Source: Corallococcus exiguus (GTDB lineage Bacteria > Myxococcota > Myxococcia > Myxococcales > Myxococcaceae). From it: a stretch of 64,000 nucleotides of DNA. Each line of letters begins with the position of its first letter. Within the stretch, counting starts at the first letter, position 1. The notes beneath the pieces are model-generated. The model worked only from the letters and a program-made list of their open reading frames with translations. It was not told where the DNA came from and ran no database searches. A program made the translations under genes and the position numbers. Shown here one piece after another: positions 1 to 64,000 of the stretch. The stretch lies in contig NZ_JAAAPK010000002.1 in the NCBI RefSeq assembly GCF_009909105.1, forward strand, positions 349,827-413,826, in the 5' to 3' direction.

Positions 1-1496
1 TTGCAAGTCACCGGCGTGCCCGCGCACCCGCCCGCTCCGTTGCACGTCTCATCCACCGTGCACGCATCCGCGTCATCACACGAGGCACCGGCTTCCTTGT
101 ACGAATAGGAGCACGTCCCGTCGCTGCACGCCCCCGCCGCCGCGTAGCACTGCCCCGGAGGACTGCCGCACTGGGTGGCGCTTCCCGCGCACACGCCCGC
201 GCCGTTGCATACGTCCGTCCCGGTGCACGCATCCCCGTCGTCGCAGGTGGCCCCAGCCGCCTTCAGCGCGTAGCTGCACACGCCATTGCTGCACGTCCCC
301 GCCGCCTCGTAGCAGGCCCCCGGAGCGCTGTTGCACGTCACCCCAGCGCACGCGTCGTACCCGTAGACCTCCGCCGTCTTCAGGCTCGCGCCGGTGGCGC
401 CAATACCGCCCACCACCAACACCTTGGCCTGCGTCGCCAGCGAGACCGCCACATGCGAATACCTCGCACCGACCATGGGGCCCGCCGCACTCCACTGCCG
501 GGTGGCCGGGTCGTACACCTCCGAGCTCGCCAGTGCGGCCGTCGCTGCGCTGCCATACATGCCGCCCGTTACCAGCACCTTGCCGGTGCTCAGCAGGGTT
601 GCTGAGTGCAGCTCCCTGGCCGTGCCCAGCGCGTCCGTCGCGCTCCACTGCCCGGTGCTCGGGTCGTATTCCTCCGCTGTCGCCAGCAGCCCGCTGCTGT
701 TGCGGCCACCCACCACCAGCACCTTGCCCGAAGGCAGCCGCGTCGCCGTGTGGTTGTAGCGCGCCGCCGCCAGGCTTCCCGTCGCAGCCCACGTATTGCT
801 CGTCGGGTCATACACTTCCGCCGTCGCCAGGCTCGCGCCCCCGACGCCGCCCGCCACCAGCACCTGCCCGGTCGTCAGCAGCGTCGCCGTATGGTCGCGC
901 CGCGCCACTCCCAGACTCGGGCCGACACTCCAGGTTCCCGCCACTGGCTCATACACATCCACATTGAACTTGGGGCCGCCGGAGTTGCCACCGCCCGCCA
1001 CCAGCACCTTGCCCGAAGGCAACGGCGTCGCCGTCAGGGAGGCCCGTGCCACGCCCGAGGCAAAGCTCCCCGCGGAGGCCCAGGTATTGGTGTCAGGGGA
1101 ATACACCGCCGCGGAAGCCAGACGGCCCGTCGCGTTCTCTCCGCCAACCACGAGCACCTTGCCCGAAGGCAGCAGCGCCGCGGTGTGGATCTGCCGGGGC
1201 TCCGGCATGGAGGCGGCCGCTGTCCACGCGCCAGTCACGGGGTCGAAGAGGGTGGAGGAGGACAGATACCCGCTGGCGTTGTAGCCGCCCGTCACCAGCA
1301 CCTTGCCGGAAGGCAGCACCACGCCCGCGTGGTACTTGCGGGCCTCCGCCATGGGCGCGGTCTCGGTCCACCCCTCCACCACCAACGGCGAAGCGCTTTG
1401 GGCCAGCGGCTTCTCTTCCGGTGGCTTGCTGCTACAGCCTGCTGCGACAAAGACCAGTCCCAGCAGCAGGACCCTGCTGGCTCTCATCACGTCCAT
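1..1496 (-). CDS. Kelch-repeat (beta-propeller) lipoprotein with C-terminal Cys-rich EGF-like repeats; 3' end runs off the window
   Basis: Minus-strand frame translates to MDVMRASRVLLLGLVFVAAGCSS (signal peptide + lipobox), then repeated Kelch-like units (RYNHTATRLPSGKVLVVGG...EEYDP..G.W), then CxxGxC / CDDGDACT Cys-rich repeats near coordinate 1. Start ATG mapped to 1496..1494 by codon counting. The listed + strand ORFs 394..759 and 796..1284 are wrong-frame shadows. Confidence 0.6.
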   Translation of the reverse strand, partial: MDVMRASRVLLLGLVFVAAGCSSKPPEEKPLAQSASPLVVEGWTETAPMAEARKYHAGVVLPSGKVLVTGGYNASGYLSSSTLFDPVTGAWTAAASMPEPRQIHTAALLPSGKVLVVGGENATGRLASAAVYSPDTNTWASAGSFASGVARASLTATPLPSGKVLVAGGGNSGGPKFNVDVYEPVAGTWSVGPSLGVARRDHTATLLTTGQVLVAGGVGGASLATAEVYDPTSNTWAATGSLAAARYNHTATRLPSGKVLVVGGRNSSGLLATAEEYDPSTGQWSATDALGTARELHSATLLSTGKVLVTGGMYGSAATAALASSEVYDPATRQWSAAGPMVGARYSHVAVSLATQAKVLVVGGIGATGASLKTAEVYGYDACAGVTCNSAPGACYEAAGTCSNGVCSYALKAAGATCDDGDACTGTDVCNGAGVCAGSATQCGSPPGQCYAAAGACSDGTCSYSYKEAGASCDDADACTVDETCNGAGGCAGTPVTC

Positions 1497-1636
1497 GACA
1501 ACTCCAGGGAATGGAGGCGCTCAGAGGGGGCCTCCATGAACTTTGGTGTAGCCAGCCAGCATGGCCGTCCCGCTCTGAAACACAAACATTTTGGCGACTG
1601 GTCAACAGTTCATTTGGGTTCATACGTCGGCCCCTT

Positions 1637-2809
1637 TCATGGTCGATGCCTCCACCCGAGGTGGCCGGGTGCCAGGGGACTCATTCGCGCCGAGTTCGGC
1701 GTGTCCAAAGGGACACCACGCAGGCCGATGCTCCAGCGGAAGGCCCGATTCCTCTCCAGGAGGAGGTAGAGGCCCAGGGGCCCCATCAGCCCTCCGAACA
1801 CGCCCAGCGCCAGGTGCAGCGCGAGCGGCGCTCCTGGCAGCACCTTTCCCAAAGCCAGCCTCACTCCGGACACGAAATAGATGTGGAAGAGGTAGAGCGG
1901 CATGCTGATCGAGCCCAGGTAGACAATCCACCTCGCCAACCCCTTCCACGTCGCACCCAGGCTCCGGGCAACACCCAGGAGGAAGAAGGCCAGGGTGAAT
2001 TGCAGGCAGAAGCCCAGCGGCCCCGTGATCAGGCGCGGATCCAGATGCCCCTCCGCGAGCCCCGAGACATGGAAAGAGACCAGCAGCCCCAGGAACCCCG
2101 AGGGCACCAGTCCCTGGAGCGCCAGAGGCAACTGGGACAGCCGGGTGCGCGCCAGCGCCAGCCAGGGGGACAGGCTCATTCCCAGACCGAAGAGGCAGTT
2201 CCAGAAGAGGATGAAGCGGAGGTATCTCATCCCAATGTCAGACATCGGAGATTCCAGGAGCTCGACAGCGGCATACGACAGCCAGGACAGTGCCAGGTAG
2301 CTCAGTCCGTTCCAATTGTACCGGGCGGGCACGATGCGCTGATACACCCACGCCAGACAGGTACAGCCCACCAGGGCGTGAATGAACCAGAAGATGGCGT
2401 ATGGAGGGAACCAGGCGGCAGGGAACCGGCCCAGCAGCGCCAGCCATCCGCCAGGTGTTCGCGGGCGCGCCTGGGTGAGCTCATGGGCAAAGAGGAAGAC
2501 GGGCGCCCACACCAACATCGGGACGACGAGCTTGCGCAGCTTCTTGTGCGCGAACTCCCGGAAGGACCTGTCCGGCGCGCCGAAGAGTGACACCGCCACG
2601 CCCGAACCGATGATCATCACCGCCATGTTGAAGCTGTGGATGAACTCCGAGGCGAACCGGAGCTCCGCTCGCTCCGGGGAGAAGAGCTTGCGCACCCCCT
2701 GGAAGGGCTCCACGCCGATCACATGGACCAGCACCACGAGCATCAGGCTCATGCCGCGGACGAAGAACAGTTCCTCGGAGAGTGTCTTGCGAATCACCGG
2801 CTTGCGCAT
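1637..2809 (-). CDS. Acyltransferase family 3 (OafA/NolL-like) integral membrane protein
   Basis: 390-aa polytopic hydrophobic protein. The N-terminal EELFFVRGMSLMLVVLVH and overall architecture are typical of acyltransferase_3. True start may be an internal Met. Confidence 0.6.
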   Translation of the reverse strand: MRKPVIRKTLSEELFFVRGMSLMLVVLVHVIGVEPFQGVRKLFSPERAELRFASEFIHSFNMAVMIIGSGVAVSLFGAPDRSFREFAHKKLRKLVVPMLVWAPVFLFAHELTQARPRTPGGWLALLGRFPAAWFPPYAIFWFIHALVGCTCLAWVYQRIVPARYNWNGLSYLALSWLSYAAVELLESPMSDIGMRYLRFILFWNCLFGLGMSLSPWLALARTRLSQLPLALQGLVPSGFLGLLVSFHVSGLAEGHLDPRLITGPLGFCLQFTLAFFLLGVARSLGATWKGLARWIVYLGSISMPLYLFHIYFVSGVRLALGKVLPGAPLALHLALGVFGGLMGPLGLYLLLERNRAFRWSIGLRGVPLDTPNSARMSPLAPGHLGWRHRP

Positions 2810-3092
2810 TCACATGTGTCCCACGTGCTTCCTGCTGCCTGTTCCTCCATGCAGTTATCGTGCTCCATGCTTCACGGCCTCACCGCCGGCTGATTGTCCC
2901 TGCTGTCTCATGCTGGGACGTCAGGCTGTCTCGGATTGAGAGTCCATCGAGGATGGCTCGCTCCCTCAAGAGGGTCGCCCGTCTTGGCTGTCCAGGGTCG
3001 AAATGAGGGGCCGTCCCCGAAACGGACGAGCAGGACTCGAAGGCCCGGATTGAGCTGCCGCTGGCTGGAACGGCAATTGCTCGGTCAGGCTC

Positions 3093-3440
3093 GTGCCTTC
3101 TTTCATGGGTCCCTTCAAGGATGGAGCGAGGGAGCCCGTGAAGATGCGGGTCCTCTTCACCGCCTGGTTTCCGCGCGAGGAGCGACGGTGGCTGGGCGAG
3201 TTCCTCTCACCGGAGCGCTTCGCGTGCGCCTACGTGGGCCTGGAGGAGCCGGTTGACGCGACCCGGAAGCGCCCGCCCGCTCAGAAGACGCACCAGGACA
3301 AGTCGAAGGAGCCGCTGCTGCGGACGCTGAGGCTGCTCGGCAGGATTCTGAAGGCTCAGCTCAGTCCGACCGCGAGGGTAGGGGGGTGCAAGGAATGGCT
3401 CCACTCTCGTGCCCACCTGCCCCGGACCTGGCGGAAATGA
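3093..3440 (+). CDS. Small hypothetical protein (about 100-115 aa)
   Basis: GC3-biased ORF whose stop overlaps the downstream start as ATGA (3437-3440), suggesting translational coupling. No recognisable domain. Confidence 0.3.
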   Translation: MPSFMGPFKDGAREPVKMRVLFTAWFPREERRWLGEFLSPERFACAYVGLEEPVDATRKRPPAQKTHQDKSKEPLLRTLRLLGRILKAQLSPTARVGGCKEWLHSRAHLPRTWRK

Positions 3441-5245
3441 GACTTCTCTGGCCAGGCTCGTGGTTTCCCCCCGTCCAGCCGCTTGGGCCGCGGCGTGATG
3501 ACGACAATCGCCTGCGCTTCGTCGTCCGTGTGGTGGTCATTGCCTCCCTTGCCCTGGCCTTCGCGCGCGGCGTCGTCTTCAAGCGTGTCGAAACAGGTGA
3601 CGAGGGCGTCAATGGCACGATGGCCCTCAACATGTGCCGTTCGCTGGCGCTCGTGGTGCGGCCCTCGTACATCCCTGGTGGCTCGGAGGATTGGGTCGGC
3701 TTCGATCTGCCAGGCATCGGCAACACTCCATTTCACTCGGTGCTCCTCGCACTCGGAGGCTGTCCCCTGGGCGGCCAGCCCGAAGCCATGGGGCTCGTCT
3801 CATTCGCGGCGCTGGTCGCCACCCTCTGCTTCACCTACCGGCTCGTCGCCCTGTGGGAGCGTCGCGCGGCGCTCCTGACGACGCTCCTGCTCGCGCTCTC
3901 TCCTACCGTCCTGTGGCAATTCCGGCTGATGGAGGCCGAGCCTGTCCTCGTGGCGTGGGGCATGGCGGGCACGTACTGGATTGCGCGAGGGGAGCTCACC
4001 GGGAGGAATTGGCACTCCCTGCTGGGTGGCGCATGCCTCGGCCTTGGCTTCTTGACGAAGCTGTGGCTCGTCACCCCCTTCGTGCTGGCTTCGCTAGGGC
4101 TCCTTGCCATCGTGCGTCTCCAGCGGCGTCAATTGGCGCTGGTTCCTGTCGCCTGCCTCACCGTCGGCTTTCTTGCCACGGCGTCCCTCCACCTCGCTTT
4201 CGTTGCTCTGCGGTCACCCACGGATGTCGCCCTCTGGCTCACCCAGGTCTACTTCGCACCCTTCCTGGGGCAGAGCATCGGAGGGTCGAAGCTGGCTGGG
4301 GCGGGCGTGCCCACGGAATGGAGTCATCCCTTCTGGTACTACCCGGCGATCCTCTACCGGGAGCATTTCTTCCTCTGCCCCCTCCTTCTGGCTGCGCTCC
4401 CCGCCTTGAAGCGGCGTGCGCCGACCGCGGCCGGACTCTTCGGCGCCATCGGCTTCGGGCTCGCAAGCCTGGTTCCCCTCTCGCTCCCCGCCATCAAGGA
4501 GTCGCTCTACATCCTGGGCGTCTTGCCATTCCTCTATGGCCTGGCCGGGCTTGGTGCTTCGGCGCTCCTTGCCGGGGAGGGCACCCTCGAACCACGGGGG
4601 GCATCGGGCCGTCGAGCCCTCAGGGTCGCGGGCGTCTTCTCGGCCGCGGCGGTGCTCCTCATCGGGGCGGCTCATGCTCGGGGGCTGAAGCGCGATGACA
4701 TCACGCCTGTCTATGTTGGCGCGCACGCGCTCGGGGTGGGGGGCGCCTGGCTCCTGGCGTATGCGGCGGCTCGCCTCGAGCGCGCGCGAGCGACGGCGCT
4801 CATCGGTGGCCTCTCCGCGCTGGCACTGGCTGGTTTTGGGGCGTACGAGCTCACGGCGCCTCAACCACCGTACAAGGAGATCGCGGAGATCCTTCGCCCC
4901 TATTTGGAACCACTGCCGCCCGGGCATGAGAGCTTCATCTCGCCCCGGTACAAGGTTCTTCAGCTCTACCTGTTTCGCAATGGTCGCTACTGGCAGTCCT
5001 TCTACACGGAGCTCCGGCCGGAGACGCTCGTGGCGAGCATCGCGTCCGGCGAGTACTGCGCCTTCGTCTTCGGCCCGGAGGAGCGTGAAAACCCTCGGCT
5101 CGTGCAGGTGGAGCGGGACATCGCGCTGCAGGCCCTGGACTTGAGCGCGGAGTTGCCGGAGAGCGTACGTGGGGGGTTCCGCGTCTTCGTGAACCGAGCA
5201 TGCGTGCAGGAGGGCGCGAAGGGATTACGCCACGCGGAGGGATGA
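3437..5245 (+). CDS. GT39/ArnT-like (PMT family) membrane glycosyltransferase
   Basis: Multi-TM N-terminal domain with a first-loop DE motif (RVETGDEGVNG) followed by a soluble C-terminal domain. Start chosen at the in-frame Met (MRLLWPG) that is coupled to the upstream ORF. The ORF table starts at 3386. Confidence 0.5.
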   Translation: MRLLWPGSWFPPVQPLGPRRDDDNRLRFVVRVVVIASLALAFARGVVFKRVETGDEGVNGTMALNMCRSLALVVRPSYIPGGSEDWVGFDLPGIGNTPFHSVLLALGGCPLGGQPEAMGLVSFAALVATLCFTYRLVALWERRAALLTTLLLALSPTVLWQFRLMEAEPVLVAWGMAGTYWIARGELTGRNWHSLLGGACLGLGFLTKLWLVTPFVLASLGLLAIVRLQRRQLALVPVACLTVGFLATASLHLAFVALRSPTDVALWLTQVYFAPFLGQSIGGSKLAGAGVPTEWSHPFWYYPAILYREHFFLCPLLLAALPALKRRAPTAAGLFGAIGFGLASLVPLSLPAIKESLYILGVLPFLYGLAGLGASALLAGEGTLEPRGASGRRALRVAGVFSAAAVLLIGAAHARGLKRDDITPVYVGAHALGVGGAWLLAYAAARLERARATALIGGLSALALAGFGAYELTAPQPPYKEIAEILRPYLEPLPPGHESFISPRYKVLQLYLFRNGRYWQSFYTELRPETLVASIASGEYCAFVFGPEERENPRLVQVERDIALQALDLSAELPESVRGGFRVFVNRACVQEGAKGLRHAEG

Positions 5246-5525
5246 CGCCCGCATTCAACGCCGGCTGTCTTCAACGCGCCTTTCCCACCCACGCCACATG
5301 ACCAGCGATCGCTATAGCTGCTCCATGACTGCTCCTGTTGAGTCATGACATGACGTCGAAGCACCACGGCCCGTTCTGGAAAGTCCAGAGCGGGCCGCGG
5401 TAGGTCAAGGGCTGGAAGGTGGCGGCGTGGTTGGCGCTCTGTCCAGCGTCGTCAACGTTCCGGCCGGACCTTCAGTCCGCGCGGGCCTCCGCGCTGCTCA
5501 GGCCCCGGTGCTTCACCCTGCTACA

Positions 5526-5616
5526 GGTGTTCGCCTTGCTCCGGAATTGGTGTTCGGCTTGTCCCGGAGCCGGTGTTCGGCTTGCTCCGGAATCGGTGAT
5601 CGGGATCGTCCGGAGC
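5526..5616. repeat. Intergenic tandem repeat, 4 units of ~22-24 bp (GGTGTTCGGCTTGCTCCGGAAT-like)
   Basis: Seen directly: ggtgttcgccttgctccggaat / tggtgttcggcttgtcccggagcc / ggtgttcggcttgctccggaat / cggtgatcgggatcgtccggagc. Confidence 0.5.
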
Positions 5617-5823
5617 ACGCATCCACCCTGAAGGGATGACGTTGAACCCAGAGGTGTCGCGGGCGCGTGACAGGTGGGCAGAGCCAGGGCGCTTCCTGGG
5701 GCAGGGAGAATTTCATGCGAGGGTGGCCCGGATGCGCGTTAGCCTGGAGTTCGCTTTACCAGCCACATCCCGCGCAACCATCGTTGAGATCCCTGCGCCT
5801 GCTCGGCGCGGAGAGGGAGAACC

Positions 5824-6888
5824 ATGCAGCGCTTTGTCCTCTTGGGTCTTGCACTGCTCACGGCCTGTGCAACGCCTGTCCATCAGGCCGCATCGCCTGT
5901 CCAGCCCAGCCCGGTCTACGTGTTCGAAGGCGTGGAGGTGTTCGGCTCACGCAAGGTGCCCAAGGGCAAGCTGCTGGAGGTCATTGGGATGCCTGCGCCC
6001 GGCGCGCGCTTCAACCTCGAGAAGGGGGAGTTCACGCCGTACCTCATGGAGAGCAAGCCGCGGCTCCTGGCGGCCTACAAGTTCGCGTTCTGCAGGTACT
6101 CGATGGTGGCCTACCCGCCGACGCGGACGTTCCGGGTGACGGTGGATCTGGTCGATGCCGGAGATGAGTGGCGCATGCCCTTTTCACCCGCGCCGCAGGG
6201 CGATATCCCGGAGCCGGAGGGCCTCCTCACGGCCTGGGATGAATACCAGACGGCCTACTGGAAGCTGAGCAGGGAAGGGGCTGTCCCCGAGTACGGCAAG
6301 AGCAAGTGCCATGCCCTCAACTGCCATGGAGGATTCGACCACCCCGAGCTCGCGCCGCTGGAGCAGCGCTTCATGGATGGTGTTCCCCGCAATCTCGACA
6401 CGCTGGTGCGGGTGCTGCGTGAGGATCGCAACGACTCCAAGCGAATGGCCACGGTCATGCTCCTGCCCTACATCAACTCACGCGAGCAACTGGTGAAGCT
6501 CGTTCTCCCGTCGGTGCGCGACCCCTACGAGGGTGTGCGCAACGAGGCGCTGCGCCTGCTGGGAACGATGCAGGAGGGACAGCCGCGGGTCATCATCCCG
6601 CTGGAGCCCGTGCTCGAAGCGCTCTGGTACCCGCTCGAGACCGACCGCAACAAGGCAGCCTGGGCGCTCGTGCACATCGTGGAAACCGAAGGCGCCGCCC
6701 AACAGCGGCAGATTCTCGACAAGGCGGGCGCGGTGCTGGTGGAGATGGCTGGAATGCAGCAGAAGACCGATGCCGAGCCTGCTCGCAAGGTGCTCGCCAT
6801 CCTGGCGGGGCGGGACCTGGGTGACGAGCCGGCGGCCTGGCACCGTTGGGTCGAGCAGACGCTCGGCTCGAACAGTGCCCATCGGTGA
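5824..6888 (+). CDS. Lipoprotein with HEAT/ARM-like C-terminal repeats
   Basis: Signal peptide + lipobox (LLGLALLTACATP). C-terminal half is helical-repeat-like. GGAGA RBS-like sequence upstream. Confidence 0.5.
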   Translation: MQRFVLLGLALLTACATPVHQAASPVQPSPVYVFEGVEVFGSRKVPKGKLLEVIGMPAPGARFNLEKGEFTPYLMESKPRLLAAYKFAFCRYSMVAYPPTRTFRVTVDLVDAGDEWRMPFSPAPQGDIPEPEGLLTAWDEYQTAYWKLSREGAVPEYGKSKCHALNCHGGFDHPELAPLEQRFMDGVPRNLDTLVRVLREDRNDSKRMATVMLLPYINSREQLVKLVLPSVRDPYEGVRNEALRLLGTMQEGQPRVIIPLEPVLEALWYPLETDRNKAAWALVHIVETEGAAQQRQILDKAGAVLVEMAGMQQKTDAEPARKVLAILAGRDLGDEPAAWHRWVEQTLGSNSAHR

Positions 6889-6939
6889 CGAAGATGCTGC
6901 GAAGGCGGCAGTACGGGGGGCGTAACCCCTGGAACGCAT

Positions 6940-7008
6940 TGGCGGTAGGGCACGGGAATCGAACTCGCCAGGGACTGCTCTCGCAGCCCCTCACCGGTTT
7001 TGAAGCCC
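6940..7008 (-). repeat. Partial duplicate of the 3' half of tRNA-Sec (att-like direct repeat, island boundary)
   Basis: 57 nt (6940..6996) are identical to the 3' end of the intact tRNA at 11867..11923 (tggcggtagggcacgggaatcgaactcgccagggactgctctcgcagcccctca). Similarity decays over the next ~12 nt. This copy lacks the 5' acceptor strand. Confidence 0.65.
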
Positions 7009-7153
7009 CGCCACCCCGATCCGCGAGGTGCCCGGGGGGATTGAGGGTCGGCCGGTTTCCCTCTGGCGCGGGGTGGACCGCGAGTCCGTAAAGGTCCACC
7101 CGCGTCCGTTCATCTTGGGTACAGCTTGGGTACGCGGGTAGGGACGGCAGGGG

Positions 7154-7762
7154 TCAGGGGGCATTGGCTGCACCGGGGCCGGTCACGTCCGTGAACTTCG
7201 TGCCGGTGATGACCGCGCGCTCCAGGGCCTCCTTGATCTCCTCGGACACGATCAAGGCCACGGTCCAGCCCCAGGTGCGGAACACCTTGGCGCCTTCCAC
7301 CTTCGCCGGGTCGATGCGCATCCCGGACACGGAGGAGTACGTACCCACCTTTTCGGGCATCCCGTCCTCCGGGGTCCAGTAACGCACCTCCTCGCACGCT
7401 GCATCGTCGATGCACTTCACCAGCCGGGTGGCGTTGAGGATGAAGTGCTGAGCGGGCTGGGAGTCGATCTCCACCGGGATGAGCTGCACGTCGTCGGGTG
7501 CCAGCTCGGTGAAGAAGGAGGCCACCCGGGCGTGGACGACGGGGATGCTGAATGCCGCGTGGGAATAGTCGAGCGGTTTGCCGGAGATCTTGATGGGGAT
7601 CCTGATGCGCTCGTCCGAGTGAGCCCGCTGCCCGATCCTGAACTGCCACGGGTCATCGAGCTTGCGCCCTTCCTGATCGAGAGGATGCCCCAGCTCCCAC
7701 CGGCCGGAGAGGTACACATCATCGCTCAACTTGAAGAACCGCGTCGGCATGAAGTCGTCCAT
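7154..7762 (-). CDS. Putative polymorphic-toxin immunity protein (second, possibly orphan; resembles DUF1629/Imm11-like proteins)
   Basis: 202-aa protein immediately downstream of the toxin and the first immunity gene in the same orientation. Family assignment is from memory and uncertain. Confidence 0.4.
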   Translation of the reverse strand: MDDFMPTRFFKLSDDVYLSGRWELGHPLDQEGRKLDDPWQFRIGQRAHSDERIRIPIKISGKPLDYSHAAFSIPVVHARVASFFTELAPDDVQLIPVEIDSQPAQHFILNATRLVKCIDDAACEEVRYWTPEDGMPEKVGTYSSVSGMRIDPAKVEGAKVFRTWGWTVALIVSEEIKEALERAVITGTKFTDVTGPGAANAP

Positions 7763-7772
7763 CCGAGGCGGG

Positions 7773-8126
7773 CTACTCTGGATCGAGCGCCCAGGTTCCT
7801 TCTTCCCAGCGCTTCAATGCCTGCCCGGCTTCAAAGGGAACGAGCCCCTTGCCCTTGGCGGCTTCCTCCAGAACCGCCTTCGCTTCGGCCGTCCGGTAGC
7901 GGAGCAGATGGGCGGCGGCCATGACACGCACATCCATGCGCTCATGCTTGAGCAGGACGAGGAGGGCATCACGTCCTGCGTTTCCATGGGCCAGGAGCGT
8001 ATCGACGGCGGCACCGTACTTCCTGGCGTGCTTGTTCCCGGTCTTGGCATCTCCCCGGAAGATGGCCTCGGTCTGTGCCGCCACGTTCAGGGCGAACTGC
8101 TCGACCAATCTCTCCAACGTCATCAC
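7773..8126 (-). CDS. DUF2019-like small helical immunity protein
   Basis: 117 aa. The MTLERLVEQFALNVAAQTEAIFRGDAKTGNKHARKY...VRVMAAAHLL...AEAKAVLEEAAKG...FEAGQALKRWEEGTW pattern matches the DUF2019 family as I recall it. Its start overlaps the toxin stop by 4 nt (ATGA). Confidence 0.5.
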   Translation of the reverse strand: MMTLERLVEQFALNVAAQTEAIFRGDAKTGNKHARKYGAAVDTLLAHGNAGRDALLVLLKHERMDVRVMAAAHLLRYRTAEAKAVLEEAAKGKGLVPFEAGQALKRWEEGTWALDPE

Positions 8127-9532
8127 CAGACCCCCTTCGCCACGTTCTCCATGGCCAGCAGCCCGAAGTCACGCTGGGCCTCGTAGGACTGCGTGCTCAA
8201 CCATTGCCTCACGGTCAAGGTGCTGGAGCCCGTGATACTACGCCGGATCGACGAGTAGAGCGCGCTGACGTCGGTGTGCAGGATCTTGTCCAGTGGGATG
8301 AGGTTCTCGGTGTTGTGGAGGGCCTGGGGGCCGAAGCGCTTCACGTTGCCCGGGGTTTGCTCGACGATGTGGTGCCACTCCTTGTTCTTGCCCGCCGGGC
8401 CCATGGCCTTCTTGAAACCACTGAACGAGCTCCAGGCCCTGTAGCCCAAGGGACGCGCCTTGGCGGAGGCGCTGCCGCCCGTGGCTTTGGCCGCCATGGC
8501 CACCGCGCCGGGCGCGAGGGCGATGGTGACGGTCTCGGCGCTCACGGCCACCGTTCCCACGTCCGCGACCGCCGCGAGCCTGATGCCCATTTGCGCTTCA
8601 GCCTGGACCGCCGCCTGCGCGGCGCCTGGGAGCATTGGCACCTTCGACCCCAGCCCCGCCGCCGTGTTCCCAATGGCGGCCGTGGCCAACATGGCGAACG
8701 CGCGCGCCGCGTTGCGGCCCATGACCTTGCCGTAGCGCTCACCCGCCTCGCGGAGTTCGTCAAACGTGGTGGCCCGCTCCGCCTCCTCCACCAGCTGCTT
8801 GAAGCCCAAGATGAGGCTCCAGAACGTATCGACCCCGACGTAGGCAATGAGGGAGGCGGTCATCACGGCGGCCACGCCCTTCGAGAAAGGCTCGGGCACC
8901 GCGAGCAAGATGCAGTACGTGGTCCACGTCCAAAGAACCGCAGCCATCATGGCCTGGGGATCAGCCATCTCTTTGAAGGCGTCCATCATCTCGTCCCGCA
9001 CGACGCCTTGGGCCAAGGCCATGGCCAGGGCGTAACGGCCATCCCCGGTGACAGTAGGGCTCTCCACCAGGAGGCGCAGGCAATCGCCGGGATTGCTCGT
9101 TCGCTCGCACCAGCGCAGGTATGCGCGCGTCAGATCCACCTCTGTCGAGGGGAGATCACCGTCCAGGTGTTCGCCCGGTCCCAGCGGGATGACACGGTGG
9201 CTGCGCGGCTCGTACAGGTATGAACCGCTGCGCGGATCCATCTCGAAAAACCGCCGGGCCGTTTCCTGGGGATGAGTGGACGGACGTACGTTCCGGGCGA
9301 GCGCTTCTACGGCTTCAACGAAGTCGTCTTCGTCCAGCGCCACCGGGGCGGTATCGCCGCTGCGTGGGGTAAGGACGATGGACTCGCCGTGGCCCGTGTG
9401 CAGGCGCACGGACTTCGTGGTGCCGCTGCATCCAGCCAGCATCACGAGCAGTAGGAGAATTGACCATCGTGGCAGCATGCGGAGCCCTCCTGGCGCGGGC
9501 CCCCTTCGCTCGGGAGCGTATCGGCGGCGCAA
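8123..9532 (-). CDS. SitA-like lipoprotein polymorphic toxin with C-terminal WHH/HNH-fold nuclease domain
   Basis: N-terminal signal peptide + lipobox (LLLLVMLAGCSG), a central Ala-rich region, and a C-terminus reading KEWHHIVEQ...HNTENLIPL...H. This is characteristic of the Tox-WHH (HNH superfamily) nuclease. The probable true start is the internal Met (MLPRW, ~9478). Confidence 0.55.
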   Translation of the reverse strand: MRRRYAPERRGPAPGGLRMLPRWSILLLLVMLAGCSGTTKSVRLHTGHGESIVLTPRSGDTAPVALDEDDFVEAVEALARNVRPSTHPQETARRFFEMDPRSGSYLYEPRSHRVIPLGPGEHLDGDLPSTEVDLTRAYLRWCERTSNPGDCLRLLVESPTVTGDGRYALAMALAQGVVRDEMMDAFKEMADPQAMMAAVLWTWTTYCILLAVPEPFSKGVAAVMTASLIAYVGVDTFWSLILGFKQLVEEAERATTFDELREAGERYGKVMGRNAARAFAMLATAAIGNTAAGLGSKVPMLPGAAQAAVQAEAQMGIRLAAVADVGTVAVSAETVTIALAPGAVAMAAKATGGSASAKARPLGYRAWSSFSGFKKAMGPAGKNKEWHHIVEQTPGNVKRFGPQALHNTENLIPLDKILHTDVSALYSSIRRSITGSSTLTVRQWLSTQSYEAQRDFGLLAMENVAKGVW

Positions 9533-9593
9533 GGCCTAGTAATACCAGATAGAGCTGACAGATGCTCCGGGCTGACGCCGTCTGTGGTGGAGC

Positions 9594-9989
9594 GTGTGCG
9601 GCCGACGGCGTGCCTTCTGGAACGTCACGCCGAGAGAGAGCGTGCGCTGTCAGCCCGGTCACCACAGCTTGAGCGTGAAAGGCCCCACCGAGCACCGGAC
9701 GGTTACCTTCGTCTCCGACGCGCGCCTGCCCTTGGACAACAACCGCTCCGAGGCAGCGCTGCGCAAAGCGGCGCTGGGCCGGAAGAACTTCCTCTTCGTC
9801 GGCCATGAGGCCGCGGGCGAAAACCTCGCTGGCCTCTACGCCCTCGTCGCCACCTGCGAAGCCAACGGCGTCAATCCCGAGGCCTACCTCGCCGACATGC
9901 TGCTGCGCGTCCAGACGCACCCGCTTGCGCGCGTCGGCGAGCCGCTGCCGCACGAATGGGAGCGGCTTCGCGCCGCCGACGCTTCCTGA
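9594..9989 (+). pseudogene. IS66-family transposase C-terminal fragment (remnant)
   Basis: DNNRSEAALRKAALGRKNFLFVGHEAAGENLAGLYALVATCEANGVNPEAYLADMLLRV matches the conserved C-terminus of IS66 TnpC. Only ~130 aa of a ~500-aa protein are present. Confidence 0.6.
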
Positions 9990-10183
9990 CGCCACCTCAC
10001 CACGGCATTTCTCCCCGCTGGGACTCGCGGCGCCCGCCGAGCACGGCCAGGGCCTGCCTTCAAGCTCGCCAACACGTCATTGGCCGGACAGTTACGATGG
10101 ATATAACATTTAGCTTGTTCTGGGGCCCCTCTCTGCGGTGGCCCGAACAGCGAGGGGACCAAGGGGCCGGTCTTGCCGAAGTG

Positions 10184-11782
10184 CTATTCACCAACAGGGG
10201 TGTCGATTGGTGGAACACCTTCCTTCTGTTGGGGGACCTGTGCAGAGGCGTTTGCCGGCTGTGCGGCAAGGTGAGTTGGAGTCAAGGAAGGGCTTGCATG
10301 AAGCATAGCTCTTAAGTCGTTTTCGATTTCAGAGAGTATTTTGAGATGAAATATGGCGAACTGGTCGGGATTGAGTCCTTGAGGAGAGGCTGCGCCCGAG
10401 AGTCTCTTGAAGACGTCCGCATGCTTCCTTCGTTTGACCGCTACTTTGTTGCCCTTTCCATGATCGACGTCGTGTCTGATTTCTGTGCGAAGCGTGTTTA
10501 CATCTATGAAGGAAGAAGGTGGCGACTCGCCGAGTCGCTCCCCAGGGCCTTCCCACAAAAGAAAGTAAAGGTTGTCGATCAGCTTTTCATATTCTGCGAC
10601 GTCCGAAATCAAAACTCCAAGGCTTCTCTGTGCCTTCAGGGTTTTGTTTGTTGGCTTGAAGAGGTCTTTGCCGGTGGCGGATTGAGATTTTGTGTTTATC
10701 TGCTCAATCAGTTCTGCGATTTGTTCTGCCTTGGCGAGGACGTCGGCCTTAGGAGTCGTTTTGGCGATGGCTGTGGCGCCAAAAGCACTGGCCAGTTCAG
10801 GGTTTTTGGTGAGGAGCTTTTTGGTGAGGATGCGCTGTCGGGCCTCTGGGCCGGATTTGATATTGGCGTTGATTGTCTTCTGGAATTCGAGGTAGTCGCG
10901 ATCGGTGGCCTTGACCCCTAGTTCTACTTGCTTGGAAAGCTCTTCTGTGAAGGCTTCGGCGAAGCTGGAGAACACCGTCTCGTGTCCAACGGCCTTTCCT
11001 GCTGAGACGAGCGTTGCCGCAAGGGTGAAGATTGATTGAACTATGGTCCGGTTGTGTAGTGCTGGGGAAGGGGCGGGAAAGGATTTGTCGAGAAAGGCTA
11101 GTGTTGATGTGATTCTTTTGGCGACCGCTGATTTTCTTGAGAATGTCGAGTTGTTTTCGAATATCAGCTTGAGGTCGTCAAAGCGAAGGCCTGTTGTGAT
11201 CCCCTTGATTTCGATTGCGCAGGCCTTGGCGGCAATGTCGAGATGTGAGTGGCGGTAGTCCTCGACTTGGCATTTTGACTTGAAAAAACTGTGCTTTGAT
11301 ACGTCGAGTGCGAAGTCGCGCAATTCGCTGTGAATGGCGTTTAGTCTCTCGCTGCTCGTGAGCGGAAGTCCGAGTTGGAGTCTTTGAAAGAACTCCTTGA
11401 GGTCTGATTCAATGGCCCCGGTGATTACGTCGTACTCGATCTCGAAGTCATCGAATTTGTCTGCTATCGCAGTTGGGAGTTCTTTGTAGAGTTTCCCTCC
11501 CATTTGAGTGGGAGAGTCCATAGGGATCTCAAGCTCATTTCCAAAGAAGCGCCAGATGGCCTGAAGGCGCTGCTGCCCGTCGACCACTTCGTACTGGTCG
11601 CTGTCGTTGGACTTCTTGACAAAGTAGAATTTTGGCAGCTTCCATCCGCGTAGGATGCTGTCGATAAGATTCTGCTGAAGCTTTTTGTCCCAGACTTTCC
11701 CGCGTTGCCAATCTGGAATCTCATAGCGACCGCGCCGTGCATAAATCTTGTCGAGAGACCTCTTCTCTGATCTCATTTCCAT
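10184..11782 (-). CDS. DUF262 (ParB/Srx-like nuclease domain, GmrSD N-terminal-like) protein; candidate anti-phage defence gene
   Basis: N-terminal IPDWQRGKVWDKK...VVDGQQRLQAI motif (the DGQQR signature of DUF262). The gene is conspicuously AT-rich relative to its flanks. No DUF1524 H..H motif is obvious in the C-terminal ~350 aa. Confidence 0.6.
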   Translation of the reverse strand: MEMRSEKRSLDKIYARRGRYEIPDWQRGKVWDKKLQQNLIDSILRGWKLPKFYFVKKSNDSDQYEVVDGQQRLQAIWRFFGNELEIPMDSPTQMGGKLYKELPTAIADKFDDFEIEYDVITGAIESDLKEFFQRLQLGLPLTSSERLNAIHSELRDFALDVSKHSFFKSKCQVEDYRHSHLDIAAKACAIEIKGITTGLRFDDLKLIFENNSTFSRKSAVAKRITSTLAFLDKSFPAPSPALHNRTIVQSIFTLAATLVSAGKAVGHETVFSSFAEAFTEELSKQVELGVKATDRDYLEFQKTINANIKSGPEARQRILTKKLLTKNPELASAFGATAIAKTTPKADVLAKAEQIAELIEQINTKSQSATGKDLFKPTNKTLKAQRSLGVLISDVAEYEKLIDNLYFLLWEGPGERLGESPPSSFIDVNTLRTEIRHDVDHGKGNKVAVKRRKHADVFKRLSGAASPQGLNPDQFAIFHLKILSEIENDLRAMLHASPSLTPTHLAAQPANASAQVPQQKEGVPPIDTPVGE

Positions 11783-11866
11783 GCTCGTGACCTCCTAAAA
11801 ACGCTGTTGTGAGTAGAGCGTCCCGCAACCCGTTCAGGGCCGCGTCAGAAAAACCCAAGGAAAACA

Positions 11867-11965
11867 TGGCGGTAGGGCACGGGAATCGAACTCGCCAGGG
11901 ACTGCTCTCGCAGCCCCTCATTGGTTTTGAAGACCAAGCCGGCCACCAGGTCCGGAGGCCCTACC
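11867..11965 (-). tRNA. selC: tRNA-Sec (anticodon UCA), ~99 nt
   Basis: Minus-strand sequence GGTAGGGC...TTGGT-CTTCAAA-ACCAA...GGCGAGTTCGATTCCCGT-GCCCTACC-G-CCA. Shows an 8-bp acceptor stem, a 7-nt anticodon loop with U33 and UCA at 34-36, a long variable arm, a TTCGATT T-loop, discriminator G, and an encoded CCA. D-arm and T-stem pairing were not fully verified by hand. Confidence 0.6.
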
Positions 11966-12007
11966 GCTTCCGATTACCGCCGCTCCGCCCCAGTCCGTCA
12001 ACCGCCG

Positions 12008-12976
12008 TCACGTCTTGCGCGCGGACACCACGGCGTACTCGTCGCAGTTGAACAGCGCGGGCCACTGGAGTTGCTCCGGTGTCATCCGCATCGCCTTGTG
12101 CACGTCCGCGCGCACCTGGTGCAGGGACGTGCTCCCCGGCTGCCTCTCCAGCTGCGTCATGCCCCGCAGCGCCACCAGCGCCGTGTTCACCGCCGGGTAC
12201 ACATCCTCCGCGATGGACTCCACCTTCGCGTCCTGGAACCCCGCCCGCCGCAGCTCCTCCCGGTATCGCTCCGTCGACCAGACGTTCTCCTCCGGGAAGG
12301 CAATCAGTCCCCGCCAGTAGCGGTAGCGCAGCCGCGCTCGGAGTCCTGCTCCAGCCTCACGGTCCGTCTTCTGCGCCATGTCCGCCATCACCAGCCGGCC
12401 TCCCGGCTTCAGCACCCGGAAGGCCTCGCGCAGGAAGTCCTGCCGCATCCGGAAGTGCATCGCGGACTCCAGCGCGAACACCACGTCGAACGCTCCCTCC
12501 GGCCCCGGCAGCGCCGTCGCGCTCCCCACCTCCAGCCGGACCACGCCCTCCAGCCCCGTCAGCTTCACGCGCTCCCGGCCCACCTTCACCTGGTTCGGCG
12601 TGATGTTCACCCCGACGATGCTCGCGGGCTTGAACTCCTCCGCCCACAGCAGGTCCTGGTCCGCGTACCCGAAGCCGCAGTCCAAGACGGCATCCCCAGG
12701 CCCCAGCTTCGCCGTCCTCGCCAACAGGCGCGCCATCTCCGCCTGGGCGGACCGGAACAGCTCACCCACGCGCTCCACGTTGGTGTCGTCCACCTTCTCC
12801 ACGTGCTTCCAGTAGCCCAGGTTGATCCAGAAGGGCTCCCGGCCCGTCGTCACCCGGATGTCGCTCGGCGCGGGCATCCCCGCCACCCAGGCTCCCGTCT
12901 CGTTCGTATAGAAGCGCTCCGGGTCCGCCAGAAACGCACTCTTCAGCCGCGTCGCGACCTGCCTCACGTTGACCAT
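12008..12976 (-). CDS. Class I SAM-dependent methyltransferase
   Basis: The VLDCGFGYADQD (motif I) and VKPGGRLVMAD motifs are present. Start chosen at MVNVRQ (the ORF table extends to 13033). Confidence 0.6.
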   Translation of the reverse strand: MVNVRQVATRLKSAFLADPERFYTNETGAWVAGMPAPSDIRVTTGREPFWINLGYWKHVEKVDDTNVERVGELFRSAQAEMARLLARTAKLGPGDAVLDCGFGYADQDLLWAEEFKPASIVGVNITPNQVKVGRERVKLTGLEGVVRLEVGSATALPGPEGAFDVVFALESAMHFRMRQDFLREAFRVLKPGGRLVMADMAQKTDREAGAGLRARLRYRYWRGLIAFPEENVWSTERYREELRRAGFQDAKVESIAEDVYPAVNTALVALRGMTQLERQPGSTSLHQVRADVHKAMRMTPEQLQWPALFNCDEYAVVSARKT

Positions 12977-13154
12977 CGCCAGCCTCCTGGGCCTTCCATC
13001 CGACGGCCGGAACCCTAGTCCGTGTCTCGGCAATTCCAGGCCTGGCCTGCATGACGGTTTTCACTGGTGAATGAAGCGGGGCCGCTCGTCCGGTGTCCCA
13101 GGGGACGCCTTGCCCGGCGCGTCATCCGAGCTTCATGATGAGCGCTCTTCCGCC

Positions 13155-15554
13155 ATGCGCCGAACCTTCCGTCCCGTCCCCCTGGCACCGGGCTTCCCAC
13201 CGGCGCTCGTCCTGCTGCTGTGTCTGTGTCTGTCCTTGAGCGTCGGGGCAGCCCCGGCGGCGACGAACGCCAGGCCGTTCCGCGTCGGGCCTCCCGCCGC
13301 GTGGGTGAAGCCGCTTCCCATTCCTCCAGACCCCGGCCCGACTCCCGAGGGCGAGGAGGAGACCAGCGTCTCCCGGCTGCTGATCGAGGAACAGGTGCGC
13401 GTGTCCGGCCCATCGCGCGTGCACTACCTGCACTCGGCCCAGAAGGTCCTCTCGCCGCGGGGCATCGACCGCGTCACGGACATCCAGTTCCGCTTCGATC
13501 CGACGTACCAGAAGCTCACCGTCCACGGCATCTGGCGCATCCGCGACGGCCGCCGCGAGGACGTCTTCCAGCCCGCCGAGGCCCGCGTCATCCAGCAGGA
13601 GACCGAGCTCCAGAACCGGCTCTACAACGGCAACCTCTCCGTGGTGCCCTTCCTCCACGACGTGCGCGTGGGCGACACCGTGGAGGTCGCGTACTCCTTC
13701 GAAGGCGCCAACCCCGTCTTTGGCGGACGCTTCTCCGACGTCGTCGGCGTGGGCCATTCCTATCCCGTGGTCCACTTCGCCTACCGGCTGCTGTGGCCGG
13801 AGGGGCGGGGGCGCACGCTCTTCATCCGGGACTTCGCCGCGCCGGGCCTGTCGCGCTCGGAGTCGATGCTGAACGGCGAGCGTGAAATCATCCTGGAGCG
13901 CCGCCACGTGCCCGCGGTCCGCCACGAGGACAACGTCCCCGGCTGGCAGCCCGTCTACCCGTGGATCCAGTTCAGCGAATACAAGGACTGGAACGACGTC
14001 GCGCGCTGGGCCTCCACGCTGTTCCAGGTGCCCGCCCGCTCGAAGTCGCTGGAGCAGGAGGTCCGCCGGCTTTCGAAGGAGCCCACCCCGGAGGCGCGCT
14101 TCCTCGCCGCGCTTCGCTTCGTCCAGGACGAGGTGCGCTACCTGGGCATCGAGATGGGCCCCAACTCCCACCAGCCCCATCCGCCCGACGAGGTCCTCCA
14201 GCGCCGCTTCGGCGACTGCAAGGACAAGTCGCTCCTCTTGGTGTCGCTCCTCAAGGGGCTGGGCATCGACGCGCAGCCGGCGCTCGTGAGCACGGACCTC
14301 ACGCAGCTGCTGGACGGCTTGCGTCCCACCGCCACCGCGTTCAACCACGTCATCGTCCACGCCACCGTGGCCGGCCGCGAGCTGTGGGTGGATCCCACGG
14401 CGACGCTGGAGCGCGGCGGGCTGGACAGCTACGAGCCGCCCTCCTACGGCCGGGCCCTCCTCGTCGCCCCCGGCACCACGGCGCTCTCCGTCATCCCCAC
14501 GCCCACGCTGACGGAGCCCTCCCTCTTCGTGGACGAGACCTACGTCGCGATGGGCCGCGACGGGGCCGCGACACTCGACGTCGTCACCACGCGCACGGGG
14601 GCGGCCGCCAACTCCATGCGCCGCGCGCTCGCGGGCACATCCCTGTCCGAGGTGTCCCGCCTCTACTTCAACTACTACGCGAAGACGGACGCGGACATCT
14701 CCATCGCGAAGCCCATGTCGGTGGACGACGACACCGTGACGAACGTGCTCGTCACGCAAGAGCACTACCGCATCGAGGACTTCTGGACCTCGGACGGTCG
14801 CCGGGAGTTCCGCGCGCATGGCCTGCGCCAGCACCTCGCCGTGCCGAACTACTCCCACCGCGCCTTCCCGCTGGAGGTGGAGCACCCCGTCTTCGCCCGC
14901 CACCGCATCACGCTGAAGGCCGGCGAGCTGCCCCCTGTCAAAACGGAGTACGAGGTCGTGGACGGTCCGGCCTTCCGCTTCGTGGCCGACACCCGCGCCG
15001 AAGGCAAGACGCTGCTGCTCGACTACAGCTATCGCAGCACCGCGGACTCGGTCCCGCCCGAGCGCATCGCCGAGTACGTGAAGGCCCTGCGCGCCACCGA
15101 GGCCCAGCGCGGCTACGCCATCCAACTCAGGAGCCGGGCCGCCCGCCACCAGGCCTCATCCGTTCCGTCCGGCGAGGCGGGTGCCATCCTCCTGGGCGTC
15201 ATCGCGACGTGCCTCGTGCTGTGGTTCGTCATCGCGCAGGGCGGCCCGGTCGCGCTCTGGCGCAAGGGCCGCGCCTGGGGCCGGCGCCGCGCCTTCGCAC
15301 GCAAGTTCGACGCGGACCACCGGGGCGACAGCGCAGGAACCGCCATCCCCATCACCAGCCCCCAGGAGCTGCTCTCCACGCTGGGCCGGCTGCGCTGCGC
15401 CTGCGGAGCCACCAGTGAGGCCCCACGGGAGTCGCTCCGCCACGAGGCCGTCGTCCTGGGCGACCGCCACCTCACCCTGGTGCAGTGGCAGTGCCCCACC
15501 TGCGCCCGAGCCCGCCGCGCCTACTTCGAGGACATGGGCTCGCGCGCCGCCTGA
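13155..15554 (+). CDS. DUF3857 + transglutaminase-like domain protein with C-terminal TM helix and Cys4 zinc-ribbon
   Basis: Signal peptide, then the transglutaminase core (RFGDCKDKSLLLVSLLKGLGI ... NHVIVHATV ... WVDPT: Cys-His-Asp triad). A C-terminal hydrophobic helix and CxxC...CPTC follow. Start at MRRTF (the ORF table starts at 13071). Confidence 0.6.
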   Translation: MRRTFRPVPLAPGFPPALVLLLCLCLSLSVGAAPAATNARPFRVGPPAAWVKPLPIPPDPGPTPEGEEETSVSRLLIEEQVRVSGPSRVHYLHSAQKVLSPRGIDRVTDIQFRFDPTYQKLTVHGIWRIRDGRREDVFQPAEARVIQQETELQNRLYNGNLSVVPFLHDVRVGDTVEVAYSFEGANPVFGGRFSDVVGVGHSYPVVHFAYRLLWPEGRGRTLFIRDFAAPGLSRSESMLNGEREIILERRHVPAVRHEDNVPGWQPVYPWIQFSEYKDWNDVARWASTLFQVPARSKSLEQEVRRLSKEPTPEARFLAALRFVQDEVRYLGIEMGPNSHQPHPPDEVLQRRFGDCKDKSLLLVSLLKGLGIDAQPALVSTDLTQLLDGLRPTATAFNHVIVHATVAGRELWVDPTATLERGGLDSYEPPSYGRALLVAPGTTALSVIPTPTLTEPSLFVDETYVAMGRDGAATLDVVTTRTGAAANSMRRALAGTSLSEVSRLYFNYYAKTDADISIAKPMSVDDDTVTNVLVTQEHYRIEDFWTSDGRREFRAHGLRQHLAVPNYSHRAFPLEVEHPVFARHRITLKAGELPPVKTEYEVVDGPAFRFVADTRAEGKTLLLDYSYRSTADSVPPERIAEYVKALRATEAQRGYAIQLRSRAARHQASSVPSGEAGAILLGVIATCLVLWFVIAQGGPVALWRKGRAWGRRRAFARKFDADHRGDSAGTAIPITSPQELLSTLGRLRCACGATSEAPRESLRHEAVVLGDRHLTLVQWQCPTCARARRAYFEDMGSRAA

Positions 15555-15559
15555 GACGC

Positions 15560-15859
15560 CTACTGGCAGATGCCCGGGCAGTCCGCGCTGCCCCCGGGCT
15601 GGCACGTGTCGGACGGATCATCCACGCAGGTGTTTCCGGACACGTTCCCCGCGCAGCCCCCGAAGAGGCCGCCGCAGCACTCGACATACCCCTCCGGCAC
15701 GTCACACGGCGTCGGGAAGGACTGGCACGTCTCGCTGTCCGAGCGCGCGAACACCACCACCTGCGGACACGTGCGCGGCTCTTCGTCGTCGTCGCCCAGA
15801 CAGCCCGTCAGACCCAGCACCGCCATCAGCCCCAGCTTCGTCCATGCATGCATGGCGCG
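15560..15859 (-). CDS. Small Cys-rich lipoprotein
   Basis: MRAMHAWTKLGLMAVLGLTGC lipobox followed by ~12 Cys in 80 aa. Start uncertain (the ORF table extends to 15904). Confidence 0.4.
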   Translation of the reverse strand, partial: RAMHAWTKLGLMAVLGLTGCLGDDDEEPRTCPQVVVFARSDSETCQSFPTPCDVPEGYVECCGGLFGGCAGNVSGNTCVDDPSDTCQPGGSADCPGICQ

Positions 15860-15882
15860 CATCAGGGCAGGGGAGAACGGCG

Positions 15883-16956
15883 CTAGTCCAGCCCCCGCTC
15901 CCACAGGTCGTCTTCATCCAGACCCATCAAGTGACCGACTTCGTGCATCACCGTGATGCCAATCTGTTCGATGAGTTCCTCGCGGGTGCGTGCGAAGCGC
16001 TCCAGGTTCTTCTGGTACAGCACGATGGAGGGCGGGAAGTGATCCGCCGCGTCCATCACGCTGCGCTCGCCCACGGGCGTGCCCCGGAACACCCCCAGGA
16101 TGCACGGTGACAGTGGCGGCTGCTGACCCAGCAGGTCCTCATCCGACGGCAGGTCCTCCACCGCCAGCGTCACGTTGTCCATGTACTGCTTCACCTGGGA
16201 GGGCAGGGCGCGCATCGCGTCCTCCACCGCGCGGTCGAACGCCGCCTCCTCCAGGGCCACCGGCGGCGGCAGCTCCTCCGGGGCCAGCGCCTGCGCCCGG
16301 GAGAAGCGCTTCTTCGCCTCCTTCGCATCCTGGCGCCGCTCCGCGACCAGCCCCAGGTAGTGGTGCGCCCAGGCCTCGTCCGGCGCGTCCTTCAACACCC
16401 GCTCGAAGGCCTCCTGCGCGGGCGCGAAGCGGCACAACTCGAACAGCGCGATGCCCCGCTCCAGCTGCGCGTCCGTCGAGCGCGGCATGTGCGTCAGCGC
16501 CTGGTCCAGGATTTTCAGCGCGGACTCACATTCCCCCAGCTGGTTGAGGCCCATGCCCTCCAGGAGGAGGAACTCGTAGACGAGCTCCACGTCATCGGCC
16601 CGCTGCGCCAGCTTCCGCCCGCGGCCGCACCACTCCAGCCCTTCCTCCACCGCCTCGCGGTCCTCGCCGGTGCGGCAAACGAGGAACTCCGCCGCGCCAA
16701 AGAGGATCTCCAGGTCTTCCGGGGCCATCTTGAGGGCGGCGCCATAGGCCTTGCCCGCGTCCTCCAGGCGACCCACCTCCACCAGCGCGGCGGCCCGGTA
16801 GTGCAGGGCTTCTGGTGAGTCCGGAACGTCCCGGAGCAGGGCGTCGGCGCTGGTGAGCGCGGCCTCGAAGTCCCGCGCCTCGAAGGCGTCAGCGAGCCCC
16901 TCCAGCCGCGCGTCCACGCCTCGCGCCTCCCCTTGCTTCGCCATGCGCTTCGCCAT
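15883..16956 (-). CDS. TPR-repeat protein with C-terminal zincin-like metallopeptidase-fold domain
   Basis: N-terminal TPR-like helices. The C-terminal ...VMHEVGHLMGLDEDDL matches the small zincin-like (putative Zn-peptidase) domain. Confidence 0.5.
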   Translation of the reverse strand: MAKRMAKQGEARGVDARLEGLADAFEARDFEAALTSADALLRDVPDSPEALHYRAAALVEVGRLEDAGKAYGAALKMAPEDLEILFGAAEFLVCRTGEDREAVEEGLEWCGRGRKLAQRADDVELVYEFLLLEGMGLNQLGECESALKILDQALTHMPRSTDAQLERGIALFELCRFAPAQEAFERVLKDAPDEAWAHHYLGLVAERRQDAKEAKKRFSRAQALAPEELPPPVALEEAAFDRAVEDAMRALPSQVKQYMDNVTLAVEDLPSDEDLLGQQPPLSPCILGVFRGTPVGERSVMDAADHFPPSIVLYQKNLERFARTREELIEQIGITVMHEVGHLMGLDEDDLWERGLD

Positions 16957-17044
16957 TCGGGCCGGCAGCTAAGAAGCCGTCCTTCGCGTTGTCAACGACC
17001 GGCGTCGCTGTTACCTTCCAGCGCCCCGTTTTGGCCCGAACCCC

Positions 17045-17401
17045 GTGAACATCCTGGTCGTCGACGACGATTACGAGCTGTGCACCATGCTCTCTCGCTA
17101 CCTGGAGATGCATGGCTACACCGTGTTCTCGGCGTCGGACGCGCTCCAGGCCCTGGACATCATGGAGCGTCACCCCGTGGGGCTGGTCATCACCGACTAC
17201 CTGATGCCCCACCTGGACGGCATCCACTTCACGGAGATGCTGAAGGCGGACCCCCGCTTCCAGCGCATCTCCGTCCTGATGATGACCGCCAGCACGGACG
17301 CCAACATCTCCGACCGGGGCCTGCGCAAGGGCGTCGCCATCACCCTGCAGAAGCCCCTGGACATGGGGCAGCTGCTCAACCTCGTGCGCTTCGCGGAGTA
17401 G
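17045..17401 (+). CDS. Single-domain response regulator (CheY-like receiver)
   Basis: ILVVDDD...D (phospho-Asp in VITDYLMP) ...T...K receiver signature. 118 aa. Confidence 0.75.
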   Translation: MNILVVDDDYELCTMLSRYLEMHGYTVFSASDALQALDIMERHPVGLVITDYLMPHLDGIHFTEMLKADPRFQRISVLMMTASTDANISDRGLRKGVAITLQKPLDMGQLLNLVRFAE

Positions 17402-17479
17402 GGCCTTCCCGGGCGGCCCGGGCCCCCCACCCGGGCGGGCCAGTAGGCGTCCTCAGGCCCACACGTCTGCCCCTTTCCG

Positions 17480-17507
17480 TTGACATCGTCGATGCGGCCC
17501 TTATGTT
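17480..17507 (+). promoter_or_regulatory. Sigma70-like promoter (TTGACA-16-TATGTT) upstream of groEL2
   Basis: ttgacatcgtcgatgcggcccttatgtt, about 75-100 bp upstream of the groEL2 start. It overlaps the CIRCE element. Confidence 0.45.
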
Positions 17508-17532
17508 GGCGCTCGACATGGCCGAGTGCTAA
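17506..17532 (+). promoter_or_regulatory. CIRCE operator (HrcA binding site) TTGGCGCTC-N9-GAGTGCTAA
   Basis: Inverted repeat with a 9-nt spacer. The right half is a perfect consensus and the left half has 2 mismatches against TTAGCACTC. Confidence 0.65.
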
Positions 17533-19224
<1,692 letters not shown>

Positions 19225-19254
19225 GCCGACGTAACGGCTCCGTAGCTTCGTAGG

Positions 19255-19312
19255 GTTTCCGGCCCCGGTGGGCTCCGCGAAAGCGGGGCGCCCGGGGCCG
19301 GAGTCTTTTTCA
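19255..19312. terminator. Bidirectional rho-independent terminator (GC-rich hairpin + T-run)
   Basis: ccggccccggtgggctccgcgaaagcggggcgcccggggccgg followed by agtcttttt, between convergent groEL2 and the histidine kinase. Confidence 0.45.
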
Positions 19313-20839
19313 GGAAGCGGTCTTCTTGAAGGCCAGGCCCAGCTCGCGGCTGAGCGCCGTGGTGTCGGAGAGCAGCTTGGGCAGGCACGCGGCGGCCCCG
19401 GCGCGCAGCGACGCCAGCGCCGTGTCCATGGTGAGGTGCTCGGCCAGGACGACGAAGGGCGCGCCCTGGCTCAGGGCCCGGGCCAGCTCCAGCGCCTTCT
19501 TGCCGTAGGCCGGCGCGAAGTCCCAAGACACCACCACGCCCATGGGCGGCTCCATGGTGGCCACCTCCGCGCCCGCGACGACGCGCGCCTCCAGGCCCAG
19601 CAGCGTCAGCGCCTCTGAAATCAGCCGCGCGGTGGCCGGGTTGTCCTCCAGCACGTCCACCCGGCGCACGCCAGCGCTGGGGGCGGGGACAGGCGGCGCG
19701 GCCGGTGTGTACAGCGCCTGCCGCAACAGCGCGCGCACCTGGCGGATGTCGTCGAAGGGCTTGAGCAGGTAGTCCACCAGGCCCAGCTGCAGCGCCTGCT
19801 GCGTCGTCACCAGCGAGGGGTAGCCCGTCATCAGGATGACGCGCGACGCGGGATCCAGCTTCCGCGCGTGCTGGGCCAGCTCCAGGCCGGAGATTCCGGG
19901 CAGGTTCTTGTCCGTGACGATGAGGTCCACGCGCGACGAGCGGAGGATTTCGAGCGCGGCCTCGCCCGTGGCCGCTTCAATGACTTCGCACTCCTTGTCC
20001 ATCAGGTCCTTGAAGACCATCCGGATGATGCCCTCGTCGTCCACCACCAGCAGGCGCTTGCGCGGCGGGCGCGGCGCGTCCGTGGGCGGGAAGAGCACGC
20101 GGAACACGGTGGCCGGGGGCGGCACTTCGCGCAGCGTCGTGGGCGGCACCAGGGCAATCTGCGCGTGGTGCTCCTGCGCGATGCGACGACAGACGGCGAG
20201 CCCCAGGCCCGTGCCGCGTTTGCTGGCGGAGACGTAGGGCTCGAAGATGCGCGTCTTCAGCTCGTCCGGGATGCCCGGTCCCCAGTCGGACACGTAGAGG
20301 GCAGCGGAGGCGCCATCGCGCGTGAGCGTCACCTTCACGCGGCCCCGGCCGGACATGGCATCGCGGGCGTTGTTGAGCAGGTTGAGCGTGAGCTGCTCAA
20401 TCAGCCGCGCGTTGCCCTGGATGGTCAGGTCCTCGGGGGCCTCCACCTCCAGTGAGATGCGCGCCGAGTCCGGGTTGACGCTGAACACCTTCGCCGCCGC
20501 CCAGATGGGCGCGGCCAGGGACAGCCGCTGCTGCGGGGCCGGCCGCTCGCTGGCCAGGCGGATGAAGTCGGAGACAATCTGCTCCATCCGCTCCACCTGC
20601 GCGAGCAGCAGCTTCAGCGGGCCGCTGGAGCCTCCTTCCTCGGCGAGCAGCTGGGCGTAGGCCTTCGCGCCCAGCAGGGGCTGGCGCAGCTCGTGGAGGA
20701 CCTCCGCGGCGACCTGATGGGTGTGGGCGTTGGCGCGTTGCAGCGCCACGGCCGCGACCCGTGCCTTCTCCAGGTCCCCCGCGTCCAGGGCCTGGAGCAG
20801 CTGCGCGAGCGGCGAGGGGGTCTCCATGCGCGGGAGCAT
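19310..20839 (-). CDS. Hybrid sensor histidine kinase (HisKA-HATPase_c + receiver + second receiver-like domain)
   Basis: H-box region (HELRQPL), G-box (GTGLGLAV), and a receiver with LLVVDDE...DLIVTD...KP. Confidence 0.75.
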   Translation of the reverse strand: MLPRMETPSPLAQLLQALDAGDLEKARVAAVALQRANAHTHQVAAEVLHELRQPLLGAKAYAQLLAEEGGSSGPLKLLLAQVERMEQIVSDFIRLASERPAPQQRLSLAAPIWAAAKVFSVNPDSARISLEVEAPEDLTIQGNARLIEQLTLNLLNNARDAMSGRGRVKVTLTRDGASAALYVSDWGPGIPDELKTRIFEPYVSASKRGTGLGLAVCRRIAQEHHAQIALVPPTTLREVPPPATVFRVLFPPTDAPRPPRKRLLVVDDEGIIRMVFKDLMDKECEVIEAATGEAALEILRSSRVDLIVTDKNLPGISGLELAQHARKLDPASRVILMTGYPSLVTTQQALQLGLVDYLLKPFDDIRQVRALLRQALYTPAAPPVPAPSAGVRRVDVLEDNPATARLISEALTLLGLEARVVAGAEVATMEPPMGVVVSWDFAPAYGKKALELARALSQGAPFVVLAEHLTMDTALASLRAGAAACLPKLLSDTTALSRELGLAFKKTAS

Positions 20840-20995
20840 GGCGGAGGCAGGTGTTCACGCGCAACGCACCCCCAGCGGGATTCGGTTGACCGCGCTCGCG
20901 ACCGAACGGATGCTCGCGCACGTCCTCCAGCCCGGCCTGACGGAACGTCGTTGCCCGCTCGCCTGTTGGGGACTCTCCCTGTCGCTGAGGTCCTC

Positions 20996-21385
20996 ATGCC
21001 GCAGACGAACCCGTTCCACTCGCTGGTGCCCCGGAAGCTGACGGACTCCGAACTGGCCCGCTCCATCCGGCTCAACATCGAGGCGGAGCTGGACGCCATC
21101 AACCTCTACGCCGCGCACCTGGACGCGACGGACAACGAGGAGGCGAAGGCCATCCTGCGGCACGTCATGGACGAGGAGCGCGAGCACGCGGCCCTCTTCT
21201 GGCAGCTCATCGCGCGGTTGGATCCGGAGCAGGCCCAGCACGACCGCGAGGCGTCGCAGAAGTACCGCCTCATCACCACCGGCGCGTCTCACGAAGAGGT
21301 GGAGGCGGTGGGCGAGGGCGGCGGCGGCGTGCCCGCGGAAGTGGAGCTGCCCAAGCACCTCACCGTGGGCAGCCTGCGCAAGTAG
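20996..21385 (+). CDS. Ferritin-like encapsulin cargo protein (EncC-like) with C-terminal targeting peptide
   Basis: Ferritin-like/EncFtn-like core (ELDAINLYAAHLDATDNEEAKAILRHVMDEEREHAALFW). A Gly-rich linker precedes the terminal LTVGSLRK, which matches the encapsulin cargo-loading peptide consensus (xxGSLxx). GAGG RBS 6 nt upstream. Confidence 0.6.
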   Translation: MPQTNPFHSLVPRKLTDSELARSIRLNIEAELDAINLYAAHLDATDNEEAKAILRHVMDEEREHAALFWQLIARLDPEQAQHDREASQKYRLITTGASHEEVEAVGEGGGGVPAEVELPKHLTVGSLRK

Positions 21386-21399
21386 CGCGCGTCCGGCGT

Positions 21400-22788
21400 T
21401 CAGCCCTGGCCCTGCGGGGGCGGGGGATTCTGACGGCGCTCGGCCGGGGTGGCTTCCAGGTCCTGCGCCGCCATGTAGACGACGTTCCGGGTGCCGCGCT
21501 TGCCCCGGTACATGGCCCGGTCGGACAGGTCCAGCAGGTGGTCCTTGTCCTGGGCGTGCTCCGGGAAGCTGGCCACGCCGATGCAGGTGGTGAGCTTGAG
21601 CGCCAGCCCCTCGCGGCCCAGGAACTGATGGGTCTCCATGGTGCGGCGGATGCGCTCGGCGACCTTGAGGGCCCCGCCGGAGTCCGTGCCGCGCAGGAGC
21701 ACCACGTACTCGTCACCGCCGAAGCGCGCCACCACGTCCGGGTCGCGCACGCAGCCCTTGAGCACGCGCGCGGCCTCCACCAGCACGCGCGAGCCCACCA
21801 GGTGCCCGTGCGTGTCGTTGATGGCCTTGAAGCGGTCCAGGTCCAGGAACAGCAGGGAGAAGGGGCGCTCCGTCTGCAGGGCCTCGTTCACCTCGCGGTC
21901 CAGCACCAGGTGCAGGTAGCGCGTGTTGAACAGGCGGGTGAGATCATCGACGTAGGCCAGGTCCTCCACGGCGGCGAAGCGGCCCAGGTTGCGCAGGGCC
22001 AGCGCCCAGTTGCGCACGAGGAAGCCCACGGTCTCCGCGTGGTGCTCCGCGGGCGCGTTGTCGTGGAAGAGCACCGCGTGGCCCAGCACCAGCTCGCCGT
22101 CCACGGCGGGGAAGGAGAGGGTGCGCGGCCAGGGAACTTGAAGTCCGTCGAGCTCCACCTGCGTGCGCGTGCCCGAAAGCCGCTCGATGAGCAGCGGGAC
22201 GAGCGCCTCGTGCAGGTCCACCGGCAGCCCGCGCATGCCGTGCGAGCGGAAGCCCGTGCCGCCGGGGTCCCGCTCCAGGAGCATCACCGCGGAGGCGTTG
22301 GCCATGGACTCCAGCGCGTCGGACGCGGCCGTGGACAGCCGCTCGCGGTCGAGCGTGGTGGCGATGCGCTGGCCCGCCTCCAGCAGCGCGACGTGCTGGC
22401 GCAGGGACGCGTTCTCACGCATCAGGTCGCGCGTGGTGAGCGCGCGGCGCAGCGCGTGCTCCAGGGCCTCCGGCGCCACGGGCTTGACCAGGTACTCCGC
22501 CGCGCCGCTCTTGATGGCGCGCACCGCGGGGGCCACCTTGTCCAGGCCGGTGATGACCAGCACCTCCACGCCGGGGTAGCGCTCGCGCACGTGGCGAAGC
22601 ACCTCCATGCCGTCGCCGCCGGGGAGGATGAGGTCCGTCACCACCGCGTCGAACCGCGCCGCGGAGAGGGCTGCCTTCGCGTCCGCCACGGTGGGCACCG
22701 CCGTGACCAGGTGTCCCGCGGCCGTGAGGTAGTCGCCGTAGAGATTGCGGGCGATCTTTTCGTCGTCGACGAGGAGCAGTCGCGCCAT
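21400..22788 (-). CDS. Response-regulator diguanylate cyclase (REC - GAF-like - GGDEF)
   Basis: Receiver (LLLVDDE...D in VVTDLILP), and a C-terminal GGDEF domain with RFGGDEY (GG[DE]EF) and RYL/DxLT motifs. Confidence 0.75.
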   Translation of the reverse strand: MARLLLVDDEKIARNLYGDYLTAAGHLVTAVPTVADAKAALSAARFDAVVTDLILPGGDGMEVLRHVRERYPGVEVLVITGLDKVAPAVRAIKSGAAEYLVKPVAPEALEHALRRALTTRDLMRENASLRQHVALLEAGQRIATTLDRERLSTAASDALESMANASAVMLLERDPGGTGFRSHGMRGLPVDLHEALVPLLIERLSGTRTQVELDGLQVPWPRTLSFPAVDGELVLGHAVLFHDNAPAEHHAETVGFLVRNWALALRNLGRFAAVEDLAYVDDLTRLFNTRYLHLVLDREVNEALQTERPFSLLFLDLDRFKAINDTHGHLVGSRVLVEAARVLKGCVRDPDVVARFGGDEYVVLLRGTDSGGALKVAERIRRTMETHQFLGREGLALKLTTCIGVASFPEHAQDKDHLLDLSDRAMYRGKRGTRNVVYMAAQDLEATPAERRQNPPPPQGQG

Positions 22789-23653
22789 GACTGTTCAGGG
22801 CTTAGCACCCAACGCTGGAAGGCTGCTAGGGTCCCGGGCCGTGCCCTTTGAAAGCGGACGGCGGCTCTGCCTGCTGGTGGAGGCCGGAGAGACGCGCTAC
22901 GCGGTGGAGGCCACCTCCGTCATCGAGGTCGCGATGCCGGGCGCTCGCGGCGCGAGTCTGCGCGGCGTACTGGAAGTGAAGGACCTCGCCGCGTTGCTCG
23001 GCGGCCTGCCTGAGGAAGTGCCGGGCATGGTGGTGGTCCTGGACGTCAGCCCCACGCTCGCGGTGCGGGTGCGCGCCGTGGTGGAGGTCGCGGACGTCGC
23101 GAGGGATCCGTTCTTCCTGCTGCCTCCGGGCCTGGCGGACTCGCTGGCGCCGCTGAGCCGGGGCGCGGTGCTGCACAAGGACCGGCTGTACCTGGAGCTC
23201 ATCGTGGAGGCGCTGCCGCACCGGGCGGGCCCCCGGGCGACCCCGCCGGAGCCCCGGCCCGTGCACTATGCGGACGCGCCCCCGGAGCGGGCGCTGGTGC
23301 TGGAGTCCCAGGGGGTGCTGTTCGGCGTCCCGCTGGGTTGCGTCTCCCAGGTGGTACCCCGGGGCGAGGCGTTCAGCGTGCTCCCGGTGCAGAGCGGGCC
23401 GGTGGCGGGCGTCTATCCCCACGCGCAGGCGCTATGGCCCATCTGTTCGATTCCAGCGCTGCTGGGTGCGCCGGCCCAGGCGGAGGAGCTGTTCGTCCTC
23501 ACGGAACTGGCGGGGCGGAACGTGGGGCTGGCGGCCACCCGGGTGCTTGGTGTGCTGCAGAAGTTCAAGCCGGCCGAGCTTCCCGGAACGTTCCGGGCGC
23601 CGGGGCTGCCGGATCCGGTGATGTTACTGGACCTGCAGCGCATGTTTTCTTGA
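22787..23653 (+). CDS. Tandem CheW-like domain protein
   Basis: Two CheW-like segments (RRLCLLVEAGETRYAVEATSVIEV... and ERALVLESQGVLFGVPLGCVSQVV...). Start uncertain (the ORF table starts at 22745). Confidence 0.5.
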   Translation: MTVQGLAPNAGRLLGSRAVPFESGRRLCLLVEAGETRYAVEATSVIEVAMPGARGASLRGVLEVKDLAALLGGLPEEVPGMVVVLDVSPTLAVRVRAVVEVADVARDPFFLLPPGLADSLAPLSRGAVLHKDRLYLELIVEALPHRAGPRATPPEPRPVHYADAPPERALVLESQGVLFGVPLGCVSQVVPRGEAFSVLPVQSGPVAGVYPHAQALWPICSIPALLGAPAQAEELFVLTELAGRNVGLAATRVLGVLQKFKPAELPGTFRAPGLPDPVMLLDLQRMFS

Positions 23654-23770
23654 TCGGCCCAACGCGCGAATCCTAAGCTTCTCCGATTGACACAGGGCGT
23701 GCAGGCAGGCTTGCTCGCCCGAAATCTCAAACGAATTCAGGGGGGTATGCGCCCCCCGAGGCCGGAGCCG

Positions 23771-25033
23771 ATGCCCAAGAATCTACTGATCGCCGACGAC
23801 TCGCTCACCATCCGCAAGGTGATCGGGATGATCTTCGCGACGGAAGACTTCCAGGTGACCGCGGTGGACAACGGGCTGGACGCCATCTCCCGCACGCGCG
23901 AGCTGCGTCCGGACGTGGTGCTCGCCGACGTGATGATGCCGGGCAAGAGCGGCTACGAGGTCTGCGAGGCGCTCAAGGGCGACCCCTCCACGCAGGCCAT
24001 CCCGGTGCTGCTGCTCGCCGGCACCTTCGAGGCGTTCGACGAGAACCGCGCGAAGGCCGCCCGGGCGGATGACCACATCACCAAGCCCTTCGAGAGCCAG
24101 ATCCTCCTCGACAAGGTGAAGGCGCTGGTGGGCCAGAAGTCCAACACGATGCCCGCGTCCGCCGCGACGCGCATTCTGCCCCAGACCTCCGCCCCGAGCG
24201 CTCCGGTCAGCGCGCCGCCCGCCGCCGCCGTGCCGCCGGGTGCGCGTCCCGCGGGTGCGCCGCCTCCGGGCGCCATGCCGCCGGGTGCGCGTCCTCCTCC
24301 GGGTGCGCCGCCTCCGGGCGCGCGTCCTCCGGGCGCCGGTGTGCCTCCTCCTCCGGGTGCGGCGCGTCCGCTGCCGGGCGCTGTTCCTCCGGGCGCGCGT
24401 CCTCCGGGTGCGCCGCCTCCGGGCGCCATGCCGCCGGGTGCGCGTCCTCCGCCGGGTGCGCCGCCTCCGGGCATGGGCGCGCGTCCTCCGGGTGCGCCGC
24501 CTCCGGGCGCCATGCCGCCGGGTGCGCGTCCTCCTCCGGGTGCCGTGCCTCCGGGCGCGCGTCCGCCGGGTGCGCCGCCTCCGGGCATGGCCGCGCGTCC
24601 TCCGGGCCCTGGCGCCCCGAACATCCCGGGCGGCTTCCCGCGTCCTCCGGGCGCCGCGCCGCTGCCGTCCGCGCCCCCGCCCGCCGCGGTGCCTCCGGCC
24701 GCCCGTGCCCGGGATCCGTTCGGGCTGGGTGCTCCGGCCGCCCCTCCCGCGGCGCAGGCCCGCACGGAGAGCATCCGCATCGAGGACTCGCTGCCCGAGC
24801 CCAGCGGCGCGGAGGAGATCTCCCTGGACATCGGCGGTCCCTCGCCGGCGACTCCGCCCGCGCGCGCCCGTCCGGCCGCGGATGGCGGAGAGGCGCTGCT
24901 TCGCGAGGCGCTGTCGAAGGCGTCCCGCGAGGTCATCGAGAAGATTGCCTGGGAGGTCGTTCCGCAGCTGGCGGAGACCATCATCCGGGAAGAGCTGGAG
25001 CGGCTCATCAAGGACCGCGAGACCCAGCATTGA
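23771..25033 (+). CDS. romR: RomR-like polarity response regulator (receiver - Pro-rich repeat linker - acidic C-terminal domain)
   Basis: Receiver domain (LLIADDSLTIRK...DVVLADVMMPGKSGYE...KP), then ~130 aa of PPGARPPGAPPPGAMPPGARPP repeats, then a Glu-rich C-terminus. This is the architecture of M. xanthus RomR, whose known neighbours it shares. Confidence 0.6.
   Translation: MPKNLLIADDSLTIRKVIGMIFATEDFQVTAVDNGLDAISRTRELRPDVVLADVMMPGKSGYEVCEALKGDPSTQAIPVLLLAGTFEAFDENRAKAARADDHITKPFESQILLDKVKALVGQKSNTMPASAATRILPQTSAPSAPVSAPPAAAVPPGARPAGAPPPGAMPPGARPPPGAPPPGARPPGAGVPPPPGAARPLPGAVPPGARPPGAPPPGAMPPGARPPPGAPPPGMGARPPGAPPPGAMPPGARPPPGAVPPGARPPGAPPPGMAARPPGPGAPNIPGGFPRPPGAAPLPSAPPPAAVPPAARARDPFGLGAPAAPPAAQARTESIRIEDSLPEPSGAEEISLDIGGPSPATPPARARPAADGGEALLREALSKASREVIEKIAWEVVPQLAETIIREELERLIKDRETQH
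24224..24620 (+). repeat. In-frame tandem DNA repeats encoding the PPGARPPGAPPPGAM linker of romR
   Basis: Repeated ccgggtgcgcgtcctcc(g)ggtgcgccgcctccgggcgccatgccg units seen directly. Confidence 0.55.
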
Positions 25034-25086
25034 TTCGCAGTCCCCTCTGATTCCCCGCCGGCCCCGTCGGGGGCCGGCCGCTTGCA

Positions 25087-28000
25087 ATGACTGACACGAC
25101 TGAACTGTCCAAGGCCTACGAGCCCTCCGAAGTGGAGGCGCGGTGGTACAACCACTGGCTGGAGCGCGACTACTTCCGCGCCGAAGCCCCTTCCTCCAAG
25201 CCGCCGTTCAGCATCGTGCTGCCGCCGCCCAACGTGACGGGCAGCCTGCACATCGGCCACGCGCTCACCGCGACCATCCAGGACATCCTCACGCGCTGGA
25301 AGCGGATGAGCGGCTTCAACGCGCTCTGGCTGCCGGGCACGGACCACGCGGGCATCGCCACGCAGATGGTGGTGGAGAAGGAGCTCAAGAAGACGGAGGG
25401 CAAGAGCCGCCACGACCTGGGCCGCGAGGCGTTCCTCGAGCGCGTCTGGACGTGGAAGGGCAAGTTCGGCGCGCGCATCGGTGAGCAGCACCGCTACCTG
25501 GGCGCGTCCCTGGACTGGAGCCGCGAGCGGTTCACCATGGACGAGCAGTCCTCGGCCGCGGTGCGCGAGGTGTTCGTCCGGCTGTACGAAGAGGGCCTGA
25601 TGTACCGGGCCCAGAAGCTGATCAACTGGTGCCCGTCCTGCCGCACGGCCCTCTCCGACCTGGAAGTGGAGCACGAGGAGAAGAACGGCTCGCTCTGGCA
25701 TATCCGCTACCCGGTGAAGGGCACGGAGCGCTTCCTCACCGTGGCGACGACGCGCCCGGAGACGCTGCTGGGCGACACGGCCGTCGCCGTGCACCCGGAG
25801 GATCCGCGCTACCAGGACCTCATCGGCAAGAGCGTGGCGCTGCCGCTCACCGACCGTGAGATTCCGGTCATCGCGGACGGCGAGCTGGTGAACATGGAGT
25901 TCGGCACCGGCGTGGTGAAGGTCACGCCCGCGCACGACTTCAACGACTACCAGACGGGCCTGCGCCACAAGCTGCCGATGCTGTCCATCCTGGACGAAGC
26001 GGCGCGGATGACGAAGGACACCGGCAAGTACGCGGGCCTGGAGAGCCGGGAGGCGCGCAAGCAGGTGCTGGCGGACCTGACGGAGCTGGGCCTGCTGGAG
26101 AAGGAGGAGCCGCACAAGCTGAACGTGGGCACCTGCCAGCGCTGCACCACGGTGGTGGAGCCGCGCCTGTCGCCGCAGTGGTTCATCAAGATCGAACCGC
26201 TGGCGAAGCCGGCCATCCAGGCCGTGGAGGAGGGCCGCACGAAGTTCGTCCCCGAGTCGTGGACGAACACGTACTTCCACTGGATGAACAACATCCACGA
26301 CTGGTGCGTGAGCCGCCAGCTGTGGTGGGGCCACCAGATTCCCGCGTGGTACTGCGCGGCGTGCACCCCGGCGGAAGAGCGCTCGAAGGACACGGCGGAC
26401 GTCATCGTGTCTCGCACGGCGCCGGAGTCCTGCCCGAAGTGCGGCGGCAAGGAGCTGACGCAGGATCCGGACGTGCTGGACACCTGGTTCTCGTCCGCGC
26501 TGTGGCCGTTCTCCACGCTGGGCTGGCCGAAGCAGACGGCGGACCTCCAGACCTTCTACCCGACGTCCGTGATGGAGACGGGCCACGACATCATCTTCTT
26601 CTGGGTCGCCCGGATGATGATGATGGGCCTGCACTTCATGAACGATGTGCCCTTCCGCACCGTGTACCTGCACGCGATGGTGCGCGACGAGAAGGGCGAG
26701 AAGATGTCCAAGACGAAGGGGAACGTCATCGATCCCTTGGACGTCATCCTCGGCGCGAAGGCGGAGTCGCTGCAGCCGTCCTTGCGCAACCGCTTCCCGC
26801 AGGGCATGCCCGCGCACGGCGCGGACGCGCTGCGCTTCACGCTGGCGTCGCTCACGCAGCAGGGCCGTGACATCAAGCTGTCGATGGACCGCCTGGGTGG
26901 CTACAAGGCGTTCTGCAACAAGCTGTGGAACGCCAGCCGCTTCGCCCTGATGAACATGGGCGACTTCAGCCTGGACAAGACGCCGCTGGAGGGCCGCAAG
27001 CTGACGCTGGCGGACCGGTGGATCCTCTCCCGCCTGCAGAAGGCCACCGAGGAGACGCGCGCGTCGCTGGAGGCGTTCGGCTTCGCGGAGGCCGCGTCCA
27101 CGCTGTACCAGTTCCTGTGGGCGGAGTTCTGCGACTGGTACATCGAGCTGGCGAAGGGCTCGTTGTACGGCGACGACGCGGAGGCCAAGGACACCACGCG
27201 CGCGGTGCTGGTGACGTGCCTGGACCGCATCCTGCGGCTGATGCACCCGTTCATGCCGTTCATCACCGAGGAGATCTGGCAGAAGCTGCCGATGTCCCGG
27301 CCCACGGAGAGCATCTGCATCGCGGCGTACCCGGCGCCGGAGACGGCGTGGGTGGACGCGGCCGCGGAAGGCGAGATGGCGCCGGTCATCGCGGCCATCG
27401 AGGGCCTGCGCACGCTGCGCGGCGAGAGCAACCTGCCGCCGTCCGCCAAGGTGAAGGCGGTGGTGCAGAGCCCGGACGCGACGACGCGCGAGCTGTTGGA
27501 GCGTTGGCGCGCGTACCTGATGCCGCTCGCGGGCCTGTCCGAGGTGGTGGTGGGCCCCCCGGGCGCCAAGCCTCCGCAGGCGGCGGCGTTCGTGAGCGGC
27601 AACCTGGAAATCTACGTGCCCCTGGCGGGCCTGGTGGACCTGGACGCGGAGCGCGACCGCCTGAAGAAGGAGATCGTCCGCTCCGAGCAGGAACTCACCG
27701 GTTTGCAGCGCAAGCTGGACAACCCGAACTTCGTGGCCCGTGCTCCGCCGGACGTGGTGGAGAAGGACAAGGCCCGGGTGGCGGAGCTCCAGGAGCGCAC
27801 GGTCAAGCTGCAGGATCACCTCCAGCGCATCGCCCCGGAGCCCCCCATGTCCGAGACGCCGTCGCCGTTGCCGGGCAGCACCGAGTCCGAAGCCCCTGAA
27901 GCGTCCGAGTCCCCCGCGCCCGAGAGCGCCCATGTGAAGGTGGCCACCGAGCCGCAGGCACCGAAGGACGATGCGGTGAACCTGGGCCAGGAGCTGAAGG

Positions 28001-28584
28001 GCGAGATTGAAGCCGAAGAGGCTTCGCAGGCGCCCCAGGCCGCGGATCCGGTGGTGGAGGAGGCCCTCAACAAGCTGCGCGAGGGCACCAAGGAAGGACT
28101 GTCCCCGGCGGACCACCACGACCTGGGCGTCGCGTACATGAGCATGGGCCTCGTGGACGACGCGATGCGCGAGTTCGACCGGGCCAAGGAGGGCGGCGAC
28201 GCCCGCGAGGCGCCGGAGGGTTCGGCGAAGCCGGTGAAGAAGGCCCCTGCGAAGAAGGCCTCCTCGAAGAAGGCGGCGGTGAAGAAGGCCCCTGCGAAGA
28301 AGGCCGCGGCGGTGAAGAAGGCCCCTGCGAAGAAGGCCTCCGCGAAGAAGGCGGCGAGCAAGAAGTCCGCCGCGAAGAAGGCCCCTGCGAAGAAGGCTTC
28401 CGCGAAGAAGGCAGCGGGCAAGAAGACGGCCGCGAAGAAGGCGGCGGTGAAGAAGGCTCCTGCGAAGAAGGCTTCGGCGAAGAAGGCTTCGGCGAAGAAG
28501 GCGGCGGGGAAGAAGACCGCCGCGAAGAAGGCCGCGGCGAAGAAGACCACTCGGGGCAAGCCGGCTCGCAAGGCGCGCCGGTAG
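25087..28584 (+). CDS. valS: Valine--tRNA ligase with ~280-aa C-terminal extension (acidic linker + histone H1-like AKKA repeats)
   Basis: HIGH ([13 protein letters not shown]) and KMSKS ([13 protein letters not shown]) motifs, editing domain, and a C-terminal coiled coil (up to ...LQDHLQRIA at ~aa 885). An E/P/S-rich segment, one TPR-like helix pair, and a [17 protein letters not shown] repeat tail follow. Confidence 0.9.
28234..28584 (+). repeat. Tandem DNA repeats encoding the Lys/Ala (AKKA) tail of valS
   Basis: Repeated gcgaagaaggcc(c/t)ctgcgaagaaggc units seen directly. Confidence 0.55.
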
Positions 28585-28587
28585 GAG

Positions 28588-29472
28588 GTGGAAGTGCAGC
28601 AGGATTATCTCGATCGGCTCATCGCGCTGTCCCTCGACGAGGACCTGGGTGCTGCGGGGGACGTCACCTCGCTGGCGGTGGTCCCCGCCGAAGCGGAGGG
28701 CAGCGGTGAGCTGGTCGCGAAGGAGCAGATGATCGTCGCCGGCCTGGACGCCTTCGTCCGCGTCTTCCACATGGTGGACGCGGAGGTGGAGGTGGAGGTC
28801 CTCAAGCGCGACGGCGAGGAGATCAAGCCGAAGGTGGTCGCCGCGCGCGTCCACGGCAAGCTGCGTTCGCTGCTGGCCGCGGAGCGCACGGCGCTCAACC
28901 TGGTGCAGCGCGCCGCCGGCATCGCGACGCTGGCCCAGCAGGCGATGACCTCCGTGCGAGGCTCGAAGCTGCGGGTGCTGGACACGCGCAAGACGCCGCC
29001 GGGCATGCGGGGCCTCGCGAAGCACGCGGTGCGCATGGGCGGCGCGTCCAACCACCGCTTCGGCCTCTTCGACGGCATCCTCATCAAGGACAACCACATC
29101 GCGGCGGTAGGTGGCGACATCACCGAAGCGGTGCGCCGCGCGAAGCTGAACGGTCCCCGGCTGGTGAAGATTGAAGTGGAGGTCACCAACTTCAAGCAGC
29201 TGGAGGAGGCCATCGCCGCGGGCGCGGACGTCATCATGTTGGACAACATGGACGACGCGCAGATCCGCGAAGCGGTGAAGCTGACGGCGAGCCGCGTGCC
29301 CATCGAAGTGTCGGGCGGCGTCACGTTGGATCGGCTGCCCCGGCTGGCGAAGCTGGGCGTGGACTTCGTGTCGATGGGCGCGCTGACGCACTCGGCGCGG
29401 GCCATGGACCTGTCGCTGGAGATCGCGACGACGAAGAAGTCCACGCGCAAGCCCCGCTCCGCGCAGGGCTGA
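28588..29472 (+). CDS. nadC: Nicotinate-nucleotide pyrophosphorylase (quinolinate phosphoribosyltransferase)
   Basis: Typical NadC length (294 aa) and conserved blocks (LDTRKTPPGMRGLAKHAVRMGGASNHRFGL, ILIKDNHI, IMLDNM). Confidence 0.85.
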   Translation: MEVQQDYLDRLIALSLDEDLGAAGDVTSLAVVPAEAEGSGELVAKEQMIVAGLDAFVRVFHMVDAEVEVEVLKRDGEEIKPKVVAARVHGKLRSLLAAERTALNLVQRAAGIATLAQQAMTSVRGSKLRVLDTRKTPPGMRGLAKHAVRMGGASNHRFGLFDGILIKDNHIAAVGGDITEAVRRAKLNGPRLVKIEVEVTNFKQLEEAIAAGADVIMLDNMDDAQIREAVKLTASRVPIEVSGGVTLDRLPRLAKLGVDFVSMGALTHSARAMDLSLEIATTKKSTRKPRSAQG

Positions 29473-29503
29473 AGCGGTCAGCGGTCTTCACGAATCCGTA
29501 GAA

Positions 29504-29543
29504 GAGCGCCTCCGAGTCCTGGGACTCGGAGGCGCTTGTGTTT
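29504..29543. terminator. Bidirectional rho-independent terminator
   Basis: Perfect hairpin gagcgcctccgagtcc-tg-ggactcggaggcgct followed by tgtgttt, between nadC (+) and the convergent small gene (-). Confidence 0.5.
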
Positions 29544-29769
29544 ACGGCTGGGTGCAGCGCCAGACCCCGCAGGAACCGCCGCTCGTGCCGCACTCCATCT
29601 GGGTCGAGCACGGCTTGCAGGTGCGCGAACAGATCATCTGGACCGCAGACGTCTGGTTATCAGTCGTCTCCGCCGTGGAGCCGGGAACCATGGCCAGGGC
29701 CGTGCCCGCCATGATGCCGATGATCAGCGCGAATCCAGGAATCGTCTGCTTCAGTCGCGATGCCTTCAT
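29542..29769 (-). CDS. Small secreted Cys-rich peptide (75 aa precursor; ~45-aa mature region with 6 Cys)
   Basis: Strong GGAGG RBS 5 nt upstream of the ATG, GC3-biased codons, and a Sec signal peptide (MKASRLKQTIPGFALIIGIMAGTALAMVPG). Mature region C-x3-C-x2-C-x5-C-x6-C-x4-C. Confidence 0.55.
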   Translation of the reverse strand: MKASRLKQTIPGFALIIGIMAGTALAMVPGSTAETTDNQTSAVQMICSRTCKPCSTQMECGTSGGSCGVWRCTQP

Positions 29770-29863
29770 GCTTCCTCCGGGGTGGGGGCCACCGGGTCAA
29801 GAGCATCCTGGCCCGCTGACAGGAAGGCATTCGAACAGACGCCGCGACGCAATCCAAGGTCAC

Positions 29864-30613
29864 TCAGTCGCGGATCCAGTGGAAGGTCACGCGGTCGCCA
29901 CCGGTGAGATGGTCACCCAGACCGCCCAATGAATACATCTCCGTGTGGATTCCGAAGAGCTTGGCCTTGCTGAAGATGAAGCGCGTGCTCGAGGCCTGCA
30001 CGATGGTCGTCCACTGCGAATTGGTGTCGCAGTTGTTCGTGGAGGCATTGGGCCAGTTGCACCAGGAGCTGCCGTTGTGGTTCCAGACGCGCCAGTCATC
30101 ACCGCCGCCCACGAGGGCGACCTGCTTCCACCACGTCACGTTGGAGCCGGAGTTGAGCCGGAACTCGATGACCTCCGGCCCCGCCACGTTGTGCTCGACC
30201 TCCGCGAGGATGACGTCGCCATCGGGCAGCTCGGCGTAGGCCACCTTCTCGCGGATCTCCCGGTCGCACGTGATGCAGGAGTTCTGGATGTCGCTGGGCG
30301 ACGTGCAGCCGCTCACGCTGTACTCCCCGGAGTACAACGGATGGGTCCCGCAGAAGTAGCACGAGTGGGTATAGGGCCCGGTCACGCACTCGGCCACGTA
30401 CTGCACCGTCGTCTTCCCGAAGTCGTTCCAGGAGAGGGCCGTCGTGGCCATGGCGGTGACGGTGCGACCTTCGTCCTGCGACGGAGCGACGGGCGCCTGC
30501 TCCTGGGGCGCGGCTTCGGGAACGGGCATCTCCTCCGTGGCGGGGCCGCAGCCCACGCCACCCAGAAGTCCAAGGACGAGGAACGACGACGCGAGCCGTG
30601 CGCGCTGAAGCAT
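29864..30613 (-). CDS. Cys-rich lipoprotein (249 aa)
   Basis: Start re-assigned by codon counting to MLQRARLASSFLVLGLLGGVGCG (lipobox) with GGAG upstream. The 5' 357 codons of the tabulated ORF (to 31684) are antisense to the MVP gene and are rejected. Multiple Cys pairs (CYFC, CITC) are present. Confidence 0.55.
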   Translation of the reverse strand: MLQRARLASSFLVLGLLGGVGCGPATEEMPVPEAAPQEQAPVAPSQDEGRTVTAMATTALSWNDFGKTTVQYVAECVTGPYTHSCYFCGTHPLYSGEYSVSGCTSPSDIQNSCITCDREIREKVAYAELPDGDVILAEVEHNVAGPEVIEFRLNSGSNVTWWKQVALVGGGDDWRVWNHNGSSWCNWPNASTNNCDTNSQWTTIVQASSTRFIFSKAKLFGIHTEMYSLGGLGDHLTGGDRVTFHWIRD

Positions 30614-30862
30614 GAGGGTTTCTCCAGATGAGGCAGAGCGGGCGCCGTCGTGGCGCTCCGCATGTCTGTCTGCCTGCGAATACGGAGAACCCCCGGCGCG
30701 CTGGTTGTTCGAAATGCGCTCCAGTCTGGAACACCGCGCACCGGAGTGGAGCGAGTGTCCGCGCCAGTCCGGTGCGGTGCGGAGCCGTTCCAGGGCGAGC
30801 GGTGACGGCATGGGGCTCGCAATGACTCGCGGCTGAACCCCACTCCCGCGAGCAGGTGTGCC

Positions 30863-33139
30863 ATGCCGTCCGCCCCCAGCACCGAAGCCATCCAGCGCAT
30901 CTCCCTGAAGAACCGCGAGTACGCATACATCGAGGACGCCAACCGCGGCGTCGTGCTGATGGAGGTGGGCCCGCGCGTGCTGACGCTCGAAGCGCACCTG
31001 ACGCTCGTGGCGAAGGAGCGGATGGTGGAGCTGGGCGCCGGCAGCTGGTGCGTGGTGCGCAACCCCGTGGTGCGTGTGGACGGCCAGGTGGCGCTGGACG
31101 ACTTCGGCCAGGCCCGCGTCGCGGTGGGCGACCGCGAGGTCCGCGTGGGCCCGAAGGTGTTCCCGCTGTACCCCGGCGAGGAGCTGGAGGGCGACATCGT
31201 CCCGGAATACGTCCTGGGCGTGTCGGAGGCGCTGCGTCTGCGCGCGCTCACCGCCTTCACGGACACCCACGTCCCGGACGCTCCCCGCCGCCGTGAAGCG
31301 GGTGACGAGTGGCTGGTGCGCGGCCCCGGCCGCTACGTGCCCGGCGAGTCCGTCACCGTCGTGTCGCTGGAGAAGGCCCGCGTCCTCAAGGAGACCGAGT
31401 ACTGCGTCATCCTCAATCCCGTGGACCGCGCCACCGGCCGCGTCCAGGAGGGCCGCCGCAAGGTCGTCTCCGGTCCGGATGTCTTCTTCCTCGAACCCGG
31501 CGAGGCGCTGGAAGGGGACGTGCGCCGCAAGCATGTCCTGTCGGAGCTGCAGGGCCTGAAGCTCCAGGCCCTGGACGACCTCTCCGAGAACGAGGGTGGC
31601 GAACCGCGCGCACGCAAGGCCGGTGACACGTGGATCGTCCGCGGCCCTCGCACCTACGTGCCCAGCGAGAAGGTCCTCATCCACCGGGAGATTGCCGCGC
31701 TGTCATTGGGGCAGGGGGAAGGCCTGTACGTGCGCGACCTGCGCTCGGGCAAGGTGTCGCTCGTCCAAGGGCCTTGCCAGTTCATGCCGGAGGCACACCA
31801 GGAACTGCACGAGAAGCGCCTGTCCCCGGACGCGGAGGCCCTGCTGGGCCTCACTCCGCCGCTGCCGCTCGCGGAGGCGAAGGACGCCCGCGCGCCACGG
31901 CCCACAAGCGCGACGGAGAAGGGGGACCGCACTCGCGCCATCGTGCTGCGCATCGAGGACAACACGGCGGTCCTCATCAACGACTTCGAGTCCAATCACG
32001 CGCGCGTGGAGTTCGGCCCCGCGAAGGTGATGTTGCGTCCGTACGAGGACGTCACCGTCCTGGATTTGTCCGGCAGCACGCCCAAGCGCCCGCGTCAGCT
32101 CAAGGTGCTGATGCTGCGGCTGGGGCCGGACTTCGCCACGGACCTCTTCGAGGTGGCCACTCGCGACCACGCGCGGCTGCGCATCAAGCTTTCGTACAAA
32201 TGGCAGTTCGACGTGCAGGGGGACCCGGAGAAGGACAAGGCCATCTTCCGGGTGAACGACTTCATCGGGTACGTGTGTGAGAACCTCGCGTCGCGCATCC
32301 GCCAGGTCGCCGCGGAGAACGAGTTCGAGACCTTCCACAAGAACGCCAGCGTGCTCATCCGCCGCACCATCTTCGGCATGGATGACGCGGGCCGCGCTCG
32401 CAAGGACCGCCTCTTCTCCGAGAACCAGCTGCGCATCATCGACATCGACATCAAGGACATCGCCCCCGTCGATGAGAAGACGGCCCTGAAGCTGCGCGAG
32501 GCCATCGACACCAACATCCAGATCCAGCTGGACGCCTCACGCCAGGAGGCCCAGGCCGCCGCGGAGCTCAAGCGCATCCGCAGCGAGGAGGAGAAGCAGC
32601 TCGCGGACATCGCCAGCCACCGCAAGTCGGAGGCGGAGCGCCAATCCCTCATCGAATTGCAGAACCGCAACCACCAGCTGGAGACGCTCAGCCGCGCCAA
32701 GGTGGAGGCGGAGGCCCAGCTGGAGCGCGCCCGCGTGGAGAGCGAAGAGGCCCTGGCCCGCGCCGAGTCCGACGCCCGCGCCTCGCGCATCCGCTCCGAA
32801 GCGGAGATCGAGCGCGAACGGCTCACCACCCAGGTGGCCCTGGATCGCCAGCAGCGCCTCAATGACCTGGAGGTGGAGCGCCAGTCGCGCCTCGCGGAAG
32901 TGGAAGCCGGCCAATTCCGTCAGCGCGTGGAGTCCCTGGGGGGAGGGGAGAACTTCGTGAAGGCCGTGGCCGCGCAGGCCCAGGCCGCCGTCGTCGGAGG
33001 CCTGGACAAGGTCGTCTTCCTCCCCAGCGGCTCCAACCTCAACCTCTTCGACGCCATGCAGGGACTCCTGGGGCCCGGCGGACAACCCCGCCTGTCCGCC
33101 CACAACGCCCCGAAGCCGCCCGGCGACACTTCGGCCTGA
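30863..33139 (+). CDS. Major vault protein (MVP) homologue: vault repeats + shoulder (SPFH-like) domain + cap-helix coiled coil
   Basis: Block-by-block similarity to eukaryotic MVP as recalled from memory: FPLYPGEELEGDIVP vs PLYPGEVLEKDITP; AGDEWLVRGPGRYVP vs AGDEWLFEGPGTYIP; EYCVILNPVD...FFLEPGEALEGDV...VLSELQGLKLQALD vs HNYCVILDPVG...FFLQPGEQLEQGI...VLSEQQGLLLRALQ. Also RVEFGPAKVMLRPYEDVTVLDLSGSTPKRP...LGPDFATDL...DHARLRIKLSYKWQFDV vs [30 protein letters not shown]...LGPDFFTDV...DHARLQLQLAYNWHFEV. A long Ala/Glu/Arg-rich coiled coil is followed by NLNLFDAMQGLLGPGGQP. It is about 135 aa shorter than human MVP, with fewer N-terminal repeats. Confidence 0.8.
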   Translation: MPSAPSTEAIQRISLKNREYAYIEDANRGVVLMEVGPRVLTLEAHLTLVAKERMVELGAGSWCVVRNPVVRVDGQVALDDFGQARVAVGDREVRVGPKVFPLYPGEELEGDIVPEYVLGVSEALRLRALTAFTDTHVPDAPRRREAGDEWLVRGPGRYVPGESVTVVSLEKARVLKETEYCVILNPVDRATGRVQEGRRKVVSGPDVFFLEPGEALEGDVRRKHVLSELQGLKLQALDDLSENEGGEPRARKAGDTWIVRGPRTYVPSEKVLIHREIAALSLGQGEGLYVRDLRSGKVSLVQGPCQFMPEAHQELHEKRLSPDAEALLGLTPPLPLAEAKDARAPRPTSATEKGDRTRAIVLRIEDNTAVLINDFESNHARVEFGPAKVMLRPYEDVTVLDLSGSTPKRPRQLKVLMLRLGPDFATDLFEVATRDHARLRIKLSYKWQFDVQGDPEKDKAIFRVNDFIGYVCENLASRIRQVAAENEFETFHKNASVLIRRTIFGMDDAGRARKDRLFSENQLRIIDIDIKDIAPVDEKTALKLREAIDTNIQIQLDASRQEAQAAAELKRIRSEEEKQLADIASHRKSEAERQSLIELQNRNHQLETLSRAKVEAEAQLERARVESEEALARAESDARASRIRSEAEIERERLTTQVALDRQQRLNDLEVERQSRLAEVEAGQFRQRVESLGGGENFVKAVAAQAQAAVVGGLDKVVFLPSGSNLNLFDAMQGLLGPGGQPRLSAHNAPKPPGDTSA

Positions 33140-33224
33140 AAATGGGCCGTCGATATTGAAAATGAGAATCGTTATCGAATAGAGATCGTCCCCATCGAAC
33201 GGCGGCGGGTCTCCGCGGCGAAAG

Positions 33225-34250
33225 GTGACGACGATGAGCAACCCCGAAGGGGCGGTCCGGAAGCGCGGTGCACGGTGGTTCGGCATGGGGGCCCTGGCGG
33301 CCCTCGCGCTGGCCGTGGTGGCGCCGGGATGCAGCAGCGACGAGTGCGTGGATGCGTTCGACTGCCGCGATGAGGGCGCGGCCCCCGCGGGCAAGGCATG
33401 GACCTGCAACGCGGACAAGAAGTGCGAGCAGCGCACCCTGACGCCGACCGAAGAGCCTGAGACGGACGCGGGCACCACCACTGACGCCGGGACGACCCCC
33501 GACGCGGGCACCACCACCGACGCGGGCACGGGCGGCGAGACGGACGCGGGCACGGAGACCGACGCGGGCACGCCTCCCGCGGATGGCGGCGCGGAGCTGT
33601 GCCGCAACGCCGTGGCCTGCACGGAGCAGAGCATCGACAAGCTCCGGCTCCGCACGGTCGGCTCCGACGGCGGCGTGATTGAAGAGGGCACGACGGCGGG
33701 CGAGCACCTCACGTACCTGGATGGCCGCGGGGGTGGCACGGCGGTGCCGGACTCGTACACCTACGCGCGCTTCACGGCGACGGGCCTGGAGAAGGTCTAC
33801 ATCGATGATCAGTCCTCGCTGGATTCGACCGCGTGGGACGTCGCGGTGCGCCGGTACGTCGTCCGCTTCAACAGCGGCGTGTCCGGCCCGTCGTGCGTGA
33901 CCGTGGCGCAGACGGCGGACGGCACGACGTTCGAGTCGGTGACCTCCGTGCCCACGGATGCGCAGTTCGTTGCGGAGAACTACTACACGCCCGACACCTG
34001 CACGTTCACCGGGGACTCGTTTGGCCTTCAGAGCCCGGCGACCCAGACCCTCTCGTACTGGGACTACGCTTCCTGCCTGCAGATGACGAACAAGGTCTAC
34101 CTGGTCCAGCTGGCGGACGGCCGTCACGTGAAGCTGCAGGTCAAGGACTTCTATGAGCCCGCGATCCAGGAGGAGTGCAACACGACGGGCAAGGTGAGCT
34201 CGACGGCCAGCTCAGGGTCGATCCGCCTGCGGTGGTCCTTCCTGCCGTGA
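33225..34250 (+). CDS. Lipoprotein with low-complexity TDAGT linker and C-terminal ~220-aa domain of unknown function
   Basis: Signal peptide + lipobox (LALAVVAPGCSS), then an (E/T)TDAGT repeat linker, then a globular domain with 6 Cys. Stop overlaps the start of the next gene. Confidence 0.5.
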   Translation: MTTMSNPEGAVRKRGARWFGMGALAALALAVVAPGCSSDECVDAFDCRDEGAAPAGKAWTCNADKKCEQRTLTPTEEPETDAGTTTDAGTTPDAGTTTDAGTGGETDAGTETDAGTPPADGGAELCRNAVACTEQSIDKLRLRTVGSDGGVIEEGTTAGEHLTYLDGRGGGTAVPDSYTYARFTATGLEKVYIDDQSSLDSTAWDVAVRRYVVRFNSGVSGPSCVTVAQTADGTTFESVTSVPTDAQFVAENYYTPDTCTFTGDSFGLQSPATQTLSYWDYASCLQMTNKVYLVQLADGRHVKLQVKDFYEPAIQEECNTTGKVSSTASSGSIRLRWSFLP

Positions 34251-35818
34251 TGACCCTCGGGGTTCCCACGCTGCTCCTGCTGCTGGCCGGCGCGGGAACC
34301 CCGCGTGGCCTCCCGCACGAGCGGGAGGCCGTACAGAAGCTGGTCGCCGAGTCCGGGCGGCCCACCTCGCCTGGCGCGCCATCGCCGCGCTACGAGCCCG
34401 AGGACACGGTGGAGTCCGTCGTGTCTCCGGGCGGGCGCTTCCGCATCCACTTCACCCGCCAGGGCACCCACGCCGTGCCGCCAGCGGACGCGGATGGCAG
34501 CGGCGTGCCCGACTTCGTGGAGCTCGTCGGGCGCACCTACGAACGCGTGGCGACGTTCTACGTGGACCTGGGCTTCCGCCTGCCGCCCGACGACACGAAT
34601 CCGGCCGGGGACGACGGCGGCGACGGCCGCTTCGACGTGTACCTGGTGGACTTCGCGAGGATTGGCGACGGCGCCTTCCGGCAGGAGACCTGCCTGGAGG
34701 GCGTCACGCGCTGCACCGGCTTCATGCTCCAGGAGAACGACTTCACGGGCTACAACTACCCGTCCGACGCAGAGGCCGTGGAGATCCTGGCCAGCCACGA
34801 GTTCTTCCACGCGGTGCAGGCCGCCTACCGGCCTGACCTGGGCGGCGTCGCCTCCGAGGGCACCGCCGTCTGGGCCACCGAGCGCTTCGAGCCCGCGCTC
34901 GACGACCTGGAGCACTTCACCCGCGGCTACATGCTGACTCCGGACAGCACGCTGGTGCTGGACCCCGCGGGGCCCGGCGTGACCTTCATCTACGGCGCGG
35001 GGCTCTTCTTCCAGTTCGTGGGCGAGCGCTACGGTGACGGCGCGCTCGTCGCGCTGCTGGAGGAGTCCGTGCGCCAGCCGGAGGCCCGCTGGCCGGTGCT
35101 GCTGGACACCTGTCTGCGCCGCGACTTCGCCTCCAGCTTCGACGCGGCCTTCGCCCAATTCGCCACCTGGAACCTGGGCACCGGCCCGCGCGCGACGCCG
35201 GGGTTCGGCTACGCGCGAGGGGAGGGCTATGCACCGGTGGCGAAGACGGCGGCGGAGCTCCCCACCACGATCGACCGCGTGCGCGTCGCGGCGGCGGCCT
35301 CGCGGATCTTCGAGGTCCCCGGCGGCGCTTCCTTCGTGGGCGCCTCGTTCGAGCCCGAGCCGGGCATCGACCCGGCCACGGTGCACCTGGTCGTCGCGGC
35401 CGTCACGGATGACGCCGTGCTGCGGGTGGCGACCGTGGACGGGCCGGACGCCCTGCGCGCCCAGGTGGCCGCGGATGACGCCACGCGCGTGATGGTGGCG
35501 GTCGTGGATGGCCGGATGGAAGGCCTGGGTCGCTATGGCCGCCTGTGCATCGCTGCCACTGGCCAGTCCGCGTCCTGCGCGCCCCTCGAGTCGACGGATG
35601 CCGGAACCGACGCTGGGACCCCCGATGCCGGCGCGGACGCGGGCACCGCCGATGCGGGGACCGTGGACGCGGGCAGGCCCGTGGATCCCATCGATGATCC
35701 GCGCACGCCCTCGGATGACGGTGGCTGCCAGGCCGCGGGTGGCCCCCTGTCCGGTGCGCTCGTCGCGCTGCTGCTCGGCGGGGGCCTGCGGGCCCGGCGG
35801 CGTTCACGGGCGCGTTAG
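34250..35818 (+). CDS. Secreted HExxH zinc metalloprotease with MYXO-CTERM sorting/anchor domain
   Basis: Signal peptide (MTLGVPTLLLLLAGAG), zincin motif HEFFHAVQ, and a C-terminal TDAGT low-complexity segment. The terminal GGCQAAGGPLSGALVALLLGGGLRARRRSRAR is the MYXO-CTERM signature. Confidence 0.6.
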   Translation: MTLGVPTLLLLLAGAGTPRGLPHEREAVQKLVAESGRPTSPGAPSPRYEPEDTVESVVSPGGRFRIHFTRQGTHAVPPADADGSGVPDFVELVGRTYERVATFYVDLGFRLPPDDTNPAGDDGGDGRFDVYLVDFARIGDGAFRQETCLEGVTRCTGFMLQENDFTGYNYPSDAEAVEILASHEFFHAVQAAYRPDLGGVASEGTAVWATERFEPALDDLEHFTRGYMLTPDSTLVLDPAGPGVTFIYGAGLFFQFVGERYGDGALVALLEESVRQPEARWPVLLDTCLRRDFASSFDAAFAQFATWNLGTGPRATPGFGYARGEGYAPVAKTAAELPTTIDRVRVAAAASRIFEVPGGASFVGASFEPEPGIDPATVHLVVAAVTDDAVLRVATVDGPDALRAQVAADDATRVMVAVVDGRMEGLGRYGRLCIAATGQSASCAPLESTDAGTDAGTPDAGADAGTADAGTVDAGRPVDPIDDPRTPSDDGGCQAAGGPLSGALVALLLGGGLRARRRSRAR

Positions 35819-36864
35819 CGCTCGAACTCGTCGCACCCCGTCTCCTGCTTGGACGGGAAGGCGGACTTCTTCTCCTGGCGCACGTAGTCGTGGCTCTGGG
35901 AGAAGAGGTCCGGGCTGCTCACGGTCACGGTGCCCTTCGCGGCGTCGGCCGTCTTCCACTGGAGCGCCTCCGGCTTGCCGTCCGCGGCCGTGAGCCCCAG
36001 CACCCAGGCCCCGGCGCCCTTGCCGGCCTCCACGGACGTCACCTTCATCGTCGTGGCCTCCTGGCCCAGCTGCACCTCCACCTCGCCCGTCGCGGGCTTG
36101 ACGGTGAAGCTGCGCGTCGCGGCCGAGCAGGGCTTGAGCACCACGAAGCCCTTGCCCTGACGCGTCAGCTCCACCCACGTCCCCGCGAACGGCTGGAGTT
36201 TGTCCGCGGCCACGGGAGCCTTCGCGGCCGTGGGCGCGCCTTCCGCCGCACAGTCCAGGTCCTCGCGCTTGAGCAGCCCCGCCGTGGCCTTCTGGGGCCC
36301 CTGGAAGCGCGCGGCGAGGAAGTCCGGCTCCACCGGGTCGACGTAGGCCTCCACCGCGTCCCCGGACACCACGAACGCCTTGCGCGGCGTGTTGGCCGCG
36401 TCAGAAGCGTGGAAGCCCGCCTTGGACACCTTCACCTTGCAGATGCTCAGCGGCTTGGAGGTGCTCCGGGCGAACGTGTCCTTGCCTGAGTAGCCGGCGC
36501 CGCAACAGGACGGTGACGGACCCGACTCCAGGACGAATTGCTTGGGATTGACGCGCAGCGTCCAGGCGTCTTCCTCACCCGCCTGATGAAGTGACCAATT
36601 CGTGGCTGTCTTCTTCTGGACGACCAGGGCGCAATCGCAGGTGCCCGCGCTGCTGCCCTGCGGGAACGAGCCCGAGAAGTGCACGAGCGTCTCGTTGCTG
36701 CCCTCGACGATGGCGAGCGTCCCGCTCTTGTTCGAATAGACCCCCGTGAGTCCCTCGGATCCCTGAGCCGAGGCGTCCGGGACCGCGCCTGTGACGCAAA
36801 TGGCAAACGGCAATGCCAAACTTTTGAATTCCGGTTGGATCCTGGACATCGGACTGGTCCTCAT
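35815..36864 (-). CDS. Secreted hypothetical protein
   Basis: N-terminal signal peptide (SLALPFAICVTGAVPDASAQG). No recognisable domain. Several Cys. Confidence 0.4.
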   Translation of the reverse strand: MRTSPMSRIQPEFKSLALPFAICVTGAVPDASAQGSEGLTGVYSNKSGTLAIVEGSNETLVHFSGSFPQGSSAGTCDCALVVQKKTATNWSLHQAGEEDAWTLRVNPKQFVLESGPSPSCCGAGYSGKDTFARSTSKPLSICKVKVSKAGFHASDAANTPRKAFVVSGDAVEAYVDPVEPDFLAARFQGPQKATAGLLKREDLDCAAEGAPTAAKAPVAADKLQPFAGTWVELTRQGKGFVVLKPCSAATRSFTVKPATGEVEVQLGQEATTMKVTSVEAGKGAGAWVLGLTAADGKPEALQWKTADAAKGTVTVSSPDLFSQSHDYVRQEKKSAFPSKQETGCDEFER

Positions 36865-36937
36865 GGGCAGGTTCTTCAGCCTCAGCGGATCGATCCGCTG
36901 AAACTGAAGCTGCTGGAATCACTGGTTTCACACGATT

Positions 36938-38656
36938 GTGACTGGGAATGCGAAACTGATCGCATTGCCTTTCGATAATCCGGGCAATCCAAGCACGTCC
37001 GCGGCGCCTTTGGTCGCGGCCAGACATCGAGGGGTCTTCTCCGTGACCGTCTCCAACATCCGCGTCAATTCGGGCGACACGCTTTCCGGCCTCGCGAAGC
37101 GCTACAACACGACCGTTGACGCGCTGGCCAAGGCGAACAACATCAAGGATCCGAACAAGATCCTGGCCGGCCAGACGCTGAAGGTGCAGGACGGCTTCGA
37201 CACGAAGGGCACCAACAAGTCGAGCGCGGGGACGAAGACGTCGGGCGACAGCTTCACGCAGTCCACGGACGGCGCGAAGGCGACCACGCCCGCCGCGAAC
37301 ACGAACTCCAGCAGCGCGACCAACGGGGAGTTGGGTGGGCTGAGCCGCAAGTACGAGGCTCGCGGCCCCGGCACCGTGTCCACGGGCAAGGGTGACAAGG
37401 GCGGCGTGTCCTACGGCTCCTACCAGTTCGCCTCCGCGAACGGGTCCGCGCAGTCGTTCGTCAACTCGCTGAAGAAGACGAACCCGGAGTTCCACAAGGC
37501 GCTGTCGGGCAGCAAGCCGGGCACTGCGGAGTTCTCCGCCGCGTGGAAGCAGCTGGCCGCGAAGGACCCGAAGGGCTTCGACAAGGCGCAGCACGACTAC
37601 ATCAAGACCACGCACTACGACGCGGGCGCCGCCAACATCAAGAAGGCGACGGGCATCGACCTGGACAAGCGCTCCGCTGCGCTGCGGGACGTGGCCTGGT
37701 CCACCTCCGTGCAGCACGGCCCGGGCAAGGCGGACGACATCTTCAAGAAGGCGCTCAACGGGCGCGACCCCGCGAAGGTGAGCGACGAGCAGCTCATCAA
37801 GGACATCTACGCCGAGCGCGGCCGCACCAACGCCAGCGGCACCCTGGTGCACTTCTCCGGCAGCTCCAAGGACGTGCAGAAGGGCGTGGCCAACCGATTC
37901 AAGTCGGAGGCGAAGGACGCCCTCGCGATGCTGAAGCAGGAGAAGTCGGGCACCACGACCAAGCCGGCCAACACCAACACGGGCGTGGTTCCCCCGTCCG
38001 TGAACAACGGTTCGAAGCCGGGCACCACGGAAGGCAAGCCCACGACGCAGGGCACGAACACCTCCAAGCCCACCACGGAGGCGGCCCCCGCGAACACGGA
38101 GCAGGTGGCCCCGTCCAAGGACAAGCCGGCGGTGCACGTGAAGGTGCCGTACTACAGCCAGTTCGAGAACGGCCACGGCTACACCGCGAGCGACACGGCG
38201 TGCTTCAAGGCCGCGACGGCGATGGCGCGTGACTCCGGCGCGACCGTGCTGGGCCCGGACCGCCGCATTCAGGTGGGCAAGAGCGAGAACGGCGTCGGCG
38301 CGCTCAACGTGGACTCGAAGAAGGCCGCCGAGGGCCGCAGCTACATCGACAAGCAGCTGGAGGCCGGCAAGCCGGTGGTCGTGGGCGTGAGCCACAAGGA
38401 CGCGAGCTACAACGCGGACGGCCTCACGGACCACTTCGTGACCATCACGGGCCGCGGCGTCGACGACAAGGGCCGCACCTACTACACGTTCCACGACCCG
38501 GGCACGAAGAACGCCAGCACGGGCAAGGACACGAACCCGAACAACCGCTTCTACGTGGATGACAAGACCGGGAACATGTACCGCCCCGGCAAGGCCGCGA
38601 ACGGCTACGTGACCGAGCGCCACTACGACGTGGCCATGGTGCGCATCAACAAGTAG
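36938..38656 (+). CDS. LysM-domain cell-wall hydrolase with lysozyme-like central domain and C-terminal papain-like (Cys-His) peptidase domain
   Basis: LysM ([46 protein letters not shown]). The central region ([21 protein letters not shown]...[11 protein letters not shown]) resembles phage/effector-type muramidase domains. C-terminal Cys (DTACFKAA) and His ([12 protein letters not shown]) residues with YYTFHDPG are typical of CHAP/C39-like amidases. No N-terminal signal peptide. Confidence 0.55.
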
Positions 38657-38758
38657 CCCCGGCGGCGAAAGCCCCGGAAGTGATTCGGCCCGGCGACCTC
38701 GTGAAGAGGTCGACCGGGCCGTTGTGCGTCATCCGTCTGGGATTCGAAGCGCCGGGCC

Positions 38759-40354
38759 CTACGCCTGCGCCGCCTCGCGCCGCGCGGGCACCTCGCCGCG
38801 CAGCTCCGCGACCTCTGCGCGCAGGAGCCAGTCGGTGGGGAAGTCCGTGGACGCGCGGGCGATCTGCTCCAGCCGCTCGGAGGCCAGCTGTCCCGTCTCG
38901 CGGATGCGGCGCACCTCCGTGTAGAGGGCGGCCAGCGACGGGGGCAGGGCCTGCGCCTTGCGCTCGCGCGCCTGGGCCTCGCCGTCGCCCGCGGTGAAGG
39001 CGTCCATCTCTCCGAACCACTCGTCCCACGTGCCCGGGTCGGCGGGGCCGCCCGCCACGGACGGCAGCCGCTCCGTCAGGTACAGGCGCGCCATGGACGG
39101 CAGCGTCAGCTCCTGGCCGGCCAGCGTGCCGCGCAGGGCAATCACCTCTCCGCCGCCCACCGCGAAGCCCTCCAGCACCAGCCCGCTGTCGAGCGTGAGC
39201 GTGAAGCTCCCGCGCTCCGGAAGGGTGCCCTGGCCAAAGGCGACCAGCGCCGCGCCGCTGAACGGCTTGTCCAGGGCGTGCCCGTTCATGGACGTGAGGA
39301 TGGGGCCCTCCAGCCGGGCCAGCGCGGTGGACAGGCCCGGGGCCACGTCCTTCGCGGCGGGCAGCAGCTCCACCACCTTGCCCGTCACCTCGCGGCCGTC
39401 CGCGAGCACCAGGTGGTTGACCGTGCGCGCGCGCAGCGCCTCGTTGAGGCCCAGGTCTCCGCCGCGCTTCCACGCGAGCGTGGACTCGAACTCGGCCAGG
39501 ACTTCGAAGAGGTGCTCGAAGTCGCGCGCCACGAAGAGCTGCGGCTGCATGCGGGTGATGTCGTAGTCCGTGTCCGCGCACGCCACGCCCAGGGGCAGCT
39601 TGTGCACGGCGGACGTCAGGCAGTGCCGGGCCTCGCCGATGCTGGACAGCAGGCCCGCGCCGTAGATGCGCGGGTGCTTCAGGTCGCCAATCAGCCCGTA
39701 CTCCGCGGTCCACCAGTACAGGCGGCTCGCGCGGGTGCTCTCGCTGATGTAGCGGTGGCTGGCGTTGGCGGCCTCCAGGCGGGCCTGGGCGTGGGCGATC
39801 TCCTCCTCCGTCGCGGTGGGGTCCTCCTTCACCACGGAGAGGTTGCGGATGGCCTCGAAGACGGCCTGGTCCTCCACGCTGGCGATGGCCTTGAAGCCCA
39901 CCAGCCCCACGGCCTTGAGGTACTGGGCATAGCGCGCGTTCGCGATGATGGGCGCGTGGCCCGCGCTCTCATGGACGATGTCCGGCGCGGGCGTGTACTG
40001 GATGTGCTCGTGCGTGCGGATGTCCGCCGCGATGGCCAGCACGCCCAGCGCCTGCAGCTCCGTGAAGACGGCCGGCGGGATGAAGCCGCGCACCGCCACG
40101 CAGGACCAGCCCAGCGTGGACAGCTTCTCGTTCATCTCGTCCAGGCTGGGGATGGCCTCCGCGCCAATGCCCGTGGCCTCCAGGCCCTCCAGGTAGACGG
40201 GGTGCGCCTTGTCGCTCAGGTGCTCGCGCAGCTGCCCCAGGATGTGCCGCCACACCGCCTGATCCCGGGGCGTGTACGCCGCGTAGTCCTGGCCCACCAC
40301 GTAGCGGCGCAGGTGGGCGGGAAGGCGGGCAATGGTCCGTTCCGTGGGCGTCAT
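38759..40354 (-). CDS. Aromatic amino-acid hydroxylase family protein (PhhA-like) with ~230-aa C-terminal extension
   Basis: Biopterin-hydroxylase iron-binding region (DIVHESAGHAP...) and overall PAH-like N-terminal ~300 aa. Start chosen at MTPTER (the ORF table starts at 40411). Confidence 0.6.
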   Translation of the reverse strand: MTPTERTIARLPAHLRRYVVGQDYAAYTPRDQAVWRHILGQLREHLSDKAHPVYLEGLEATGIGAEAIPSLDEMNEKLSTLGWSCVAVRGFIPPAVFTELQALGVLAIAADIRTHEHIQYTPAPDIVHESAGHAPIIANARYAQYLKAVGLVGFKAIASVEDQAVFEAIRNLSVVKEDPTATEEEIAHAQARLEAANASHRYISESTRASRLYWWTAEYGLIGDLKHPRIYGAGLLSSIGEARHCLTSAVHKLPLGVACADTDYDITRMQPQLFVARDFEHLFEVLAEFESTLAWKRGGDLGLNEALRARTVNHLVLADGREVTGKVVELLPAAKDVAPGLSTALARLEGPILTSMNGHALDKPFSGAALVAFGQGTLPERGSFTLTLDSGLVLEGFAVGGGEVIALRGTLAGQELTLPSMARLYLTERLPSVAGGPADPGTWDEWFGEMDAFTAGDGEAQARERKAQALPPSLAALYTEVRRIRETGQLASERLEQIARASTDFPTDWLLRAEVAELRGEVPARREAAQA

Positions 40355-40447
40355 CGCGAGCGGCTCCTTCAGGAGATGCAGGACTCCTGAAGAATACGCA
40401 CCCCACTGCAAGACGGAAATCCGGCAGAATTCGACGTCTTCGTCGGA

Positions 40448-41368
40448 TTATCGTCGTTTATTCAGGCGGCGACGCACCCCGTCGAGGATGGCCTGGACGG
40501 CGGGGCTGAGGCCTCCGGAGGGCCAGACGGCTACCACCTCCACGACCTGGGGCTCCAGTTCGCGCAGGGGCCAGACGTGGAGATCCGCGGGGAACGGCTG
40601 GGTGGGGCGCACGTCCGGGGCGATGGTGCAGGCCTTGTACGCGCGAAGCAGCTCGTAGAGGTGGAGGAAGCTCTCCACCCGGCCGACCTCGGTGACGGAG
40701 ACGCCGTGCGCTGCGAAGCGCGCGCTGTTGGCTCCGCCGTAGGGGTCGTCCCGCAACCAGTCCACGAAGCGCTGACCCTGGAGGTCCTTCACATCCAGGG
40801 TGCGGCGGGAGGCGTGCGCCTTCGCGAGCGGGGAGTCGGGCCCCGCGATGACCGCGAAGGACATGCGCAGCAGGGACTCGGTGTCCACGCCCTCGTGCGG
40901 AGGCAGGGGGGTGAAGTCGAGCGCCAGGTCCTGCTGCCGCGTCTGCACCTGCCGCATGAGCTCGTGCGAACCGCCGAAGCCCACCACCAGCTTGAGGTCG
41001 GCGGCGGCGGCGTCCTGCGCGATGCCGCCCAGCAGCGACATGGACAGCGTGGGGTTGAGGCCCAGGCGCAGGGTGGGCTCCACGCGGGCCAGGTCCATCA
41101 GCCGCTTCACGTCCAGCTGGTGCAGCGGCGTCTGGGTGCCCGCGTAGAGGCGCTCTCCACGCGCGGACAGTTGCAGGCGCCGGCCAGGCCCCCGCTCCAG
41201 CAGGGCGGCGCCATCCGCGAGCGCTTCCTCCAGGGCGCGGATGTGCTCGCTCACGACGGAGCGGGCGACGCCCAGGTGCTCCGCGGCGGCGTCGATGCTG
41301 CCTGCCTCCACGGCGGCGGTGAAGGACTCGAGCCAGACCAGATGTCGCTGGAGCTTGCGCGGGGGCAT
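40448..41368 (-). CDS. LysR-family transcriptional regulator
   Basis: N-terminal wHTH (LESFTAAVEAGSIDAAAEHLGVARSVVSEHIRALEEAL) and a LysR substrate-binding fold. Confidence 0.8.
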   Translation of the reverse strand: MPPRKLQRHLVWLESFTAAVEAGSIDAAAEHLGVARSVVSEHIRALEEALADGAALLERGPGRRLQLSARGERLYAGTQTPLHQLDVKRLMDLARVEPTLRLGLNPTLSMSLLGGIAQDAAAADLKLVVGFGGSHELMRQVQTRQQDLALDFTPLPPHEGVDTESLLRMSFAVIAGPDSPLAKAHASRRTLDVKDLQGQRFVDWLRDDPYGGANSARFAAHGVSVTEVGRVESFLHLYELLRAYKACTIAPDVRPTQPFPADLHVWPLRELEPQVVEVVAVWPSGGLSPAVQAILDGVRRRLNKRR

Positions 41369-41382
41369 GGGGCCAAGACGCG

Positions 41383-42204
41383 CTAGAGGAAGAAGTCGGG
41401 CAGCAGCTCCGCGCCGGGAACGGACTGGTACTTGTCCAGGTTGGTGACGCCGGCGGCGCGCAGCACTTCATCGTCGATGCAGAAGTTGCCGGTGAAGGAG
41501 CGGCTGGGCTTGGTGAGGATGGTGTAGGCGGCGTCGGCCATGATCTCCGGCGTGCGGCTGCCCTTGATGGTGTCGTCGCCGCCCAGCAGGTTCTGCACGG
41601 CGGCGGTGGCGATGACGGTGCGGGGCCACAGCGTGTTGACGGCAATGCCGTCGTCCTTGAGCTCCTCCGCCATGCCCAGCGCGCACAGGCTCATGCCGTA
41701 CTTCGCGATGGTGTAGGCCACGTGGGGGCCGAACCAGCGCGGCTCCATGTTGAGCGGCGGCGAGTTGTTGAGGATGTGCGGGTTGGAGGACTTCTTGAGG
41801 TACGGGATGCACGCCTGCGAGCACGCGAAGGTGCCGCGCGTGTTGATGCCGTGCATCAGGTCGAAGCGCTTGAGCGGCGTCTCCAGGGTGCCGGTGAGAC
41901 TGATGGCGCTGGCGTTGTTCACCAGGATGTCGATGCCGCCGAAGGTCTCCACGGCCTTGGCGACGGCGGCGTGGATCTGCGCCTCGTCGCGGATGTCCAC
42001 CACGCAGGGGAGGGCCTTGCCGCCGGCCTCTTCAATCTCCTTCGCCGCCGTGTAGATGGTGCCGGGCAGCTTGGGGTGCGGGTCCGTGGTTTTCGCCGCG
42101 ATGACGATGTTGGCGCCGTCGCGGGCCGCGCGCAGCGCGATGGCCTTGCCGATGCCGCGGCTGGCGCCGGTGATGAAGAGGGTCTTGCCTTGGAGGTTGG
42201 ACAT
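41383..42204 (-). CDS. SDR-family NAD(P)-dependent oxidoreductase
   Basis: TGASRGIGKAIA (Rossmann fold), NNAS, and YxxxK (YTIAKYG). Start at MSNLQG. Confidence 0.8.
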   Translation of the reverse strand: MSNLQGKTLFITGASRGIGKAIALRAARDGANIVIAAKTTDPHPKLPGTIYTAAKEIEEAGGKALPCVVDIRDEAQIHAAVAKAVETFGGIDILVNNASAISLTGTLETPLKRFDLMHGINTRGTFACSQACIPYLKKSSNPHILNNSPPLNMEPRWFGPHVAYTIAKYGMSLCALGMAEELKDDGIAVNTLWPRTVIATAAVQNLLGGDDTIKGSRTPEIMADAAYTILTKPSRSFTGNFCIDDEVLRAAGVTNLDKYQSVPGAELLPDFFL

Positions 42205-42296
42205 GGGCCGCATCCTGACCCACTCCACCGCCGCGTGCATCTGGAAGACACCCGGTGGACCGGGGCCGCGAGGAGCCCCGGTCCCCGGACTGTCGG

Positions 42297-43187
42297 TTAC
42301 TGCGTGATGCAGGTGACCGTTTCGAGCATGGTCACATTGGAGTTGCCGGTGGTGCCCCAGTTGCCCACGCCGTTCGTGCCCACGACGAATGAGTAGGCGG
42401 AGCCTCGGATGGCGGTGGTGAAGCTGCTCGCGTCGACGTGGTTGAGATCCTGGCAGAAGCGGCGGGCGGTAGCCGCCGGGGTGCTGTAGTTGCCGGACGG
42501 GAAGTTGGGCTGGACGGTGCCGATCTGGTAGCCGTTGACCTTCGGCGTCGTGTACGTGAGCACCGTCGCGTCGAAGCAGGTGATGGTCTCCAGCATGGTC
42601 ACGTTGGAATTGCCGGTGGTGCCCCAGTTGCCCACGCCGTTCGTGCCCACGACGAATGAGTAGGCGGAGCCACGGATGGCGGTGGTGAAGCTGCTCGCGC
42701 CGGTGTGGCCCTGGTCCTGGCAGAAGCGGCGGGCGGTATCGGCGGCGCTGCTGAAGTTCCCGGTGGGCTGGTTGGGGAGGTACGTGCCAATCTGATAGCC
42801 ATTGACCGCGGGAGTCGTGTAGGTGACGCCCGAGTTGGAGGTGAAGCAGGTGACGGTCTCCAGCATGGTCACGTTGGAATTGCCGGTGGTGCCCCAGTTG
42901 CCCACGCCATTCGTACCCACGATGAACGAGAAGGCGGAGCCACGGATGGCGGTGGTGAAGCTTTGCGCGCCGCTGTGGCCCTGGTCCTGACAGAAGCGGC
43001 GGGCGGTGTCGGCGGCGCTGCTGAAGTTCCCGGTGGGCTGGTTGGGGAGGTACGTGCCAATCTGATAGCCATTGACCGTGGGCGTCACATAGGTCTGGTA
43101 GGTGTCAGCGCTGGCCGACGACGCGAAGCCCACGACGAAAAACAGGGACACGAAGAGGGAGAGAAGACCGCTGCTGCGACGAAACAT
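42297..43187 (-). CDS. Secreted protein built from three tandem ~90-aa repeats (unknown fold, 2 Cys per repeat)
   Basis: Signal peptide, then 3 copies of TY.TP.VNGYQIGTYLPNQPTGNFSSAADTARRFCQDQGH.GA.SFTTAIRGSA.SFVVGTNGVGNWGTTGNSNVTMLETVTCF. Confidence 0.55.
   Translation of the reverse strand: MFRRSSGLLSLFVSLFFVVGFASSASADTYQTYVTPTVNGYQIGTYLPNQPTGNFSSAADTARRFCQDQGHSGAQSFTTAIRGSAFSFIVGTNGVGNWGTTGNSNVTMLETVTCFTSNSGVTYTTPAVNGYQIGTYLPNQPTGNFSSAADTARRFCQDQGHTGASSFTTAIRGSAYSFVVGTNGVGNWGTTGNSNVTMLETITCFDATVLTYTTPKVNGYQIGTVQPNFPSGNYSTPAATARRFCQDLNHVDASSFTTAIRGSAYSFVVGTNGVGNWGTTGNSNVTMLETVTCITQ
42330..43140. repeat. Three tandem ~270-bp direct repeats (coding, within 42297..43187)
   Basis: Near-identical DNA blocks (ggtgaagctgctcgc...ccagttgcccacgcc...), ~90% identity by eye. 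Confidence 0.6.
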
Positions 43188-43349
43188 GTTTTTCCTCGGC
43201 TTGTAGCTGAAACGGGGGGAGCAGGACCGTAGCGGCTCGCGGGGTTGAAATCACTGATTCACGGATTGGAGACATTTCAAGAATGCTGTGGGTGCGAGCC
43301 GAGACGTAGGCGCGGTGCGCGACCCGCGCATGGTCTACGCTGCGCCCCC

Positions 43350-46034
43350 ATGCGACTGCTCCCACTCCTCGCCCTGGTGGTGTTGACCGTCCGCTGCGCC
43401 CACGCGCCGGAGGCCGCGCCGACTGCTTCCGCGCCGCCCGCCGTTTCGTGGCCGGAGGCCCTGCCCCCCGCGCTGCGGTTGCCAGACACCGTGCGGCCCG
43501 TGCACTACGCGCTGGACCTGAAGCTCGTGCCCTCGGAGGACACGTACCCGGGCAGCGTCACCATCGACGTGGAGGTCCGCGAGCCCGTGCGCCAGGTGTG
43601 GCTGCATGCGCAGGACGTGGACGTGACGCGGGCTCGTGTCACCGTGGCGGGTCGCACGTTCGATGCGAAGCCTGTCACCGCGCCCGAAGGACGTCTGGGA
43701 TTGCTCCTGCCGGAGGAACTGCCGGTGGGCAAGGCGCAGCTCCTGCTCGACTTCACCGGCAAGGTGGACCGTGAGCGCAGCCAGGGCATCTACGGGGTGG
43801 AGGAGGGCGGTGAGCCCTACCTCTACACGTTCTTCGAACCCATCGACGCGCGCCGTGCCTTCCCGTGCTTCGACGAGCCGACCTTCAAGGTGCCGTGGCG
43901 CCTGCGCTTCACCGTGAAGGCCGGACACGTGGCGCTGGCCAACCATCCCGTCGTGTCGCGCGAGCCTCTGGCGGACGGACTGGAGCGCGTCACCTTCGCG
44001 GAAAGCAAGCCGATGCCCAGCTACCTCGTGGCCTTCATGGTGGGGCCGTTCGACGTGGTGGAGGCCGGCACCGTGGGACGCACGAACGTGCCGCTGCGCT
44101 TCATCGTCCCCAAGGGCCGGGGCGCGGAGACGCGCTACGCCGCGAGCATCACACCTCGCATCGTGAAGGGACTGGAGGACTTCTTCGACCAGCCCTATCC
44201 GTACGAGAAGCTCGATGTGGCGGTCGTGCCCCGGTACTGGGGCACCATGGAGCACCCGGGCATCGTCGCGCTCGGGCAGCCGCTCACGCTCATTCCGCCC
44301 GGTGAGGAGACGCTGGCCCGCCGCAAGTCGTACGCGGTCATCGCCAACCATGAGCTGGGCCACTACTGGTTCGGGGACGTCGTCACCTGCTCCTGGTGGA
44401 ACGACATCTGGCTGAACGAGTCCTTCACCGCGTGGTTGGACCGGCAGACCGTGGACCGGCTGGAGCCGTCCTGGGACTACCAGCAGGAGCGCGCCATGTC
44501 CGCGACCCGCTCCGCCCTGGCGTCGGATGAGCTGGCGTCGGCGCTGCCCGTTCGCAAGCCGGTGGAGAGCAATGACGACATCGTGGGCTCGTTCGACAAC
44601 GGGACGACGTATGACAAGGGCTCGTCCGTCATCGCCATGTACGAGGCCTGGATGGGGCCCGAGCGCTTCCGCGACTTCCTCCGGGGCTATGTCCGCAAGC
44701 ACGCGTGGAAGGTCGCGACGATGGAGGACTTCCTCGCGGACCTGTCCCAGGCGGCGGGGCCGGAGGTGGCGCAATCCTTCGGCGGGTTCATCGAGCGGAG
44801 TGGGGCGCCTCGGATCACCGCGCGGCTGTCGTGCCCGGCGGGCGGTGCTCCGTCCGTGAAGCTGTCGCAGGAGCGGTACCTGCCCGTGGGCTCCAAGGCG
44901 GACTCGCGGCAGGAATGGCAGGTGCCCGTGTGTCTTCGCGTGGGCACGGGCACGCAGTCGTCGCGGGTGTGCTCGATGTTGCAGGGGCCGTCCGCGGAGG
45001 TCGCGCTGCCCTCGAAGCAGTGCCCGGCGTGGGTGCTGCTCAACGCGGGCGGCACGGGTTACTACCGCAGCGGTTACACCCGCGAGCAGTTGACGAAGCT
45101 GCTCGCGACTCCGGTCGCCGCCTTCACTCCCGCGGAGCAGATGGCGCTCTGGGCGGATGTGGATGCGGCGGTGAGCCGGGGCGACCTGCCGCTGGGGGAG
45201 GCGCTGAAGTCGGTGCCTGCCTCCGCGAAGTCGACGAACCGGCTCGTGGTGCAGAGCGGTGCCTCGCTGCTGGAACTCGTGCGCCTGGAGCAGCTCACGC
45301 CCGAGGAGCGCCAGCGCTTCCGCGCGTGGGTGGCCTCGCTCTACTCGGCGCGCGCGCGGGCCATGGGTTGGGTGCCGAAGCCGGGCGAGGACGACTCCGT
45401 GAAGGATTCACGCTCCCTGTTCCTCCGGCTGGCCGGTGGTCTGGGCGATGACCCTCGGCTGGTGAAGGAGGCGCTGCCCCTGGTGCGCGCATGGCTGGCG
45501 GACCGGAAGTCGGTGGACCCGGAGGCGTTCAGTGCCGCGCTGCCCCGAGCGGCGACGCACGGCGATGCGGCGCTGTTCGACGCGCTGCTGAAAGCGGCGA
45601 AGAAGGAACAGGACCGCACCGAGCGCTCCCGGCTGCTGATGTCGCTGGGCTACTTCCGGAACCCGGAGCTGTTGTGGCGGGCGCTGGGGCTCGTGGTGTC
45701 GCCGGACTTCGATGTGCGGGACTCGCAGAGCATCCTCCGGATGGCGTTGATGTTGCCGGAGTCGCAGTCGCTGGCGTGGAACTTCTATCAGACGCACTTC
45801 GATGCGCTGACCCAGCGGCTGCGTTCGGATGAGCTGGGTCGGCTGATTGGCCAGACGGGGAGCCTCTGCGATGACATCCACCTGGCGCAGGTGGAGACGT
45901 TCCTCACGCCCCGCGTGGACAAGATTGAAGGCGGACCGCGCGCGCTCACCCGGGCCCTGGAGTCCATCCGGCTGTGCATCGAGTCCCAGAAGCTCCAGTC
46001 CCCGAGCGTCAAGGCGTTCCTCCGCGCCCGGTGA
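43350..46034 (+). CDS. M1-family zinc aminopeptidase (PepN-like), secreted
   Basis: Signal peptide (MRLLPLLALVVLTVRCAHA). HExxH-x18-E zincin motif (HELGHYWFGDVVTCSWWNDIWLNESF). Start at the in-frame Met 43350. Confidence 0.8.
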   Translation: MRLLPLLALVVLTVRCAHAPEAAPTASAPPAVSWPEALPPALRLPDTVRPVHYALDLKLVPSEDTYPGSVTIDVEVREPVRQVWLHAQDVDVTRARVTVAGRTFDAKPVTAPEGRLGLLLPEELPVGKAQLLLDFTGKVDRERSQGIYGVEEGGEPYLYTFFEPIDARRAFPCFDEPTFKVPWRLRFTVKAGHVALANHPVVSREPLADGLERVTFAESKPMPSYLVAFMVGPFDVVEAGTVGRTNVPLRFIVPKGRGAETRYAASITPRIVKGLEDFFDQPYPYEKLDVAVVPRYWGTMEHPGIVALGQPLTLIPPGEETLARRKSYAVIANHELGHYWFGDVVTCSWWNDIWLNESFTAWLDRQTVDRLEPSWDYQQERAMSATRSALASDELASALPVRKPVESNDDIVGSFDNGTTYDKGSSVIAMYEAWMGPERFRDFLRGYVRKHAWKVATMEDFLADLSQAAGPEVAQSFGGFIERSGAPRITARLSCPAGGAPSVKLSQERYLPVGSKADSRQEWQVPVCLRVGTGTQSSRVCSMLQGPSAEVALPSKQCPAWVLLNAGGTGYYRSGYTREQLTKLLATPVAAFTPAEQMALWADVDAAVSRGDLPLGEALKSVPASAKSTNRLVVQSGASLLELVRLEQLTPEERQRFRAWVASLYSARARAMGWVPKPGEDDSVKDSRSLFLRLAGGLGDDPRLVKEALPLVRAWLADRKSVDPEAFSAALPRAATHGDAALFDALLKAAKKEQDRTERSRLLMSLGYFRNPELLWRALGLVVSPDFDVRDSQSILRMALMLPESQSLAWNFYQTHFDALTQRLRSDELGRLIGQTGSLCDDIHLAQVETFLTPRVDKIEGGPRALTRALESIRLCIESQKLQSPSVKAFLRAR

Positions 46035-46052
46035 GCCCCACGGCCTGAAGCC

Positions 46053-46451
46053 TCACGGACCGTAGGGACACATCTTCAGCATCTGCGCGATGGGCGGGCG
46101 GCAGAGCTCCAGGAGCTGTGTCTCGTCCAGGAACGAGGAGGTCCGCGCCTTGAAGAAGCAGGCCGCGGGATCATCCGAGGGCTGGGCGTACTGGCAGAGC
46201 TGGAGCGCCTGCGGGTCGGCGAGGAAGCCCTTCTCCTGCACCCGGAGGAAGCACTGTGCCGGGGTGTCGGAACGGGCACCCTGGCAGAGCTGCGCCGCGA
46301 TGCTCTCGCTCACCGAGCTGCCCTGGCGCGCCGCTTCGAAGCAGGAGTATTGCGACGCACCCTCGGGTGGGCCTTCCATCTGCCCCACCGCCGGAAGCCC
46401 GAGCAGCGCGGCAGCCAGCCCCCAGGCACCTCTCCAATGGCCTCGCTTCAT
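46053..46451 (-). CDS. Small secreted protein with three QLCQ...CF repeats
   Basis: Signal peptide (LAAALLGLPAVGQ). Three ~30-aa repeats, each with two Cys (AQLCQGARSDTPAQCF / LQLCQYAQPSDDPAACF / LLELCRPPIAQMLKMC). Confidence 0.4.
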   Translation of the reverse strand: MKRGHWRGAWGLAAALLGLPAVGQMEGPPEGASQYSCFEAARQGSSVSESIAAQLCQGARSDTPAQCFLRVQEKGFLADPQALQLCQYAQPSDDPAACFFKARTSSFLDETQLLELCRPPIAQMLKMCPYGP

Positions 46452-46534
46452 CGTTCACCCCCCAAAGAAGGTGGGGGAGTCATGGCCCGCATGGGAGGGA
46501 CGGGCGGGAAGACAGCCGCCGTGCGCCGGCCGCG

Positions 46535-46879
46535 TCAGTCGTGCACGGTGCGACTGTCGGCGGGCACGGCCGCCCGGTCCTTCAAGCCGTAATCCCTCAC
46601 GACGTGCGCCACCCGCAGGCGGTAGTCGCTGAACACGCCTCCTCGGCCTTCGCGCTGGGCTTCACGGTGGGCCTCCTGGCGCCGCCACTCCGCCACCGCC
46701 GCCTCGTCGCGCCAGTAGGACAGGGACAGCAGCTTCCCAGGTGTGCTGAGGCTCTGGAACCGCTCGATGGAGATGAAGCCGTCGATGTCCGCCAGCAGGG
46801 GCCGCAGCTCCGCCGCGAGGTCCAGGTATCGCTGCCGATGCGACTCGTGTGTCCAGACCTCGAAGATGACAGCAATCAT
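46535..46879 (-). CDS. Antibiotic-biosynthesis-monooxygenase (ABM) domain protein
   Basis: 114 aa (MIAVIFEVWTHESHRQRYLDLAAEL...). The ATG overlaps the P450 stop by 4 nt (ATGA). Confidence 0.6.
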   Translation of the reverse strand: MIAVIFEVWTHESHRQRYLDLAAELRPLLADIDGFISIERFQSLSTPGKLLSLSYWRDEAAVAEWRRQEAHREAQREGRGGVFSDYRLRVAHVVRDYGLKDRAAVPADSRTVHD

Positions 46880-47997
46880 TCCAGTCCTCCCAGGACGCGG
46901 GCATTGGTGGAAGCACGCCAGGTGACGGGGCCCGACAACGGTGACAGGTCCAGGCCGCTCGCGAGCACACGCTCCGCCGCCGCCTTGGCCATCGTCGTCG
47001 CGAGCAGGGGTCCAGGACAGGCATGCGAGCCCAGGCCGAAGGTGAAGCTCTGGCGCCGCGCGCGCTTTGGCAGGAAGGCGTCGGGCTGGGGATTCTCGAG
47101 TGGATCCCGATTCGCGGCGGCGAGCACGACGACCACGGTCGTACCGGCCTCCAGCGCCTGACCCGCGATGGTCGCGGCGGCATGGGTGAAGCGTCGCGTG
47201 TTCTGGACCGGGGAATCGTGTCGAGCCGCTTCCTGGACCACGTCGTCCATCGTGCACGCGCCATGTGAGAGCTGCTCGCGCAACTCGGGCACGTGAGCGA
47301 AGGCCCGCAGCGTCGCGCCCAGGAGCCCGGCCGTCGCTTCATATGCCTGGGTGAGCAGGCCCACGGCGTTCGGGATGCGCAGGTCCTCCGAGCCATGGCC
47401 TTCCAGAAGCCGCGTCGTGAACGCGGTCCTCGCCGTGGACTGGAAGCAGGCCGCCACGCGTTCGTTCAGCCTCGCCGCACCCTCACTGCCCGCAGGAGGA
47501 CCGGCGGCCGAGCGGACATAGGCATCCACGTCCTGCACGCTCGCCTCCAGCGTGTCTTCCGGGAAGCCCAGCAGCGACCCCAGCACGAACACGGGAAGCT
47601 GGAGGGCGGCGTCCGGCAGCCGAGACAGTGATGGCGTCGCGAACAGCCGTGCCGCCCAGCGGTGGCTCTCCGCTTCGACCTCACACAGCGCCTCCGGCAA
47701 TGCGCGTGAAAGCGTCTGCTTCACGGCGGGGTAGGGGCCTCCGTCGTTCATCCGCACCAGCCGGCCAAAGAGGGCCCCGGCGGCGGTGCCCACCAGATGC
47801 GGAGGCACTCGCTCCGACAGTGGCCGGACCCGGCAGTGCTCGCTCGTGAGCACCGCGCGGACGGTGGCCGCATCCGCCGCGATCCATGGCCCGAAGCCGG
47901 GGACGCGGTGCAGTCCTCCCCGGGCGCGAAGCTCCGCGTAGTAGGGGTACGGGTCGGTGTGGGTGACGGCCTGATACGGGTCGGTCGGCGGTGTCAT
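46876..47997 (-). CDS. Cytochrome P450
   Basis: Heme-binding loop FGLGSHACPG (FxxGxHxCxG). Start at MTPPTD by codon counting. Confidence 0.8.
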   Translation of the reverse strand: MTPPTDPYQAVTHTDPYPYYAELRARGGLHRVPGFGPWIAADAATVRAVLTSEHCRVRPLSERVPPHLVGTAAGALFGRLVRMNDGGPYPAVKQTLSRALPEALCEVEAESHRWAARLFATPSLSRLPDAALQLPVFVLGSLLGFPEDTLEASVQDVDAYVRSAAGPPAGSEGAARLNERVAACFQSTARTAFTTRLLEGHGSEDLRIPNAVGLLTQAYEATAGLLGATLRAFAHVPELREQLSHGACTMDDVVQEAARHDSPVQNTRRFTHAAATIAGQALEAGTTVVVVLAAANRDPLENPQPDAFLPKRARRQSFTFGLGSHACPGPLLATTMAKAAAERVLASGLDLSPLSGPVTWRASTNARVLGGLE

Positions 47998-48060
47998 CGG
48001 TCCTCGTGGCCGGGCACTCTGCTGCCGTTGCCGTGTCCGTGTGTTAGAAAATGGTTCGCC

Positions 48061-48744
48061 ATGGACCGAACGATGAATGCAGGGCCGGACCTCACGACGC
48101 TGGCCACGGCCGTGGGGGACGCCACGCGGATCCGGATGCTGGAGCTGCTCATGGAGGGACGGGCGCTTGTCGCGAAGGAACTCGCGTTCGGCACAGGCGT
48201 CAGCCCCGCGACGGCGACCGCGCACCTTCAGCGGCTGGAGCAGGCCCGGCTGGTCCGCGCCACCCGGCAGGGGCGCAACAAGGTGTTCCGGATCGCCACG
48301 CCCACCGTGGCGCGGATGGTGGAAGCGCTGATGACCGTGGCGGTCCGTGGACCCCGTGTGTCAGTGACTCCGGAACCCCTGCGTGCCGCGCGCTACTGCT
48401 ACGACCATCTTGCGGGCAGATTGGGCATGGGCATCACCGACGCGCTCCTGCGGGCCGGGCATCTCGCCCTTCGTAAACGCGCATTCGCGCTCACCCCGAG
48501 TGGCGAGGCGTGGTTCCAGGACTTCGGAATCGACCTGGCGCCCGTGCGCGAGCAGCGGCGCCGCTTCGCCCACCGCTGCCTGGACTGGAGCGAGCGGCGC
48601 GACCACCTTGCAGGGGCGCTGGGCGCGGCGCTCGCCGCCCGGGTGTTCTCATTGGGATGGGTGGAACGTCAGCCCGACTCTCGCGGCCTCATCGTCACGC
48701 CTGGAGGCCAGCGGGGGATCAAGCGTCACTTCGGCGCGCTGTAG
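48061..48744 (+). CDS. ArsR-family wHTH transcriptional regulator with C-terminal extension, divergent from the P450/ABM operon
   Basis: DATRIRMLELLMEGRALVAKELAFGTGVSPATATAHLQRLEQARLV. Confidence 0.65.
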   Translation: MDRTMNAGPDLTTLATAVGDATRIRMLELLMEGRALVAKELAFGTGVSPATATAHLQRLEQARLVRATRQGRNKVFRIATPTVARMVEALMTVAVRGPRVSVTPEPLRAARYCYDHLAGRLGMGITDALLRAGHLALRKRAFALTPSGEAWFQDFGIDLAPVREQRRRFAHRCLDWSERRDHLAGALGAALAARVFSLGWVERQPDSRGLIVTPGGQRGIKRHFGAL

Positions 48745-49577
48745 GCCGCGGCGTTCGCGTCCGCGCGCTCCCGGGTGCGCTGGATGGCGACGGAGACCGC
48801 TTCGCCCACGACGCGAGGGAGGCCGTGAGAGTCCATCGCCATCAGGCCCGCCTCGGTGATGCCTCCCGGGGTCGCTATCTCCGTGATGAGGCGAGGGGTG
48901 GTGGCGCCGGGTTCGGCCAACAGCTTCGCCGCGCCAATGAGCGTTTCCTTCGCGAGTGCCGCCGCCTCCGCCGCGTCCATTCCGTGCGCCATCGCGGCCT
49001 GGGCCAGGGCCTCCACGAAGCGGAAGACATACGCGGGGCCCGTGCCGCACACGCCCGTGCAGACCGTGAGCGCTTCCTCGGTCATCCACATGGGCCGTCC
49101 CGTCGCCGCGAAGACGGACTCGGTGGCCTGTCTCGCGGTCTCCGTCGTCCGAGTTCCGGCCGACAGGGGCGTCACGCCTGCTCCCACGCGCACGGGCGTA
49201 TGGGGCAGGGCGCGGATGACAGAGACGCTGGAGGGCAACGCCGCTTCCAACTGCGCGAGTCGCACGTCCGCGGAGAGCGACACCACGGTCTGCCCAGGTT
49301 CCAAGGCAGGCGAGATGACCGCCATCAGGTCCCGCAGCTGCGCCTGGCGCACCGCCAGCACGACTACGCCCGCGCCCCGCACCGCCTGCGCGTTGTCCAC
49401 GAGGACGTGCACGCCGTGCCGGGAGCGCAATTCCTCTCCGCGCTCGGGCCGGCGCACCGTGACGCGAAGGTCCGAAGGACGTACGTGGCCGGACCGCAAC
49501 AGTCCCAGGATGAGGGCTTCGGCGATCTTGCCGCCCCCCAAAAGGACGACGGGGGCGGGAATGGAGGGGGACGCCAT
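48726..49577 (-). CDS. proC: Pyrroline-5-carboxylate reductase
   Basis: NADP-binding N-terminus (VVLLGGGKIAEALILGL) and ProC C-terminal dimerisation-domain blocks (RPMWMTEEALTVCTGVCGTGPAYVF). Confidence 0.8.
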   Translation of the reverse strand: MASPSIPAPVVLLGGGKIAEALILGLLRSGHVRPSDLRVTVRRPERGEELRSRHGVHVLVDNAQAVRGAGVVVLAVRQAQLRDLMAVISPALEPGQTVVSLSADVRLAQLEAALPSSVSVIRALPHTPVRVGAGVTPLSAGTRTTETARQATESVFAATGRPMWMTEEALTVCTGVCGTGPAYVFRFVEALAQAAMAHGMDAAEAAALAKETLIGAAKLLAEPGATTPRLITEIATPGGITEAGLMAMDSHGLPRVVGEAVSVAIQRTRERADANAAAYSAPK

Positions 49578-50127
49578 GGCTGAAGCCTAACCTCAGGTAG
49601 GCCGCCAGGAGTTCGCCAACAGGGTCCGTGACCCTGTGGTCTCCGCGACGGGGCGCGCCTTGGCGGGGTGCGGCAATGGGGACCGACGGGATGCAGGCGC
49701 GGACGGCGTGGTGAGCCCACGAAGAGAGGCGCCCGCCCGGGGCCGGTTACCTCCAAACTTGTCCGACAGTCGGACAGGTTTTCGCCGCATGGGGCCCGGG
49801 GCCGTGCTGGCCCGACGGGTGACGTCGAGTCCATGTCAGACCCCTGTGGTTGGATGGCGATGCTGGGGCGAAGAGGGGATGGGGATGGTGCGAGTGGGGA
49901 GCGTGGTGGATGTGGGGGCGCAGTTCGAGCGCGGGCTTTCGCTGGGGGGACTGACGGCCCGTGCGCGATTCGGATCGGAAGCGAAGCTGGCGCGGGGCAT
50001 GGTGGTGCAGCGCCCCAGGCGCACGCCGCGCGCGGTGACCGTGGATGAGCCGTTGATGCTGGAGAAGATGCTTCCTCCCGAGCCTGGCTTCCGCGCCCGG
50101 TTCGTCAACGCGCTACTTGCCACCCAC

Positions 50128-50904
50128 TCAAAGCTTCACACCCACCGTGGTGCGCAGCTGCGTGTCCAGGGCGGGCACTGTCGCGGGCGGCGCGCTGTCG
50201 TAGGTGAGGTTGAAGCCGATGCCCACTGTGACGCGGGGATTGGGTGTCACCGCGAAGATCGTCTCGTTGAGCACGCGCAGGTCGGAGGGACGGGTGACTC
50301 GCGGCTGGATGTAGACCGTCTCCACGAGGTTGATGTTCTCCATCAGCCTTATCCGTCCCAGCAGGTAGCTGGAGACTCGAGGATCCGTGTAGCGGTCTCC
50401 CGCGTCCGGCTCGCCGTCCTTGCGCAGCCGCTCGTGCTCCAGCATCAGCGCCACCCCGAAGGTGAGCCCCAGGCGGTCCTCGTTGAGCAGGATGAAGCGC
50501 GGTCCCGCGCCCAGCAGGATCCGGAGCTGGAGCCGGCGGAACTCGTTGTATTCGTGCTGCGCGAAGATCTCGCCCGACACCGTGTCCGTGAGCTTGCGCC
50601 GGTAGCGCACGTGCTCCAGCACCTGGCTGACGATGCGCTCGCCGCTGGCGAACGAATACTCACCCCGGATGACGCCCAGCCAGACGTCACGCTCGGAGCG
50701 CAGCTGGCCCACCAGGGAGCCCCGAATGGAGAACAGCTCCGTGCTGCCCGTGCGCCAGTCGCCGCCCAACTCGATGGCCGCGGCCGGCCCCGGCTCCGCC
50801 TTCTCGTCGAAGAGCGCCTGCACGTTGACGATCTGTGCCGCCGCGCCGCTCGCGTGGAGCAACACCACCAGCACCACCCACCCACCCGACTTCAGGAGAT
50901 TCAT
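50128..50904 (-). CDS. DUF481-like outer-membrane beta-barrel protein
   Basis: Signal peptide, alternating amphipathic beta-strand pattern, and the aromatic-rich character of DUF481. Confidence 0.5.
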   Translation of the reverse strand: MNLLKSGGWVVLVVLLHASGAAAQIVNVQALFDEKAEPGPAAAIELGGDWRTGSTELFSIRGSLVGQLRSERDVWLGVIRGEYSFASGERIVSQVLEHVRYRRKLTDTVSGEIFAQHEYNEFRRLQLRILLGAGPRFILLNEDRLGLTFGVALMLEHERLRKDGEPDAGDRYTDPRVSSYLLGRIRLMENINLVETVYIQPRVTRPSDLRVLNETIFAVTPNPRVTVGIGFNLTYDSAPPATVPALDTQLRTTVGVKL

Positions 50905-51048
50905 GCACCCTTGCTGTGCCTACTCTGGCGCTCCCGTTCAACCCTGTTGTGGGGGCTCCGGTGCGTCGGTCCAGCGCTTGACGCCAACGGTCCAGGCGGA
51001 GCATGCCTGCGCTGTTTCCCAGGCCCTTGCCCTGTCCGGAGTCCGCCC

Positions 51049-51936
51049 ATGCAGGTTCACATCATCGATGCCTTCACCCGCACCGCCGGTGCGGGAAATC
51101 GCGCGGGCGTGGTGCTCGACGCCTCGGCGCTGGATGTCCCCACGATGCAGCGGACCGCCGCGGCCGTCAGCGCGTCGGAGACCGCGTTCCTGCTGTCCCG
51201 GCCCGGCGACGCCACCGTGCGCCTGCGCTACTTCACGCCCGTGGATGAGATTCCGTTCTGCGGCCACGCCACGGTGGCCACCTTCCATCTGCTCGCGGAG
51301 AAGGAACTCCTGCGAAGCCCGGGGACGTACACGCTGGAGTGCCCCGGCGGCACGTTCGGCATCGAGCTGGAGCCCCAGGGCACGCGTGGGACTCGGGTGT
51401 GGATCGCCACGCCCCCGCCTCCCGCGCAGCCCAACCCCGTGGCCCTGGACGCGCTGCTGGCCACGTTGGGCGGGACCGCGTCGCAGGTGGACCCGTCACT
51501 GCCGGTGATCCGCCAGGGCCACCGGTTGGTGGTGCCCCTCCGGCGGCTCGCGGACCTGGAGGCCCTGACGCCGCGAGGCGCGGCGATGAACGCGCTGCTG
51601 ATGCCGCACGGCTTGCGCGGCGTCTACCTCTTCACCCGCGAAGCGAAGGAAGAGGGGAGCGTTGCCCAGGCGCGCTACTTCGTCCCGGGCTTCGGCATCC
51701 TGGAGGACCCCGTGACGGGCTCCGCCGCGGGACCGCTCGCGGCTTACCTCGCCGAGCACGGGAGCCTTCGCCTGCCGGAGCACGGCGGCACGGTGTCGAG
51801 TCGCATCGAACAGGGCGACACGATTGGCAAGCCGGGTCGCATCGACATCCAGGTCACCGGCCGACCAGGCCACATCGAGCGCGCCCGCGTCGGTGGAGTG
51901 GCCCTCTCCGTGATGGACGCCACGCTGCTCGCATAG
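51049..51936 (+). CDS. PhzF-family (phenazine-biosynthesis-like) isomerase
   Basis: MQVHIIDAFTRTAGAGNRAGVVLDA...FCGHATVATFH PhzF signature. It is the in-frame C-terminal portion of the tabulated ORF 49636..51936. Confidence 0.7.
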   Translation: MQVHIIDAFTRTAGAGNRAGVVLDASALDVPTMQRTAAAVSASETAFLLSRPGDATVRLRYFTPVDEIPFCGHATVATFHLLAEKELLRSPGTYTLECPGGTFGIELEPQGTRGTRVWIATPPPPAQPNPVALDALLATLGGTASQVDPSLPVIRQGHRLVVPLRRLADLEALTPRGAAMNALLMPHGLRGVYLFTREAKEEGSVAQARYFVPGFGILEDPVTGSAAGPLAAYLAEHGSLRLPEHGGTVSSRIEQGDTIGKPGRIDIQVTGRPGHIERARVGGVALSVMDATLLA

Positions 51937-52090
51937 CGAGGCTCACGTGCATGACGGACCGCGGGGCCGGGCCCCTTGATGGCCTCGCCGCGCACCTCCA
52001 GGTTCGAGGTTGGGATGATTCCATCCCCGCTTGAGTGACCGGTGCGGTCCGGCGGCCAGGCGGCAGCCGGCTCCACCGGGGGAGGACGTC

Positions 52091-52759
52091 ATGGCAACCG
52101 ATAACAGGAACCCAGGCGCGCAGGGGGGGCCCTCCTCCTCGCCTGTCATGAAGAACGCCCAGGCCGAGGTGCCGAGCGCCACGTCGCCGGGACAGGACCC
52201 GAGGACAGGCGCTGGCATCAGCCGCCGCGAGTCGCAGGCACCGGCCATCGGCAGGGAAGCCGCGCCCGCGAGTCCGTTCGGGCTGCTGCGCCGGATGATG
52301 GAGGACATGGACCAGCTCGTCTCCGGCTTCGGAGGCCGGGGCCTCACCGCTCGGAGCGGCCTGCTGGACGAGGGCCTCTGGTCACCGCAGGTGGATGTGC
52401 TGGAGCGGAACGGGAACCTCATCGTGAAGGCCGACCTGCCAGGAATGCGGCGGGAGGACATCCACGTCGAGGTGCTGAAGGACCTGCTCATCATCGAAGG
52501 CGAACGCTCCTTCGAACTGGAGGAGGAAGAGGAGGCCGAGGGCATCTGGAGCCTGGAGCGCAGCACCGGTCAGTTCCGCCGCGTCATCCCGCTCCCGGAA
52601 GGCATCGACACGGAGTCGATCCAGGCGAACTTCGAGAACGGCGTCCTGGAGGTCTCCCTGCGGCTTCCGGGGGAGCTGCCCCAGGGCAAGCGCATCGAGG
52701 TGAAGGGAGGCTCGCGCGAGCAGGCCCGGCGGATGACGCGCGGCAAGCCCATCCACTGA
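52091..52759 (+). CDS. Hsp20/alpha-crystallin small heat-shock protein
   Basis: Alpha-crystallin domain (WSPQVDVLERNGNLIVKADLPGMRREDIHVEV...FRRVIPLPEGIDTESIQANFENGVLEV). Confidence 0.8.
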   Translation: MATDNRNPGAQGGPSSSPVMKNAQAEVPSATSPGQDPRTGAGISRRESQAPAIGREAAPASPFGLLRRMMEDMDQLVSGFGGRGLTARSGLLDEGLWSPQVDVLERNGNLIVKADLPGMRREDIHVEVLKDLLIIEGERSFELEEEEEAEGIWSLERSTGQFRRVIPLPEGIDTESIQANFENGVLEVSLRLPGELPQGKRIEVKGGSREQARRMTRGKPIH

Positions 52760-52775
52760 GGGAGGGGCGCGCGGA

Positions 52776-53471
52776 TCAATGCGTGTGCCGGCGGCCCTCG
52801 TCTTCCACGACGGCCGCCGCCACCTTCTCCGCCGAGTCACGCAGCTCCGCTTCGGGCGGCGAGTGCCAGGACTCGAAGGCGAACAGCTTCCGCATCAGCT
52901 TCCCGGCCTGATAGCCGGGGCGCAGTTCGATGGCGTCGAACATCCAGGACAGCGCTTCGTCCGCGAAGGTGTACCAGGACTCCTCGCAGCCCGTGGCGTC
53001 CATGGTGAGGTTCATCGTGGTGACGAGTCCATCCGCCAGCGCCAGCGTCCGGATGTCATTGTCGCCGGGGCCGGACGGCAGGTCCCGCTTCAGCGCCTGG
53101 AAGTGGGCATCCAGCTTGAACAGCCATTCGCGCGACTGCTCCAGCGCGTTGATGATGAGCTGGATGTTGTATTCCACGCCCATGTTCGGGGTGGGCTTCT
53201 GTCTGAAGAAACGGTGGCACCAGCAGTAGCCGCCGAAGCTCTCATTGCCCAGATACAGACCCGTCTCCGTGTACCAGGGCCCCAGGTTCTGGTTGAGCAT
53301 CCGCTGGATGTGCTTCGCCATCGTGTCGTGCTGCTCGTCCGTGAGCTTGCGTGTCCCCGGGGGCACGCGCGGCGCCAGGTATTCGCGCAGCAGCCGGATG
53401 AGCTTCTCCGGCTCATACCCGTCCAGGCTGTCTCGGATGAGCAGCCAGTGCCCCAGCGCCGAACGGCTCAT
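52776..53471 (-). CDS. Unknown-family protein, paralogue 2 of 2 (LGNExxGGYCWCHxFF motif)
   Basis: 231 aa. About 40% identical to the upstream paralogue. The ATG overlaps the upstream stop (ATGA). Confidence 0.5.
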   Translation of the reverse strand: MSRSALGHWLLIRDSLDGYEPEKLIRLLREYLAPRVPPGTRKLTDEQHDTMAKHIQRMLNQNLGPWYTETGLYLGNESFGGYCWCHRFFRQKPTPNMGVEYNIQLIINALEQSREWLFKLDAHFQALKRDLPSGPGDNDIRTLALADGLVTTMNLTMDATGCEESWYTFADEALSWMFDAIELRPGYQAGKLMRKLFAFESWHSPPEAELRDSAEKVAAAVVEDEGRRHTH

Positions 53472-54133
53472 ACGGCCACCTCCGCCACCCGCGCCGCGGC
53501 GTCCCGGAGGACCTCCGGAGGAGGCGCAATCCAGGACGTGAAGACGAAGGCCGTGTCCAACTGCTCCTGGGTGGCATCCGACAAGGGCAGTCCCATCGCC
53601 TCGATGCACCACGACATGGCGTCCTGCGCGACCTGGTACCAGGTCTCCTCGCAGGACGTCGTCTCCGCCGTCAGGTCCACGGTCCGCACCAGCCCTTCCG
53701 CGAGCGCCTTCGCCCGGAGAGCCTTGTCGTCGGCCGCCAACTCGAGCTGACGGCGCGCGGCCTGATACACGCCGTCCAGCGCGTACAGAAACGAACGGAT
53801 CCGCTCCAGCGCCTCCAGCATGAGCTGGATGTTCGCATCCACGTCCATCGTCCGATGCGGCGGGTTCTGGTTGAAGAACGAGTGACACCAGCAATAGCCC
53901 CCCAGCACTTCATTGCCCAGGGGCAGGCCGCTCTCGATGTACCAGGGCCCCAGCTCGGCCTGGAGCAGGTCCTTCACGGCGTTCTGCGCCTGCTTGAGCC
54001 GGCTTGCGTGGATGCTTCCGGACCGAAGGGGGGCCAAGGCCTCCCTCAGCCGGGACGCCAGCGATTGCGGTGCGTAGGCATCCAGGCTGTCGCGGATGCG
54101 GCGCCACGTGAAAGCCGAAGCGTCACTGCTCAT
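53468..54133 (-). CDS. Unknown-family protein, paralogue 1 of 2 (LGNExxGGYCWCHxFF motif)
   Basis: 221 aa. The ATG overlaps the Fic stop by 4 nt. Confidence 0.5.
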   Translation of the reverse strand: MSSDASAFTWRRIRDSLDAYAPQSLASRLREALAPLRSGSIHASRLKQAQNAVKDLLQAELGPWYIESGLPLGNEVLGGYCWCHSFFNQNPPHRTMDVDANIQLMLEALERIRSFLYALDGVYQAARRQLELAADDKALRAKALAEGLVRTVDLTAETTSCEETWYQVAQDAMSWCIEAMGLPLSDATQEQLDTAFVFTSWIAPPPEVLRDAAARVAEVAV

Positions 54134-54867
54134 TCGGGCACCTCGTTGGGGCACGGGGCGTCCGGCCCCGCGATGGTCCGGGCCAGCAGCCTTGCCAGCC
54201 GTGTGTAGTTCACCGCGTCTCCCGGACGCTTGGGCCACAGCACCACGGGCGCCAACGGTGGCGTGGGCAGCCGGCCCCGGCGCAGCATGTATTCCAGCCA
54301 CAGCCGCGCCGCGCGGGCGTTGCCGTCCGGGAAGGGGTGGAAGAAACACAGGTCCAGGTACAATCGCGTGGCATGCGCCACTGGATGACGCTCTTCCCTC
54401 GCGTCCGCTTCCACCTTGGCGCGGAAGGCCGCCTCCAGGCCGGGCGCTTGCGCATAGCGGTGCGCGCCTCCCCGCGCGAAGGCGTCCCCGGTGCGGAAGC
54501 CCGTGGGCGCGCCCAGGAGCTCCGACTGGACCTCCACCATCCGGGCGAAGGTCAGCGGCTCGCCCAGGTCCGCGAGCCGCCGCACCCGGTCCAGGGCCCG
54601 TTCGAAGCGCTCCTTCCGCGCAGGGCCCTGGGCTTCATGGGCCGGTGCGTCATGACGGTGCAGGAAGTCCTCCTGGGCCCCTGTCTCCCGGAAGGGCTGT
54701 CGCGCCGCCGCCGCCAGGTCCGCCCGGAGCGTGGGCAGCGCCCAGTCCAGGGCGCGCGTGGCCTCCCGGTGGGGCGCGAGTTGCTCGGTGGGGGACGGGG
54801 TTTTCACTCGGGGGCTGGGACGAAATAGGGGGGCGGAGAGCCCCGCATGGACGGGGCCGGGTGACAA
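54130..54867 (-). CDS. Fic/Doc-family protein (putative AMP- or phosphocholine-transferase)
   Basis: Fic active-site motif FHPFPDGNARAARL (HPFx[DE]GN[GA]RxxR). No obvious (S/T)xxxE(G/N) auto-inhibitory motif found by eye. Confidence 0.6.
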   Translation of the reverse strand: MSPGPVHAGLSAPLFRPSPRVKTPSPTEQLAPHREATRALDWALPTLRADLAAAARQPFRETGAQEDFLHRHDAPAHEAQGPARKERFERALDRVRRLADLGEPLTFARMVEVQSELLGAPTGFRTGDAFARGGAHRYAQAPGLEAAFRAKVEADAREERHPVAHATRLYLDLCFFHPFPDGNARAARLWLEYMLRRGRLPTPPLAPVVLWPKRPGDAVNYTRLARLLARTIAGPDAPCPNEVPE

Positions 54868-54965
54868 ACACCCCGGGCGATGAGGCCCTCCCGTGGGTCA
54901 CGGAGTGGAGCCTGGGCTCACAATTGCGTAAACAGGCCGTTCTCGCAGCAGGGAGAAGGCACTGA

Positions 54966-55886
54966 ATGAAGACGTTCCTCGTGGTCAACCCGCGCAGCGC
55001 CAACGGGCAGACGGGGAAGCGATGGGTGGAGATCTCCGCGCAGGTGGGCAAGGTGCTCGGTGACTTCGGGTACGGCTTCACCAGCGGCGGCATGGATGCG
55101 GCGCGTCTGGCGCGGCAGGCCATCGATGATGGCTATGAGTGCATCGTCGCGGTGGGCGGCGACGGCACCCTCAACGAGGTCACCAACGGCTTCTTCCGCG
55201 ACGGGCAGGTCATCAACCCCCGGGCCACGCTGGGCCTGTTGCCCCGAGGCACGGGCGGCGACTTCCGCCGCACCTTCGGGTGGGACCTGGAGCTGACATC
55301 CGCGCTGGAGCGGCTGCGCACGGAGACGACCGAGCCCTTCGACGTGGGGCGGCTGGAGTTCACCGACAACGACGGCAAGCCGGCCACGCGCTTCTTCGCC
55401 AACATCGCCTCGCTCGGCGTGAGCGCGGTGGTGGCCCGCGAGGTGAACCAGGGCAGCAAGGCGCTGGGCGGCAACCTGAGCTTCATGTGGGGCACCGTGA
55501 AGGGCCTCATCAAGTACCAGGAGCAGCAGGTGCGCCTCACGGTGGACGGCGGTGAGCCGGAGACGGTGAGCGTCACCGCGGTGGCCGTGGCCAACGGCCG
55601 CTACTTCGGCAGCGGCATGTTCGTGGCGCCCGAAGCGGTGACGCACGACGGCCTCTTCGACGTCACCATCTGGTCCAACTACGGCCTGTCCGACTTCGTC
55701 CTCAAGTCCAAGGGCGTCTACAACGGCGACCACGTCACCTGGAAGGGCACGCGGCGGCTGCGCTGCCGCACGATCCACGCCGAGCCGCTGACGGGCGACG
55801 TGTTCCTGGACGTGGACGGCGAGACGCCGGGTCGGCTGCCCTGCACCATGACGCTGTTGCCGGGCGCCATCCGCCTCAAGGTGTAG
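54966..55886 (+). CDS. Diacylglycerol-kinase catalytic domain lipid kinase (YegS/BmrU-like)
   Basis: ECIVAVGGDGTLNEV (GGDG motif) and overall DAGK_cat architecture. Confidence 0.7.
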   Translation: MKTFLVVNPRSANGQTGKRWVEISAQVGKVLGDFGYGFTSGGMDAARLARQAIDDGYECIVAVGGDGTLNEVTNGFFRDGQVINPRATLGLLPRGTGGDFRRTFGWDLELTSALERLRTETTEPFDVGRLEFTDNDGKPATRFFANIASLGVSAVVAREVNQGSKALGGNLSFMWGTVKGLIKYQEQQVRLTVDGGEPETVSVTAVAVANGRYFGSGMFVAPEAVTHDGLFDVTIWSNYGLSDFVLKSKGVYNGDHVTWKGTRRLRCRTIHAEPLTGDVFLDVDGETPGRLPCTMTLLPGAIRLKV

Positions 55887-56353
55887 CGCCGGAGCGGGGC
55901 GAGCGCCGCGCGTCCTCCACGGGCGCGCCGACGCCAGACGAGGCGGGCGTGGGGCGGTACCAGCTCGTCTGTCCAATCAGGTGCCGCGTGAAGCCGTCCT
56001 CCACCAGGGGCGAGGCCTCCGCGGCGCCCAGCACCAGGTAGCCGTCCGCGTGGAGCATCCGCCGCACGCGGGCGAGCACCGCGCGCCGCGTCCGCCGCCG
56101 CCAGCAGCGTGGACACCCGCTCGCGGTCCAGCACCAGTCGCCGGTCGCGCGCCAGGCCGAGCATCTCCTCGGCTGCGTGCATCAACGCTTCCAGGCGGCT
56201 GAAGCCCAGGAAGCCGCAGGTGCCCTTCACGGTGTGCAGGGCCCGGAACAGCTGCGCCAACAACGGCTGCGAGCCCGGCCGCGCCTCCAGCTCCAGCACC
56301 GTCGCCTCGATGCTCTGCACGTGCTCGCGGGACTCGAGGAGGAACTCCCGCAT
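55718..56353 (-). CDS. HPt (histidine phosphotransfer) domain protein; 3' end unclear, possibly frameshifted into a CheR-like C-terminal fragment
   Basis: MREFLLESREHVQSIEATVLELEARPG...LFRALHTVKGTCGFLGF is a CheA-P1/HPt-like domain. The same-strand ORF 55876..56079 in another frame reads LHADGYLVLGAAEA, like a CheR C-terminus. Confidence 0.35.
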   Translation of the reverse strand: MREFLLESREHVQSIEATVLELEARPGSQPLLAQLFRALHTVKGTCGFLGFSRLEALMHAAEEMLGLARDRRLVLDRERVSTLLAAADAARGARPRAADAPRGRLPGAGRRGGLAPGGGRLHAAPDWTDELVPPHARLVWRRRARGGRAALAPLRRYTLRRMAPGNSVMVQGSRPGVSPSTSRNTSPVSGSAWIVRQRSRRVPFQVTWSPL

Positions 56354-56558
56354 CACGTCGTCCCAGCCCGGAGTGTCACCCACGGACAGGACGCTTCCGG
56401 ACGGAAGTCCACACAGACTGTATGTGTTTGATGAGACGGATTTGACTGGCGCTGCCCATAGGCAACGGCCCCCCCGACCCACAAGACTCCGGAGTCGAAG
56501 TCCCAGCATCCTCCAAAGTCAACGGCCTGAAAGCTGTCCCAGAGGGAAGGCGCCCTGA

Positions 56559-57482
56559 TCAGAAGAACAGTCGGAGCAGGTCGTATCGCGTCTCCGCGCC
56601 CAGTTTGCGGAGCAGGTTGGCCTGGTGGAATTTCACAGTGCGCTCGGTAATCCCTAACACGGTCGAGATGTCGGTCGGCGAGCGGCCGAGCGCGAGATAT
56701 CGCAACACATCGCCTTCCCGCTCGGACAGCCGCGCGGCGCTGGCCATGCGCCGCACCTTCGCCTCGAAGAGGCCGCTGAGTGTTTCATCACCGATGGTGT
56801 GAACGCTGACACGCGCGGTGCCAGCGCCCGTGGGCGTGGCGGTGATGACCTCGTAGCCCTCCGCATGCTCGGAAGCCTGCCGCACGATGGTGTGCGGCCA
56901 GGAGGTAGGCGCGGCCATCGTCAGCGGACAGTCCAGGCAGGGCGCGTCGCGGTGGGCGAAGGCGCCGAAGCACGGCCGGCCCACCATCTCCTCCTGCCGC
57001 GCCTCTCCGGACGTCCACACCGCCTTGAGCGTCCCGAACGACGACAGCTCGGTGGAGATTTCGTAGCTCAGATCCCGACGTGCTCCGTGTTCCCGGGCCG
57101 GCTCCGGGAAGACGGTGCGCTCGGGGATGGAGAGGGGCGGGGCGGAGCGCGTGATGATGGCCACCAGCCGCAGGGGAGGGCGGCCCACGGCGGCCACGTC
57201 CAGCTCCACCGACAGCCGCTCGCCGTCGCGCGTGAGCACCTCTGTCTCCAGCCGCGTCTCCGCGCTGGTGAAGATGGCCCGCAGCGCCTGTCCCACCTCG
57301 CGTCCGTGCTCGCGTGGCGTGCAGACATCCGTCCAGCGGCGCCCCAACAACTCCTCGCGGGGCCGGCCCAGGAGCGACGTGAACGCGCCGTTCGCCAGCT
57401 CGATGCGGCCGCGCCGGTCCATCACGACGATGGGGCGTGTGTCCCGCTCCGCGAGCAGCGATGCGGTCAACGACCAGTCCAT
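56559..57482 (-). CDS. PAS-sensor LuxR-family (GerE HTH) transcriptional regulator
   Basis: PAS-like N-terminal region. C-terminal LuxR HTH (LSEREGDVLRYLALGRSPTDISTVLGITERTVKFHQANLLRKLG). Start at MDWSL. Confidence 0.7.
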   Translation of the reverse strand: MDWSLTASLLAERDTRPIVVMDRRGRIELANGAFTSLLGRPREELLGRRWTDVCTPREHGREVGQALRAIFTSAETRLETEVLTRDGERLSVELDVAAVGRPPLRLVAIITRSAPPLSIPERTVFPEPAREHGARRDLSYEISTELSSFGTLKAVWTSGEARQEEMVGRPCFGAFAHRDAPCLDCPLTMAAPTSWPHTIVRQASEHAEGYEVITATPTGAGTARVSVHTIGDETLSGLFEAKVRRMASAARLSEREGDVLRYLALGRSPTDISTVLGITERTVKFHQANLLRKLGAETRYDLLRLFF

Positions 57483-57768
57483 GAGGCCCCCCGGCCGTTG
57501 CAATCCAGTCCAAGTTTTACATAGGTAGTGCTGAATTTCTTGGTTTAAATAGCTTACAGCGATGTGACTGCGTTTGCATTTGGACAAAGGTCCAATCACA
57601 TACCGTGGTGATTGGAGGGGGACTGTCCGTGTGTGGCCGTCCGCCTGGGGGGCTTGCCAGAAACCTGGAACGTCCTCCTGAATCCGGGCAACCTGCTGCA
57701 TCACCTGGGCTCGGGGATTACTCCCAGGGGTTCCCCGCCGTCCCCACCGTGGGAGAGGAGCTGCACGC

Positions 57769-58827
57769 ATGAGCGCACCGCGACGACCCGCGCAGTTCGA
57801 CCTCTTCACCGGCGCGGTGGAGGAGCCAGCCGCGTCGTCGCGGCGCAGGACCCAGCCGGTGGGACCCGCCGAGCCGTCCGACAGCCTGCGCATGTTGGGC
57901 GAGCAGCTCCCGCGCGGTGTCTACCTGGGCACGTCGTCATGGACCTTCCCGGGTTGGAACGGGCTCGTCTACGACCATGAGGCCAGCACGACCCAGCTGG
58001 CGCGCGAGGGCCTGGCTGCCTACGCGCACCACCCGGTGCTGCGCACGGTCGGCATTGACCGGACGTTCTACGCACCGGTGCCAGCCACGACCTTCGCTGA
58101 GTACGCGCAGCAGGTGCCGGACGGCTTCCGCTTCCTGGTGAAGGCCCACGAGGCCTGCACGTTGGCGCGCTTCCCCGTGCACGAGCGCTACGGCGCGCAC
58201 CGGGGGCAGGTGAACGAGCGCTTCCTCCAGGCGGCCTACGCCGTGGACCACGTGGTGGCGCCGTTCCTGGAAGGGCTGGGCGACAAGGCCGGACCGCTCG
58301 TCTTCCAGTTCCCACCCCAGGACCCCGCGGCGCTGGGTGGCGCGGGCCGCTTCGTGGAGCGGCTGCACGCGTTCTTCTCCGCGCTGCCCCGGGGGCCGCT
58401 GTACGCGGTGGAGGTTCGCAACGAGGAGCTGCTCACGGAGGGCTTCGCGCAGGCGCTCGCGGACACGGGCGTGAGCCCGGTGCTCGCGGTGTGGGCCCAC
58501 ATGCCGCCCGTCGCGCGGCAGGCGAAGCTCACGCGCGCGTTCGAGGCCCGCGCCGTGGTGGTGCGATGGATGCTGCCGCCGAACCTCGGCTACGAGGAGG
58601 CCTACGCCCGCTACGCGCCGTTCAACCGGCTGGTGGACGAGGACGTGGGCACCCGCGACGTGCTGGCCCGCGTGTGCATGGCGGCGGTGCGGCGCGACCG
58701 TCCCGTCTTCGTGACCATCAACAACAAGGCGGAAGGCAGCGCCCCCCTGTCCGCCGTCCGGCTCGCGGAACGCGTCGTGTCACACAAGGAGGAGGGCGGC
58801 CAGAGAGGCGCCGTTCACGCAACATGA
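57769..58827 (+). CDS. DUF72-family protein
   Basis: YLGTSSWTFPGW... pattern, 352 aa. Confidence 0.65.
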   Translation: MSAPRRPAQFDLFTGAVEEPAASSRRRTQPVGPAEPSDSLRMLGEQLPRGVYLGTSSWTFPGWNGLVYDHEASTTQLAREGLAAYAHHPVLRTVGIDRTFYAPVPATTFAEYAQQVPDGFRFLVKAHEACTLARFPVHERYGAHRGQVNERFLQAAYAVDHVVAPFLEGLGDKAGPLVFQFPPQDPAALGGAGRFVERLHAFFSALPRGPLYAVEVRNEELLTEGFAQALADTGVSPVLAVWAHMPPVARQAKLTRAFEARAVVVRWMLPPNLGYEEAYARYAPFNRLVDEDVGTRDVLARVCMAAVRRDRPVFVTINNKAEGSAPLSAVRLAERVVSHKEEGGQRGAVHAT

Positions 58828-58859
58828 CTTGCGCGCGAGCACGGCGCTTGCTTACGTGA

Positions 58860-59177
58860 ATGCTCATGATGGTGATGACCCTGGCCGCGCTGTTGATGCA
58901 GATGACCGCCTCCGGTGGAGCCGGCTCGGAGGGCAAGCGTGCGGGCAACCATCACGACCCGGCTGGCGAAAGCCACCCGCGAGCGGTGAAGGAGGACATC
59001 TCCTCGCTCAAGGGGGAGATCACCAGCCTCAAGGAAGAGTTCCGGCTGGCGCGCGAGCGTCAGCGCCTGGCGGCCGAGGAGAAGCAGCGCCAGGAGGAGG
59101 CACGCTACGGTGTCACGCCGAAAGCCACTCCCGCCCCTGCCGCCGGAGGGTCCGGAGCCTCCGCCCACGCCAGATGA
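58860..59177 (+). CDS. Small hypothetical protein with N-terminal hydrophobic segment and coiled coil
   Basis: GC3-biased ORF. Overlaps the Smr ORF in another frame, so one of the two starts may be wrong. Confidence 0.3.
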   Translation: MLMMVMTLAALLMQMTASGGAGSEGKRAGNHHDPAGESHPRAVKEDISSLKGEITSLKEEFRLARERQRLAAEEKQRQEEARYGVTPKATPAPAAGGSGASAHAR

Positions 59178-59448
59178 GCTGGGAGCAGTAGAAATTCCGG
59201 TCGATGGAAACCTCGACCTGCATCTCTTCCAGCCTCGCGAGGTGAAGGAACTCGTCACCGAGTACCTCTGGGCATGCCGCCAGAAGGGCGTGCTCGACGT
59301 GCGCATCATCCACGGCAAGGGCACGGGCGCGCTGAGGCGCACCGTGCAGTCCCTGCTGCCCACGTTGCCGGAAGTGGAAGGCTTCCAGACAGCCTCCGAA
59401 GCGGACGGAGGCTGGGGCGCGACGTGGGTGCGGCTCAAGCCCCTGTGA
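59110..59448 (+). CDS. Smr-domain protein
   Basis: VDGNLDLHLFQPREV...IIHGKGTGALRRTV (Smr DLH/HGxG motifs). Confidence 0.6.
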   Translation: MSRRKPLPPLPPEGPEPPPTPDELGAVEIPVDGNLDLHLFQPREVKELVTEYLWACRQKGVLDVRIIHGKGTGALRRTVQSLLPTLPEVEGFQTASEADGGWGATWVRLKPL

Positions 59449-59454
59449 CGGGGC

Positions 59455-62283
59455 TCAGGACAGCCAGAAGTACGCGGAGGCGATGAGGGTGCGCTTCTCC
59501 GTCACGCGCGCCTTGTTGGCCAGCTCCGCCATCTGCCGGTCCTTGGAGGCGTAGCGCTTCTCCTCCTCGTTGCGCAGCGACGCCAGCTTGCGGCGGTAGT
59601 CGCGCTCCTGCCGGTCCGAGTGCGCCCGGGCCTTCGCGCGCTCCGCGACGTCCTCGATGCCGGAGACTTCCTTGCGCGCGTCGAACCACGCCTGACGGGC
59701 GGACTCCACCACCTCGCGGGACTCCATCAGGCAGTCCTCGACGTAGCGGTCCGCGCGCTCCTTGGCCTTGTCCAGCTCCAACGCGTTGCGCCGCTCCGCT
59801 GCCCGAATCAGCTCATCCTTGGCGGTCATGAGCGACTGCTCTTGCATGAGCTGGACCGACACCGGCGCGGGCTGCCGGCGCTTCTCTTCCTTGGCGTCGA
59901 GCTTCGTGAAGTGGACACCGTCCGTCAGCGGCAAGGCGCGGAAGCCGCCGTCCCGGTCCTTCACCAGCACCAGGTGGACCAGCTTCTCCTCCGGCTTGAG
60001 GCCCGTCGTCTCGAACTTGTAGACGAACCACCAGCCCTCTCCGCCGGCCAGCCGCGCCAGCCGTGAGGGGAGCCCCGCGGCGTCCAGCTGCAGGTAGCTG
60101 ACGGTGTCCTGGGTGCGGTCGCGCACCGCGTAGGCGGCCTTGGCCACCTGGAGCCGTCCGGAGGTGCGGCTGCCCAGCACGGAGCCGGTGAGTGCCTTCG
60201 CCTCCTGCTGGCGCTTGGCCACGACCTCCTTGGCCGCGTCTCCCGCCACGCGCAGCCGGCGGCGCACGTCGCCGTCGAAGCGCTCCAGCACCACCGAGCG
60301 CATCGACGTCATGCGCTGGTTGATGGTGCCCTCCAGCTCCTCGCGCAGCTTGTCGAAGGCGACGTTGATGTCCTTCGGGTCGCGGCAGGACTGGTAGATG
60401 TCCAGCACGCGGCGCTCGAAGTCGACGCCGCTCTCCAGTGCGCCCAGGATTTCGTCGGACGCGCCGAACACGCCGTCGAAGAGGTTGAGCTTCTTCTCCA
60501 GCAGCTCGAACAGGCGCGCGTCCGCCGCGTTCTGCCGGTTGAGGAAGTTCACCACCAGCACGTCGCGCTGCTGGCCGTAGCGGTGGCACCGGCCGATGCG
60601 CTGCTCCACGCGCTGCGGGTTCCACGGCAAATCGTAGTTCACCACCAGGTTGCAGAACTGGAGGTTGAGGCCTTCGGCACCGGCCTCCGTGCAGATGAGG
60701 ATCTGCGTCTTGTGGCGGAACTCCTCCACCAGCGCCCGGCGCTCCTCGGGCGTGCCGCCGGCGTCGCCGGACAGGAGCGAAATCTTGTCCTTGTAGCCGT
60801 GCTCCGACAGCAGCCTGAAGAGGTACTGCTGCGTGCGCTTGGACTCCGTGAAGATGAGCGCCTTCTCCGGCCAGGAGTGCGTGCGCATCACCGCGAAGGT
60901 GCGGTCCAGGGCGCGCTTGAGCGCCTCACCCTTGGCGTTGATGCGGATGGAGTCCGCGAGGTCCGCGTACTGACGCAGCTCCCAGACCTCCTGCTCCAGC
61001 GTGCGGACCTGGGGCGCCTTGGCGGGGTCGTCGGACCACTCCTCGCCTTCCTCCACGAACTGCTTGGCCTCTTCCGGCTCGAAGAGCGACAGGGCCTGCT
61101 GTCCCAGCCGCGCGGCCGACAGGCGCTTCTCCAGGTTCTCAGAAAGCCGCCGCAGCGTGGGCGCGATGGCGAACGTGGAGGAGGCCAGGAGCTTGCGGTA
61201 GCACAGCGTCAGGAGCGTCTTCTTGCCCGGCTCGATGGCCGCGGCCTCCGAGCGCTGCAGGTACTCACTGACCTTCTCGTAGAGGTCGTGCTCCTCGGGG
61301 GAGGGGAGGAAGTCCTCCACGATGCTGCGGCGGTTGGTGTAGCGCACGTACTCGCGCACCTGACGGCGCAGCGTGCGTTGCACCACCGGGGCCAGCCGCT
61401 CCTTGAGCTCGCACGCGGCGGCCTCCGTCATTCCGCCGCCCTCGTCGGCGCGGTAGCGGCTACGGAAGGCGTGCTCGGGGCCCAGGATCTGCTCGTCCAG
61501 GAGCGACATCAGGCCGAACAGCTCCATCAGGTCGTTCTGGAGCGGGGTGGCGGTGAGCAGCAGCTTGGGGCGGCCCGCGAGCGACGCGCGCAGCGCCTGG
61601 CCCGTCTTGTTGTTGGGACGGTGCGCGTTCCGGAGCCGGTGGGCCTCATCGATGATGATCAGGTCCCACGGAATCTCCGACACGAGCGCGGAGCGGTTCG
61701 CCGCGAACGGGTGCGAGCAGATGACGGGGAATGGCTGATCGAAGCAGTTGTTGTGCTTCTTCACGTCGCGGCCGTCGACGAGGACGCTGTCCAGGTCGAA
61801 CTTCTCGCGCAATTCAGCGTTCCACTGCGCGCGCAGCACGGCGGGGGCGAGGATGAGGATGCGGTTCTTTCCCTCCGCCATGAGCTGGGCGATGACGAGG
61901 CCCGCCTCGATGGTCTTCCCCAGGCCCACCTCGTCCGCGAGCATGCAGCCGCCGCGCGACAGCGCGTCCAGCGCGAACATCGCCGCTTCGACCTGATGCG
62001 GGTTGAGGTCCACCTTCGCTTCGGCCAGCGCGTTCGCCAGCCGCTGCTGCGTGTCACCGCTGCGCGCGAGCAACTCCTCGGCGAGGAGCCGCTCGTGGAA
62101 GGGCGTCAGCCCCGCCTCCACCAGCTCCTCCGCGGCGCGGGCCGCGATGGCCGCGGCGTCTGCTTCCACTTCCAGCTTCAAACCCCTCGCTACCTCCGCC
62201 AAGTCCCGCCTCCCGTCCGGTTTGGAGCGTGCGCGCGTGCGCGCGAACAGTTGAGGCGCGCCATTGTGGGCAGCGATCGCCAT
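59455..62283 (-). CDS. SNF2-family DEAD/H helicase-like ATPase with ~300-aa C-terminal extension
   Basis: Motif I LADEVGLGKT, motif II IIDEAHRLRN, helicase C (LICTEAGAEGLNLQ, QRIGRCHRYGQ). Start at MAIAAH (the ORF table starts at 62361). Confidence 0.8.
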   Translation of the reverse strand: MAIAAHNGAPQLFARTRARSKPDGRRDLAEVARGLKLEVEADAAAIAARAAEELVEAGLTPFHERLLAEELLARSGDTQQRLANALAEAKVDLNPHQVEAAMFALDALSRGGCMLADEVGLGKTIEAGLVIAQLMAEGKNRILILAPAVLRAQWNAELREKFDLDSVLVDGRDVKKHNNCFDQPFPVICSHPFAANRSALVSEIPWDLIIIDEAHRLRNAHRPNNKTGQALRASLAGRPKLLLTATPLQNDLMELFGLMSLLDEQILGPEHAFRSRYRADEGGGMTEAAACELKERLAPVVQRTLRRQVREYVRYTNRRSIVEDFLPSPEEHDLYEKVSEYLQRSEAAAIEPGKKTLLTLCYRKLLASSTFAIAPTLRRLSENLEKRLSAARLGQQALSLFEPEEAKQFVEEGEEWSDDPAKAPQVRTLEQEVWELRQYADLADSIRINAKGEALKRALDRTFAVMRTHSWPEKALIFTESKRTQQYLFRLLSEHGYKDKISLLSGDAGGTPEERRALVEEFRHKTQILICTEAGAEGLNLQFCNLVVNYDLPWNPQRVEQRIGRCHRYGQQRDVLVVNFLNRQNAADARLFELLEKKLNLFDGVFGASDEILGALESGVDFERRVLDIYQSCRDPKDINVAFDKLREELEGTINQRMTSMRSVVLERFDGDVRRRLRVAGDAAKEVVAKRQQEAKALTGSVLGSRTSGRLQVAKAAYAVRDRTQDTVSYLQLDAAGLPSRLARLAGGEGWWFVYKFETTGLKPEEKLVHLVLVKDRDGGFRALPLTDGVHFTKLDAKEEKRRQPAPVSVQLMQEQSLMTAKDELIRAAERRNALELDKAKERADRYVEDCLMESREVVESARQAWFDARKEVSGIEDVAERAKARAHSDRQERDYRRKLASLRNEEEKRYASKDRQMAELANKARVTEKRTLIASAYFWLS

Positions 62284-62417
62284 CTGTAAAGGGGGTCCTC
62301 CCCGAGGCCGAAAACTCGGCCTCCGCGCGATTGGCAAGCGTGCTGTTCGGCGGAACGACACATGCGCGCGCGCGCGTTGGAATGTCTCAAAGGGCTTGAC
62401 GAATGCGTCGTGAGCGC

Positions 62418-63743
62418 TCAGAGCCGCCCGCGCGCCTTCACGTCCAGGTACACGTTGAGTGCAGCGGCGCCGAATCCGCGTGCCGGTGCGCGCACCACCA
62501 GCGCTCCCGCGTCACGCAGCGTGGTGGCGGTGCGGCGGTACTCGGACTCCATGCGGGAGGCGGCCTGCCGCGCGTAGGCGGATGTCGCGTCGCCGGGCAC
62601 GTCGGTGGCGGCGGCCTCCAGGTCCTCGTCCAGCAGCGACGCGACGACGGGCAGGTGCCGGGGGCGCAGGGCCAGCGTGCGCGTGAGGAGCGCGGAGGAC
62701 GCGTCTGGATCCACCAGGTCGGTGAAGAGCACCACCAGCGCGCGGCGCGTCTGGCGGGCGAAGGCGAAGTCGAACGCGCGGCCGTAGTCGCTCTCCTCCA
62801 GGCCGGCCTCCGCGCGGTAGAGGGACTCGGTGATGAGGCGCAGGTGCTCCGCGCCCTTGCGCGGGGGCAGGAAGGTGCGCACGTCGCTGGCGAACGCGAG
62901 CACGCCCACGACGTCGCCCGCGTCCAGGCTCACGCGCGCCAGCCGCAGCGCCGCGTCCACCGCGTGATCCAACTTCCGGCGCCCCTGCACCCGGCCCGCC
63001 ATGTGACGGCCGCAGTCCAGCAGCAGCAGCACCGGCTGGTTGCGCTCCGGCTGCCACGTGCGCACCAGCGTGTGGCCGTGGCGCGCGGAGGACTTCCAGT
63101 CGATGTGCCGGTAGTCATCGCCGGGGCGGTACTCGCGCAGCGATTCGAACTCGCGGCCCTCCACGGACTTGCGAAGGAGCGTGCGCGCGGACACGGCCTC
63201 CGACGCGCGCGCCAGCGTCAGCGCCTCGCGAGAGAGGGCGCGCAGGTCCGGATACACCTTCACGTCCTGACCCGCGGGCAGCCGCACCTGCCGCGAGCAC
63301 AGACCCAGGGGCCCCATCAGGCGCAGGTTCACGTCGCCGAAGCGCGCATCGCCCCGGGAGGGAGGGTGCACGCGGTACGTCAGCCGCGTGGTGTCTCCCG
63401 GCTCCAGCGTGAAGGGCTGACGGTGGCCGTGGCTCTCCACGTCCAGGGGCGGCTCGTCGCGCAGCTCACCGCGCACGGGCCTGTCCGTTCGCGAATGCAG
63501 CTCCCAGCGCACGGTGTTGTCCACGCCGGAGGAGAGGATGGGCTCCACCTCGCGGCGTGCGTCGACGTCACGGGCATGCGGCGCGCGCAGGAAGTCCACC
63601 GCGCACAGGAGCAGGACGGCCACGTCCACCGCGAGCGCCAGCCATCCGAAGGCGGGGCTCGCCACCGCGAGCGCGGCGGGCACCAGCGCTCCGGCGAACA
63701 GCGCCACGGCGAGGCCGCTGGGGACGGGGCGCCCGAGGCTCAC
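62418..63743 (-). CDS. DUF58-family protein (MoxR-associated, vWA-like fold)
   Basis: N-terminal TM helices and the FESLREYRPGDDYRHIDWKSSAR DUF58 signature. Start overlaps the MoxR stop (ATGA). Confidence 0.75.
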   Translation of the reverse strand: MSLGRPVPSGLAVALFAGALVPAALAVASPAFGWLALAVDVAVLLLCAVDFLRAPHARDVDARREVEPILSSGVDNTVRWELHSRTDRPVRGELRDEPPLDVESHGHRQPFTLEPGDTTRLTYRVHPPSRGDARFGDVNLRLMGPLGLCSRQVRLPAGQDVKVYPDLRALSREALTLARASEAVSARTLLRKSVEGREFESLREYRPGDDYRHIDWKSSARHGHTLVRTWQPERNQPVLLLLDCGRHMAGRVQGRRKLDHAVDAALRLARVSLDAGDVVGVLAFASDVRTFLPPRKGAEHLRLITESLYRAEAGLEESDYGRAFDFAFARQTRRALVVLFTDLVDPDASSALLTRTLALRPRHLPVVASLLDEDLEAAATDVPGDATSAYARQAASRMESEYRRTATTLRDAGALVVRAPARGFGAAALNVYLDVKARGRL

Positions 63744-64000
63744 CGGGGCACTCGCACCCGTTCGAGCATCTGCCTCAGCACGTCATCAGGGGTGACGCCC
63801 TCCACCTCCGCCTCGGCCTTGAGCAGGAGGCGGTGGTTGAGGACGCTGGGCGTGACGTCCTTCACGTCGTCCGGGGTGACGAAGTCGGTGCCCCGGAGCG
63901 CCGCGTGCGCCTTGGACGCCGCGAGCAGGGCCTGCGCGGCACGGGGGCTCGCGCCCAGCCGCACGCGGGGATGTGCACGGGTGTCGCGCACGAGCTGCAC
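63740..64000 (-). CDS. MoxR-family AAA+ ATPase, C-terminal end only (gene continues past window edge)
   Basis: VTPDDVKDV...VLNHRLLLKAEAEVEGVTPDDVL is the MoxR C-terminal lid region. Confidence 0.55.
   Translation of the reverse strand: MQLVRDTRAHPRVRLGASPRAAQALLAASKAHAALRGTDFVTPDDVKDVTPSVLNHRLLLKAEAEVEGVTPDDVLRQMLERVRVPR

Follow-up and report, generated by a model that had tools for sequence, protein, structure and literature searches.

The stretch of DNA analysed in this work, hereafter the window, spans 64 kb, and ARAGORN finds in it a single tRNA gene, a tRNA-SeC with anticodon tca (11867-11965, minus strand). The island described here, 4.9 kb in size, extends from a partial copy of this gene to the intact gene itself, and the two enclose a solo DUF262 gene, a stump of an IS66-family transposase and a cassette formed by a SitA5-family lipoprotein toxin and two immunity-like genes, bordered by short arm sequences (Table 1).

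Table 1 Features of the tRNA-Sec island and its immediate borders, with the evidence for each assignment
Feature	Position	Strand	Evidence or remark
Native 3' flank of tRNA-Sec, probably displaced along with the gene's former 3' part	6897..6939	-	Match to C. coralloides KYC2213
Partial tRNA-Sec copy (attR core)	6940..7008	-	tRNA positions 34-99 = 6940-7005, anticodon loop to CCA; repeat search, blastn 64/66
Element-derived far arm (P side)	7009..7132	-	Homology to BB11-1 and C. carmarthensis; two TACCCAAG motifs
Imm11-family immunity-like gene, 202 aa	7154..7762	-	Pfam Imm11 46.8 bits, cutoff 22.1
DUF2019 protein, 117 aa	7773..8126	-	Pfam DUF2019 26.8 bits, cutoff 23.3
SitA5-family polymorphic lipoprotein toxin	8123..9532	-	Lipobox LAGC; escort domain residues 27-292; NCBIfam SitA5_escort NF050093, 388.3 bits, cutoff 160
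IS66-family transposase stump	9594..9989	+	Last 75-100 residues only; Pfam, NCBIfam
Solo ParB-like DUF262 gene, 532 aa, low GC, DGQQR motif	10184..11782	-	Pfam GmrSD_N 74 bits
Remnant of integrase-proximal arm (P' side)	11805..11866	-	Shared with integrase-bearing elements; ends short of the TACCCAAG pair and integrase gene present there
att core on tRNA side (attL)	11867-11932	-	3' 66 nt of tRNA-Sec, anticodon loop to CCA
Intact tRNA-Sec (anticodon UCA)	11867..11965	-	ARAGORN; Rfam RF01852 68.9 bits, gathering score 47

Attachment cores and arms

An earlier note on this DNA had described an intact tRNA with anticodon UCA and an 8-bp acceptor stem, and both programs recovered this tRNA. In the sequence the stem (GGTAGGGC/GCCCTACC) is accompanied by discriminator G and an encoded CCA, and the gene is 100% identical to the tRNA-Sec gene of C. 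aberystwythensis and 96% identical to seven other Corallococcus tRNA-Sec genes. The note had further claimed a 57-nt perfect copy at 6940..6996. The repeat is real, but its perfect run is 54 nt long (6940-6993 = 11867-11920), and the likeness continues to 7005 or 7008 (64/66 or 66/69 identical), with mismatches of CC vs TT and C vs A. Two copies of the repeat are present in the window, and 0 of 100 shuffles gave a match. Scored as tRNA-Sec by Rfam, positions 6940-7005 reach 33.5 bits, which is under the threshold, and the partial copy is therefore a fragment. In the anticodon stem the live tRNA reads TTGG/CCAA and the displaced copy CCGG, two compensatory changes being present in the live tRNA only; one recent crossover within the anticodon loop does not explain such differences unless an extra assumption is made, and they count against the integration history proposed below.

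The 43 nt beyond the partial copy (6897-6939) correspond to the flank found 3' of the live tRNA in C. coralloides KYC2213 (L001). Window positions 7008-6897 match L001 11099-11209, directly after its live tRNA-Sec, at 92.9%, and past these 43 nt the genomes diverge. On the inner side of the copy, positions 7009-7132 share 87% identity with the far arm in BB11-1, whose island is complete (L023 13633-13751), and C. carmarthensis has an older remnant with 77% identity (L002 14516-14701). This far arm holds two TACCCAAG motifs (7114-7121 and 7125-7132) 11 bp apart, the only matches in the 64-kb window, where 0.28 would be expected by chance, and the pair is a candidate for arm-type integrase-binding sites.

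At the tRNA end, positions 11815-11866 share 90-96% identity with the DNA directly after the 3' end of the tRNA (or tRNA-like piece) in L005, L017, L022 and L023. On the integrase side, the arms of L005, L022 and L023 contain TACCCAAG pairs with 11-bp spacing; the arm of L017 has one exact TACCCAAG and, at this spacing, a copy with one mismatch (TACCCAAA). The integrase-side pair is missing from the window, whose arm is cut ~60 nt from the tRNA.

Integrase-bearing relatives

Synteny with nine Corallococcus loci breaks off exactly at the tRNA 3' end, and all sampled Corallococcus genomes differ right after this point, with Pycsar, other defence candidates, toxins and NRPS genes among the contents 3' of tRNA-Sec. 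Four related loci (L005, L017, L023 and L030), three of them in Corallococcus genomes and one on a metagenome contig, have a tyrosine integrase of 381 aa ~110 nt beyond tRNA-Sec, and three of the four (L005, L017 and L023) have a junction sequence like the one retained in the window. Along with the arm homology to BB11-1 and the C. coralloides flank match, the synteny break and these integrases corroborate the footprint of site-specific integration that the earlier note had recognised. The window itself contains no integrase by ORFs, Pfam or tblastn across 64 kb, and no excisionase homologue was detected within it. As relatives with the same junction have an integrase and the window does not, the window copy is therefore a remnant. 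Neither an excised form nor integrase activity is on record, which counts against an origin by integration.

L023 (BB11-1) is a complete small island, its two att ends separated by 3.9 kb, with a frameshifted Phage_integrase ORF; the two-arm picture is drawn from this one complete element, since in L005, L017 and L022 the contig or the fetched DNA stops short of the far end. Within ~7-8 kb, these latter three loci hold the integrase, a variable low-GC cargo slot with defence candidates inside, an HTH_17 excisionase-like gene and a primase/helicase-like gene (PHROG DNA primase; DUF3854 + DUF5906). A comparison with 50,697 phage records detected no match for the integrase, and the element proteins showed no close sequence match there either. 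Homologues of the integrase in other myxobacteria (44-47%) adjoin no tRNA.

It had also been predicted that an empty site would be found with selC abutting the lipoprotein gene at 5824-6888. No sampled genome bears this out, and a clean empty site, in which the tRNA is followed by the left-flank genes of the window, was likewise found in none of them, because the left flank is itself variable: the lipoprotein gene is a portable module of patchy distribution, and in no genome sampled does it lie beside tRNA-Sec.

Cargo genes

The description of the toxin as a SitA-like lipoprotein nuclease holds for the family, given the SitA5 escort domain and a lipobox cysteine read by eye in the translation (...LLLLVMLAGCSG...), and less well for the nuclease. 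The C-terminal module ('EWHHIVEQ...HNTENLIPLD') has a His-rich 'WHH...HN' motif and matches Pfam HNH_2 weakly (E = 0.11, 12.8 bits, cutoff 21), no Pfam nuclease model reaching a significant level; it may be a nuclease of HNH type. Pfam agrees with the note on two immunity-like genes. The DUF2019 gene, which shares its first 4 nt with the end of the toxin gene, is a candidate for the cognate immunity gene (SitI), and the Imm11 gene, 10 nt after it, is possibly a second, orphan immunity gene. The sitAI cassette occurs in none of the sampled integrase-bearing elements, and the toxin module may have come separately, a point that weighs against deriving the island from one integrative element.

In Myxococcus, SitA toxins with SitI immunity are delivered by TraAB outer-membrane exchange and non-immune kin are killed, and sitAI loci are often reported on mobile DNA (PMC5562445, PMC8546572). 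The present cassette resembles these loci in its escort domain, lipobox, variable C-terminal module, adjoining immunity-like gene with 4-nt overlap and association with mobile DNA. Unlike them, it has the second immunity-like gene and a C-terminal domain that lacks a significant Pfam nuclease match, and it is located on a tRNA-Sec island, not on an Mx-alpha prophage-like unit.

The transposase was identified as an IS66 stump in the earlier note, in agreement with the profile searches: the match to Pfam DDE_Tnp_IS66 covers profile positions 241-283 of 284, with IS66_C in addition, and that to NCBIfam transpos_IS66 covers positions 314-386 of 387 (77.6 bits, cutoff 180). A full-length IS66 insertion sequence was rejected, as only a C-terminal remnant of the transposase is present and its score is below the cutoff.

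The DUF262 gene (GC ~0.50 vs 65-70% nearby) occupies the position where relatives have the integrase and cargo slot, with the tRNA upstream and the IS66 stump downstream. Its best PADLOC match is NsnA (94 bits); the C-terminal 320 aa of the protein gave no DUF1524 or other nuclease at E up to 10 and no recognised domain, and no solved relative was found. Menshen consists of NsnA followed by the NsnB ATPase and the NsnC effector (PMC12065111). With the DUF262 defence proteins GmrSD, SspE and Menshen NsnA (PMC12065111), the gene shares an N-terminal ParB-DUF262 domain with DGQQR and a place in low-GC island DNA; in contrast to them, neither a DUF1524/HNH domain nor NsnB/NsnC neighbours were detected, so the gene does not amount to any known system in its complete form. 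Both specific candidates were rejected on these grounds, a GmrSD type IV restriction enzyme for the missing C-terminal DUF1524 HNH nuclease despite the DUF262 domain, and a complete Menshen (NsnABC) for a gene that stands solo, with no NsnB ATPase or NsnC effector beside it. Of the low-GC DUF262 gene in a defence island that had been noted earlier, the family and the composition stand, and the label of defence applies at the level of domains, where the gene would be defence-like cargo.

Origin of the island and alternative explanations

We consider it very probable that the DNA between 6940 and 11965 is left over from a small integrative element that specifically targets the selenocysteine tRNA gene in Corallococcus and has since become immobile. 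In related genomes the intact element carries, in order, the integrase (381-aa tyrosine recombinase), the variable low-GC cargo slot, the HTH_17 excisionase-like gene and the primase/helicase-like gene (DUF3854 + DUF5906). Its attachment site would contain a copy of 66 nt of tRNA-Sec that begins at the anticodon loop and ends with CCA, set between two arms that each bear a TACCCAAG pair, the motifs being spaced by one helical turn. By recombining with the chromosomal tRNA gene, the element would come to lie just downstream, with its own copy repairing the tRNA after integration and the original 3' part, together with the native flank, being pushed to the far end to give the direct repeat. Later loss of the backbone, to which IS66 activity and deletions likely contributed, would have left between the att cores the solo DUF262 gene, the IS66 stump and the sitA5-sitI-Imm11 cassette. 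Integrase, integrase-side motif pair, excisionase and primase are all gone from the island of the window, which should therefore be fixed and incapable of self-excision, as had been suggested when its decayed state was first noted. As for the cargo, the SitA5 toxin would likely reach neighbouring cells by outer-membrane exchange and kill those that do not carry the immunity gene, and the DUF262 gene may restrict phage.

A plausible, if not quite probable, alternative is accretion, in which at least two independent insertions at the one tRNA, either in tandem or with cargo arriving by other routes, were fused by deletions, so that the DUF262 and sitAI blocks have separate histories. The GC content of the island is a sharp mosaic, ~50% for 10050-11850 vs ~65% for 7000-10000, with the IS66 stump placed exactly at the boundary of the two blocks. 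Moreover, C. aberystwythensis has fragments of the same DUF2019 (sitI) gene ~100 nt from its tRNA-Sec (L004 11247-11440, 85%) and no DUF262 block there, and C. carmarthensis retains an older, decayed att remnant at this locus, its core differing at 15/64 positions, which shows that the site was used repeatedly. However, just two att cores are left in the window, and any intermediate junction must then have been deleted; accretion also departs from the single-element account in history only, not in mechanism.

That the island is still mobilisable in cis, a related integrase from elsewhere in the genome or from an incoming element excising or carrying it, appears quite improbable. Both 66-nt cores are nearly undecayed, the partial copy differing from the BB11-1 attR core at 1/66 positions against 20/123 in the arms, the far arm keeps a perfect TACCCAAG pair, and the live tRNA is a still usable target; these assets are set against the truncation of the integrase-side arm with its motif pair, and against a 64-kb window free of integrase and excisionase homologues. 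A repeat formed without site-specific recombination, for example by local tRNA duplication and decay around ordinary chromosomal genes, would agree with a window that has no integrase, but it is scarcely credible and appears already contradicted by the arm homologies, as what precedes the partial copy on its 5' side is no tRNA sequence and is homologous to the far arm of another species' integrase-bearing island, the repeat has the anticodon loop as its exact starting point at three independent loci, and the genes between the repeats are absent from all related loci compared.

Relation to known elements

Islands and prophages that target tRNA genes by means of tyrosine integrases include the enterobacterial selC islands LEE, SPI-3 and SHI-2 and the retronphage phiR73. 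With these the Corallococcus island shares the tRNA-Sec target, an intact tRNA on one border and its 3' part repeated directly on the opposite one, an integrase beside the tRNA in intact relatives, accessory toxin or defence cargo, and repeated, strain-variable use of the site. It differs in its myxobacterial host, in a 66-nt core that starts from the anticodon loop, in the loss of the integrase from the window copy, and in the relatives' integrase, which is unmatched in the phage records searched and whose myxobacterial homologues are not beside a tRNA.

Phage satellites and small integrative mobilisable elements, such as P4-like satellites, combine integrase, excisionase, primase and a hotspot for defence cargo, and the gene content of L005, L017 and L022 is alike in these respects. 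In contrast to such satellites, genes for capsid hijacking, packaging or transfer were not identified in these elements, they have no known helper phage and close matches in phage records are lacking; the window copy, moreover, keeps no backbone gene.

This kind of genomic island is thus well known, and the general understanding of tRNA-linked islands is unchanged; the target gene, by contrast, appears not to have been reported before in this bacterial group, as no earlier account of tRNA-Sec islands in myxobacteria was found in a limited literature search. The comparison points to tRNA-Sec as a recombination hotspot in Corallococcus, at which toxin, immunity and defence genes are swapped between species, and identifies the integrase family responsible, with likely candidate binding motifs. 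These results should be useful for the annotation of myxobacterial genomes and for tracing the spread of sitAI kin-recognition cassettes, and the integrase with its att site is a candidate tool for site-specific integration in Corallococcus.

A broader proposal, which we regard as doubtful at present, is that a Corallococcus family of satellite-like elements, with integrase, cargo slot, excisionase and primase, uses tRNA-Sec only and shuttles anti-phage systems and kin-discrimination toxins. Such an element might also drive turnover of tRNA alleles and compensatory evolution, because each integration would overwrite the 3' two-thirds of tRNA-Sec with the element copy, and because the TTGG/CCAA anticodon stem is found in two species, that of this genome and C. 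aberystwythensis, and a variant variable arm of tRNA-Sec is found in C. llansteffanensis and the CA047B element.

The tRNA-Sec gene and its displaced copy

ARAGORN analysis of the 64-kb window returned a sole tRNA, a tRNA-SeC with anticodon tca at 11867-11965 (-), in agreement with the tRNA-Sec call of the earlier note, and the same interval scored 68.9 bits with the Rfam tRNA-Sec model against a gathering score of 47. Its acceptor stem has 8 bp, its variable arm is long and the CCA end is encoded. The 3' part of this tRNA is directly repeated at 6940-7008; the copies are identical over their first 54 nt and agree at 64/66 nt (tRNA positions 34-99), or 66/69. The repeat described earlier as 57 nt perfect is thus real, its perfect length being slightly overstated. 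Whole-window search found no att copies beyond these two, neither half of the repeat recurs in the 64 kb, and no such match arose in 100 shuffles. The far copy reached just 33.5 bits with Rfam and is thus a tRNA fragment.

An integrase-bearing element family at tRNA-Sec

The earlier reading of this region as a product of site-specific integration is supported, with corrections, by the homology of both island ends to integrase-bearing elements. In C. interemptor (locus L017) and C. llansteffanensis (L005), an ORF of 381 aa encoding a Phage_integrase domain begins about 110 nt past tRNA-Sec, and 49-52 nt of the gap between tRNA and integrase are common to these loci and the window at 90-96% identity. 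Three further loci were found by integrase search and look-up of the closest relatives. In Corallococcus sp. BB11-1 (L023), tRNA-Sec is accompanied by an integrase gene with a frameshift, by four small genes and, 3.9 kb off, by another tRNA-Sec copy of 67 nt; in sp. CA047B (L022) a degenerate tRNA-Sec-like piece is followed by an integrase; and on a metagenome contig (L030) an integrase of 87% identity adjoins a diverged tRNA-Sec. The decisive link is the inner flank of the BB11-1 far repeat (L023 13633-13751), which is 87% identical to window 7009-7132, and on this homology both ends of the window island belong to one integrase-bearing element family. In C. interemptor AB047A, C. llansteffanensis CA051B and CA047B the element extends past the contig end or the DNA retrieved.

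The tRNA-like piece of CA047B (L022 9760-9890) covers positions 29-99 at 88.7% identity, with a possible decayed 5' half bearing an 18-nt insertion. That locus has no live tRNA and its left flank consists of housekeeping-type genes (FolD, PyrD), an arrangement that may represent a rearrangement or a secondary site.

The larger relatives share a backbone of integrase, variable low-GC slot, HTH_17 excisionase-like gene and a DUF3854/DUF5906 protein matching phage primases. Defence candidates in their cargo slot include a Leo-like GTPase with DUF4145, PDC-S57, PDC-M34B and an HNH effector-like gene. Such hotspots of defence cargo have precedents on other small integrase/primase elements. The feature described here is a decayed representative of a known kind of element, and its target has not been noted before in this group; in the limited paper collection searched, no paper combines selC or tRNA-Sec with islands or integrases and myxobacteria. 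No match was obtained with the integrase among 50,697 phage records (tblastn) or in a scan of viral contigs, nor with the arm/core junctions and tRNA core in metagenome and viral contigs.

Distant integrase homologues (44-47%) occur in Melittangium, M. stipitatus and Corallococcus AB011P, and none adjoins a tRNA. Targeting of tRNA-Sec can therefore not be extended to the wider integrase family, and it appears, from these homologues in other myxobacteria, to be confined to a Corallococcus-centred clade. In AB011P (L029 8520-21185) the 46%-identical integrase lies with similar DUF2381-kinase-kinase sets on both sides and no tRNA near, and in M. stipitatus (L028) a 44%-identical integrase sits beside phage-like PolA, PDDEXK, methylase and VapE genes; both integrases use other targets. 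A 94%-identical integrase (P0001, UniRef Q5ZPC0) from 'Archangium disciforme', an old single-gene-cluster deposit, suggests that this strain has the same element at the border of a sequenced locus.

Attachment-site anatomy

The block common to the live tRNA and the far copy extends from the anticodon loop (CTTCAAAA...) to CCA, alike in the window and BB11-1, and the tRNA-like piece of CA047B starts at about the same point. Upstream of the anticodon-loop start, the far copy continues into GGCGGGGC, which is element sequence and not tRNA. Local duplication as the origin of the repeat was rejected, since the DNA bordering the far copy on its island side is element arm rather than tRNA. Outside the far copy, 43 nt (6897-6939) match the sequence after the live C. 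coralloides tRNA, as would be expected if the far copy were the displaced original tRNA 3' end plus its native flank.

L005, L022 and L023 each have, on their integrase side, a pair of TACCCAAG motifs spaced 11 bp apart and located 70-90 nt past the tRNA; in L017 an exact TACCCAAG is paired, with that spacing, with TACCCAAA, which has one mismatch. In the window such a pair sits 105-125 nt inside the far arm, at 7114-7121 and 7125-7132, and BB11-1 has degenerate versions at the corresponding place. These two are the only TACCCAAG matches in the 64-kb window, against 0.28 expected by chance, and we take the motifs as candidate arm-type integrase-binding sites. On the integrase side, homology of the window to the elements stops about 60 nt past the tRNA. 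The window lacks both the integrase and the motif pair of that side, and the ribosome-binding site and start codon of the DUF262 gene fall within about 25 nt of the point where homology ends.

Gene content between the repeats

Five island genes were defined by GC3 periodicity together with ORF calls.

Genes between the tRNA-Sec gene and its partial copy
Feature	Position	Strand	Evidence
Imm11	7154-7762	-	domain match
DUF2019	7773-8126	-	domain match
Lipoprotein with SitA5 escort domain	8123-9532	-	NCBIfam 388 bits, cutoff 160
IS66 transposase, last 75-100 residues	9594-9989	+	domain match
DUF262/GmrSD_N protein	10184-11782	-	domain match

The SitA5 toxin is 469 aa long (the database annotates its gene from another start codon), its gene overlaps that of DUF2019 by 4 nt, and its C-terminal 120 residues match HNH_2 only weakly (E = 0.11). 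GC content is about 50% in the DUF262 block versus 65-70% in the surrounding DNA. The best PADLOC match of the DUF262 protein was NsnA, the Menshen sensor (94 bits); NsnB and NsnC are absent beside the gene, and Pfam and PDB searches with the C-terminal half of the protein yielded nothing significant and no detectable nuclease domain. Under the Menshen system definition (PMC12065111), the DUF262 protein is defence-like and not a recognised complete system. Homologues of the integrase or primase were found nowhere in the window by tblastn over the 64 kb.

Related Corallococcus loci

Nineteen relative loci were fetched via the SAM methyltransferase (12008-13033) adjoining the tRNA; the window is Corallococcus DNA (source record GCA_965139275.1), with a protein identity of 95% to C. 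coralloides. The tRNA-Sec comes after the methyltransferase in all Corallococcus loci reaching past it. In six Corallococcus loci the alignment with the window runs precisely up to the tRNA 3' end, and in C. interemptor and C. llansteffanensis it extends about 50 nt further. Since neither the island genes nor the left-flank genes of the window (HEAT lipoprotein, PMT; absent from 8/8) occur in the 10 kb downstream of tRNA-Sec in the eight tRNA-containing Corallococcus loci, the position just after tRNA-Sec is a hypervariable point.

Contents at this point differ in each genome sampled: sp. CA053C has a complete Pycsar pair, C. carmarthensis has a ParA-like gene, and two C. exercitus strains have an eCIS/UCH giant protein and an AlkZ-like gene plus NRPS. 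C. aberystwythensis (L004 11247-11440) retains the toxin 3' end and DUF2019 as fragments about 100 nt from tRNA-Sec, 85% identical and with a 184-nt internal deletion. The anti-phage Pycsar pair (L006 11285-12887) lies in low-GC DNA about 1.7 kb past tRNA-Sec, with no integrase in the 4 kb covered. It comprises a PycC cyclase (346 bits) and a cNMP-binding TIR effector, which scored as high as 371 bits with the TIR effector models of PADLOC and 335 with the PycTIR model. In BB11-1 (L023 9733-9752 versus window 12004-15557), the DUF3857/transglutaminase-like gene and the SAM methyltransferase, which precede tRNA-Sec in the window and other Corallococcus genomes, are lacking, and the upstream side of tRNA-Sec is therefore variable too.

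Alleles and age of the attachment site

Three parts deserve specialist follow-up: the element family, the anatomy of its att site and the puzzling tRNA alleles. Most Corallococcus tRNA-Sec genes have a CCGG/CCGG anticodon stem; the window and C. aberystwythensis have TTGG/CCAA, two fully compensated pairs, and the displaced copy in the window has CCGG. C. aberystwythensis, the one other genome with TTGG/CCAA, is also the one with the toxin/DUF2019 fragments. A variable arm GCGCT...GGCGT is common to C. llansteffanensis and the element-linked fragment of CA047B. (Alleles were compared at window 11921-11945 versus 6994-7008, in L004, and in the variable arm of L005 and L022.) Placement of the crossover was attempted from the anticodon-stem polymorphism and the flank phylogeny, a star-like tree in which all pairs diverge by about 10% and which shows no obvious fit to the allele distribution; in the DNA adjoining the tRNA, C. 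coralloides, with its CCGG stem, is nearest to the window. One possible exchange point is 3' of the anticodon stem, which would make the CCGG of the far copy element sequence; it is also possible that integration occurred in a CCGG host whose live tRNA allele was later changed or replaced.

Between the window and BB11-1, the far cores differ at 1/66 positions and the adjoining arms at 20/123 (Fisher p = 0.001), so the core has undergone hardly any decay since constraint on it last applied. An older remnant of this arm and core is found in C. carmarthensis, where 15/64 core positions differ; the site has thus been in use more than once over time.

Left flank and the empty site

An empty site with selC abutting the lipoprotein gene at 5824-6888, as predicted in the earlier note, was present in none of the sampled genomes. 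Homologues of this lipoprotein are patchy, 87% identical at best, and located in unrelated neighbourhoods with different genes on both sides, so the gene is unusable as a conserved outer flank; the 43-nt native flank common with C. coralloides is the best substitute available for an empty site.

The HEAT-repeat lipoprotein gene (window 5711-6889) behaves as a portable module. It recurs at 87% DNA identity on two read-archive contigs (L024, L025), where its flanks differ and an IS66 fragment lies beside it, and at 82% DNA and 78% protein identity in Hyalangium rubrum (L026), inside a RiPP-like YcaO/TfuA/lanthipeptide-dehydratase cluster. Between this gene and the PMT-like glycosyltransferase gene, the intergenic interval 5526-5616 holds a 23-nt tandem repeat (GGTGTTCGGCTTGCTCCGGAA-like) in overlapping copies, the family having three members of 45 nt, each shifted by 23 nt.

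Follow-up and report, generated by a model that had tools for sequence, protein, structure and literature searches.

A horizontally acquired DUF262-family protein with a conserved, portable C-terminal module beside tRNA-Sec in Corallococcus exiguus

INTRODUCTION

DUF262/ParB-type NTPases are a recurring sensing and switching module that is found in several anti-phage systems, namely GmrSD, BrxU, SspE, Menshen, Dazbog and PD-T4-2. In a stretch of 64 000 nt from Corallococcus exiguus (the whole stretch is referred to as the window) an AT-rich gene with such a domain lies beside a tRNA gene, which raises the question of where this gene came from, what its C-terminal half consists of and whether its product may act against phages. 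The initial annotation had read the gene as a DUF262 singleton and as a candidate type IV restriction or anti-phage gene.

RESULTS

A foreign gene at the tRNA-proximal end of a decayed island

The ORF is intact and begins with an ATG (Table 1). Both the choice of this start codon and the full length match 30 aligned homologues, and the product is identical to the NCBI entry ‘DUF262 domain-containing protein [Corallococcus exiguus]’. Scans for promoters and terminators in its vicinity gave nothing exceeding shuffle expectation, and no promoter-like site was seen between tRNA-Sec and the gene.

The gene has a GC content of 0.511 (0.559, 0.386 and 0.587 at the first, second and third codon positions) compared to 0.685 for the whole window, close to the ∼50% and ∼69% given initially, while GC3 ranges from 0.76 to 0.93 in the genes around it and from 0.84 to 0.93 in the flanks. 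Among all segments of 1599 nt in the window that of the gene is the GC minimum, ∼8 standard deviations under the remaining segments (mean 0.689, standard deviation 0.022). We calculated the codon-adaptation index with the flanking genes as reference, a comparison suggested in the initial annotation, and observed a value of 0.30 versus 0.50–0.76 in 8 other scored genes, i.e. atypical for the host. The exact 532-aa protein was seen in this strain only and the next-best homologue shares 55% identity; Myxococcota are absent among the 80 homologue loci listed from a scan of species-representative genomes. The homologue genes themselves have a GC content below that of their flanks in 12 of 12 loci.

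The tRNA gene that the initial annotation had placed next to the ORF was identified as tRNA-Sec, 84 nt away. Islands classically integrate at selC, the gene for this tRNA. A direct repeat of 69 nt, derived from the 3′ part of tRNA-Sec and with its first 54 nt exact at both sites (2 matches versus 0 expected in shuffles), flanks positions 7009–11866 and delimits a decayed island of 4.9 kb with the DUF262 gene at its tRNA-proximal end. Its ORFs encode Imm11, DUF2019, a 469-aa protein without a Pfam match, an IS66 fragment and the DUF262 protein, and no integrase, recombinase or excision gene was found among them. As in islands that target selC, the element sits directly 3′ of tRNA-Sec, with direct copies of the 3′ portion of this tRNA at its two ends; it differs from them in that the integrase and excision genes are gone and in its mosaic composition, as only the ∼1.8-kb DUF262 segment (∼10.1–11.87 kb) is AT-rich whereas the toxin/immunity part has a host-like GC3 of 0.76–0.89. 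The IS66 fragment adjoins the DUF262 gene, divides the low-GC segment from the segment with host-like GC, and was likewise called beside the DUF262 gene in a Logan contig. The remainder of the island is probably a polymorphic toxin/immunity cassette and is separate from the DUF262 unit. For the HEAT gene flanking the island (5824–6888) an exact-sequence look-up matched this strain only.

Horizontal acquisition, as proposed at the outset, is supported by the composition, the codon usage and the att-like tRNA repeats, together with the occurrence of the exact protein in a single strain. The DUF262 gene is best explained as a recently acquired, self-contained unit, and in this genome the tRNA-Sec integration site with its accessory cargo is an ordinary locus of this kind.

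Table 1. Positions in the window of the DUF262 gene, its protein domains and the surrounding island features
Feature	Position	Strand	Basis
Complete CDS, 532 aa, DUF262-family protein	10184..11782	-	ORF call, homologue alignment
Shine-Dalgarno AGGAGG, 8 nt 5′ of ATG	11791..11796	-	Read from sequence
aa 1–140, ParB/Srx-fold DUF262 (GmrSD_N) NTPase-type domain	11363..11782	-	Pfam, motifs
Motif II DGQQR, nucleotide-binding, aa 68–72	11567..11581	-	Sequence reading
aa 141–334, helical middle domain	10781..11362	-	Model, pLDDT about 85–95; NsnA profile match reaches aa 197
aa 335–496, portable helical-bundle module without annotation in any library searched	10295..10780	-	Alignment; model
RTEIRHDVDHG, R-x4-H-D-x2-H-G motif, from end of third long helix to start of next loop	10457..10489	-	Alignment, model
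aa 497–532, low-complexity tail, predicted disordered (pLDDT < 50), missing in most homologues	10187..10294	-	Model; alignment
tRNA-Sec, anticodon TCA, intact	11867..11965	-	ARAGORN; Rfam RF01852, 68.9 bits vs gathering score 47
att-like direct repeat, copy within tRNA-Sec itself, running from the anticodon loop to the 3′ end	11867..11935	.	Repeat comparison
att-like direct repeat, distal copy, tRNA-Sec 3′ fragment, 66/69 identical	6940..7008	.	Rfam 33.5 bits, below threshold
IS66-family transposase C-terminal fragment, 131 aa, remnant	9594..9989	+	ORF annotation
Remainder of island, host-like GC	7154..9532	-	ORF annotation, composition
469-aa lipoprotein-like protein with C-terminal WHH…N…H motif	8123–9532	-	ORF annotation
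DUF2019/HEAT protein	7773–8126	-	ORF annotation
Imm11 immunity protein	7154–7762	-	ORF annotation

An intact DUF262 domain outside the known DUF262 systems

The initial annotation had recognized a DUF262 N-terminus by its DGQQR and had proposed a domain search of the full protein. This search agreed with it: Pfam GmrSD_N (PF03235) matches aa 15–135 (E 2.1e-20, 74.1 bits compared to a cutoff of 33.2), while NCBIfam gave no match to the full protein. Motif I, QRxxxW, is formed by Q26, R27 and W31 within DWQRGKVW (aa 24–31), DGxQR is kept in all 120 of the best 120 of 1256 homologue matches, which are full-length, and motif III is a variant, F132-x3-Q136 replacing FxxxN. No DUF1524 or HNH family was found in the full protein at E ≤ 1 (Pfam) and the model predicts only alpha-helices in the C-terminal half, so that the DUF1524 HNH signature is lacking as had been described.

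We compared the protein with the defence proteins that carry the same domain. Its closest structures are BrxU and SspE, and when the full-family profile was run against PDB sequences BrxU was the only match, a marginal one (E 0.056, N-terminal 55 aa). GmrSD, BrxU and SspE (DUF262-DUF1524 type IV restriction and phosphorothioate-sensing nickase proteins; PDB 7p9k, 6jiv) share with it a DUF262 domain with DGQQR and QRxxxW. They have FxxxN as motif III where FxxxQ is found here, and a DUF1524 His-Me finger where this family has an all-alpha bundle with R-x4-H-D-x2-H-G. As the defining His-Me nuclease domain is absent, the protein is not a GmrSD member; the term type IV restriction, which implies a modification-dependent DNase, is not supported in the form first given.

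In PADLOC the matches were confined to the N-terminal part. The best model was NsnA (E 2.1e-27; aa 3–197, profile positions 46–249 of 385), the sensor subunit of Menshen that consists of DUF262 and ParBDB (Millman 2022; PMC12065111). The likeness extends to the order of a DUF262 and a helical domain and to the lack of DUF1524 in both. However, NsnA has no counterpart of the C-terminal module described below, and it works with an adjacently encoded NsnB ABC ATPase and an NsnC effector. Next to the gene, which is flanked by tRNA-Sec and the IS66 fragment, no NsnB ABC-ATPase (AAA_15/DUF3696) was found, the neighbourhoods of homologues that we examined contained no recurrent ATPase family, and the neighbourhood analysis showed no NsnC effector (inPIN and toxin domain) next to the gene or its homologues. 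The protein is thus not a Menshen member either. It might still be an orphan NsnA-like sensor whose partners, the ATPase and the effector, have their genes elsewhere or disappeared as the island decayed, and which alone would be inactive or only bind DNA. That NsnA is the top PADLOC model and that the island has decayed, with its integrase gone and an IS66 fragment present, would fit this idea. However, the match is confined to aa 3–197, no ABC-ATPase or NsnC-like gene lies beside the gene or in 14 homologous loci, and the complete architecture including the module is kept at ∼50% identity across phyla, which argues for a complete unit; we therefore regard an orphan sensor as hardly likely at all.

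PD-T4-2 and Dazbog also have a DUF262 domain without DUF1524. Both are two-gene systems; here the similarity is confined to the core DUF262 motif region (PD-T4-2_A, E 5e-9, aa 22–82 only), and PADLOC gave no match to a Dazbog model. By analogy with GmrSD, SspE and NsnA, the helical middle domain may hold the place of their linker or ‘ParBDB’ DNA-binding domain (PMC12065111).

A large family with mostly ordinary neighbourhoods

The homologue search gave 1256 matches of ∼495 aa with about 50% identity over the full length, the best 120 of them sharing 47–55% identity across 92–99% of the query. An alignment of 30 homologues has a mean column identity of 62% and contains many invariant polar residues. 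Full-length members occur in Pseudomonadota (Rhizomicrobium, Motiliproteus), Acidobacteriota, Verrucomicrobiota, Actinomycetota, Planctomycetota and Bacteroidota, a spread over at least five phyla. Judged by these alignments the protein belongs to a large DUF262 family that is uncharacterised, and it is no one-off fusion. The word singleton therefore applies to the gene in so far as it has no partner gene, but not in the sense of a unique fusion.

The genes next to the homologues, in 9 loci and five further contexts, have no recurrent Pfam family. One context contains a ParE toxin–antitoxin pair and a NotI restriction–modification (R-M) system, another an MmeI-like type IIG R-M enzyme, and another relaxase, T4CP and integrase genes of a mobilisable element. 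The majority of the homologue neighbourhoods consist of ordinary housekeeping genes, and the support that they give to a defence island is weak for this reason. Searches of 72 556 plasmids and 50 697 phage records yielded no homologue of full length.

The C-terminal module is conserved and portable

The ∼350 C-terminal amino acids, initially treated as one blank region, are divided into the helical middle domain, a portable module of 160 aa and a disordered tail. The description of the C-terminus as uncharacterised was correct in that the module has no assignment in Pfam, PADLOC, the PDB or by Foldseek. Its model reaches a pLDDT of 91 and a pTM of 0.86. We searched with 25 module sequences against Pfam (E ≤ 10) and PADLOC (E ≤ 1), the PADLOC models of HEPN-containing defence proteins included, and found no family or model for the module beyond scattered chance matches in 1–2 members (MauJ, E 0.065; AbiEii, E 0.016). 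PADLOC, which had been proposed for the island at the outset, thus recognizes the N-terminal part of the protein and leaves the module without a model. A PDB sequence search with the module profile returned designed helical proteins only (E ≥ 0.14) and no family match, Foldseek gave no match at E < 0.4 with non-enzymatic or generic helical bundles as the best fold matches, and tblastn of the module against plasmids gave no match.

Nine residues of the module (N363, K376, T378, E411, R432, H437, D438, H441 and G442) are invariant across three architectures, and the R-x4-H-D-x2-H-G motif is present in 119 of the best 120 of 1256 homologues. The first architecture is the fusion to DUF262; the second comprises proteins of ∼400–460 aa without a Pfam match, in which the module follows an unannotated helical N-terminus of ∼280 aa; the third is a DUF262+HNH+module protein (P0251). 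As the last one contains an HNH nuclease in addition, the module need not be the nuclease. Proteins of ∼180–290 aa that appeared to be stand-alone modules were rejected as an architecture of their own, because they proved to be copies that have been split or truncated: the first is preceded by a DUF262 gene of 270 aa, the second directly adjoins an rve transposase gene and the third is isolated, with unrelated genes on either side.

From this pattern of conservation the module is probably catalytic or ligand-binding, beyond a structural role only. An explanation outside defence invokes a DNA clamp of the ParB type, gated by NTP, that would serve a mobile element in maintenance, partition-like functions, regulation or anti-defence, with the C-terminal bundle as dimerisation domain. 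The tripartite layout parallels the NTPase, DNA-binding and dimerisation domains of canonical ParB (PMC12065111), the top fold matches of the module are non-enzymatic or generic bundles, some homologues lie within a mobilisable element and many neighbourhoods contain no defence gene. However, the residues that stay unchanged between unrelated architectures are polar (R, H, D, H, E, N, K, T) and resemble an active or ligand site more than a dimer interface; moreover, full-length homologues are absent from the plasmid and phage records searched, and the gene occurs singly, with parA/parS-type partners absent. We consider such a clamp very unlikely.

Comparison of the module with HEPN RNases

In HEPN domains an R stands at the end of a helix, an H opens the next loop and an acidic residue lies upstream (PMC3710099). 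In the module R432 is located at the end of a helix (positions 89–101 in fragment numbering) and H437 opens the next loop (position 103), which fits this layout, and the invariant E411 terminates the long helix before that of R432. Other details differ. R is followed by T in 118 of 119 motif-bearing homologues (by N in a few distant module proteins), where N, D or H is the HEPN norm; R416 follows E411 at x4 spacing compared to the x3 of the Ex3[KR] in HEPN helix 2; and the HD-x-DH cluster is foreign to HEPN. We compared profiles with hhalign for two HEPN families, RnlA (the C-terminus of the E. coli protein) and HepT/DUF86, the latter as a profile of 30 real PF01934 proteins retrieved by a consensus-like probe that was itself left out. 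Both comparisons gave a probability of 0.25%, with the motifs out of register.

Fusions of ParB with HEPN and of ParB(DUF262) with HNH and HEPN have been catalogued in the Swt1-like HEPN clade (Saro_3948, VNG7073; Anantharaman et al. 2013; PMC3710099). They resemble the present family in the ParB fold joined to a helical domain, in R-x4-H at a helix end and in the conserved acidic residue upstream, and P0251 mirrors the architecture of VNG7073; the comparisons do not show the module to belong to that HEPN family, as it has no Pfam HEPN match and scores at the stated level against HepT and RnlA. Saro_3948 was sought on plasmid pNL2, whose record carries new locus tags; its last 97 kb contain neither a ParB nor a DUF262 gene. 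In its motif and the position of this motif on the helices the module thus resembles HEPN RNases; the fold and profile comparisons do not demonstrate homology. That it is an HEPN-type RNase specifically is a tentative assignment, which we hold to be possible on the strength of this resemblance.

DISCUSSION

We favour, with moderate confidence, the explanation that the gene encodes a stand-alone sensor of nucleic acids that is gated by NTP and fused to its effector, as a variant of the GmrSD type. It would consist of an NTPase domain of the ParB/Srx fold at the N-terminus, in which QRxxxW and DGQQR are intact, a helical middle domain where GmrSD, SspE and NsnA have their DNA-binding linker, and a C-terminal bundle with E…R-x4-H-D-x2-H-G where GmrSD-type enzymes have the DUF1524 His-Me DNase. 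The mechanism that we propose as most likely is modelled on BrxU, SspE and GmrSD: foreign DNA, which may be modified, would be bound by the DUF262 and middle domains; binding and hydrolysis of NTP would switch the conformation or the oligomeric state; and the C-terminal module would then act as effector, with cleavage of nucleic acid as its likeliest chemistry. The first candidate for the effector site would be an HEPN-like, metal-independent RNase site of the abortive-infection type, the second a metal-dependent site formed by H437, D438, H441 and E411.

A defence role of the protein is fairly probable, and a single-gene anti-phage protein is plausible; we infer this function from the domain kinship and from the occasional defence or mobile-element neighbourhoods of the homologues. 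A reading along the lines of the first proposal for this gene would be a GmrSD/BrxU-type type IV enzyme in which DUF262 recognises modified phage DNA and the C-terminus cuts DNA at a cryptic or novel metal site (H437, D438, H441, E411). This would be consistent with BrxU and SspE as the nearest structures, with the two intact DUF262 motifs, with the invariance of HDxDH and E411 as potential metal ligands, and with the R-M systems beside homologues and the HNH-containing relative. However, matches to DUF1524, HNH and other His-Me families are absent and the predicted structure of the all-alpha C-terminus contains no beta-beta-alpha metal finger, so that we consider such an enzyme rather improbable.

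If the module is the effector of a sensor of the favoured kind, the family would count as a common defence encoded by a single gene, in which the DUF262 module is retained and the DNase is swapped for an unannotated, strongly conserved domain found on other scaffolds too, and ParB-type sensors would gain a new, possibly RNA-targeting effector. Since PADLOC (2023 models) detects the N-terminus only, current annotation would under-call this family. A further reading, which we judge unlikely, is that aa 335–496 are a new portable effector domain outside HEPN, with E…R-x4-H-D-x2-H-G as a catalytic or metal centre of its own, and that the ∼495-aa DUF262 fusion is a widespread single-gene immune system. 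The module would then be joined to various sensors (DUF262, DUF262+HNH and the ∼280-aa unannotated helical N-terminus), and more than 1200 sequence clusters in at least five phyla would be missed by current defence finders. The DGQQR motif and the residues R432, H437, D438, H441 and E411 are the concrete points to probe.

DUF262 gene and its composition

The DUF262 gene is real, intact and horizontally acquired. Its 532-aa reading frame starts with an ATG that is preceded by AGGAGG at a distance of 8 nt, and 30 aligned homologues agree with both the start and the full length. The gene has a GC content of 0.511 and a GC3 of 0.587, compared to 0.685 for the window and a GC3 of 0.76–0.93 for neighbouring genes, and it shows the lowest GC among all windows of 1599 nt (remaining windows: mean 0.689, SD 0.022). 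With the flanking genes as reference, its codon-adaptation index is 0.30, while the eight other scored genes range from 0.50 to 0.76. The initial annotation had described an AT-rich gene next to a tRNA; this tRNA-Sec lies 84 nt away, and codon usage, proposed there for comparison with the flanks, is atypical as well. The exact protein was found only in this C. exiguus strain, the next-best homologue shows 55% identity, and Myxococcota are absent among the best 80 loci of a one-genome-per-species scan for homologues.

Domain organization

Using Pfam we found GmrSD_N/DUF262 at aa 15–135 (E = 2.1e-20) and nothing else of note. An N-terminal DUF262 domain with DGQQR and the lack of a DUF1524/HNH signature had both been anticipated: DGQQR is located at aa 68–72, in addition to QRxxxW at aa 26–31, and neither DUF1524 nor HNH was matched by Pfam. 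The third motif, F-Q-R-L-Q at aa 132–136 (window positions 11375–11389), has the form FxxxQ, and Q136 does not vary among family members, whereas GmrSD-type DUF262 domains carry FxxxN. In the full-length AlphaFold model (mean pLDDT 81.5) four regions can be told apart: the DUF262 domain is followed by a helical domain (aa 141–334), the C-terminal module (aa 335–496) and a tail (aa 497–532) that is disordered in the model and absent from most homologues. The helical domain occupies the same position as the DNA-binding linker ('ParBDB') of GmrSD, SspE and NsnA (PMC12065111). The best PADLOC profile was NsnA (E = 2.1e-27), with a match reaching aa 197.

Modelled alone from a 25-sequence alignment, the module forms a separate helical bundle (pLDDT 91, pTM 0.86). 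Exhaustive HMMER searching with aa 200–532 against 1.84 billion representatives yielded 347 proteins, and the last ~160 residues recur in two settings besides the DUF262 fusion: (i) at the C-terminus of 390–460-aa proteins without any Pfam match (homologues P0218, P0224, P0244, P0260, P0267 and others) and (ii) in the 829-aa homologue P0251, in the order DUF262, HNH, module. Shorter 'stand-alone' module proteins were rejected as a separate form, being split or truncated genes. In the five named proteins of the first setting, which make up a second family (about 400–460 aa), the module is preceded by a helical N-terminal region of ~280 aa, for which neither Pfam nor PADLOC gave a match; their genomic context was seen on one contig of 3.9 kb only.

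Nine residues are invariant across these architectures (N363, K376, T378, E411, R432, H437, D438, H441 and G442), and 119 of the 120 full-length homologues carry an R-x4-H-[DE]-x2-H-G motif. The initial annotation had seen no placeable motif in the C-terminal region; the region matches no Pfam family but does contain this invariant motif, in a domain shared with other architectures. Because an invariant polar constellation is found in a portable domain, the conservation pattern suggests that these residues form an active site or bind a ligand.

The module may be a HEPN-type RNase, although we consider this less likely than not. In the model R432 lies at a helix end and H437 at the start of the loop, and the long helix before them terminates in the invariant E411, a layout described for HEPN domains (PMC3710099). 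ParB–HEPN and ParB(DUF262)+HNH+HEPN fusions have been catalogued by Anantharaman et al. (PMC3710099), and P0251 matches the latter architecture. However, the module is matched by none of the HEPN models of Pfam or PADLOC, and hhalign gave a probability of 0.25% against the HepT/DUF86 profile and likewise 0.25% against RnlA. Besides the main motif, HEPN domains have a polar residue following R and an acidic one in helix 2 (PMC3710099); the module has T after R, which counts against this assignment, as does its HD-x-DH cluster, a feature foreign to HEPN. Weighing the likeness in motif and predicted layout against the failed profile matches, we therefore label the module HEPN-like in these two respects only, a label that makes no claim of homology. 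The main alternative chemistry would be a metal site to which H437, D438, H441 and E411 contribute the ligands.

Relation to known systems

GmrSD, BrxU and SspE are the systems whose working the DUF262 protein would resemble most. Their DUF262 domain binds and hydrolyses NTPs, senses modified DNA and then activates the fused DUF1524 nuclease via conformational or oligomeric change (PMC10952713, PMC12065111). Membership in these systems was rejected, as the protein lacks DUF1524, the domain that defines them. Menshen was rejected as well: neither NsnB nor NsnC was found here or beside homologues in the loci examined. The protein belongs to a widespread, unstudied DUF262 family with a conserved, portable and unannotated C-terminal domain. 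By analogy, it would be a variant of the ParB/DUF262-based single-protein nucleic-acid sensors. In a putative defence function modelled on GmrSD, BrxU and SspE, foreign DNA would be sensed by the DUF262 and middle domains, and NTP turnover would switch on the module as effector. The concept of ParB–effector fusions is already known; of interest here are a large family that is incompletely recognised by PADLOC (2023 models) and precise residues open to mutation.

Distribution and neighbourhoods of the family

Among 5.8 billion proteins searched, 1,256 matched the DUF262 protein. The top 120 homologues have 492–533 aa, 47–55% identity and 92–99% query coverage, and mean column identity is 62% for 30 of the top homologues. 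According to named sources and the genome scan, full-length members occur in Pseudomonadota (Rhizomicrobium, Motiliproteus), several Acidobacteriota, Verrucomicrobiota, Planctomycetota, Bacteroidota (Hymenobacter) and Actinomycetota (Streptomyces, Saccharothrix). Searches of 72,556 plasmids and of 50,697 phage records detected no full-length homologue. The GC of the family gene falls below that of its flanks by 0.004–0.168 in 12 of 12 loci (L001, L005, L008, L017–L023, L036, L039; e.g. 0.556 versus 0.699 in Streptomyces and 0.364 versus 0.531 in Motiliproteus). This is consistent with frequent transfer, and the family seems perpetually 'foreign' in composition.

The gene is autonomous: no Pfam family occurs in more than two of nine genome loci, and five further contexts all differ, with no common partner. 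Certain contexts are of a defence-like or mobile kind: one contains a ParE toxin–antitoxin pair and a NotI R-M system, another relaxase, T4CP and integrase genes. At L100:1069–6679 and L008:6001–11253, P0251 is encoded immediately upstream of a type IIG R-M enzyme of MmeI-like type, and the full-length member P0084 two genes upstream of a second such enzyme; with two cases, the association with type IIG enzymes may be recurrent. Other contexts consist of plain housekeeping genes.

A repeat-bounded island at tRNA-Sec

Features of the island and its flanks (window positions)
Feature	Position	Strand	Remarks
Tandem array	5526–5616		23-nt unit GGTGTTCGGCTTGCTCCGGAATC, 3.4 copies, 80% matches
HEAT-repeat lipoprotein gene	5824–6888		
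Direct repeat, distal copy	6940–7008		69 nt, 66/69 identical
Distal tRNA-Sec match	6948–7033	−	Rfam 33.5 bits, below threshold 47
Island	7009–11866		4.86 kb
Imm11 immunity protein	7154–7762	−	
DUF2019/HEAT protein	7773–8126	−	
469-aa lipoprotein-like protein	8123–9532	−	lipoprotein-type signal LLLLVMLAGCSG
IS66-family transposase C-terminal fragment	9594–9989	+	131 aa; DDE_Tnp_IS66 + IS66_C, E ~5e-10
DUF262 gene	10184–11782	−	
Direct repeat, tRNA copy	11867–11935		
tRNA-Sec	11867–11965	−	ARAGORN; Rfam 68.9 bits, threshold 47
SAM-dependent methyltransferase	12008–13033	−	PADLOC mad2, E 2e-18

The first 54 nt of the direct repeat match exactly at just two sites in the window and at none in 100 shuffles. 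Pairwise alignment of the copies showed identity from the anticodon loop to the tRNA 3′ end and unrelated 5′ halves. The distal match is a displaced att-site fragment and no second tRNA, and the repeat pair is a footprint left when the element integrated site-specifically into the tRNA gene's 3′ part; the two copies therefore delimit the element. It fits the tRNA-integrated island type, but no integrase is found among its ORFs.

The three genes at 7154–9532 share orientation and host-like GC, in the order 469-aa protein, DUF2019/HEAT, Imm11, and resemble a polymorphic toxin cassette in which a nuclease toxin gene is accompanied by two genes for immunity. The 469-aa protein ends in a 'WHHIVEQ…N…H' motif, for which Pfam gave only a weak HNH_2 match (E = 0.21). 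The IS66 fragment, a remnant and not a whole IS, sits exactly at the junction of the host-like and AT-rich parts. Since only the DUF262 segment is AT-rich and the toxin/immunity part has host-like GC3, the island is mosaic and decayed, and the DUF262 gene is the latest addition to it or the part most foreign to the host.

Beyond the tRNA, the methyltransferase gene has host composition and its PADLOC match reflects a generic methyltransferase fold only; it is probably not defence-related. On the other side, the tandem array precedes the HEAT-repeat lipoprotein gene by about 200 nt.

Follow-up and report, generated by a model that had tools for sequence, protein, structure and literature searches.

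The window, by which we mean the whole 64-kb stretch of DNA that was analysed, carries valS, the gene of the tRNA synthetase ValRS, with nadC directly 3' of it. The first 915 aa of the valS reading frame are a complete ValRS; the frame then continues uninterrupted for 250 aa more, through an acidic linker, a small helical domain, and a long basic tail. The features to which we refer are the following:

25087..28584, + strand: valS open reading frame including the extension; 1165 aa, uninterrupted, stop codon TAG at 28582-28584
27637..27831, + strand: C-terminal coiled-coil tRNA-binding arm of ValRS, aa 851-915 (Pfam Val_tRNA-synt_C)
27832..27849, + strand: fusion junction Ala-Pro-Glu-Pro-Pro-Met (GCC CCGGAGCCCCCC ATG), with an internal ATG (Met921) at 27847-27849 (junction DNA comparison)
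27832..27981, + strand: acidic disordered P/E/S-rich linker, aa 916-965 (composition; AF2 pLDDT 30-42 in the full-length model)
27982..28191, + strand: conserved four-helix TPR-like domain, aa 966-1035 (AF2; invariant columns)
28192..28581, + strand: Lys/Ala/Pro-rich disordered basic tail, aa 1036-1165, 130 aa, ending in ...KARR (composition; AF2 pLDDT 25-31)
28232..28545, + strand: degenerate tandem DNA repeat with a 15-nt unit (5 codons), ~20.7 copies at 76% match (TRF), encoding K/A repeats
28588..29472, + strand: nadC, quinolinate phosphoribosyltransferase (Pfam QRPTase_N/C)

The synthetase core carries the Pfam domains tRNA-synt_1 (aa 20-599, E=1.3e-150) and Anticodon_1 (aa 643-792), together with the class Ia signatures HIGH (aa 55) and KMSK (aa 539). 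The window ValRS is 99% identical to the ValRS of Corallococcus exiguus, and it passes the NCBIfam equivalogs TIGR00422 (1137 bits, cut-off 612) and PRK05729 (1255 bits, cut-off 704) as well as the long-form ValRS model PRK14900 (1816 bits, cut-off 1783). Positions 3-1020 of the 1044 in PRK14900 align with aa 1-1104, i.e., past the coiled coil and into the extension, and the extension alone matches positions 900-1020 with 60 bits; long ValRS is, in other words, already modelled at NCBI. Because Val_tRNA-synt_C covers aa 851-915, the ValRS core runs to aa ~915 (nt 27831), and 27832..28581 make up the extension proper. Short ValRS orthologues end at precisely the equivalent of aa 915 (...SRI, then stop), and in AF2 the arm consists of helices 852-878, 880-885, and 888-914, with pLDDT of ~85-92. 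A sequence-only reading of this DNA had let the coiled coil end at about aa 885 and the feature begin at 27700; that nucleotide lies in aa 872, inside the coiled coil, whose actual end is aa 915.

The same reading had proposed a Pro/Glu/Ser-rich acidic linker, and the composition of aa 916-965 bears this out (P11 E8 S7, R absent); within it the conservation profile picks out a short V-K-V-A motif around aa 949-953. The helical domain is the most conserved piece of the extension, with 16 invariant columns over 22 diverse sequences, free-standing ones included. When the extension is modelled alone in AF2, helices are predicted at 966-980, 988-1002, 1007-1019, and 1023-1035 (pLDDT 73-96), four in place of the single TPR-like helix pair first described; the last two form a TPR-like hairpin. 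TPR profiles stay below threshold on this domain (TPR_2 16.7 against 27, TPR_14 16.8 against 23.5, and TPR_1 12.4 against 27.8 bits); phmmer retrieves multi-repeat matches to TPR proteins, and in Foldseek ~30 of its residues superpose on single TPRs at 0.5-0.9 A, with E > 0.6. Structure and fold comparison gave no match of the domain to known tRNA-binding folds, and an OB fold is absent from the extension, which has no Pfam tRNA_bind match and comprises only helices and disorder in AF2; the AF2 output gave no inter-domain contacts.

The basic tail (aa 1036-1165) contains 45 K, 46 A, 5 R, 2 E, and 1 D, includes KKAPAKKA five times, and reaches a net charge of +47 and a pI of 11.8 over aa 1041-1165; no other stretch of the window is K-rich in any frame. 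Composition and TRF agree with the earlier description of a K/A tail encoded by tandem DNA repeats, whereas its likeness to histone H1 is one of composition: Pfam HC2 (histone H1-like) is narrowly passed over aa 1048-1162 (45.5 bits, cut-off 40; second HC2 score 40.4), but the NCBIfam models fail (hist_H1_lk_Burk 46-50, cut-off 80; histone_lik_HC2 32-36, cut-off 135), and since HC2/H1-like profiles are low-complexity models, the score reflects composition. A homology search with the tail alone returned actinobacterial HU tails (Mycobacterium, Streptomyces) as best matches, and similar tails are carried by L22, L17, RsfS, and PhaF-like proteins, so that the carriers are both DNA- and RNA-associated. 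Common ancestry was rejected as the meaning of these matches because the carriers are unrelated (mostly HU) and alike only in composition, which makes the relation one of analogy; a sequence search of solved structures with the tail gave only compositional matches, to sigma-factor and eL14 K/A stretches.

Relatives with the same gene order come in three kinds: those with the module fused to valS, those in which a small gene of its own, lying between valS and nadC, encodes it, and those without it. The fused architecture is shared by ~100 independent myxobacterial ValRS sequences, several of them from 9-10 Mb contigs, and by 28 of 28 resolvable metagenome loci, with long ValRS (1035-1332 aa) in Corallococcus, Myxococcus, Pyxidicoccus, Stigmatella, Hyalangium, Melittangium, Archangium, and many MAGs. 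The split state is found in L012 and L013, in L082, where stop and start overlap (GGAGGCATGATG), and in the P0153 contig; L081 has a free module with no valS adjoining, and L084-L088 lack the module while their synteny is unchanged. (For the P0124, P0126, and P0153 contigs only gene tables were used, and L083, a frameshift-ridden assembly, was left out.) The tail is lineage-specific, as had been suspected, with long forms in myxobacterial genera and none in some syntenic relatives. On this comparison the extension is a modular unit, encoded by a free-standing gene in some relatives and dispensable in the several related lineages that lack it, and the module of L081, lying away from valS, means that its function need not be ValRS-specific. 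Each of the 89 homologues measured pairs an acidic linker (median charge -8) with a basic tail (median +41; 27-264 aa long). The two charges are correlated (r = -0.47), the residues of the tail are not conserved, and clades that have lost the helical domain still have the acidic and basic parts. We count this conservation of charge as support for selection that would act on the physical properties of linker and tail. In a neighbour-joining tree of the ValRS core (132 sequences) the fused forms branch deep, and forms that are short or split fall within several of the clades, which hints at secondary fission and loss of the module, although such a tree is not decisive.

At the DNA level the window junction aligns base for base with the stop codon, 12-nt Shine-Dalgarno spacer, and ATG of a split relative: where split relatives have their stop codon the window reads Ala916, and what was spacer and start codon would now be translated as Pro-Glu-Pro-Pro-Met. 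Of 103 fused homologues, 61 have kept the 'PE..M' pattern, and they come from deep clades; the flanking linker is hypervariable. This equivalence of the junctions, together with the split relatives, leads us to see the tail as an accessory protein that is joined to ValRS yet semi-autonomous. The base-for-base match and the three module states in relatives of the same gene order are what is new here.

Beyond this anatomy, its conservation, and its fused, split, and absent states, we infer a ligand, an effect on aminoacylation, and a role for the helical domain. Our main reading, to which we give a probability of about one half, is that the extension is a lineage-specific accessory module of myxobacterial ValRS, equivalent to the small valS-nadC gene, and most likely serves as a sequence-independent tRNA/RNA arm. 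The polycationic disordered tail would act as an electrostatic arm for polyanions irrespective of their sequence. The coiled-coil arm of Thermus ValRS reportedly touches the tRNA elbow, and because the tail emerges right after this arm, its likeliest ligand would be tRNA or RNA in cis. By analogy with the Lys-rich domains of yeast ValRS and GlnRS and of human LysRS, tRNA bound in cis could raise the local tRNA concentration and lower Km, with the acidic spacer probably tuning or masking the basic tail; the helical domain, to judge from its model, may be an autonomously folding protein-protein contact that holds the module on ValRS or self-associates. No paper on this extension of myxobacterial ValRS turned up in the literature library that was searched.

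Since the tail's nearest compositional relatives are mostly DNA-binding (HU, AlgP/PhaF-type, Hc2), DNA is favoured as much as tRNA, and the two roles originally suggested for the tail, tRNA capture and nucleoid tethering, are both plausible by analogy. As a nucleoid tether the K/A/P tail would bind DNA in the manner of histone H1 and fix ValRS, or the free module, to the chromosome, which could serve the spatial organisation of translation factors or moonlighting regulation. The passed HC2 profile, the Mycobacterium and Streptomyces HU tails among the best matches, the DNA binding of AlgP/PhaF KPAA tails (PMC9239181), and an acidic-then-basic layout the same as that of myxobacterial CarD (PMC4374960) all speak for it; we consider it unlikely, however, as the NCBIfam scores far under cut-off mark the H1 likeness as compositional, as comparable tails also sit on the ribosomal proteins L22 and L17 and on RsfS, and as the module adjoins a tRNA-binding arm and is tied genetically to a tRNA enzyme, whether fused or translationally coupled. 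The blocky acidic and basic disorder might instead bind polyP granules, or phase-separate with RNA or polyP in starvation and development, by analogy with AlgP, which bears a comparable tail (+55) and localises to and spaces polyP granules (PMC9239181). The covarying charges of the two blocks would fit, but the locus is without a link to polyP metabolism, its neighbours being nadC and chemosensory/response-regulator genes, and with an argument drawn purely from analogy we hold such a role to be very improbable.

Other rivals to the accessory-arm reading concern the gene itself, the plainest being that a sequencing frameshift or a lost stop has pulled a meaningless, non-functional repeat into the reading frame. 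A stop codon after the coiled coil, named beforehand as the mark of a separate gene, is indeed present in some orthologues (L012, L013, L082, and P0153), and the tandem repeats behind the tail can grow by slippage; yet this stop is absent from the window genome, the ~100 fused forms, and all of the resolvable metagenome loci, and because split orthologues are few and fused ones the majority, the fusion is reframed and not refuted. The same in-frame architecture recurs in ~100 independently assembled sequences, the helical domain has invariant residues, linker and tail keep their charge over wide divergence, and indels between close strains preserve the frame (Corallococcus extensions are 238-257 aa). 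In-frame GC3 is 0.85-0.96 throughout the extension (ValRS core 0.965), and Lys is encoded by AAG in 45 of 45 codons at nt 28201-28581 (core: 50 AAG, 0 AAA). The conserved fusion, the GC3, and the frame-keeping indels led us to reject a frameshift or two-gene artefact, a reading that is close to refuted and, in our estimate, exceedingly improbable; by these measures the extension is genuine, translated, and in frame, and the claim of one continuous ORF running on past the coiled coil stands. A genuine extension might also be made in two forms, if the junction GGAG-N6-ATG is a working internal ribosome-binding site, so that one gene yields the fusion and a free, trans-acting, Arc1p/Trbp111-like protein of ~245 aa. 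In favour of this putative site are ccGGAGccccccATG at 27836-27849 in the window, the retention of PE..M beside an unconserved linker, the start of free-standing modules at precisely the Met921 equivalent, and a helical domain that folds alone in AF2; against it, CCG-GAG are just the Pro and Glu codons that a 70% GC genome prefers, and the Met is missing in one large fused clade (RIAPVEVKIAPP). Two products are, in our view, a tentative proposition, doubtful on balance, and one compatible with the main explanation of an accessory arm. Wider in scope, and doubtful too, would be an unrecognised, bacteria-born family of synthetase cofactors (acidic spacer, four-helix TPR-like domain, and polycationic tail) that is free, coupled, or fused, that in fused genes yields the free ~245-aa protein from the Shine-Dalgarno sequence and ATG at Met921, and that would be a bacterial counterpart of the trans-acting, tRNA-handling Arc1p/AIMP factors, with a disordered H1-like arm in place of an OB fold.

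The tRNA-binding modules Trbp111, Arc1p, EMAPII, and the C-terminal domain of bacterial MetRS, which recognise the elbow of tRNA through an OB fold, are found both on their own and fused to a synthetase C-terminus. The ValRS extension resembles these modules in the fused/split pattern of a synthetase accessory and differs in having no OB fold, being a helical TPR-like domain with a disordered tail. The Lys-rich domains appended to yeast ValRS and GlnRS bind tRNA non-specifically and in cis, increase the enzyme's affinity for it, and are described as absent from bacterial relatives (PMC3306390), and the N-terminal disordered tRNA-interaction domain of human LysRS is a further precedent (PMC6213541). 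As in these eukaryotic cases, one of which is also a ValRS, a disordered Lys-rich extension is added to a complete synthetase; unlike them, it is bacterial and C-terminal where theirs are N-terminal, there is no sequence homology, and only the myxobacterial extension, whose tRNA binding is putative, has H1-like K/A/P repeats, an acidic spacer, a TPR-like domain, and a split-gene form. With the tails of Pseudomonas AlgP and PhaF, Chlamydia Hc1/Hc2, Burkholderiales H1-like/BpH1, and the C-termini of actinobacterial HupB/HupS it shares composition, repeat style (AKKA/PAKK vs KPAA), disorder, and a large positive charge, but they are carried by proteins of the nucleoid, of polyP, or of PHA granules and this one by a tRNA synthetase, and the likeness is probably convergent low complexity. 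Within the same phylum, CarD of Myxococcus xanthus has an unfolded acidic segment followed by a basic DNA-binding region, and nucleic-acid binding enhances its activity (PMC4374960); its C-terminal domain is HMGA-like in Myxococcus xanthus and H1-like in other myxobacteria, and H1-like domains can, as that paper relates from its reference 5, functionally replace the basic region. Both proteins thus add disordered acidic and then basic repeats to a folded protein, although CarD is a transcription factor with AT-hooks on the DNA minor groove, has no TPR-like domain, and is not homologous.

The extension places on an essential bacterial synthetase a Lys-rich appended domain of a type usually presented as a eukaryotic innovation (PMC3306390), and a family of bacteria with large genomes and complex development has conserved it. 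Its natural fused, split, and absent variants offer a comparative and genetic system for the role of a polycationic disordered synthetase arm, be it to capture tRNA, to keep close to the ribosome or nucleoid, or to form condensates, and the valS junction illustrates, base by base, how changing a single stop codon can fuse or separate two genes. Annotators should not "correct" long valS genes, and the short basic ORFs that related genomes have between valS and nadC are real genes.

Other elements considered within the extension DNA were set aside: an RNA element in the repeat region was ruled out, as no Rfam family matches, an internal promoter or terminator, as the + strand has no promoter-like site and no terminator there, and an antisense gene, as the ORFs on the minus strand (27816..28571 and 23953..29391) are shadows of the GC-rich coding strand. 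Downstream, the position of nadC after the module is conserved in related loci; in the window its likely start is GTG 28594, and the GGAGG at 28584-28588 overlaps the valS stop, so that nadC is probably translationally coupled to valS.

By every test applied, the open reading frame (ORF) encodes a ValRS: its product passes three NCBIfam ValRS equivalogs and carries the catalytic signatures HIGH (aa 55) and KMSK (aa 539). Its parts are as follows.

25087..28584, + strand: valS, uninterrupted ORF of 1165 aa (ORF call)
aa 20-599: class I catalytic core (Pfam)
aa 643-792: anticodon-binding domain (Pfam)
aa 851-915: ValRS C-terminal coiled-coil arm (Pfam)
27832..28581, + strand: extension of 250 aa, in frame with valS
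aa 916-965: acidic Pro/Glu/Ser-rich linker (composition)
aa 966-1035: helical region
aa 1036-1165: stretch rich in Lys (45 residues) and Ala (46), with 8 Pro (composition)
aa 1048-1162: histone H1-like HC2, low-complexity match (Pfam, 45.5 bits, cut-off 40)
28232..28545: tandem repeat, 15-nt unit, ~20.7 copies, 76% match (Tandem Repeats Finder)

Because the Pfam coiled-coil arm spans aa 851-915, the canonical ValRS (the core) ends at aa ~915 (nt 27831) and not at ~aa 885 as the sequence-only reading had placed it; the start then given for the feature (27700) falls within the coiled coil. The same reading was right that the frame continues past the coiled coil in one uninterrupted ORF, into an acidic Pro/Glu/Ser-rich linker and Lys/Ala repeats encoded by tandem DNA repeats. 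Net charge is +47 (pI 11.8) over aa 1041-1165, -18 over aa 916-1040 and -13 over the core. Third-position GC in the valS frame is 0.85-0.96 in all three parts of the extension, like the core, and every one of the 45 lysines encoded in nt 28201-28581 uses AAG, the sole Lys codon in the core. Nowhere else in the 64-kb window does any frame contain a K-rich stretch; the extension region has no Rfam match, and no + strand terminator stands ahead of nadC. The minus-strand ORFs 23953..29391 (1812 aa) and 27816..28571 (251 aa, reading FFAAAFF...) were rejected as genes, being shadow ORFs of a coding strand with ~70% GC.

The protein is 99% identical to a Corallococcus exiguus ValRS of 1164 aa (cluster of 33 sequences), and close homologues from Corallococcus, Myxococcus, Pyxidicoccus, Citreicoccus, Stigmatella, Hyalangium, Melittangium, Archangium, Aggregicoccus and many Myxococcaceae MAGs all measure 1035-1332 aa, a picture with which the translated related genome loci agree. 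Measured from the coiled-coil end, a tail with the same layout is present in about 90 of the best 120 homologues, and among Corallococcus strains it varies between 238 and 257 aa through in-frame indels. These indels, the lineage-wide long homologues and the location of several of them on 9-10 Mb contigs argue strongly against an artefact. As for lineage specificity, which the earlier reading had raised, valS length places the tail in myxobacterial ValRS, whereas the enzymes of Bdellovibrionaceae, Acidobacteriota, Aminicenantes and Proteobacteria end at the coiled coil.

The best-conserved part of the extension is its helical domain, in whose core motif 16 columns are invariant among 22 diverse sequences. 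For the whole protein (72 homologues), AlphaFold2 is confident over the core to residue 914; pLDDT is 30-42 over 921-986 and 25-31 over 1037-1165, and three predicted helices (988-1000, 1007-1019, 1023-1035) score 56-78. For the tail alone (59 homologues), it predicts a block of four helices (966-980, 988-1002, 1007-1019, 1023-1035; pLDDT 73-96) with the remainder disordered. Given the higher pLDDT with the tail alone, the ValRS body is therefore not needed for the domain's predicted fold. The "single TPR-like helix pair" proposed earlier holds for the last hairpin, which is TPR-like, but falls short of the four helices predicted, and the Pfam profiles TPR_2, TPR_14 and TPR_1 match that hairpin below threshold. 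The likeness is limited to this one hairpin. A phmmer search of the full library with aa 940-1047 matched 5-10 repeats per ordinary multi-TPR protein. In Foldseek, ~30 residues superpose on individual repeats, from MamA and from consensus TPR proteins, at 0.5-0.9 A, with no match at E < 0.6. The domain shows neither an OB fold nor any other known tRNA-binding fold.

Of 89 fused homologues that carry the helical motif, all 89 have a net negative linker (-3 to -29, median -8) and all 89 a net positive tail (+9 to +68, median +41; 27-264 aa; ~0.37 charge per residue), usually ending ...KARR, and the two charges covary (r = -0.47). The tail repeat sequence itself is not conserved, and clades that have lost the helical domain (sequences of the Archangium/Melittangium type, and the related loci L012, L013 and L015) keep an acidic stretch and a basic tail; the constraint thus lies on the charge pattern and a small folded domain, as is typical of disordered regions with a function and not of junk. 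Within the otherwise hypervariable linker, the window protein and its homologues keep a short candidate docking motif, V-K-(V/I)-A and then P (27931..27945, aa 949-953), ~10-15 residues ahead of the first helix; in one clade it stands immediately after the coiled coil (RIAPVEVKIAPP).

Among related loci that keep the order CheW, Pro-rich response regulator, valS and nadC, the module is fused to valS in the window and most relatives, and a scan of metagenomes with the helical motif found 28 of 28 resolvable loci fused, with nadC next wherever the contig extended far enough. A stop codon after the coiled coil with the tail as a separate gene, the arrangement that the sequence-only reading had set against its own claim, does occur in four loci, but not in the window and most relatives. 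In L012 and L013, valS stops at 918 aa (...NLSRI*) and a 134-140-aa ORF (MSERTPEEM..., K/R-rich tail) occupies the gap to nadC; in L082 a 156-aa TPR-like and basic protein has a start that overlaps the valS stop (GGAGGCATGATG); and in P0153, a relative with a 24.7-kb contig, a 925-aa valS is followed by 31 nt, a 172-aa module gene and nadC. The module is absent from L084-L088, where a valS of 918-934 aa adjoins nadC. In L081 (JGI Ga0351829_12250335) a free 342-aa module gene (1824..2852) is flanked by the Pro-rich response regulator and nadC, without valS; it comprises the TPR-like domain and a basic R/K/P-rich tail, and the same contig occurs in two samples. The free ORFs of L012 (5770..6192) and L013 (5759..6163) have a low-complexity N-terminal part rich in Met and Gly (MGGMGGGMGG...) and a tail rich in Arg and Lys, without the TPR-like domain; L015 carries the same unit, but fused.

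The junction DNA aligns base for base among three loci.

L012, split: ...ATC TGA CCTGGAGGAACG ATG
L015, fused sister: ...ATC AAG CCGGAGGGAACG ATG
Window, fused: ...ATC GCC CCGGAGCCCCCC ATG

Ala916-Pro-Glu-Pro-Pro-Met921 therefore sits where the split locus has its stop codon, 12-nt Shine-Dalgarno spacer and start codon. The PE..M pattern is kept in 61 of 103 fused homologues, deep branches included, with a hypervariable linker beyond it, and is deleted in one fused clade (that with RIAPVEVKIAPP). In a neighbour-joining tree of the core, fused forms are basal, with short or split ones nested within several clades, which repeated fission and loss fits better than repeated fusion, though not decisively. 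At the other end of the extension, the valS stop TAG (28582-28584) overlaps GGAGG (28584-28588) and the nadC start is more likely GTG 28594 than the mechanically listed GTG 28588, which suggests that valS-tail and nadC may be translationally coupled.

With regard to function, the polycationic disordered arm would bind polyanions without sequence specificity and, beginning directly after the coiled coil, could capture tRNA/RNA in cis; the acidic spacer would tune or mask it, and the helical domain may be a protein contact (self-association or ValRS docking) that lets split versions act in trans. In the Thermus ValRS-tRNA complex the coiled coil reportedly touches the tRNA elbow. We infer such capture in cis, and favour it because the carrier is a tRNA enzyme, the arm adjoins the coiled coil, the module is fused or translationally coupled to valS, and precedents exist in the Lys-rich appended domains of yeast ValRS and GlnRS, auxiliary non-specific tRNA-binding domains in cis described as absent from bacterial relatives (PMC3306390), and in the disordered N-terminal tRNA-interaction domain of human LysRS (PMC6213541).

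A search with the tail alone returned mostly C-terminal tails of actinobacterial HU (HupB/HupS), further carriers of similar tails being PhaF-like proteins and, with HC2-like tails, DksA-type zinc fingers, SWIB and RHH proteins, ribosomal proteins L22 and L17, and RsfS; such tails therefore occur on DNA-associated and ribosome/RNA-associated proteins alike. Alternatively, the tail may act as a nucleoid tether: DNA is bound by AlgP/PhaF tails (PMC9239181), and myxobacterial CarD has an acidic and basic unfolded DNA-binding region replaceable by H1-like domains (PMC4374960). The module may also associate with polyphosphate or condensates, for which AlgP is a precedent (PMC9239181), or there may be two products, Met921 with its GGAG-N6 spacer still starting a free module protein; that the module represents a bacterial family of trans-acting synthetase cofactors, with dual expression from the fused gene, seems to us unlikely. 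The K/A tail (aa 1020-1156) also has a weak match to the NCBIfam profile of a long-form adenylate kinase, PRK13808 (positions 177-316 of 335), a hint that other housekeeping enzymes in some bacteria may carry such tails.

The long ValRS itself is not new: NCBIfam PRK14900 (1044 positions) aligns aa 1-1104 at 1816 bits (cut-off 1783), its positions 900-1020 matching the tail, and since it models the long form, the latter is already recorded in annotation resources, although a literature search found no paper discussing the long myxobacterial ValRS. What appears to be undescribed is that the extension is modular, that its helical domain is conserved, and that the module is polymorphic (fused, split or absent) while an internal SD-ATG is preserved; all three points are readily testable. 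Among known systems, the Lys-rich appended domains of eukaryotic synthetases show the closest functional resemblance. The module is not of the Trbp111/EMAPII type, and although Trbp111, MetRS-C and Arc1p share its fused/free duality, it is made of different parts; as to H1-like families, the tail just passes Pfam HC2 but fails the curated NCBIfam models.

Upstream of valS lies a signalling-rich block (19310..23653), syntenic with valS in related loci, followed by a response regulator.

19310..20839, - strand: hybrid histidine kinase/receiver
21400..22788, - strand: receiver-GGDEF diguanylate cyclase
22745..23653, + strand: CheW-domain protein
23687..25033, + strand: response-regulator receiver domain gene, upstream of valS

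The product of the last gene consists of the receiver, a Pro/Gly repeat region of ~200 aa, (PGARPPGAPP)n, in which GC reaches 0.85 locally, and a C-terminal helix (...EVIEKIAWEVVPQLAETIIREELERLIKDR) that is conserved and belongs to no Pfam family; nearly every related locus has this Pro-rich response-regulator gene ahead of valS.
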